A stretch of DNA of 32,000 nt from NCBI GenBank assembly GCA_016933055.1, contig JAFGBS010000022.1, positions 1 to 32,000 on the forward strand, read 5' to 3'. This stretch comes from Promethearchaeota archaeon (GTDB lineage Archaea > Asgardarchaeota > Lokiarchaeia > Sigyniarchaeales > Promethearchaeaceae). Below the pieces are notes generated by a model, which was not told the origin of the DNA, made no database searches, and saw only the letters and a list, made by a program, of their open reading frames with translations. Every line of letters begins with the position of its first letter. Position 1 is the first letter of the stretch. A program made the position numbers and the translations under genes. This document shows, in pieces, positions 1 through 32,000 of this stretch.

Positions 1-2
1 AA

Positions 3-52
<50 letters not shown>

Positions 53-81
53 ACGCGTTGTAAAAAAAAAAAGTGTGATAA

Positions 82-106
82 GTAAACAGTGATTAATTCT
101 GTTTAC
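82..106. repeat. Inverted repeat GTAAACAG-N9-CTGTTTAC
   Basis: Perfect 8-bp arms at 82-89 and 99-106. Confidence 0.8.
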
Positions 107-133
107 ATAGAAACGGTTTTTTTTGAGAATCTG

Positions 134-226
134 CTGATCACTTTTCCGGGCAAAATTTTCCTCTTGATTTTATGGCTTTCCACATTCATAAAACCGATGT
201 GGTTTGAAGGCGAACTGATCACTTTT
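134..226 (+). repeat. 12-bp direct repeat CTGATCACTTTT x2
   Basis: Copies at 134-145 and 215-226. The core CTGATCA recurs at 690-696. Confidence 0.65.
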
Positions 227-448
227 TCCCCATGACGAAAAAAACCAAACCCAAACCTCACCCTTTCGAAAACAAATGTTGTTTTTTTTAAAAAAAATTA
301 TACTAAAAAATATATAAGAGACAACAAACGTTTCTACGTTTTTTTTTGTGTAAACAAACGACACCGTATTGAAAAACATTTGTTGTTTTACACCCCCCAT
401 ACACCACAGATCCCCCCTTTTCCTTTTTTTCCTTTTTTGGAAAAGTAA

Positions 449-580
449 CAACCGTACCACCAACCGTACCACCATCCTATGACGTGATAGGAATAGGATA
501 GCTTAACGAAGGGTAGGGAAGAAGGGTGTGACGTCTTTTTAACTTTTCACCCTTTTGAAAAGTATATACAATGTATATAC
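449..580. other. Candidate replication origin: tandem 12-mer plus three palindromes
   Basis: CAACCGTACCAC x2 (449-472); TCCTAT-gACGTg-ATAGGA (475-492); ACTTTTCA-N6-TGAAAAGT (542-563); GTATATACA-a-TGTATATAC (562-580). An AT-rich tract follows (~640-680). Lies downstream of the primase-helicase gene. Origin function is inference. Confidence 0.5.
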
Positions 581-670
581 AAAATAATATAGGGCTAATT
601 CATCTGAACAACGTTTCAAACAATCTGGTGCTCATTTTAAAATATCTGTATATGTATTATATTTATTTTT

Positions 671-704
671 AAAAAAAATGATTTTACCCCTGATCAAAAA
701 GGGG
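671..704 (-). terminator. Possible terminator of the primase-helicase operon
   Basis: CCCCT/AGGGG hairpin (687-691/700-704) followed on the minus strand by a T8 run (671-678), starting 8 bp after the stop codon. Confidence 0.35.
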
Positions 705-711
705 CAAAAAA

Positions 712-3060
712 TCAATTAAACCAGTTTTTTGTTTGTTGATTCCCCAGATCAGCAATAGCTCCCAGTCCAACATAACACCAAACCATAACCTTGTTAATGG
801 ACTTTCGTTTTTTCGGATATCCTAACCTGCCTAACTGCTGGGTGCACAACGTTTTACTAATCGGTTTTTTATGTTCATCCCGAAGCCACTGATTATATGC
901 CTGGTAAAACCAATCACATTCTACAAACAAGCTGCTTTCAACCTCACACGTTTTTTCGATAAAGCCGTTTACCAGTTCGAACTTGGACAACCAAAAGTCT
1001 TTCACTGCAATCCAATCGTAATACTTTTCATCAAATCCGCCTTTCTCAATGAGGATTTTCAGTCCTGCTAAACACTGATTGAGAAATCCGGACAATTCCC
1101 CCGGGGTAGTAAGTTTTTCCAAAAGGGTTTCGTCTATATTATCGGAAAAATCGTTCGGACATTCCAGGATGATCCACTTTCTCCAAAACCCTTTATCGGT
1201 ATCTTCGGGGACTTCGGGCATTTTTGTATTACACGAAAACACCAGTTTCGCAGTGGGAGTGATCTGATAGGGCTGAATGAACTTTGGGTCCACCAAGATT
1301 TTGCTTTCGTTTCCTACATAGATCTTGAAGTTTCTAATGGGGATTTTATATGTTGCGTCGATATCGGAACAAAACACCAACAACTTATCAACCAAAACCG
1401 AAGATTTGTGTCCTTTTCCAAAATCCCCTAAATCCATATTCGCCGAATTTTTACTCCCGACCATTTTCGTAAGGAGACTTATAAAAGTGGTTTTTCCGTT
1501 ATTCCCATCTCCATACAACATCAACGCTTTCTGGTAGATCATTAAATCGGTTAAACATAGCCCACAAAACTGGCGAATTAACGGCTGATCTTCTGCGGTA
1601 AACACTTCGGAAAGGAACTTGTCGATCAAGGGACAGGGTGCCTGGGGATCATAGATGACCGGGATCCGTTTCGTATGGAGTTTTTCCGGGGTATGGGGGA
1701 AAAATTCCCCGGTTCGAAGGTTCAAAATTCCGTTGATAAGATTTAGTTCAAACGGATTCGAATCGAATTCTTTATCTTCTGTTAGCGTTTCGCTTTTAAT
1801 GGCTTCGAACACGTCATCTATGGCGTTCCTGGAGTCTTTCAGAGCAAAAAACTCAAAGACCCACCTGATTTTCTTTTTGATTTTAGACTGAGAGTGTGGC
1901 TTCCAGTATCCGTTTTCATATAGGTATGGAACCAGCGAGTCACTGTCTTCTCGCATTCGGGTTTTTATGTTCATTTCATTCAACACAATGTCCCGTACCT
2001 CATAGTTTACCATTGTGTTTGGAGTTTCTTCTGGAGTAAACTCCAACAAAAGACAGTTGGGTGTTTTCTCATTTACACGACAGTCAACCGCGTAATCCAG
2101 TTTTTTACGCTTCAGATCCTCCCGGTTAGACGGTGTGGAACCGTCAAAGGGTTCCGTGGTAGAAAGTGATGTTTTTGGTGTTTTTTTATATGTAGGGAAG
2201 TACTCTGCGTACTTTTCTTTTGTCAGGGGTAGATCGGTGTAGGGGTGATGTTTTAGCTGCAGTTCGCACGTTTTTTCGTCAAAACTAGGTTGACTTTTCT
2301 CTAAAAACTCGTATAAATCTTCTGGTTTACACCCTAATCTCCACCATGCTTCACGGAAAAGGTATTTCCAGTAGACAAATTCATCTTTACCAGCTTCCGC
2401 AGAATAGGTTTCGATTTCCAGAGCTCCGGAGACGATATCGACGAATGCTTTTCGGATAGTTTTTGGCTTTTCTTCCAGGAAGGAGCCGATCAACTGATCC
2501 AGCTGATCCCTGGTGATGGTGTGGATTTCGCTTTTTTCCGAAATTTTTTCATACTTTACCCCGTTTACAACACTACCTGCCCCTACAACATATCCCCCTT
2601 CTCCCAACACGTCCAAACCTTTCAAAAATTGCGGGAACTTCGTTTTTACCACCCCTTGAAACACCCTTCCATGTCTTTTGGTTTCTTTGTAGAGAAGGTT
2701 TTTGTTGATCTGCCTGCTTGGGAGCTTAGTGAGATCGTCCAGGAAGTAGTAAAGGTGATACCCATGCGGTGAGGATACAATGTAAGTTTTTAGAAGTTCG
2801 GGAAAGGTAGTTTTTAGGATCGGCTCTATGTCGCTCCAAAACCGCTTTTCCTTCAGATCAAAGTCCAAAACGACTAAACCGTTCGAAACCTTACCGCATG
2901 CGATTCCCACGTTCAACCCCTCATACTTTTCCATGTAATCGTAAAAAAGATTTTTGGGAAAAGTCTCATAAAGATAATTGGTGTTTTTTAGTTCCCCGAT
3001 CGGAACCTTTTCGTTCGGCTTAAGCGGAAAAAGGTTTAAGATCTCGCTTAGATCAGTCAT
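712..3060 (-). CDS. Bifunctional DNA primase/polymerase (Prim-Pol, AEP) fused to D5/P4-type SF3 helicase
   Basis: N-terminal AEP motifs GIACG..VVLDFD, SPHGYHLYY, GGYVVGAGS. D5_N-like LNLINGILNLRTGEF..H. Walker A LYGDGNNGKTT, Walker B region VFCSDID, motif C VFSCN, C-terminal wHTH-like tail. Start moved to ATG 3060 (MTDLSE): GGAGG lies 7 nt upstream and the ATG overlaps the upstream stop codon (ATGA). Confidence 0.93.
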   Translation of the reverse strand: MTDLSEILNLFPLKPNEKVPIGELKNTNYLYETFPKNLFYDYMEKYEGLNVGIACGKVSNGLVVLDFDLKEKRFWSDIEPILKTTFPELLKTYIVSSPHGYHLYYFLDDLTKLPSRQINKNLLYKETKRHGRVFQGVVKTKFPQFLKGLDVLGEGGYVVGAGSVVNGVKYEKISEKSEIHTITRDQLDQLIGSFLEEKPKTIRKAFVDIVSGALEIETYSAEAGKDEFVYWKYLFREAWWRLGCKPEDLYEFLEKSQPSFDEKTCELQLKHHPYTDLPLTKEKYAEYFPTYKKTPKTSLSTTEPFDGSTPSNREDLKRKKLDYAVDCRVNEKTPNCLLLEFTPEETPNTMVNYEVRDIVLNEMNIKTRMREDSDSLVPYLYENGYWKPHSQSKIKKKIRWVFEFFALKDSRNAIDDVFEAIKSETLTEDKEFDSNPFELNLINGILNLRTGEFFPHTPEKLHTKRIPVIYDPQAPCPLIDKFLSEVFTAEDQPLIRQFCGLCLTDLMIYQKALMLYGDGNNGKTTFISLLTKMVGSKNSANMDLGDFGKGHKSSVLVDKLLVFCSDIDATYKIPIRNFKIYVGNESKILVDPKFIQPYQITPTAKLVFSCNTKMPEVPEDTDKGFWRKWIILECPNDFSDNIDETLLEKLTTPGELSGFLNQCLAGLKILIEKGGFDEKYYDWIAVKDFWLSKFELVNGFIEKTCEVESSLFVECDWFYQAYNQWLRDEHKKPISKTLCTQQLGRLGYPKKRKSINKVMVWCYVGLGAIADLGNQQTKNWFN

Positions 3061-3203
3061 ATCTCTCCCTCCTTGATCCGAAAACCGCATCCTACCCTCA
3101 TGCAAAAATATTCCTTGGTTTTTCGGTTGAACATAAACTTTGATGTTTCACACTCAGGACACTTCAGATTCGCAGTAGATACGTCTAAAAACAATTGGAT
3201 CAC
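3057..3203 (-). CDS. 48-aa Zn-ribbon protein (not in the ORF track)
   Basis: Hand translation from GTG: MIQLFLDVSTANLKCPECETSKFMFNRKTKEYFCMRVGCGFRIKEGEI*. Contains CxxC-x15-Cx4C, has a GGGG SD-like motif at the start, and its TGA overlaps the primase ATG. Confidence 0.75.
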   Translation of the reverse strand: MIQLFLDVSTANLKCPECETSKFMFNRKTKEYFCMRVGCGFRIKEGEI

Positions 3204-3215
3204 CCCTTTTTTTCT

Positions 3216-3335
3216 TTATGGAGAAAGTCGTTTTTCAAGATCGTCCAAGATCTCTAGTTTCGCTATATCCAGGTCGTTTTCACGTTCGAGTTCGTCAATC
3301 GTGTGTTGGAGTTTTTCGCGTTGGGTTTTATGCAT
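3216..3335 (-). CDS. 39-aa coiled-coil-like protein (not in the ORF track)
   Basis: MHKTQREKLQHTIDELERENDLDIAKLEILDDLEKRLSP*. Its ATG overlaps the end of the upstream wHTH gene (ATGCATAA), and it has heptad-like Leu/Ile spacing. Confidence 0.6.
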   Translation of the reverse strand: MHKTQREKLQHTIDELERENDLDIAKLEILDDLEKRLSP

Positions 3336-3537
3336 GACGCCCTTTCCTCTTTTTCATAAAAGTTCGACTTCCGGAAATCATCATGATTTCTGCTTCTCCC
3401 TCGATTACTAATCGAAGAAGGTGTCTTTCTGCTGAGCAATACGCAAGACCGCTTTCGTTGGCGAACCAAGTGATCGACTGGGGCAACTCGCTTAATAAAT
3501 CCTTTATTTTTTTGTTAACTTCAAACATTCTGGGCAC
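3328..3537 (-). CDS. Small winged helix-turn-helix DNA-binding protein (putative copy-number or operon regulator)
   Basis: LPQSITWFANESGLAYCSAERHLLRLVIEGEA fits a wHTH pattern. First gene of the replication operon. Start is GTG 3537 or ATG 3528. Confidence 0.7.
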   Translation of the reverse strand: MPRMFEVNKKIKDLLSELPQSITWFANESGLAYCSAERHLLRLVIEGEAEIMMISGSRTFMKKRKGRHA

Positions 3538-3584
3538 TTTTTTTTACCTTCAAATCGGTTTACATAAAGAAAATCAAAAACGGA

Positions 3585-3600
3585 TATTTAAGGGTTCTTT
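3585..3600 (-). promoter_or_regulatory. Candidate BRE/TATA promoter of the replication operon
   Basis: Minus strand AAAGAACCC-TTAAATA, ~48 nt upstream of the wHTH start. Confidence 0.4.
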
Positions 3601-3653
3601 ATACGCCCGTATAAAACCGGCGGTTTTTTCCTAGCCGGTTAACAAAACGGGAG

Positions 3654-3848
3654 AATCCATAGGGTTTTTTTTAGTCTCCAAGCGTGTTTATCATGCTTTT
3701 TTTGTTTTTCTCAGAAAATAGTGGGGCTTTCCGATCGGGATCTTCGGGTGGTTTTTTCTGTTCTGTAAACCCGATCTGAATTTTTACACAAGGGGGATTA
3801 TCGGGATTGAGAAAACATAAAATTTCCATAGCCAAAACCCTATGGATT
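3654..3848. repeat. Perfect 15-bp inverted repeat bounding a 165-bp segment
   Basis: AATCCATAGGGTTTT (3654-3668) and AAAACCCTATGGATT (3834-3848). Confidence 0.9.
3671..3829 (-). CDS. 52-aa hypothetical ORF enclosed by the inverted repeats
   Basis: MEILCFLNPDNPPCVKIQIGF... starts 4 nt inside one repeat arm and stops 2 nt inside the other. No homology recognised. Confidence 0.3.
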   Translation of the reverse strand: MEILCFLNPDNPPCVKIQIGFTEQKKPPEDPDRKAPLFSEKNKKSMINTLGD

Positions 3849-3937
3849 TTAGAACTAAATTGCGGTTTCACGATCTTTTCGTCAATAATAATTAAGTTTT
3901 GGTGCTAATTGTTGATCTTTCATAGTCAATATGAAAA

Positions 3938-4564
3938 TTAGGCATCATCTGAAAATACATCGCTAGCAGTAATTTTTTGGACTATATTCTGAAATTGATT
4001 TTCAACATTAAGATTTCTCGCATTTTCTTCGAGATATTTCATATCAAGCTCTTCATAATAACGAACCCAGCAAGCCAATGCATCCTTATAATCTTGATAA
4101 CCTCCATAGACCAGTTTAGACAAAATAAAATCCTCTCTACTGGTTGCCCAACATGGTATATTTTGAATCTTAAGGCGTTTTCTATTTTCAAATGAAATTT
4201 TTTTCATTGTATCATGGATTGTCAGGTGTTTACTGGATGGATCCATAAAATTCAGGTCAATTTTAATGATCTCTGACTTATCGAGAAATTGAATGAACTT
4301 CAATGTTTTCCAATCTATGAACGTGTCTTCCCAAGAGATTAACGGATGGAAATTATTATCATTAAATACTCTTTTCAAAATTTCTTTATTTTCCTCTGTT
4401 ATTTGGATTTGTATAACTACATCAATATCTTGAGTTTGTCGACTTTCTGCATAAATTGGAGTAAGTAGACCTCCCACCAGAATATATTTAAAACCGAATT
4501 TGTTTTCTATGTTTTCAAAGAGGTCAATTACATCTAAAAATGCTTGAAAAAATGGATTTGACAT
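3938..4564 (-). CDS. Nucleotidyltransferase toxin, MenT1/AbiEii-like
   Basis: YILVGG..., ESRQTQDIDVV (GG...RxTxDxD), ATSREDFILSKL and YQDYKD motifs. Lies 8 nt downstream of a small partner gene. Confidence 0.8.
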   Translation of the reverse strand: MSNPFFQAFLDVIDLFENIENKFGFKYILVGGLLTPIYAESRQTQDIDVVIQIQITEENKEILKRVFNDNNFHPLISWEDTFIDWKTLKFIQFLDKSEIIKIDLNFMDPSSKHLTIHDTMKKISFENRKRLKIQNIPCWATSREDFILSKLVYGGYQDYKDALACWVRYYEELDMKYLEENARNLNVENQFQNIVQKITASDVFSDDA

Positions 4565-4572
4565 AATAATTC

Positions 4573-4806
4573 CTACCTTTTGTTACGACGAGATAGATAG
4601 TATTCTCGCATTATTTGTTTTCTTGTCTTACTTGGAAATCTCTCTTGTTCGGTTTGTAAATATAAATTTATGCCAAAATTACACATGTCAAAAAAAAGTC
4701 GAGTTTGTGAATCTTGAGGGATCTTACGAATGAATTTCATTTTAGTTTGTAAATCTGATATTGTACTTTCTTTGAGGAGCAGTTGTAATTTCTTGAAACT
4801 TAGCAT
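4573..4806 (-). CDS. Putative antitoxin, MenA1-like
   Basis: 77 aa directly upstream of the NTase. RLFFDMCNFG...ERFP...I pattern resembles MenA1 (from memory: RLALDMYEVG...RERP...I). Confidence 0.65.
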   Translation of the reverse strand: MLSFKKLQLLLKESTISDLQTKMKFIRKIPQDSQTRLFFDMCNFGINLYLQTEQERFPSKTRKQIMREYYLSRRNKR

Positions 4807-5052
4807 TCGTAAATCCCCTTCATTTTATATAATAATTAATGTTTCTTTGCTAATTAAAATAATTAGAGAATATGATCAATAAAATAGATTTAAGATTAGC
4901 ATATTTATCCGAAGTTTAATGATTGGTTCCGATTATCGATACTGAAAACTTACTAAAAAAAAATTGGGCGAAACTACAAGCCGATTTTTTATTCAAACTC
5001 ATAAAAAATATTAAAAAAAAATCCAACATTTCAAAAATTTGTTCGAAATTTA

Positions 5053-5175
5053 CTATTGAGCCCAATCAAAGGAGTCGTAGGATTTTTGGATTAACTCTTG
5101 TAATATTTTTAGGTCGATATCCGATAATTTATTGATATACAAACATGATTTTCTAGTTTTAAATTTGCCCAACTT
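5053..5175 (-). pseudogene. Relic of a DUF1801 (YdhG-like) gene, C-terminal part
   Basis: Hand translation KLGKFKTRKSCLYINKLSDIDLKILQELIQKSY matches the LGKxKTxKSCLYIxKLxDID motif. No matching N-terminal part in frame. Confidence 0.6.
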
Positions 5176-5404
5176 ATCAGCAAAAAAACATACAAGACAA
5201 TACGAGAAGCACTTCATTCAAGTTCCTCTCCATCTGATCAGTAGAAGAACCATTCCCAAATCACTTTACACCATTAAGTGTAATCATCAACTCCTTTACT
5301 TTTCAGAAAATCATTCAAAATTTTAACATAATTCAGGATCTAGATATGATATCCTCCCAGATCTCACCTTTTATCCCTCTATTTAATCTTTTGAAAGGAG
5401 GGGC

Positions 5405-6154
5405 TTAACAAGAAGATATTAGTGTTTCTCTAATTTTTTTTTCGGACATATAATAATTAATGAGATTCCAAGCAATAAAGAGAATTGGAACCCCTGTATT
5501 AAATTCTATGAAGCTGTTAAACACAAGAACGCTTATTAAATCAGATGCTGGACGAATACCAGCCGTCAACAATGAAATCTCCATTGCGAAATGGACCAAA
5601 AAGCCAGTCAGAAAAAGAAATCCCAGCTTAAGCCATCTCAATGATCTAAAAGGCTTCCACGTGTATTTGAAAATAATTAATAATAGATATCCTCCCACAA
5701 CCATTCCAATTTGAGTCCAACGGTTTTCTTTCATGTGGCGCACAATATCTACCGTAGAATCGCTTAAGGGGAAAATCTTTGGGAGGAATGCTATGAGAAA
5801 CCATCCTGAGTAAAGTAGCAACGTCCAAAACATTTTTTTGCTCCAATTATCGAGAGTGAACATTATCATGACATAACTGAATTCAATCATACCATAGGTG
5901 AATGAGAAGTAAATCAAGAACATCAGTGGAGAAAGACCCGTTGGTAGGGAAAAAATTTCTCGGGTTCCCTGAATCAAATAAAAAAATACATAATCTGATA
6001 TAAATACAATGACTGATCCGAATAAACCGAAGAAAAATTGTAGATAATAATTTTTTCGGATTAACAGAGTTATCCAAACCGCACAAAACGTGATATCTAA
6101 TAATATAAACTCCCAACCAAATACTCTAATAACATCATGACTCATTTTGTTCAT
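5405..6154 (-). CDS. Multi-pass membrane protein, function unknown
   Basis: 249 aa with ~7-8 hydrophobic segments. Starts 1 nt after the SDR stop, so likely co-transcribed. Confidence 0.8.
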   Translation of the reverse strand: MNKMSHDVIRVFGWEFILLDITFCAVWITLLIRKNYYLQFFFGLFGSVIVFISDYVFFYLIQGTREIFSLPTGLSPLMFLIYFSFTYGMIEFSYVMIMFTLDNWSKKMFWTLLLYSGWFLIAFLPKIFPLSDSTVDIVRHMKENRWTQIGMVVGGYLLLIIFKYTWKPFRSLRWLKLGFLFLTGFLVHFAMEISLLTAGIRPASDLISVLVFNSFIEFNTGVPILFIAWNLINYYMSEKKIRETLISSC

Positions 6155-6155
6155 C

Positions 6156-6959
6156 TTATTTTTTTATAACGTTTTTTAAAAGGTAATCTACGAATCGTGC
6201 TGGAAGAAATTCTAACACTCTCCTAGTCCGATTATTCTTTATTCTATACCTGTATTTGGGGTGTTTCTTATGAATTGCTTTATAGATCGCTTTCGCCATG
6301 AATATAGGTTCAGCATTTCCTTCACTCGCTAAAACTCGCCACACCCTATTTATTTGGTTCTCGAAAGCAGAACCCTCACAATACTGTTTAAATGAAGTTT
6401 TGGTACGATCCACAAACCGCGTGTTAATAGATCCTGGTTGAATTTTTATAACTTTAATATCTTTAAACATCAATTCCCTACGAAGGCAATCTGAAAATGC
6501 TTCTACTGCATATTTAGTAATAGTATAGGGTCCTGTAAACGGGAAAGTTATCCTCCCTACTTCTGAACTAATATTTATGACTCTACTTTCCTTTCTAAGC
6601 AATGGGAAAAATGCTTTAATAATTCTCACATATCCCATTAAATTGATGTCCCAAATTTTTCGGTAATCCTCAATATCTACTTCCACTATCGGTCCACCTA
6701 TAAAAATTCCCGCATTGTTTACTATACAATCGATGTATTCATATTTCTGTCTCAATTTTTCCATCGTAACATGTACTGATTCTTCGTCTGTGACATCCAT
6801 TCTTAGGGGAAATGCATTTTGATCATCGACAAATGATTTAAACACAGCAGAATCCACATCTGTCGGAATCACGATATCTCCTTGTAAAAGGAGATATTTC
6901 GCAACAGTGAATCCAATTCCGTGAGCTGCACCAGTGATAAGAACAATTTTGGAAGGCAT
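6156..6959 (-). CDS. Short-chain dehydrogenase/reductase (classical SDR)
   Basis: ITGAAHGIG, VNNAG, catalytic S...YTITK, and IQPGSINT. Confidence 0.95.
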   Translation of the reverse strand: MPSKIVLITGAAHGIGFTVAKYLLLQGDIVIPTDVDSAVFKSFVDDQNAFPLRMDVTDEESVHVTMEKLRQKYEYIDCIVNNAGIFIGGPIVEVDIEDYRKIWDINLMGYVRIIKAFFPLLRKESRVINISSEVGRITFPFTGPYTITKYAVEAFSDCLRRELMFKDIKVIKIQPGSINTRFVDRTKTSFKQYCEGSAFENQINRVWRVLASEGNAEPIFMAKAIYKAIHKKHPKYRYRIKNNRTRRVLEFLPARFVDYLLKNVIKK

Positions 6960-7371
6960 TATTGAAATTCAATCAATTTAACAGTTTAAAAAATTTCTGA
7001 AATTGGAAACCATCATATTGGAAATTCATTCGGTTCTTCCACTTTTATTTGCACTGGTCACTATCCATCTGGCTATGAATGGAGTTGATTAAATAATTAT
7101 GTCCTTACTACCCACTATTACACGAACTACGTAAAAAGTCTACCATAAGAATGTTGGTAAGTTCTTTCAACGAGGAGTACATATACCCTAAAAATTATCC
7201 AAAGGATATACTAACTTGCTCAAGTAAAATTCACTTGGGTACTCAGATATTCAAATTGACGGATTGTTCATGAATCGTCAACTACATGATAATAAAAATA
7301 ATTAATTTTTAGATAAGAGAGATCGAGTGAGTAATATAGAGAATAGATTTGACAATAAACAATTTAGTTTT

Positions 7372-7653
7372 CTAAGGGGAGGGCTGCGGATTTGCTTCGT
7401 CAATAACCCCTTTGGGATCAGCTAAGAATTTTGCCTTATATGTTTGGTCTTTTACAATGTTGTGTACTATTATTCCTATTGTTTCTTTGGGTAACCTCTT
7501 GGTTTTCTGAATTTCTGTCAAATTGTGGACGATAATACTGACTTCATTTTCGCTTATATTCGCTTTTCGTAAGTCTTTTCTTATTTTTCTATTTGCAAAC
7601 ATGCTATTCACCATTTTAAAGATGTGCTGGAGGTATTTAATCCTTTTTATCAA
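7372..7653 (-). CDS. Small protein with NHLP/Os1348-leader-like motif
   Basis: IIVHNIVKDQTYKAKFLADPKGVI resembles the DxxF(R/K)xxLLxDPxxxL leader motif. IIVHN occurs twice. True start may be M14 or M18. Confidence 0.55.
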   Translation of the reverse strand: MIKRIKYLQHIFKMVNSMFANRKIRKDLRKANISENEVSIIVHNLTEIQKTKRLPKETIGIIVHNIVKDQTYKAKFLADPKGVIDEANPQPSP

Positions 7654-8129
7654 GAAAGTTGGTAAATATAATCCAATTAATCGATGATCAGTTCTCGTAT
7701 GATCTGAATTTTTTTCTCAAAGTCAACTATTTTTTTCAAAAATATACTGAGGAGAAATTATTACTTTATCATTTTGATTCTCATCATTGTGATTAAAAGA
7801 TGTAATATTGTTATGATCATCACAGAATCATCAGATTCTTACGTTTTTGAGCACAACTCTTAATTAGCAAGAGTTCGAAAATATTTGAGTCACTTTGTGA
7901 TGTTCAAATTGTGGTTATAATGTCAAATGGGAGGGGGACAGTTCTCGTATTAATCTATCTTATAATACAAGCGTCTGGATCGGTCCCAGAATGTTTTCGA
8001 GTATAAGGTTCCAAGTGGTGGAGGGTCTATAAGGAGAACCTATCTTTACTTATCCTTTAGAATAGACTAATGAGTAGGGTTTTAGCGTTGTTCTTAGAAC
8101 GTAATACGGTAGGTACAACATTTATATGA

Positions 8130-9002
8130 CTATTTCTCTTTCTTCCTTTCATGCTCCTCTTTTAGAATAGTCTTCACGTAGTGCAAATAGGCTTTAAGTG
8201 CAAACCTTAACTTTTCATTTTCTTGAATCCTATTCCATTGATCGAGCGACTCTAAGGAGTTACGACCCACATAGATTCGGAACCAACTCACGGGAAAAAT
8301 TACATTACTCCCAATAAAACCCAATGCTTCCTCTAAAGTCATTATATTTAATTGAGTTCCTATTTCTTGCTTAATTTGGCGTAAATTTTTACTGATAATA
8401 TAGAAATTTGCAGCGCTTTCTGCAGTACACACAATTCCTGCAACGCTACCCACTAGATACTTGGTTTTTTCATAAATACTAAACAAATCCAAATCCTCTG
8501 GATAATGAAAATACTGAAATCCATTTCCGTGAAACATGGATGTGATAAAGCGATATTCTGAAACATTATCTAAAAGAGTTGGAAAATATCGTTGGGTACG
8601 GATTTGTTTATGTGCTTCTTTCAATTTCTCGACGTATTTGAGATGTAATTTCACGAAAAGAGCTTCAACAAACGTGTTGGACTCGAATCCCGCGATTCCA
8701 TAGAAGATCCATCTCTTTTTGCGAATTTTGTTAAAGGCATTAACTAAACGCGAAATCATTTTCTGATAATCAACAACTGCGTCATCATCTTGGTGTTTAA
8801 CTATGAAATTCTCGAATTCATCCTCCAGTTCTGGCTCTTCCCAGAATTTTCCATAGGTAAGTTCGGAAAAAAGGTTTTCAACGACATGCAAATGGTGATC
8901 TTCATCCATTGCAAGAATGGAAAGAGCACCTCCAATATCAGCTCCTAGTCGGTTGCCTTGTGCGAGTAGAACATGTGGAGGATTATATAATCGGATACTC
9001 AT
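8130..9002 (-). CDS. Hypothetical protein (~290 aa)
   Basis: Long ORF with soluble-protein composition. Start moved to ATG 9002 behind an AGGGGTGA SD-like motif. No family recognised. Confidence 0.8.
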   Translation of the reverse strand: MSIRLYNPPHVLLAQGNRLGADIGGALSILAMDEDHHLHVVENLFSELTYGKFWEEPELEDEFENFIVKHQDDDAVVDYQKMISRLVNAFNKIRKKRWIFYGIAGFESNTFVEALFVKLHLKYVEKLKEAHKQIRTQRYFPTLLDNVSEYRFITSMFHGNGFQYFHYPEDLDLFSIYEKTKYLVGSVAGIVCTAESAANFYIISKNLRQIKQEIGTQLNIMTLEEALGFIGSNVIFPVSWFRIYVGRNSLESLDQWNRIQENEKLRFALKAYLHYVKTILKEEHERKKEK

Positions 9003-9183
9003 GGTTTTTCTATTCACCCCTTGTTTTCGTGTTTTTTTCTCTTTATCTATTAAAAATAAATTCCTATTTCTCTGTTTCCTTTATTTCTAGCAAAATTGAG
9101 CATTCTTTCAAATGAAAGAATAATTTAGAAACTCAAATCAAGAACTTAATTTGAAATTTAAATCAAATGTCATCTCTAATTTT

Positions 9184-11730
9184 TTAAAAATGTCTAAGAA
9201 TCGTATATATACGTTTTCGATTAGCATCCGGAATTCTATGATGTACTAGATAATCTTTGATTTCGGCAACCAGCTTCTTCTTTGAGGGAGCTTTAATGCC
9301 TAAATCTGCAAATTTTTCATTAAAATCGGTGAGTAGGGTATACAAATCTTCAACAGATTTTGCAAAATAATAATTACCTGCACCTCTATTTCCTACCACA
9401 ATATTCCGGAACATACTGGTAATTGTTTTTTGAAGCATATTCACAAAAATAATTTTTTCTTTCGGGTCTGGGAATTTTTCTAATACTGCCAAACTATATT
9501 TAAAGCATTCAGCGGGAATTGCGAAAGAGTTATCATCACGGTCTTTAAATTTAAAACTCGTATGAAAAACCGTCAGTAACATCCTGCGAATTTTACTTGG
9601 ATTGTGGACAATAGGATTTACGATCAATTCAGAATCTGGATTTTGATGTAAAAAATATCTTTCAAAATCTGCAGAATCCAATTCTTCCCCCTTTTTTATG
9701 CTTTCCACTAAGATTTTAGTGAAAGTTTTTTCGATTTTCGCTTTAGTCATACTATTTTCGGTAACGAATCGGGAATCAGTCGAGTTTTTTTCCCGTACAA
9801 ATTCAACTTCAATCGAATCAAGTGTTTTTTTTGATTTTCGTGACACTAATTTTTCTTCTACTAAATCATGCGCATCCTCTTCGGACCACGTTTTAAATTC
9901 CTTATCTGAATACGCAGATTTCGGCACAAATTTCTGGTTAATCTCTTCCAATCTACGGTGAACATTCTCAAAATCCCGCAGGAACCGACCAAACTGCTGA
10001 TAACTAAGCATAAAGTCAAAAGGACATTCTTCACCCGAAACGATAATAAACCTGACTTTATCATACCGTAATCCGCCAGATTTGTTTAAGGATCGCTTTA
10101 TTCCTTCGTTATTACACATTTTCTGCTTTTCATACGTAGAATTTCTTGCATTAATGTTTCGTTTCAAAATTATTGGTTCAAAATCGGAAAAACTACAAAA
10201 TAAATGGTTTTTACATTCGATTATGTACAAAACCCTCTTGTATACAAACGCAAGGTCAATTTCTCTCCAGCGGAAGTTTTCCCCCAAATCTAAATCTTTT
10301 GTATGCTTTCCTATTATGCACTTCGGAATTTTTATTCCACTAGGCGTCACAAGGGTATTCTGTCGTTTCAGATCTAGATATTCCTTATCTTCACGGGTTT
10401 TTTCGGGATCATGGACAATTATTTTCTGAGGAATAATACCAAGTTCTTTAATGATTTTTTCAGCAACCAATTCCTCAAATCCACGACCACGGTTACCCGC
10501 GACAATATAGGATTTCATATGAGATGATAGGAAATAGAAAAATGCATCCAACACTTGTACATAGGAAAAAAATACCTCGGTCCGTGCATTTTTTCCTTTC
10601 TGCTGAATTTTAAAAAATGGGTGTTTCCAAAAAACATCATAAGAATTCCTTTTTGGGGAAAAAGTGTTCAAATCTAATAATAATGAATCTATAAGCTTTT
10701 CGGATACAGAATAGCGTTTTAACTTGTTATAAAATTCATAATATCCCTTAGAAATAAAGTTCTGTCCATAATACTCTTCAAGAATGCATTTAAATGCCTT
10801 TATTCCTTCTTCGAGTTCTCCTCTTAAAGGGGAGTTCCCAGGAAAGCATAATGGGAGATTCTCAGAATAAAATTTTATTATTTCTCGAACAAGTTCTAAA
10901 GAAATGATTTTTGGAATAAAATCGGAAATCTCTTTATCATTGTCTGCCGGTATTTTTGCTTCTCGTAGGTATATACTCAAAAAAGTCTTTAAAAACTTAA
11001 GACTACTTTTCTTTGCTTTATAATTAATAGTATTGTCTGCTTGACGCTCATCAAAGGATAGATTGGATGGATCTTGAATGGTATCTAACCAATCGGTGTA
11101 GTTTACATAAAACTCATCGTTCTCATAAAACATAGGAAATATTTGGGTGATGTCTAGATCGGGATTTTTTTCGAAAAACATTCCTATGGCTTTCAGATTG
11201 GAGGGATGATAATACCAGTGAAAATTTTCTTTTTTTTGGGGATTCACTTTATGAGCAAATTCACGCACTAATTCTCGAATGGGCTGAAAGTGTTCATTTA
11301 GTGTTCTTGTTCTTTTAAAAGGATATTTCAGTAATTCTTTCAAGAGAAATAAAGTGGATTGCGCAACTACAGGGGAGAATAATTCCTCTTTTCGAGAATT
11401 AAATTCCTTTATCTGCTCTTCATTACTTAAAATGTGTAATAATGTTCCTTTAATTAGAGCTTCTTTACAAATTTCTGATATACTGGGAATATTAAGTAAA
11501 AACGCATTTAATCTGTCATAATGAATCAAACGACTTCGCGTATATTCATTTAAGAGGAATCGAATGGTTTGAATGGTATCATAATTAGTCAACTCATTCC
11601 GCTGAGACTCATCAATTTCAGAAAATTGATGTTTGAACACATTATGCACATATTGGAAATCAATCTCTCGTGGAACTGCTTCATCTCGCCCCTCAATCTG
11701 CTCGGTTTCTGCTTGTATGCCCATTCCCAT
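9184..11730 (-). CDS. Large protein with a central PD-(D/E)xK (NERD/restriction-like) nuclease domain
   Basis: GRGFEELVAEKI ... REIDLAFVYKRVLYIIECKNH. Long helical N- and C-terminal regions not recognised. Confidence 0.75.
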   Translation of the reverse strand: MGMGIQAETEQIEGRDEAVPREIDFQYVHNVFKHQFSEIDESQRNELTNYDTIQTIRFLLNEYTRSRLIHYDRLNAFLLNIPSISEICKEALIKGTLLHILSNEEQIKEFNSRKEELFSPVVAQSTLFLLKELLKYPFKRTRTLNEHFQPIRELVREFAHKVNPQKKENFHWYYHPSNLKAIGMFFEKNPDLDITQIFPMFYENDEFYVNYTDWLDTIQDPSNLSFDERQADNTINYKAKKSSLKFLKTFLSIYLREAKIPADNDKEISDFIPKIISLELVREIIKFYSENLPLCFPGNSPLRGELEEGIKAFKCILEEYYGQNFISKGYYEFYNKLKRYSVSEKLIDSLLLDLNTFSPKRNSYDVFWKHPFFKIQQKGKNARTEVFFSYVQVLDAFFYFLSSHMKSYIVAGNRGRGFEELVAEKIIKELGIIPQKIIVHDPEKTREDKEYLDLKRQNTLVTPSGIKIPKCIIGKHTKDLDLGENFRWREIDLAFVYKRVLYIIECKNHLFCSFSDFEPIILKRNINARNSTYEKQKMCNNEGIKRSLNKSGGLRYDKVRFIIVSGEECPFDFMLSYQQFGRFLRDFENVHRRLEEINQKFVPKSAYSDKEFKTWSEEDAHDLVEEKLVSRKSKKTLDSIEVEFVREKNSTDSRFVTENSMTKAKIEKTFTKILVESIKKGEELDSADFERYFLHQNPDSELIVNPIVHNPSKIRRMLLTVFHTSFKFKDRDDNSFAIPAECFKYSLAVLEKFPDPKEKIIFVNMLQKTITSMFRNIVVGNRGAGNYYFAKSVEDLYTLLTDFNEKFADLGIKAPSKKKLVAEIKDYLVHHRIPDANRKRIYTILRHF

Positions 11731-12043
11731 ACCGATCCATCCCTAGAGATTATCCCTATCCGGACTCTTTATTGCACATTTTCCTTCTTTTTTATATATA
11801 TCTAATCCGGATCTAAAAAATCAATATACGATATCAATGTCGATTGTGAAATTAAATCTAAGTATATGTAATATTTCAAGCTTAAAATCAGCAAATATAG
11901 GCTCATTGTAAATAATGAGAAAGAACCACCGGATTAGTCGATTGACCTCTGGTTTTTAGATTTTTTTTTGCACAGACCTTAAATTTTTAAAAATTATTTT
12001 CGTCCCGGGCTGTTCTTACGTAATAACTTCAATATGATTTTTT

Positions 12044-12087
12044 TATAGATTAAAAGAATAATCTATATATTGATAATCTATCTATTG
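12044..12087. promoter_or_regulatory. Candidate operator upstream of the CopD-like/PadR operon
   Basis: TATAGATTA-N6-TAATCTATA (12044-12067) overlapping a 15-bp tandem ATAATCTAT(A/C)TATTG x2 (12058-12087), 42 bp before the ATG. Confidence 0.5.
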
Positions 12088-12129
12088 ATTAATTAGTAAT
12101 ATAACAATTTATCAGAGATGTAAAAAAAT

Positions 12130-12627
12130 ATGGCTCTATCACCAGTATTTCTACAAACCTTAGTCAACTTCCTCCACAATGTGTTTACTGCTATGTGGGT
12201 TGGGGGGATGTTAACGCTTCTATTTGCTGTAATGCCCTCGATGAGAAAAATCCTTGGTAAATCCAAAGAATCTCAAGCATTAAATACTCAAATTAAAAAA
12301 ACACTTAGTGTGTTGACCTATATAAGCATAGTGGGACTGATCATCACTGGATTAATGATGGGTAAAAAAGCCCAACTTGCGGGGGACTATACAGGATTTT
12401 TTAGTTTTGGAACCGAATATTCCACACTTTTAAGCATTAAACACCTGTTATATATTTTGATGGTCGCTTTAGCGATTTTCCGTAGTGTAATCGTGGATAG
12501 ACTAAAGAAACCCACTCAAGAGATGAAAATGAAGATTAATATGTATTTGTTAATTTTGAATGTGATTGCAGGATTAGCTGTTTTGTTGCTCAGTTCGAAT
12601 ATTGCAGTGCTGGCATCTATCCCTTGA
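12130..12627 (+). CDS. CopD/DUF4149-like four-helix membrane protein
   Basis: FLHNVFTAMWVGG and Y..LLSIKHLL motifs, four hydrophobic helices. Confidence 0.75.
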   Translation: MALSPVFLQTLVNFLHNVFTAMWVGGMLTLLFAVMPSMRKILGKSKESQALNTQIKKTLSVLTYISIVGLIITGLMMGKKAQLAGDYTGFFSFGTEYSTLLSIKHLLYILMVALAIFRSVIVDRLKKPTQEMKMKINMYLLILNVIAGLAVLLLSSNIAVLASIP

Positions 12628-12708
12628 GTTTTCTCAGTTATGTTCCTACAAAAAATTAAACCAAAATCGTTTTTTTATTTCATTATAAATAATAAACGTG
12701 TGAATTCA

Positions 12709-13134
12709 ATGAAGCATCTCCCAGATCAAGAAACGAAATTTACATCAGAAAATACGTCCAATACTACCCGAAGATCTTTAACTGATCCACTTTCACCTCT
12801 ACCTTTGACTAGAGTCATCATTCTCACACTTATATCTAGATTCCCCCATATAACCGGGTATACTTTGATGAAAAAGAAAGTTCCCGAAAATTTGCATCCT
12901 GATATATCACTGAAAACTGGAACCGTATATTCTGAATTACGACGCCTTGAGCGTTCGGGAAAACTGATGTCGGAACAAGATAAAAGTGGAAGAAAAGAAA
13001 GGTATTATACAATAACTAATGCCGGTCAAAAAGAATTGGCTCAATTGTCAAAGCAAATTCAGAATCGGCGTAATTTTGTGCTTAATCCATTGCTGAAAAT
13101 AATTTTTGAAGACCTGTTGTCTTCTGATGATTAA
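12709..13134 (+). CDS. PadR-family transcriptional regulator
   Basis: TGYTL...GTVYSELRRLERSGKL...RKERYYTITNAGQKEL. Start probably ATG 12709 (track gives 12640). Confidence 0.88.
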   Translation: MKHLPDQETKFTSENTSNTTRRSLTDPLSPLPLTRVIILTLISRFPHITGYTLMKKKVPENLHPDISLKTGTVYSELRRLERSGKLMSEQDKSGRKERYYTITNAGQKELAQLSKQIQNRRNFVLNPLLKIIFEDLLSSDD

Positions 13135-13155
13135 TTTTGTTACATTAGTTAGGTA

Positions 13156-13560
13156 TTAATCCAATAACCTTTTTTGATATTGGAGATCTTGGATCTCTGT
13201 AATATTTTGGGAAGCTTCCAAACACCCTAAATACCCTCCCTCTGGGTCCCTCAGAGCATAATATTCGATTAAAACTTTCTGTTTTCCCTCTAATCCTTTA
13301 ATATCGAGATCAATCCAAAATCTTGCTTTATCCCTACTTCCATTTTTCATTTCTTCAATAATTTTCTCTACTTTATCGACACTCTTTGAAGGGTGACAAT
13401 TTCGAACATTGCGACCTACCACACCTTTAGGGCGTTTAAAAATTCGAGTTTCATGTTTATTCCAACCAACTACTTCATCACTAGCATCTATAATGGAGAA
13501 TTCGATAGGGATTGTTTCAAAAAACGCTTCCAGAATTTCTTTAGGTAATGTTCCGATCAT
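13156..13560 (-). CDS. Stand-alone PAS-domain protein (PAS_10 type)
   Basis: FSIIDASDEV..WN..RIFKRP..VVGRNVRNCHP..S...V.KI pattern. Confidence 0.85.
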   Translation of the reverse strand: MIGTLPKEILEAFFETIPIEFSIIDASDEVVGWNKHETRIFKRPKGVVGRNVRNCHPSKSVDKVEKIIEEMKNGSRDKARFWIDLDIKGLEGKQKVLIEYYALRDPEGGYLGCLEASQNITEIQDLQYQKRLLD

Positions 13561-13617
13561 AATATTATAATTAGGTTAATAGTATTTTAATCTGGTTTAA
13601 ACCCAACGTGTGATCTG

Positions 13618-13812
13618 TCACTTCATTTTTTTTTGCACTTTTGTAATCATAATTTTACCATCGTGAAATAATACCCAACGAATTTTATCCCCATTTTGGA
13701 ATCCAAGTGTATCTACAATTTCTTTTGGAACAGTAGTTCTTCTCCTGCTCTCACGAATCGTTATCGTGGTTTCTGTCACATAATCGACATCATTCATATC
13801 AATTATTGTCAT
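13618..13812 (-). CDS. AbrB/MazE/SpoVT-family DNA-binding protein
   Basis: RRTTVPKEIVDTLGFQNGDKIRW. Confidence 0.85.
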   Translation of the reverse strand: MTIIDMNDVDYVTETTITIRESRRRTTVPKEIVDTLGFQNGDKIRWVLFHDGKIMITKVQKKMK

Positions 13813-14045
13813 GGGGTTTTCATGATTTTCACAATTTTAAAAGTTTGGTCTAACACCAAAGGATATGGAAAAGAATGTTAGGGTTTCTAAGTCGTGTTGT
13901 TATAAGTGTAAGCATTTTCCTATGAAGTTCTCATTTATTGATGCCAGAGGGTATTGATTCTGTGTATGGTTATTAAGGAATCAAACCAAACTAAAGAAAT
14001 CAAGGTGCAAGTATCACGATTAACATAACCACGGTATCCCCGATA

Positions 14046-14855
14046 GTGTATTATATTCTCATTTCGGTCTTAGCATTAATATGTGAATATATAGATTCTG
14101 CGATGGGTGGCGGGTATGGTACTATCCTTGTACCGATTCTCCTTGCATTTAACATCGATAGAAGATTTTTGATTCCAGCAGTATTATTCACTGAAATCTG
14201 GACCGGATTGGGTTCAGCACTTCTTCATCATTTTGTTGGAAATGCGGATTTTCATGTTAAGATTTTGAATGGGAAAGAAGCGGAACAGAATGGGAAAATT
14301 ATATTATCGCAAGACTTTAAAATAGCCATAATTCTGGCTGTATGTGGTGTCATAGGGGGGGTTATTGCAGCTTATGCTTCTATCAAAATAAATGATGTCA
14401 TAATGAAAACCTATATCGGAAGTTTAGTTCTACTTATGGGTTTTCTTGTTCTGATAAGATTAAAGTGGAAGTTTAAATGGTGGAAGATTTATGGAATAGG
14501 TTTGATCGCCGCATTCAATAAAGGATTAAGTGGAGGGGGATACGGGCCATTAATTTCTTCTGGTCAGATTATCGCGGACAGAAATCCACGACAAGCGGTT
14601 GCATCTACTTCACTTTCCGAAGCAGTTGTGTGTGCAGTTTCACTCATCATAACTGCTACAATTCCTGAAAATCAAAGCATAATTTTCACACTTCCATTCC
14701 TGCATTTTATTATTGCTCTTCTTATAGGTGCTCTTCTCTCCGTTCCCTTAGCAGTTCTAACTGTTAAATACATTCCCATTAAAAAAATGCAACCCATAAT
14801 TGGGATTGTTACTGTGCTACTTGGGATCTTTACAATAATAAAAACCTATATGTAG
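14046..14855 (+). CDS. Sulfite exporter TauE/SafE-family membrane protein
   Basis: DSAMGGGYGTILVP and repeated GLSGGGYGPL, ~8 TM segments. Confidence 0.9.
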   Translation: MYYILISVLALICEYIDSAMGGGYGTILVPILLAFNIDRRFLIPAVLFTEIWTGLGSALLHHFVGNADFHVKILNGKEAEQNGKIILSQDFKIAIILAVCGVIGGVIAAYASIKINDVIMKTYIGSLVLLMGFLVLIRLKWKFKWWKIYGIGLIAAFNKGLSGGGYGPLISSGQIIADRNPRQAVASTSLSEAVVCAVSLIITATIPENQSIIFTLPFLHFIIALLIGALLSVPLAVLTVKYIPIKKMQPIIGIVTVLLGIFTIIKTYM

Positions 14856-15280
14856 TTTTGATTAAGAAAACGTCATCAATTATGCTAAATCGAATGATAA
14901 ATGAAGGAGATCATCAAGTATCGGGAATCGGAGTTCATAGTGAAAAATTCCTCCAGTTTTTGATCTACTATAAATAATGAATAAATAATTCATTTTCTAT
15001 AAGAATAGAACTTATAATAGATGTTTGATGTATGTACACAATAGTAACTATCCAAAATATACAAAATCTTGAAATATTGGTGTTTCAATATATTTCATTC
15101 TATTTTAGAATTCTATCTTGGACTAAAGTTCTGAAAACCTACTTTCCATTGAATTATTAGCCATATAGAAATGGAATTCCATATGAAATCACTTGAATAG
15201 ATAAATCACATGTATTTCAATTAATATAATATATTTTTGGATAAAATGCGATAAATATTAAAGGAGATTATTTAACAAAT

Positions 15281-15658
15281 ATGAATTGTCCAAATTGTGG
15301 AGTAAAAGTAAGTCTCCATGCTAGAAATTGTTATTCGTGTGGGTATCTACAACCCCAAACACAGACTGCAGTCGATCCGCGATCATTTCCTGTAATTTCA
15401 TTTAACACACAGAATATAATACCGGCAATACCACCGGGGAAAGTCCCTGTATCGGAAAAATCTAAAACCATAACCATTATACTATGGGCATTTCTCGGAA
15501 TTTTCGGAGCTCATCATTTCTATGCTGGAAGAATAGGATTGGGATTGTTATATCTGTTCACCATAGGAATCCTTGGAGTGGGATGGCTAGTCGATTTTTT
15601 TCTGATTCTAACTGATCGATTTAAGGACATATTCGGAAATCGAATTTCACAACCATAA
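15281..15658 (+). CDS. Zn-ribbon + TM2 (NINE) domain protein
   Basis: CPNCG...CYSCG, then KSK...LGIFGAHHFYAGRIGLG...W..D. Confidence 0.9.
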   Translation: MNCPNCGVKVSLHARNCYSCGYLQPQTQTAVDPRSFPVISFNTQNIIPAIPPGKVPVSEKSKTITIILWAFLGIFGAHHFYAGRIGLGLLYLFTIGILGVGWLVDFFLILTDRFKDIFGNRISQP

Positions 15659-15711
15659 TGGATTTTTAATTCTTTATCTAGTTTTTTAAACCATGATGAA
15701 AACTAGTTCTC

Positions 15712-16269
15712 ATGGGTGTTAATATGCCTAAAGTGAATCCTGACCTAATACAGTGGTCCATTGATTCCGCAAAAAAACCGATGAAATTCGTAGCGATATG
15801 GAGGGAACATGGGGGTCCTTTAATCAGTGATCTAGATGCGATATGGGATAAGCTAGGTGATACTGGATATATGTGGGCTCGAACCATTTATCTTATCCAA
15901 CAAATCACAAGCACCCTAGATTTATCAAATCAATTACGGGATAACGCTTGTTATAATGTTCCCCTATTGGAACGAATGATCTATGGTGGTTTTGTTCATT
16001 CTCCGGCTAAAGATGAATCAGAAGAGGATGAACTATTTAATGTTTATAAATTTCTTATTATTGAACCGCTGACACTCGTTTCCTTGATATGGACTGCCCG
16101 ATCGATGAATTATGCTATCGAATCCGTGGAAACTCTTGTGGAATACATAGATCTGGAAAATTATGAAACTAACGAATCCCTCCACCACCAAGTCGATATT
16201 TATCTTAATTACTTGTATTCGTTAGATGCGTTAAATTTTGATGATTCTGATTGGTTAGTGCAAGATTGA
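15712..16269 (+). CDS. Hypothetical protein
   Basis: 185-aa ORF with plausible composition. Start could be 15712 or 15724. No family recognised. Confidence 0.7.
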   Translation: MGVNMPKVNPDLIQWSIDSAKKPMKFVAIWREHGGPLISDLDAIWDKLGDTGYMWARTIYLIQQITSTLDLSNQLRDNACYNVPLLERMIYGGFVHSPAKDESEEDELFNVYKFLIIEPLTLVSLIWTARSMNYAIESVETLVEYIDLENYETNESLHHQVDIYLNYLYSLDALNFDDSDWLVQD

Positions 16270-16512
16270 GTTTTTTTATATAGACTAATCTCATTTTAGT
16301 ACCAAAAGAAGGATTTTCATTAGAAATTGTATCATAACACTTCGTCAGAGCCATTTTTTCAAAATTTTATCGAATGTAACTAATAGGTCTGAATATTTAT
16401 AGATGAACCTAAAATCAAGCAATCTATAAATTCTCAATGAATTTTTTTGAATGTACAAGCTAAAATGATTAATTCTGGATAAAAATTCGGGGTTTTCTTT
16501 AATATACGACAA

Positions 16513-17733
16513 TTAATTCTCCAATTGGTTTAACTGCTCTATTATTTTTGGTAATTGGATGTAAAAGTCTTCCAAATCAGTGAATTCTTCGTAAAACGAA
16601 CTGATCTTCGGATATATTCGTTTAATTTCTTCAAAAATTGGATTTTGGGAAAGTCGTAGAGAAGTCAATTGATGCATTTTAGTAAGACCTTCAATGTCTT
16701 CAATTCTATTATTTCGTACTTCTAATGTTGTCAATGCTTTCAAATTCTTAAGAGATGGAATTGATTTAATAACATTATTATCCAGATACAATTGCTGAAG
16801 ACAAGTCAACGAATCTAAGTTTTTAATAAGACGAATTTGATTATCATTGAAAAATAACGCATTGAGTTTAGTTAAAGAATCTAAATTTCGTATGGATTTG
16901 ATATTGTTTGCACTAAGATCAAGCCATTTTAGGTTTTTAAGATGGTTTAGGCCCGATATTTTTTGAATATTATTAAGGGAAAAATTCAATTTTTCTAACT
17001 GTGAAAGATCATCTAAGCCGGAAATTATCTTTATTTCATTGAGAGATGCATCTAACTCCATTAATTTGGGGCATTGAATAAAATTGACTTCAGAAATTTG
17101 ATTATTGCTTATGTCTAATTTTTTTAACGCATCCAATGGACCGATTTCAAATCGGTTAACTATTCGGTTACTCTTTAGGTTTATCTCTTGAAGTTTCGGT
17201 AAATTTTCTATATTCGATATTGTTGTAATCTGGTTATTCTCTAAGTTAAGTATCTTAAGGTTACGGAGATCTTTTAAATCGGGAATTCTCTTAATTGCAT
17301 TGTTTGCAGCATTCAGAATAGAAATGGAAGGGAATTCTTTGACTTTATCTAGATATGTTATTTTATTGTTTGAAAGATTGAGAACTTGAAGGTTGTTCAA
17401 TTCTATGATTTTTTCTATCTTACGAATATTATTCCATTGTAAGTTGAGATCGGTTAATTGAGGTAAATTCTCAATCCCATCCACATTTTCTATCTGATTA
17501 TCATACAAATTTAATTTTACAAGATTCTCCAACTCTAAGAAACAAGGTAATTTTTGGATCTGATTCTGACTCAAATCTAATATTTGGATTTGGTTTAATA
17601 GTGATTTATCCAGTTGGAAAAGCGGATTAATATCATATAATTGCGATTTTGAGAGATTTAAAAAGACGTAATCATCTATTTGTTCAAGAAAATACTCTTT
17701 GCCGTCTATTATTACTGAGTTTAATTTACTTAT
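16513..17733 (-). CDS. Leucine-rich-repeat protein (SDS22-like 22-aa repeats)
   Basis: ~14-15 repeats LxxLxLxxNxIxxIxxLxxLxx. The frame stays open 53 codons upstream of the tracked TTG (17574), which falls inside a repeat. Proposed start is ATA 17733. Confidence 0.88.
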   Translation of the reverse strand: MSKLNSVIIDGKEYFLEQIDDYVFLNLSKSQLYDINPLFQLDKSLLNQIQILDLSQNQIQKLPCFLELENLVKLNLYDNQIENVDGIENLPQLTDLNLQWNNIRKIEKIIELNNLQVLNLSNNKITYLDKVKEFPSISILNAANNAIKRIPDLKDLRNLKILNLENNQITTISNIENLPKLQEINLKSNRIVNRFEIGPLDALKKLDISNNQISEVNFIQCPKLMELDASLNEIKIISGLDDLSQLEKLNFSLNNIQKISGLNHLKNLKWLDLSANNIKSIRNLDSLTKLNALFFNDNQIRLIKNLDSLTCLQQLYLDNNVIKSIPSLKNLKALTTLEVRNNRIEDIEGLTKMHQLTSLRLSQNPIFEEIKRIYPKISSFYEEFTDLEDFYIQLPKIIEQLNQLEN

Positions 17734-17909
17734 GATTTTTCCCGCCTTTTAAAATGAATTTGAATGAAATTTTAATAACCATCTCTAAGAAGTTACACTT
17801 CGCTATTATGAATAAAATAATTAGAATTATTCCTTATTGGTTTAAGATTCAAACGTAATAATATCAAAATTTGTGGGTCAATGATTTCAATAATCGTATA
17901 TCAGATGAT

Positions 17910-19151
17910 TTAATTTGCAATAATATCGTCGTCATGATCAAGATTTTTTGGAAATATCTTCTTTTTTCTACCTTGCTTTTTTATTTCAATTAAGTCAAGT
18001 TCCTTTAATTTCTCGATATGATAAGCAATCGTTTTTCGATTAACTTCTAATTTTTCGGTGATTTTATTATTCCACATCCCGGGATCTTCATTAATCATTT
18101 GTAAAATTCTAAATGTTAATTCGCTTTTTTGAAGCTTTAATTCTATATTCGAAATGGGATTTTTTTGATAATACGGAAAATATACAAGGAAATGCGCCAC
18201 ACGTTCTTTTTTGATGATTTTATAACTTTCCAATACATCAAGATGCCAGGCTAAATTCCCAGGAGAGAGACTAGTTTTACGTAATAATTCATTAAAGTGA
18301 ATTCCTGGTTCATTTAAAACAAGATCTATGATTTTATCTCGATTTTCATTTTCTAAAACTTCTTCTAAAGATAAATTATGTTGAGTTGATAATCCGGGGA
18401 GTAACCAATTTTTCAGTTCTCGAATATATTCTTCCTTTGAGATTACAAGGCTTATTGTAATTACAATCAGAATAAGAACACTCGTAATTACTATTAATAC
18501 CCATAAGGAAACGGGACCCGGTGGAGGAGAGGATTGAAATTCAACATTATATATGGTGATAAAATAATCCTCGTTAGCTTTAAGACCCAAAACTTCGCCC
18601 TTGATGGTCCTCGTTACATTATTCCCTTGGTCTTCAGTTGGAATGATTTGCCATGCACTAAATTCAGATTTACAATAAGCAATTGAGTAATTCTTTTCAG
18701 GATCTATACCCAGTAGAGAACTTTTTTGGAAAATTAAGGATAGATTATCAATTGTATTATTACTAACAATATGTAGCACACTGTAATAATTCGGAATGAA
18801 AGTGAGGTTTTCAATTTGGGGATCTTTAGGAATATTCGATAAAAACTCTCCTATATCGATGCTAAATGATATATTAATTTCAATTGGATCAGAATCATTA
18901 ATAATCATAGAAATTTGCCGATCAAGAATGGGAGAGAAATGTTGTATGCTAAAATTCACACTGGTGTTTGCAGTTAAACTGAACTCCTTGTTGAAATTCA
19001 CGAAATCTAAGTAAATCGACTCGTATGGTTCAATATATCCGACATATTTATTTCCAAAGATATCTATCGCTATAGTTTCATGAATTGTACAACTCAACAA
19101 AATAAAAAGAAATACACCAACCACAGCGAATGAACTTTTCTTTTTTAACAT
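17910..19151 (-). CDS. Membrane-tethered transcriptional regulator (signal peptide, extracellular domain, TM, tandem wHTH)
   Basis: N-terminal hydrophobic leader, TM LWVLIVITSVLILIVITISLVI, then ENENRDKI...EPGIHFNEL...LAWHLDVLE and a second wHTH ..NRKTIAYHIEKLKELDLI. Confidence 0.88.
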   Translation of the reverse strand: MLKKKSSFAVVGVFLFILLSCTIHETIAIDIFGNKYVGYIEPYESIYLDFVNFNKEFSLTANTSVNFSIQHFSPILDRQISMIINDSDPIEINISFSIDIGEFLSNIPKDPQIENLTFIPNYYSVLHIVSNNTIDNLSLIFQKSSLLGIDPEKNYSIAYCKSEFSAWQIIPTEDQGNNVTRTIKGEVLGLKANEDYFITIYNVEFQSSPPPGPVSLWVLIVITSVLILIVITISLVISKEEYIRELKNWLLPGLSTQHNLSLEEVLENENRDKIIDLVLNEPGIHFNELLRKTSLSPGNLAWHLDVLESYKIIKKERVAHFLVYFPYYQKNPISNIELKLQKSELTFRILQMINEDPGMWNNKITEKLEVNRKTIAYHIEKLKELDLIEIKKQGRKKKIFPKNLDHDDDIIAN

Positions 19152-19187
19152 GTAAAATCTCTTTTAGTATTATTTAAAAAAAAAAAA

Positions 19188-19778
19188 TTATGCGGGAATT
19201 TCGCTTGGAATCTCAAAATTCAATGACACAGGAGTTAATGTTTTTTCAAGAACAACAGTATTTAATGGTTCTGGTAATGTCACCACAATGGAGATTGTAA
19301 TATCTAAATGGAAAATCCCCGTCTCGCCATTCAATTCATCAGGACCTAAGAGAACCATAATATCTTTTACTCCATCTCCTGCCAATTTGGTTGGTTCGAA
19401 GGTGAAAGATAATGAGGTACCACCAGGAGTCAATAAGTTAAATGTAATCTGTATTGACACAGGAACATCAATCTCACTATTTGCTTCTGAAGTTTTCAAG
19501 TTTCCTTGCATTTTACTTAATGCGTACTCATAAGCATTAATAGCTCGTTCATTAACTTGGGGCGGAGCATTCCATACTGCATCCCAACCATCAGGATTTG
19601 TACCCAGATCATCAGAAGAACTTGGTAAGCCCGCTGAGCTTATCATCAAACTCATATTAATTTCTGCACCATCTACGGTAAACCCATACATAAAAACTGG
19701 AATTAAGCCTACTAATGCCATACACGCGATGATTGCAGTCGATATTATTATAGCTTTTTTTGAAGTCATGATTTTCAT
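19188..19778 (-). CDS. Secreted or N-terminally anchored hypothetical protein
   Basis: Basic N-terminus plus hydrophobic helix, then a beta-rich soluble region. Ends 36 bp upstream of the regulator gene. Confidence 0.8.
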   Translation of the reverse strand: MKIMTSKKAIIISTAIIACMALVGLIPVFMYGFTVDGAEINMSLMISSAGLPSSSDDLGTNPDGWDAVWNAPPQVNERAINAYEYALSKMQGNLKTSEANSEIDVPVSIQITFNLLTPGGTSLSFTFEPTKLAGDGVKDIMVLLGPDELNGETGIFHLDITISIVVTLPEPLNTVVLEKTLTPVSLNFEIPSEIPA

Positions 19779-19955
19779 CTTTTTTGTGTTTTTTGGACTA
19801 ACACTAAATAATTTGAAGAAAATCTATTTATAATGAATTGAGGTATAATTTTTTCCCTAATTACAACCTATCCCACAATCTTTGATAACGGAAACTCGTT
19901 CTCTTGCATTTAGTCAACGGTTTAGTAAAATAACGTTAACATTATAACTTAACAT

Positions 19956-21272
19956 TCACGTTAATTTCACGTGAGCACGTGAAAGAATCTCTTGAGCCTT
20001 TTTTACATACTTTTTGATTTCTTCCTCTGAATGAAGTGGTGCATAAAAATGGAAATGAAAATGCATTTGGTTTCGGATTGTAAACACCGTGAGAACAAGA
20101 GCATTGAATGTACCTGAAACTCCTCCAAAAAAATTATGCAACTCATATTTTTGACTTTTTTCACCTTCGTGGAACTGAGAGAACAAATCTAAATTTCCAA
20201 GATTAGTAACTACAAAAGGTTGATTTCTGCTACGTAATTCTACGAATAAAGGAGATAATTTTTGGATCAAATCTTTTGGAACTACCCTTGAAAACAATTT
20301 ATAAATTTGGAATATCTGTTTACTTTCTAATCGATTATACAAATTTTTCTGAAATCTTTCTGCATTTTTCCAGAAGCTAATGGAAAAATCATATTTTGTT
20401 TTGAATATTACACCACCTGCAAAAAGTCCCACATCCCCACCGATTTTCTGCTTTAATTTTCTCCTTAAATTAACAGGAGAATTAATTATAGGAAAATCCG
20501 GAAGAAATGCAGTGCAAATCGCACTATGCAGCTTTATATTGTGGCTTTTGCAATTTTTTAAGAATAATTTCGTCTGATCTGTGTTAAAAACCCAAGAATA
20601 GGTACATAATTTCTGATTTTGATTGTTTTGAATGTCGATGACGGGTTTTTCCCGAGATGCAGAAAACAATTTAGAAAAGAATCTTCGGAACCCTACTATT
20701 ATCTTTACACCAATATAGACACAGAAAAAACGAAAACGTGTTTTTGGTAATTTACTTTGAATGTGTAGGGGCAAAATCTCATCCAATTTCTTCATAAGAG
20801 GAAGAATTTTCGGATTACGATTCGGATTAGATAGAAAATGGAATAAGTCTAAAAATAGAAATACCATTGACATTCCATCCCCGATCACATGCTGAAGAGT
20901 TAAAATTAGGTCTGTGAATTGGTCATCTTGAAGTAAAATCGCTCGGATTAAAGGTTTAGTGCAATTTTCTCCCATTTCAAATTCTTTTGTAAATTCATTC
21001 TCAACTATTCTGTACAACTGAGTAGAACTTTCTCTGTTCATTATTTTTAACGGTATAGATTCAATTTCTGGCCAAAACATGAAAGGTAGGTTCTGATTAT
21101 CAGTATATATTTGTGAACGTAATGCGGGATGCTTGGTTTGAATTTTATCCAATGCTTTTCTCAGATCATCTGGAATTATTTTACCTTTTATAGAAATTGC
21201 CATCGAAATGTTAGACGGTTGTCCCAAAGTCCACATCATATATTCTAATTCATTTAGTTTCCTCGTGTGCAT
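19956..21272 (-). CDS. Stand-alone condensation-domain / PapA5-AATase-like acyltransferase
   Basis: KHPALRSQI, QHVIGDGMS (HxxxDG), SPVNLR and VTNLG. Confidence 0.88.
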   Translation of the reverse strand: MHTRKLNELEYMMWTLGQPSNISMAISIKGKIIPDDLRKALDKIQTKHPALRSQIYTDNQNLPFMFWPEIESIPLKIMNRESSTQLYRIVENEFTKEFEMGENCTKPLIRAILLQDDQFTDLILTLQHVIGDGMSMVFLFLDLFHFLSNPNRNPKILPLMKKLDEILPLHIQSKLPKTRFRFFCVYIGVKIIVGFRRFFSKLFSASREKPVIDIQNNQNQKLCTYSWVFNTDQTKLFLKNCKSHNIKLHSAICTAFLPDFPIINSPVNLRRKLKQKIGGDVGLFAGGVIFKTKYDFSISFWKNAERFQKNLYNRLESKQIFQIYKLFSRVVPKDLIQKLSPLFVELRSRNQPFVVTNLGNLDLFSQFHEGEKSQKYELHNFFGGVSGTFNALVLTVFTIRNQMHFHFHFYAPLHSEEEIKKYVKKAQEILSRAHVKLT

Positions 21273-21416
21273 TTCTACATTAGGTAAATTGCCTCCATTA
21301 ATAAAAGTGTGGGGTAAAAAAATTAATGCAATCCGAATCTCTGGATATCTATACCACAGATGGCCTGAATCTTCCTTTCGGACGAATTTTTATCTGCATC
21401 TAATTTGATTTGAAAT

Positions 21417-21827
21417 TTATACCACAAAAATTAGAATCAAAAAAATAAAAAAGACGCAAATGCAACATCCGCAACCATTCTTATTTCTTGAGTTTGTAGT
21501 CTGTGATGGTGTTGGGGGAACAAATTCTATTTTCTTGCTCACTTCTACCCGTTTTTCCATTATTGCTTGATGATTTGCACGGGGACCGACTTTAGAAAAA
21601 CTACTTGCAGAATAATGTTCCTTAAAGTCTGACCAGATGAATTTCCATGCAGTATCGCACAAATGAGTGATTTTATATTCTTTTCCACAAATTTCACAGA
21701 TTTTTGAGGGTTGTTTTTTTAACAGAGCTCGGTAATCCTTGCTATTGACAAATCGTACAATATTAGAATTTTCATTTTGTTTTGCAAGTTCCGCTTTTAA
21801 TTCCGCAAGTTCTTCCTCAATTTCCAT
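21417..21827 (-). CDS. Tail-anchored hypothetical protein with coiled-coil, Zn-finger-like and Cys-rich pre-TM motifs
   Basis: EEELAELKAELAK; CEICG..THLC; terminal GCGCCICVFFIFLILIFVV*. Confidence 0.7.
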   Translation of the reverse strand: MEIEEELAELKAELAKQNENSNIVRFVNSKDYRALLKKQPSKICEICGKEYKITHLCDTAWKFIWSDFKEHYSASSFSKVGPRANHQAIMEKRVEVSKKIEFVPPTPSQTTNSRNKNGCGCCICVFFIFLILIFVV

Positions 21828-22179
21828 GTTTATACCTAGTATTAAAGACGTTATTCGGATTTATTTATTTTCTTTATCTTCATTTACGGAATTGATAAGT
21901 AGTTACACTGTTTGTAGAAATTCTGTTCGTTTTATTTGATAAATCTCCAATGCGATTTCATATCACTTCTATTGGTTCCCGAATTAAGCCAGATACCGCA
22001 CAAAGAGATGAACATATTAACAATTGAGATTTTTTCTAGATTTTTAAAGTCCAAATAATTAGATTTCACTTTTTAATAAAGTTTGTTCATATTTTCTGTG
22101 GTTATTTCTGGTTGTTTTGTTTTATTTTCTCTTTTCTAATCAACATAAAGAAAATTAATTTAAATAGTTAAAATCAGAA

Positions 22180-22899
22180 ATGGTCTTAGGAGGAATGAAG
22201 ATTATGCAAAATGAAATCTCCAAGCATTTGGACAATGCGTTTCAAGAAGATACAGAGAGATTTGCAAAAATCTTGGATTCTTCTCTTAAAGTTCGGATTA
22301 TGATTCTTCTAATCATCTATCCTGAATTATCTTTGACCCAATTAAGCAAGAAATTGAAAAAAGTAAAAAGTACAATTTCTAAACACATGAACGAGCTGAT
22401 TAAATTAGGATTAGCAAAAGAACGGGAACAAGATGTGGGAGCTTCTCTAAAACAAAAATTATACTCAAGCACAAGTAAATATGGATATTGGAGTAGGACA
22501 GATAAAGATCTGATTAATAAAAGTCCTACTGAAGTTTTAAGATACCTTAAAGAGGAATATAACTTGAAATTGAGGTCTTTTTCCTTCATAAAAGAAATCA
22601 CAGAACACGTATTATCCTATGTCAATGACTATTACTTGAATTTGAAAATTGAACACATTGATAATAACTTCGTGAAGAATCTCCACAATTGTAGTAGATG
22701 TGTGCCCCGTTTGAACTTTTTTACGAAGGAAGATTATATACAATATCAAAAGGAATTTTTGAAGTTCGAAAAAGAATTTATCAAAAAGATCGAAACTAAA
22801 TACCTTAATAATCCTCAGAATATTGCAAAGGAATATTTAGTTATTGATCAATTTCTTCCCATACGTGAAATACTTGATCATGTGGTTAAAAAAAAGTGA
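22180..22899 (+). CDS. ArsR-type wHTH transcriptional regulator
   Basis: RIMILL..YPELSLTQLSKKL..KSTISKHMNELIKLGL. Start could be 22180, 22195 or 22204. Confidence 0.88.
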   Translation: MVLGGMKIMQNEISKHLDNAFQEDTERFAKILDSSLKVRIMILLIIYPELSLTQLSKKLKKVKSTISKHMNELIKLGLAKEREQDVGASLKQKLYSSTSKYGYWSRTDKDLINKSPTEVLRYLKEEYNLKLRSFSFIKEITEHVLSYVNDYYLNLKIEHIDNNFVKNLHNCSRCVPRLNFFTKEDYIQYQKEFLKFEKEFIKKIETKYLNNPQNIAKEYLVIDQFLPIREILDHVVKKK

Positions 22900-22932
22900 C
22901 CTCGAACTGATCCTTTGTGGATTTTTTTTAGT

Positions 22933-23214
22933 AAAAATTTATCCCGTGATACCCACGTTCGGGGAATAGGGGGTATATAGTTCTGTCAATTTGGTGTAAG
23001 CTCAGGTACATCATGCTACTACTATGTATTCGACATTTGGGGTAGTTACTCGTGCTATCTTCCCGCACCGAGGACCGACCTATTCTGCATCTGAACGGGT
23101 ATTAAATGGGTTTAAATTCGTAAATTGATTCGATTTTACGAGTTTGACGTTGTTTTATGATAGTATCATGTTAAAGGGATCAAATTTTAAATGGATAGAC
23201 CCGTATAGATGTTG
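22933..23214 (+). repeat. Copy 1 of a structured non-coding repeat (candidate ncRNA or MITE-like element)
   Basis: Collinear with 24594-24926. The last 64 nt are 63/64 identical, and upstream blocks are conserved with indels. Several stems are shared. Confidence 0.9.
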
Positions 23215-23367
23215 ATTAGATGAAAAAAAATTAGTTAAGAAGATCCACTCTCATCTATCACATTTAATTTTTTCAATACACCCTCTGTCTCTTTAAAGGG
23301 ACTTCCAGTTTACTATCCCATATCTCAAATAAATTCAAAAAATAAGTAGAAAGGGAATTTTCAGCTT

Positions 23368-24555
23368 CTACGTCCTCAGTATCATTGCAATAGTTGCTTT
23401 ACAGATTTTTGCTAAAATTTCATAATCCAGGTATTTAGCTTCATCGGATTTTGTATGATAACCATCCCATCGTAAGTATGCTGTATCAGTTAGAAATAAT
23501 GCTGGAATGTCATGCTTCCAAAATGGCGTGTGGTCTGAAAGTAGTGCTGCAGGAAATACTTTTGCAATCTTTGAGAATGACATTGGTAAAAGGAATCCAA
23601 TATAAGGTAAATCGACTGATTCTTCTTTCCCAACTTTTAAAAAATCATTATACAATTTTTTTGTGTTTTTATCCCCAATAACACAAGTGAAATTTCCTGT
23701 ATGATCCTTGAATTTTGTTTTGTGTGTTCTTAATAGGAATCGAGGAATAGGCGGAAAAGGCTGAGTATGTTTACTGTTTTTAATGATTCCAACTGTATCA
23801 TAATTTATCACTGCTGAAAATTTTAATCCTAAATCCAAGGCTTTTTCGACCCATAGAGAACTACCAATAAGGCAAGCTTCTCCGAAATGAGTTTCCGTTG
23901 AATATGGTTTATATAATTCGTAAATCCCTCTATAATAATCCAATTCCTCTTTACTCATGCTATCTTTGAATTTTTTAATGAAATCTTGGAGACCTTCATG
24001 TAACGTTCTTCCTGTGTCGCGTGCATGAATCATCATTTGTACATACGTTCGATATTGCTCAATATATTTTACCTTTGTAAATTGAAAATCTTGATTGACA
24101 ATGCTGTATTTTAAATCTAATTCTCGTAGTTTTTTCCAGAAAACGGGATGTCCCTCTTCCAAAGTGAAGAAATTCGCAATCACATGTGGTGGGTTAGGGA
24201 GCTGGATCAAAATTCGGATTACCTCTAAACAAATTGCAACAGCAGTCAAATTATCATTCGCTCCGGGACAAAACTCTACCGAATCATAGTGGGAACAAAT
24301 GCAGAATGCAGGTTGAGATTCATCTCCAATATGTGCTTCGATGTTTTCAAAAGTCTCAGGAACCCCATCTAAAATAAACCCATGCGTCACCACTCGGGCA
24401 CCATATTTAGCAAGTTCATCTCTGATATACGACGCTGCTTCATTCAGTTTATCCATGGTGTCCAATGGAAATCTTGGACCTTCTAAAATTCTTATATGCT
24501 GATAAATTCGTTCCTTATCAATTTGATCAAGTAATTCGTGAAATTTCTCCGTCAT
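23368..24555 (-). CDS. M28-family metallopeptidase
   Basis: SHYDS...GANDNLTAVA, TLEEG, NYDTVG, SDHTPFW, YHTKSD. Confidence 0.95.
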   Translation of the reverse strand: MTEKFHELLDQIDKERIYQHIRILEGPRFPLDTMDKLNEAASYIRDELAKYGARVVTHGFILDGVPETFENIEAHIGDESQPAFCICSHYDSVEFCPGANDNLTAVAICLEVIRILIQLPNPPHVIANFFTLEEGHPVFWKKLRELDLKYSIVNQDFQFTKVKYIEQYRTYVQMMIHARDTGRTLHEGLQDFIKKFKDSMSKEELDYYRGIYELYKPYSTETHFGEACLIGSSLWVEKALDLGLKFSAVINYDTVGIIKNSKHTQPFPPIPRFLLRTHKTKFKDHTGNFTCVIGDKNTKKLYNDFLKVGKEESVDLPYIGFLLPMSFSKIAKVFPAALLSDHTPFWKHDIPALFLTDTAYLRWDGYHTKSDEAKYLDYEILAKICKATIAMILRT

Positions 24556-24593
24556 ACTTGAGAAATGATTTAACCAATATAAAAATCCCTAGG

Positions 24594-24926
24594 AAAAATT
24601 TATCTCGTGATATCCAAAAATATTACGTTCGGTGAATAGGGGATATATAGTAAGAAGTTCTGTCCATTTGGAGGGAGGTTTGATTCATATTATACATATA
24701 TGTGCCTCATGCTACTACTACGCATTCGGCTTTTGACCTATCCGAGGTAGGTGTTTATTCCTACGCCCACGTTCCCGCACCAAGGACCGACCTATTTTAC
24801 ATCTATACGGGCATTAAATAGGCTTAAATTCGTAAATTGATTCCAATTTATATATTTGATGGTGTTTTATGATAGTATCATGGTAAAGGGATCAAATTTT
24901 AAATGGATAGACCCGTATAGATGTTG
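24594..24926 (+). repeat. Copy 2 of the structured non-coding repeat
   Basis: See copy 1. It carries extra hairpin-forming insertions (CATAT/ATATG at 24686-24702; ACCTA/TAGGT at 24736-24752). Confidence 0.9.
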
Positions 24927-25039
24927 TTAAGATAAAAGATGGACCCCTTAATCTTATTGAGATAAATTTTATGTATACTTATTAATGGTACTCCATGAGT
25001 AAATAAAAGAAAAAATAACTTAAATATGGGAAAAAAACT

Positions 25040-25429
25040 ATGTATTGTCCAAGTTGTGGTTCGGAAATTAGTGATAATGCACGATATTGTGAATATTGCG
25101 GAACTGAACAATCAATATCTAAGGAACAATCGGAATCCAGAACTTATTCATCCCGAAAAATTGAAATTAATGTGAATACTCCTCATTCCACAGATTACAC
25201 CTATTATGAAGGAAGCACTGTCTCTCCAAAATCTCAATTAGTTTTGTTATTGTTATGGTTCTTTTTTGGAGTCTTTGGTGTACATTATTTTTATGCGGGA
25301 CGAATCGGAATGGGTCTTTTATGGTTATTTACCGGGGGTCTATTTGGAATTGGATGGTGTATCGATCTAATCGTGATCCTATCTGGTAGTTTTCAGGATA
25401 GTTTTGGTAGACCGATTGTGATTTTCTAA
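25040..25429 (+). CDS. Zn-ribbon + TM2 (NINE) domain protein (paralog of 15281-15658)
   Basis: YCPSCG...YCEYCG; PKSQ...FFGVFGVHYFYAGRIGMG...GW.ID. Confidence 0.9.
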   Translation: MYCPSCGSEISDNARYCEYCGTEQSISKEQSESRTYSSRKIEINVNTPHSTDYTYYEGSTVSPKSQLVLLLLWFFFGVFGVHYFYAGRIGMGLLWLFTGGLFGIGWCIDLIVILSGSFQDSFGRPIVIF

Positions 25430-25682
25430 ATTCTTACTTTCTTTTTGGAATATAATTCAACCCTATGAAGTATTCTGGCATCTAATTCCTCAATTTTTTT
25501 ATCTGGCGAAATCTAGAGACCTTGTATAATAATTTATTATGAAAATGGATTTTCTGCATTGGAACATTTACAAATAAACATTTACCTACAAATCAAACGT
25601 CATATTTATATTTCTGTTCTCGGTACCTTCCTTGAATAATTTAATTATTCACTACATTTTTAACATTAAACGTGAACAAACA

Positions 25683-26864
25683 ATGAGAAAATATCTGAAA
25701 TATCTAGTTCCTTTTAGCATATTCTTCATCTTAATTCCTTTCTGCTTTACCGGCATAGCGGTAGCAGATGGTACATACGGAGATCCAGAACAGAATTGGG
25801 GTATAGTAATTGGTGATGAAATATTTTATACACTTGGTTGGGACTTAGATCTAGATCTGTCCGAGGAAATCTGGGAAATGATTGATTCAACTTTACAATC
25901 ACTGAACATATCTGAAGAGTTATCTGATGTACAAGGTCACTATAATAATCTCTCTAGTATTGAAAGTGTGTATAACGTCAAGATAGGAATCGAAAATATA
26001 ACATCCTATTTCTATGAAGATACCTACTACAACAGTTCGTATGATTACATCGTAGGAAGTGTTGCATTCAAAGCTGCCAGTATGGATGAATATGGTCCCC
26101 TTAATGCGACCTTAATCTATGAAATCCAACAAAATCAGGAAATGATTGATTATTATCTGAGTATTTTTGGTTCGAATATGACTGCAGATTTTTTGATAGG
26201 GAATTTATCTCTTTATGGTCCTGGTCTTGATGATATCGACTACTTTCAATCTTGGTATAATAGTTATAACGGTACGGAGTACAACAGCCCGGACAGTCCG
26301 CCTATATTTGTTCCAACAGATTGGGATATAACCGAATTTTACGAAGAACTCAAATCCAAGGTAAATTATACGGAATTGGCTATGTATGCAAATATCCACG
26401 CTTCTGATTGGAATGACCTCACAACACAATTAGGTTTTACCACCTTAACTGTAACAGCAAAAGAGGCCGATATTAAGTACCAATTCAGCAGCATGAATAA
26501 AACTATAGTAGACAAAAACATTTATGCGATGAATATAACCAATCCAGTGACTGAAACGCGAATGGAGACTTTTGATGAGCTCTTAGGATTATTGAATATA
26601 ACCAATCTGGATTTTGGAGTGAATGCTCATGTGGAATGGGATCGAAAGGGTATATTGAAAAATGCACACATTGATTTTACCTTAGAAGGTCTTTATGATG
26701 GACATTCCTTTAAAATAACACCGGTGTTTGATATATCCATTGGTGAACACGATCGAATAAATACTGGTTATGCAACTATTCCTGGATATTCTCCTTATTT
26801 AATTGTCCTTGTCGGTATTGCAGCAGTATCTGGAATTCTTTTAAGTATTAAGAAGAAGAAATAA
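25683..26864 (+). CDS. Cell-surface glycoprotein with Loki-CTERM-like sorting signal
   Basis: Signal peptide MRKYLK...AVA, acidic body with 12 N-x-S/T sequons, and C-terminal IPGYS + TM + KKKK. Confidence 0.85.
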   Translation: MRKYLKYLVPFSIFFILIPFCFTGIAVADGTYGDPEQNWGIVIGDEIFYTLGWDLDLDLSEEIWEMIDSTLQSLNISEELSDVQGHYNNLSSIESVYNVKIGIENITSYFYEDTYYNSSYDYIVGSVAFKAASMDEYGPLNATLIYEIQQNQEMIDYYLSIFGSNMTADFLIGNLSLYGPGLDDIDYFQSWYNSYNGTEYNSPDSPPIFVPTDWDITEFYEELKSKVNYTELAMYANIHASDWNDLTTQLGFTTLTVTAKEADIKYQFSSMNKTIVDKNIYAMNITNPVTETRMETFDELLGLLNITNLDFGVNAHVEWDRKGILKNAHIDFTLEGLYDGHSFKITPVFDISIGEHDRINTGYATIPGYSPYLIVLVGIAAVSGILLSIKKKK

Positions 26865-26993
26865 TAAAATTCAATTCACCTTTCATTTTTTTTCTATTTC
26901 CAACAACCCTTATTGGGTAGAAACTTGGTCTAATCTAGAAAACCATTGCAGTTGCTCCATATTTTTAAATGAAGTCGGTCCTATCTAATTCTG

Positions 26994-27992
26994 ATGAGAT
27001 CTTATAGATTCGATATATTGCAACAATTACGTACCTCAAAGGAACCATCCATTCGGTACCAAATCCTTAGGTTTATTGACGGTAAAGATCCACACCGTAG
27101 TGAAATGCAATTCGTACAAGATGAAATTAAAAGATCCGATAGGATTCAAAAACTCCTTGCGGATGTGGACATAGTACATCCTTATTCTAAATGGCAAGGA
27201 GCACATTGGGTTTTAAGTTTACTTGCAGAACTTCATTATCCCAAGGGTGATGAAGATCTGTTTTCATTACGTAATGAGGTCTATAAGTGGTTGTTTTCTG
27301 AAAAGCATCTTAAAAGTATCAAAACGATCGAAGGTAAGGTACGCAGATGTGCATCCCAGGAGGGCAATGCCATCTATTATTCACAAGTTTTGGGATTAAT
27401 GGATGAACGTACAGATGAGTTAATAGATCGATTGCTAGCTTTTCAATGGGGGGATGGAGGATGGAATTGTGATAAGAATCCCAAAGCATACAATTCTTCT
27501 TACCATGAGAGTTTGATTCCGTTTCGAGCTCTTATACGTTATTTGCACGATAAGCAATCCCAAATATCAACATCTCGCAAAACTACAATTGAAAATGCAA
27601 TATATAATGCAAAAGAGGTCTTCTTAAAGCGTGAATTATATTTATCCTTAGATAGAGGTACTATAATCAACCCAAATTTCATTTTATTGCATTTTCCGTA
27701 TTACTGGCGATACAATATCATGTTTGCATTAAAAGTGATGCATGAAGGAGGATTTATATCCGATCCTCGATGCGATAAAGCACTTGATTTACTTGAGTTA
27801 AAAGAACTACCATCGGGCGGATTTCCCGCGGAAAAACGCTATTATTACAGCAGAACTGCGAAAAGTGGGCGTACAGCAGTCAATTGGGGGGGTGTAAATA
27901 AATATAAAATGAATGAATGGGTAAGCTCCGAAGCATATTACATATTATCTGGTTGTGGTCGATTAAATAAACAAGAAAAGGCAAAAGACTAA
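26994..27992 (+). CDS. Prenyltransferase/squalene-oxidase-repeat (alpha/alpha toroid) protein, function unknown
   Basis: QW-like repeats FQWGDGGWNC and ELPSGGFP, plus FPYYWRYN..AL. Confidence 0.75.
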   Translation: MRSYRFDILQQLRTSKEPSIRYQILRFIDGKDPHRSEMQFVQDEIKRSDRIQKLLADVDIVHPYSKWQGAHWVLSLLAELHYPKGDEDLFSLRNEVYKWLFSEKHLKSIKTIEGKVRRCASQEGNAIYYSQVLGLMDERTDELIDRLLAFQWGDGGWNCDKNPKAYNSSYHESLIPFRALIRYLHDKQSQISTSRKTTIENAIYNAKEVFLKRELYLSLDRGTIINPNFILLHFPYYWRYNIMFALKVMHEGGFISDPRCDKALDLLELKELPSGGFPAEKRYYYSRTAKSGRTAVNWGGVNKYKMNEWVSSEAYYILSGCGRLNKQEKAKD

Positions 27993-28045
27993 TTTGTCAC
28001 GGAGTCTTATTTTGTGGAGATGTATTCGGATGGATGAAGGAGTGG

Positions 28046-28741
28046 TCAACTATAAAGTGAATTTCTAAATATTAGGCAGTAGGAATGATCATAGCCATAT
28101 CCGTATGCTCCCTCTTCCCCATTCCGTAAAGGATCGCTACTCCATCCGACAATAATCTCCCCTAAGAAATGATGAGATTTTGCGATTTCATATCCGATAT
28201 CCCACGCCAACGTAGTCACACTTTGGGTTTCCCGGTTTTTCATATTACCTACTTCTACAACTATATACCCATTAGGTTTCACTACTTTCTGTAAGTCATA
28301 AAAAATATATCGAATACCTTTTAAATAATCAGAATAGGTTCCCTTTGCTTCATAGGCGGTTAATGGAGCATCCAGATCTTCTTTACGGGTAAATGGTGGG
28401 GATGTGAACACAAAATCAATTGGAGGAAAGTTATATTGTAAAATTTGCCGTGAATCCCCATTGACGATATTATTCACATAAGATTCATTGATATGTTCTT
28501 TTACATATTGCCATTTTATGGGATCATATTCCACTCCGTATGGAATTCTTCCCATTTCTTCACTCACAAATAAAGTGGTTCCAAAACCCGCAAAAATATC
28601 CAAAACAGAGTTTCCTGGGTGAGTGTATTTTTGGATAAAAAATTCAACTTCAGCTTCGGGCATTCGTATTTCTTCTTGAGAAGAAAAATGTGAGGGCAAT
28701 TTTCTTCGAAAAGTGTTTTCAAGTAACGTAAACGTTTTCAT
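28046..28741 (-). CDS. Orphan SAM-dependent amino-methyltransferase (N4/N6 DNA methylase or Trm11-like)
   Basis: Motif I LDIFAGFGTT before motif IV FTSPPF. No adjacent nuclease. Confidence 0.85.
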   Translation of the reverse strand: MKTFTLLENTFRRKLPSHFSSQEEIRMPEAEVEFFIQKYTHPGNSVLDIFAGFGTTLFVSEEMGRIPYGVEYDPIKWQYVKEHINESYVNNIVNGDSRQILQYNFPPIDFVFTSPPFTRKEDLDAPLTAYEAKGTYSDYLKGIRYIFYDLQKVVKPNGYIVVEVGNMKNRETQSVTTLAWDIGYEIAKSHHFLGEIIVGWSSDPLRNGEEGAYGYGYDHSYCLIFRNSLYS

Positions 28742-28896
28742 TATATAGCTGTAAAATATCGGAGTATTTTTATCTATCCATTTTAGAGGTTTGCATAAGT
28801 TTTAATACTATGTTTCTGCTCAAGATAATCGAATTGGTCAACCTTCTTGGAGGGAATAATCTGAAGCGAAAATAAAAATAAAAAACAAATATAATC

Positions 28897-29061
28897 CTAC
28901 TGAGTGTGTGAATGACGAAATTCTATATTTGCGGCTTGCAAATTGCTTAATGCCCATCCTGTAACTTCATTTAAGCTCGGGTGTATCACTTGACTATGGT
29001 AAATCGGCATAAAGGATCCCGCTTCTGGACATGCACGTAATTCTTTGGTCAGGAATTTCAT
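28897..29061 (-). pseudogene. Possible relic of a pyridine-nucleotide disulfide oxidoreductase C-terminus
   Basis: Hand translation ...GSFMPIYHSQVIHPSLNEVTGWA... resembles the terminal HPxLxE motif. No upstream domains in frame. Confidence 0.4.
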
Positions 29062-29225
29062 GTGTTTATCGTCTTTCGGTATAATTTAGTGATGAAGGAT
29101 CAAGTATTGAAAATTTGGCTGTTTCATTCACTCCATTTCTATTCTATACTTGTATTTTGCTTGCTTTTAACTCAATATTATAGAGATACAATTTTATTTT
29201 TATTCTCTGGTAGTTATCTAATAGT

Positions 29226-29699
29226 ATGCAAGCACCTACCCATATGCTCACGGGAGTTTTTTTGTTAGTTCTTTTCCAAGCGATCTTTCCCAATGCTCCT
29301 ATTTGGATTCAAGTTCTTGTTATATTTCCACTAAGTTTTGCTAGTCATTTTCTGATTGATGCTTCTGCGATAATTACCTATCATCCCCCCAAATCAGATT
29401 GGAAAGATCCATTTTGGGTATCCTATCATTTAGTCATTTATATTCTAACGATTGTAGTAGCAATATATTTCTGGAGAGCGTATTGGTGGACTATGATTGC
29501 GGCAACTCTAGTGGATATAGTAGATTGGATATTCCTTCGAGCAATTTTCAAGAAAAAAGCAATTTTACATCCGATTGCGGATAAATTGAGGAACTTTCTT
29601 TACAAAAAAACACCTAATTGGAATTACAAGCGCTGGACGGTAATTTTCGAATTTATAATTATGGGGATTTTGTTAACATTGATTTTGATATTAAGATAA
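29226..29699 (+). CDS. Membrane protein, putative metal-binding hydrolase-like
   Basis: H near the N-terminus, SHFLIDA, YH and VDIVD in a multi-TM scaffold. Confidence 0.7.
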   Translation: MQAPTHMLTGVFLLVLFQAIFPNAPIWIQVLVIFPLSFASHFLIDASAIITYHPPKSDWKDPFWVSYHLVIYILTIVVAIYFWRAYWWTMIAATLVDIVDWIFLRAIFKKKAILHPIADKLRNFLYKKTPNWNYKRWTVIFEFIIMGILLTLILILR

Positions 29700-29708
29700 A
29701 ATCCCAGT

Positions 29709-30110
29709 TTAAGAGGGATTAATCAGATTTATGACAGTTAAAATAGATAAAATTGAGGACACTGAAAAAATGCTTATGAAAAATCCAACAAAAATCCATA
29801 TCTTTCGTTGGGCGTAGTATCCTGATGAATTTGTCACAGCATATATGCAAATACCACTACTTATTAAGAACAGATATTTTCCCCAGATAAATCCTAATAA
29901 AATTAGTATTCCACTCAAAATGGCAACTAATCCCATGCCAATTTCTGCACAAATGTGAAAATAAATGGTAATTGGTTCTGATTTTAATTCTGGGATCTTC
30001 TTCTTTATGATTAACATAATCCACAGACTTATTATCGCAATATCGATGATCAATGAGTAAATTGCTGATATATATTCAAGAATTGAGTTTATATTCTCTT
30101 TTTACTCCAT
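29709..30110 (-). pseudogene. Small membrane protein gene with an in-frame stop at codon 3 (or a non-ATG start)
   Basis: In frame: ATG GAG TAA AAA GAG AAT ATA ... then ISAIYSLIIDIAII... continuing into the tracked 114-aa ORF (PELKSEP..FHICAE). Confidence 0.5.
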
Positions 30111-30140
30111 CTATTAGAATTGAATAACATAGAAGATAAG

Positions 30141-30162
30141 AAAATGATTTATCAATCATTTT
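30141..30162. promoter_or_regulatory. Palindrome AAAATGATT-tatc-AATCATTTT (candidate operator)
   Basis: Perfect 9-bp arms, ~30 bp upstream of the ATG at 30110. Confidence 0.35.
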
Positions 30163-30331
30163 GTTTTCTAACTTAAAATAGTCCTTCTCGAGATATTACG
30201 AGTGTTCCCATCAAAGTGATCATTAATTGTAGCCATTACGGAAGCAGAGACGGATGAAGAATGATGAAGTTACAAAGCTGGAGAGAAAAAAAAGATGGAT
30301 AGGAATTATCGGTAAAGAATAGAAAAAATAG

Positions 30332-31723
30332 TTATCTTGACACGAATAATATCGGTTCTACTTCGCGTAAGTTGCCCTGTAGATTAAGAGGATCCTTTTT
30401 CATAGGCTTCTTACCAAATTTAAACAACACTAAAAATACAAATTCGACGGAAGTATACCCTTTTAACAAACAAATTAGTCGAATAATGCCTTCCCACATT
30501 AAAACTACGAGACCCACCATTATTAATGTCCATCCCAGAGATGTTTGATAAATATTTCGATAATCCACAGCAGGATAAATTATAGTGAAGATGCCTCGAG
30601 GAATTATTTCGAAGATATTGAACACAAAAATGGTTAACGCAAAAACCCCCCATCTTCGAATCCAACGAGATAATCTGAGCATTAAGCTTTGTCGATTTTC
30701 TCTTAATAATTTATGATTAAATTCATACATCCTCAGAGCAATTGAGATGATCATCATTTGCAATCCAATACTAAATAATACAAAACCAGTTGGATGAACA
30801 TGAAATCCCAGATCAATATTCCCTAAATTGAACGTTCCAGTACCGAAATCATATAATTTCATATCTAAAAGTGCCCAATAGGCAAATCCTCCCAGCGTGA
30901 GAACCACTCCTACTAAGGAAGTATAGAGTAACATCTTTTTAGATGGATTTGGTTGACTTAACAATAAACCAAAAATACACCCAATCAGGAAATATCCATA
31001 GTTTGGGAATATGGGGAATTCTCTTCCTGCAAGGCTATTTAATAGCCATCTGTTGTAATATCCATTGTTTGTGTCAAGCCCTGAGATAACATAGGCTTCT
31101 GTTTCTTGCAAATTCACACCAGCATAGTTAGAAACCCAATTTTGAACTATAGGTGCAACGAATATAAAAACAGCTGCAAAAATTGCCAGAATACCCACTT
31201 TTATAAGGATTTGGAGTTTCTCTCTTTTTAAAAGAGTGAATAACGTAAATATGATAGCGGTTATTACTATAGAGAAACCTATATTACTCAATGTTTCCGC
31301 ACGATAAATAAACGTCCACTTATCCCAAGACCAAGTTCCATCGGCGAAAAATCCCCCAGTTCTAAACCAATCTGCAGTTATACCCCAAGGACTAAGTAAA
31401 GGTTCGCGTAAAAATCCAAATACATATAGTGCTATTCCAAATATCAATTGTTTTAAAAATATTTTCACCAATTTTTGTCCATTTTCATGCATCCTACTCA
31501 TTGTGAACCAATGCACGGTTGCACTAATCATCAGAAAAAGACTTTGCCAGTGAATAAAAATACTAATAAATACTACCAAAATCAACTTCCCAAGCCCTAA
31601 ACTGAAAGGATCTGATACCGCAACTGGCACTAAATCACTTACATTTAAAAATACGTGGAAAATGACCATCAAAAGTATGGCCCAACCACGGAGAATGTCC
31701 ATAGAAATTAAGCGTTTTGCCAT
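30332..31723 (-). CDS. DUF1624/HGSNAT-like multi-pass membrane acyltransferase
   Basis: RLISMDILRGWAILLMVIFH, FPIFPNYGYFLIG and WGVFALTIF. Confidence 0.85.
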   Translation of the reverse strand: MAKRLISMDILRGWAILLMVIFHVFLNVSDLVPVAVSDPFSLGLGKLILVVFISIFIHWQSLFLMISATVHWFTMSRMHENGQKLVKIFLKQLIFGIALYVFGFLREPLLSPWGITADWFRTGGFFADGTWSWDKWTFIYRAETLSNIGFSIVITAIIFTLFTLLKREKLQILIKVGILAIFAAVFIFVAPIVQNWVSNYAGVNLQETEAYVISGLDTNNGYYNRWLLNSLAGREFPIFPNYGYFLIGCIFGLLLSQPNPSKKMLLYTSLVGVVLTLGGFAYWALLDMKLYDFGTGTFNLGNIDLGFHVHPTGFVLFSIGLQMMIISIALRMYEFNHKLLRENRQSLMLRLSRWIRRWGVFALTIFVFNIFEIIPRGIFTIIYPAVDYRNIYQTSLGWTLIMVGLVVLMWEGIIRLICLLKGYTSVEFVFLVLFKFGKKPMKKDPLNLQGNLREVEPILFVSR

Positions 31724-31810
31724 ATAGCATAATTACTTATTACAGTATTTAAGAATGTTGATCAATCCTATTCTGACTCATTAGATATAACTAATTGCAG
31801 GATGGGAATT

Positions 31811-32000
31811 TTATGGGATTGACAACAACAAAATCGGCTCCACTTCATAGAGAATTTGCCTTGAATTAAGAGGATCATTGAAATTTGGTTTTTTATTAAA
31901 CAATAAACACATGAACATACGAAGAAACCACTCTAAACTCCCATAAAATCTGGCAAATTCCCATAACCGAATGATAACTGACCAAAACGCTAATGTGAAA
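31811..32000 (-). CDS. 3' end of a tandem paralog of the DUF1624-like gene (partial, runs off the window)
   Basis: Hand translation ...FWSVIIRLWEFARFYGSLEW...KKPNFNDPLNSRQILYEVEPILLLSIP* aligns with the neighbour's ...WEGIIRL...SVEF...KKPMKKDPLNLQGNLREVEPILFVSR*. Confidence 0.8.
   Translation of the reverse strand, partial: FTLAFWSVIIRLWEFARFYGSLEWFLRMFMCLLFNKKPNFNDPLNSRQILYEVEPILLLSIP

Follow-up and report, generated by a model that had tools for sequence, protein, structure and literature searches.

Two non-coding repeats flanking an M28 peptidase gene are probably old copies of an orphan, TA-centred MITE family of one Promethearchaeota genus

Within the window, the 32,000-nt stretch of DNA analysed here, two direct and diverged non-coding repeats are located one on each side of an M28 peptidase gene (positions 23368-24555, minus strand; Pfam PF04389), and we consider it likely that they are old copies of an orphan, TA-centred MITE family of one Promethearchaeota genus. 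Copy 1 (22932-23215, plus strand, 284 bp; nhmmer match to the family profile with an E value of 2.6e-71) is placed where an ArsR-type HTH gene and the peptidase gene converge with their 3′ ends, and copy 2 (24593-24927, plus strand, 335 bp; E value 1.5e-81) where the peptidase gene and a TM2/zinc-ribbon gene start divergently. An initial annotation had delimited the copies at 22933-23214 and 24594-24926, which agrees with these borders to within 1-2 nt, and had correctly noted that they have no ORF in common (none of at least 50 aa). The two copies are 72% identical overall, with indels, and 88% identical over the 3′ 166 nt (BLAST); a repeat finder returned six co-linear blocks, and in the pairwise alignment long identical blocks are interrupted by indels. 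Contigs of a second, independent metagenome are identical to the locus and span the filled site of copy 1, including its 3′ junction. The initial annotation had left the choice between a structured RNA and a non-autonomous mobile element; the latter part is borne out by about 60 copies with terminal inverted repeats, TA-containing flanks and intergenic locations, whereas the former is not.

The source genome (3.76 Mb on 36 contigs, 91% complete) harbours a dispersed family. BLAST with copy 1 yielded 36 matches; a first profile built on 7 copies gave 58 matches and a second-round profile built on 22 copies gave 63, which together make up 15.5 kb, or 0.4% of the genome, on more than 20 contigs. 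Approximately 33 matches come close to full length (300-440 bp) and the others are partial; copy lengths range from 284 to 441 bp, well within the size of a MITE (<~600 bp), and conservation is highest in the 3′ half, which is often found alone. The identity between nearest neighbours ranges from 61% to 89%, with a median pairwise identity of 62%, which points to an old family, and the two window copies belong to different sub-lineages of it. Several copies are located at contig ends, as expected because repeats break assemblies, and the family accounts for several of the contig breaks in this assembly.

The distribution of the family is intergenic. None of the 63 copies lies inside an ORF of at least 150 aa, and only 0.1% of the element bases overlap such ORFs, compared with 81% for the genome, while many copies are found within ~200-270 bp of genes. 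Their orientation relative to the upstream and downstream genes is random (a 7/9/8/8 split), in line with the earlier argument against a simple cis-regulatory leader. The consensus contains stop codons in all six frames and shows no 3-nt periodicity.

In most copies, (R)TCAACATCTATTC at the start and GAATAGATGTTGA at the end form a terminal inverted repeat. With at most one mismatch, the terminal 13-mer occurs at 76 sites of the genome, compared with a mean of 14 (maximum 40) for shuffled patterns, and in an alignment of copy 1 with 29 other family copies pairing between the two ends reaches 75% of cells, compared with 33-45% in slid controls. These repeats had been missed in the initial annotation owing to the degenerate state of the 5′ repeat in the two window copies, in which ~14 of 23 positions match the 3′ end. 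Copy 1 starts with TAAAAATTTATCC (22932-22944, plus strand) instead of the family form, a variant common to 6-7 copies among the 34 aligned 5′ ends, and terminates with the 3′ repeat GTATAGATGTTGA (23203-23215, plus strand), located by a pattern scan and by 52 aligned 3′ ends. In copy 2, a pattern scan and the alignment place the 3′ repeat GTATAGATGTTGT, whose last base is mutated, at 24915-24927 on the plus strand. The terminal motif recurs in the interior, as GCATCTGAACGGG at 23087-23099 (plus strand) of copy 1, in a block that is conserved across the family (profile positions 182-197), and as ACATCTATACGGG at 24799-24811 (plus strand) of copy 2, where it forms a perfect 13-nt inverted repeat with 24912-24924. 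The 5′ terminus, this internal motif and GAATAG (profile positions 49-54) are copies of one motif, and CTATYC/GRATAG is present 3.2 times per copy compared with 0.41 times in shuffles (~8-fold over chance). The terminal repeat also seems to serve a second short element family, to judge from four source-genome sites (C17:405898, C2:341772, C35:11968 and C6:343460) that share the terminus TAATCAACATCTATCCCATATCC and have a different interior.

The sequences immediately outside the ends have a TA-centred YTAR consensus, with a T-rich left flank that leads into Y-T-A-R and a right flank that begins with T-T-A-R and continues A-rich. Of 28 copies, 21 have TA at -3/-2 and 22-23 have it at +2/+3. Within a copy, the two flanks agree over 3 nt in 9 cases, compared with 5.6 for permuted pairings (p 0.01), and over 4 nt in 5 cases, compared with 2.0 (p 0.013). 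Copy 1 is bordered by a perfect TTAG/TTAG pair (22928-22931 and 23216-23219), a candidate target-site duplication, and copy 2 by CTAG (24589-24592) and TAAG (24928-24931); in three abutting copy pairs, one T/C-TA-A junction is common to both members. Taken together, the flanks fit a TA-centred YTAR target with a candidate duplication of 2-4 bp. Between copy 2 and the peptidase start codon (24556-24592), a TATA-like TTTTTATATT is found in minus-strand reading, and the promoter of the peptidase appears to have been spared by the insertion of copy 2.

A plausible course of events is that a transposase acting in trans recognised the inverted repeats at the two ends, (R)TCAACATCTATTC and GAATAGATGTTGA, and probably also the internal CTATYC/GRATAG copies as putative binding sites, whereupon the element would have been excised and pasted into TA-centred YTAR sites in AT-rich intergenic DNA, with 2-4 bp being duplicated. 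The hairpins and long-range stems of a single copy would then be by-products of inverted motif copies in DNA and not a selected RNA fold. One hallmark of a MITE system was not found, namely an autonomous, transposase-encoding element with matching ends. We searched the source genome with models of seven Pfam transposase families, and six of them, the TnpB zinc ribbon (PF07282), the IS630 DDE_3 (PF13358), Y1 (PF01797), DDE_Tnp_4 (PF13359), rve (PF00665) and IS110 (PF02371) domains, gave no match. The seventh, DDE_Tnp_1 (PF01609), revealed the sole transposase trace, a decayed copy at C8:3190-3495 with four in-frame stops and without matching ends; the assembly is thus nearly free of recognisable transposases. 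No transposase-like protein was found among the multi-copy ORFs of the source genome, and no autonomous element with the same ends was found in the 91%-complete assembly or in the genome, metagenome and viral collections, the other exact terminal repeats being solo or belonging to shorter relatives with the same terminus. The missing partner suggests an extinct IS lineage or one that was not assembled, and since no partner transposase is present in the assembly, this old family is probably immobile now.

Two candidates for the partner were rejected. A three-copy family of ORFs of 626-650 aa near element ends encodes alpha/beta hydrolases and lies outside the element. Two of these three paralogs have an element 3′ end 40-110 bp past the stop codon in the same relative orientation (C2:125243-125255 and C30:1178-1190), which could mean that a segmental duplication carried the repeat along or that insertion at this site is favoured. 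Furthermore, an exact terminal repeat at C17:633928 is followed, starting 167 nt inside it, by two adjacent ORFs of 452 and 446 aa (C17:634094-636789). There is no second end, the arrangement is single-copy, and the ORFs have no Pfam, NCBIfam or Atlas family, the first of them having only weak Atlas neighbours; this repeat is a solo end fragment beside ordinary genes.

Among the genomes searched, the only other one with the element is a MAG of the same genus, Promethearchaeota AMARA_1, which contains one full copy and a fragment. Two sites of the exact 14-mer bound its 507-bp copy (C145:42396-42903), which agrees with the family in its ends and TA flanks. In a comparison of 161 genomes of the class, this 14-mer occurs 22 times in the source genome and twice in the same-genus genome, and in the remaining ones at most twice and mostly 0-1 times; BLAST with a second sub-lineage gave the same range, and amplification of the element was not observed in AMARA_1. 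The 507-bp copy carries extra internal CTATCC hairpin repeats, and ~160 bp downstream of it there is a different repeat that matches C2:282698, C16:280420, C6:400682 and C13:29734 of the source genome. A 20-mer scan of genome contigs detected only AMARA_1 and two chance matches without a profile match, a 17-mer scan of viral contigs gave 6 chance matches, likewise without a profile match, and neither the metagenome-contig collection (two scans) nor the plasmid and phage collections contained any match. In the nearest genome, genes are only ~72% identical and the tested loci are not syntenic, and the surroundings of the AMARA_1 copy show no synteny with the source genome. A comparison with related genomes recovered no empty site, the M28 locus having no close ortholog in 14 relatives (best 29-35% identity). 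The peptidase gene is also missing from the same-genus genome, so it may have been acquired recently or be evolving fast.

Although copies otherwise agree at only ~62% of positions, conservation reaches 80-99% in many internal blocks, ~60% of the internal columns being conserved across the family, and even between the closest pairs the conserved columns differ at half the rate of the variable ones (0.113 compared with 0.231, p 1e-8). This halved rate is the reason for leaving a small probability to the idea that the elements arrived by transposition and were then retained to serve the host, as binding-site arrays for a DNA-binding protein or as promoter, terminator or insulator modules. We regard such co-option as unlikely, and we assign the same low weight to the wider statement that the copies were kept for a host function (a binding-site or regulatory module, or a source of small RNA) or were moved by a type of transposase absent from Pfam. 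The excess of the terminal motif, which recurs within every copy, the intergenic placement of all copies, many of them close to genes, the persistence of the family without a remaining transposase and the position of copy 2, 37 nt upstream of the M28 start codon and just outside the TATA-like sequence, are compatible with a host role. However, the rate difference is equally expected if divergence took place in master copies that had to remain transposable, followed by a uniform decay of ~5-6% after insertion. Position and orientation relative to genes are random, many copies are truncated, and the sister genome has just the one full copy and the fragment, all of which speaks against a host role.

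The reading preferred in the initial annotation, a multi-copy family of genes for a structured non-coding RNA transcribed from the plus strand, is in our assessment very unlikely. The five stems listed there (i to v) do exist in the two window copies, including T23027-A23033 in copy 1 and C24723-G24729 in copy 2 around the loop ATTCG in stem i and the 13-bp stem v of copy 2 (ACATCTATACGGG/CCCGTATAGATGT), but they did not withstand the alignment of 30 copies, in which they pair in only 58-76% of cells. For stem i, pairing reaches 64% of cells; 24 of 29 copies have C.T as the second pair, and the outer extension is present in 3 copies. The double-sided change that closes its loop had been taken as compensatory; the closing pair is C-G in 20 copies, T-G in 3 and T-A in 2, and these 2 are sister copies, so that a single event accounts for it. 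Stem ii is paired in 67% of cells, and two copies have an uncompensated change from CC to AG. Stem iii (71%) and stem v (76%) both need the same ACGGG and are mutually exclusive: the internal motif of copy 1 at 23087-23099 serves stem v as its 5′ arm and stem iii as its 3′ arm. Stem v joins the internal terminal motif (profile positions 185-197) to the 3′ terminus and shows a T-A/A-T switch at one column in 9 copies. Stem iv reaches 58%, and RNAalifold gives its bases another partner. For the 8 closest copies (368 columns), the energy from RNAalifold was -19.35 kcal/mol, and its covariation term of +0.63 counts as a penalty. When all column pairs were scanned blindly, no helix of at least 4 bp with at least 80% Watson-Crick pairing across the family emerged; once G-U pairs were admitted, short "helices" became numerous owing to the G+T-richness of the plus strand.

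The predominance of G-U among the mismatches had furthermore been read as a sign of a plus-strand RNA. It holds for stem iii (19 G-U, 4 A-C), where, however, G-U is mostly an ancestral T.G inherited by many copies; in stem ii A-C mismatches outnumber G-U (24 and 14), and in the terminal repeats of the 30 copies both types are about equally frequent (18 G-U, 21 A-C). Minimum-free-energy z-scores against dinucleotide shuffles average -1.44 on the plus and -1.57 on the minus strand (33 copies, Wilcoxon p 0.51). Copy 1 alone is plus-biased (-3.0 compared with 0.0), which explains the earlier impression of a plus-strand RNA. The family thus displays neither a covariation-supported conserved structure nor a strand-specific folding signal. 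The conserved internal blocks and the hairpin-shaped insertions in several variable regions might also suggest an RNA, but the insertions consist of the same CTATC/GATAG motif as the termini, the copies show no preferred orientation to genes, and many of them are truncated or abutting. The observation that no known RNA class is matched still stands, as Rfam searches were negative for the window copies, even at E<=10, and for 20 other copies of the family. Contigs matching the stretch were absent from two metatranscriptome runs of the source study. Across the aligned copies, what had been listed as stems is pairing between repeats of the terminal motif, the inverted repeats of the element.

Still less probable is a gene-less derivative of the IS200/IS605 type (PATE), which would move as single-stranded DNA via subterminal hairpins and whose right end may encode a TnpB omega RNA. 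Hairpins are located near both ends, the 3′ half is best conserved and often stands alone, and among the IS families of Asgard genomes IS200/IS605 is reported to be the most widespread (PMC13343696). Nevertheless, the genome-wide absence of the Y1 transposase (PF01797) and of the TnpB zinc-ribbon domain (PF07282), which the initial annotation had considered as possible neighbours of the copies, the lack of strand asymmetry in folding and the lack of an Rfam match of any kind stand against it. IS200/IS605 elements have no terminal inverted repeats and produce no target duplication, whereas the ends of the family described here are true terminal inverted repeats, and its TA-centred flanks are symmetric and show duplication-like matches. 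A local duplication of the peptidase flanks was rejected in view of the 72% identity, the different sub-lineages within a dispersed 63-member family and the TTAG/TTAG pair of copy 1's own; the same grounds and the differing outer flanks (TTAG and TAAG) exclude a composite transposon carrying the M28 gene, as the missing frame and periodicity exclude a relic of a coding sequence and the random gene orientation a cis-regulatory leader.

Small, non-coding elements with terminal inverted repeats in many dispersed copies are an ordinary kind of feature, and the main value of the present case is that it guards against a false lead, as the hairpin-rich intergenic repeats of this Asgard genome can pass for novel structured RNAs if only one window is considered. 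Archaeal MITEs have been noted (PMC13343696), MITEs are barely documented in Asgard archaea, and in the literature we found none described from this group. The MITE family presented here can be compared with three known systems. The SM families of Sulfolobus are archaeal MITEs that are mobilised in trans by resident IS elements, and they resemble the present family in being short, non-coding and multi-copy, with terminal inverted repeats, intergenic locations and a transposase encoded elsewhere. In contrast to them, a partner IS with matching ends is lacking here, and the family is confined to one Promethearchaeota genus among the genomes searched, with nearest relatives at most 89% identical. 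The TA-flanked bacterial Correia/NEMIS elements of Neisseria and the Stowaway-type MITEs, which are derived from IS630/Tc1-mariner, share with it the TA-centred sites with a possible TA duplication and the inverted-repeat ends, and single copies can form long hairpins. The TA flanks are compatible with IS630/Tc1-mariner, and no DDE_3 (IS630) transposase was found in the genome; the elements described here are 2-3 times longer (300-440 bp), have internal copies of the terminal motif, and their duplication may comprise 3-4 bp instead of 2. Tourist-type MITEs derive from IS5-family and PIF/Harbinger elements and use YTAR or TWA targets. Although DDE_Tnp_4 is absent here and DDE_Tnp_1 is represented only by the decayed fragment on contig C8 without these ends, the family resembles the IS5-family and Tourist-type elements in its YTAR or TTA flank consensus, in the perfect TTAG/TTAG pair at copy 1 and in flank matches of 3-4 nt that exceed chance.
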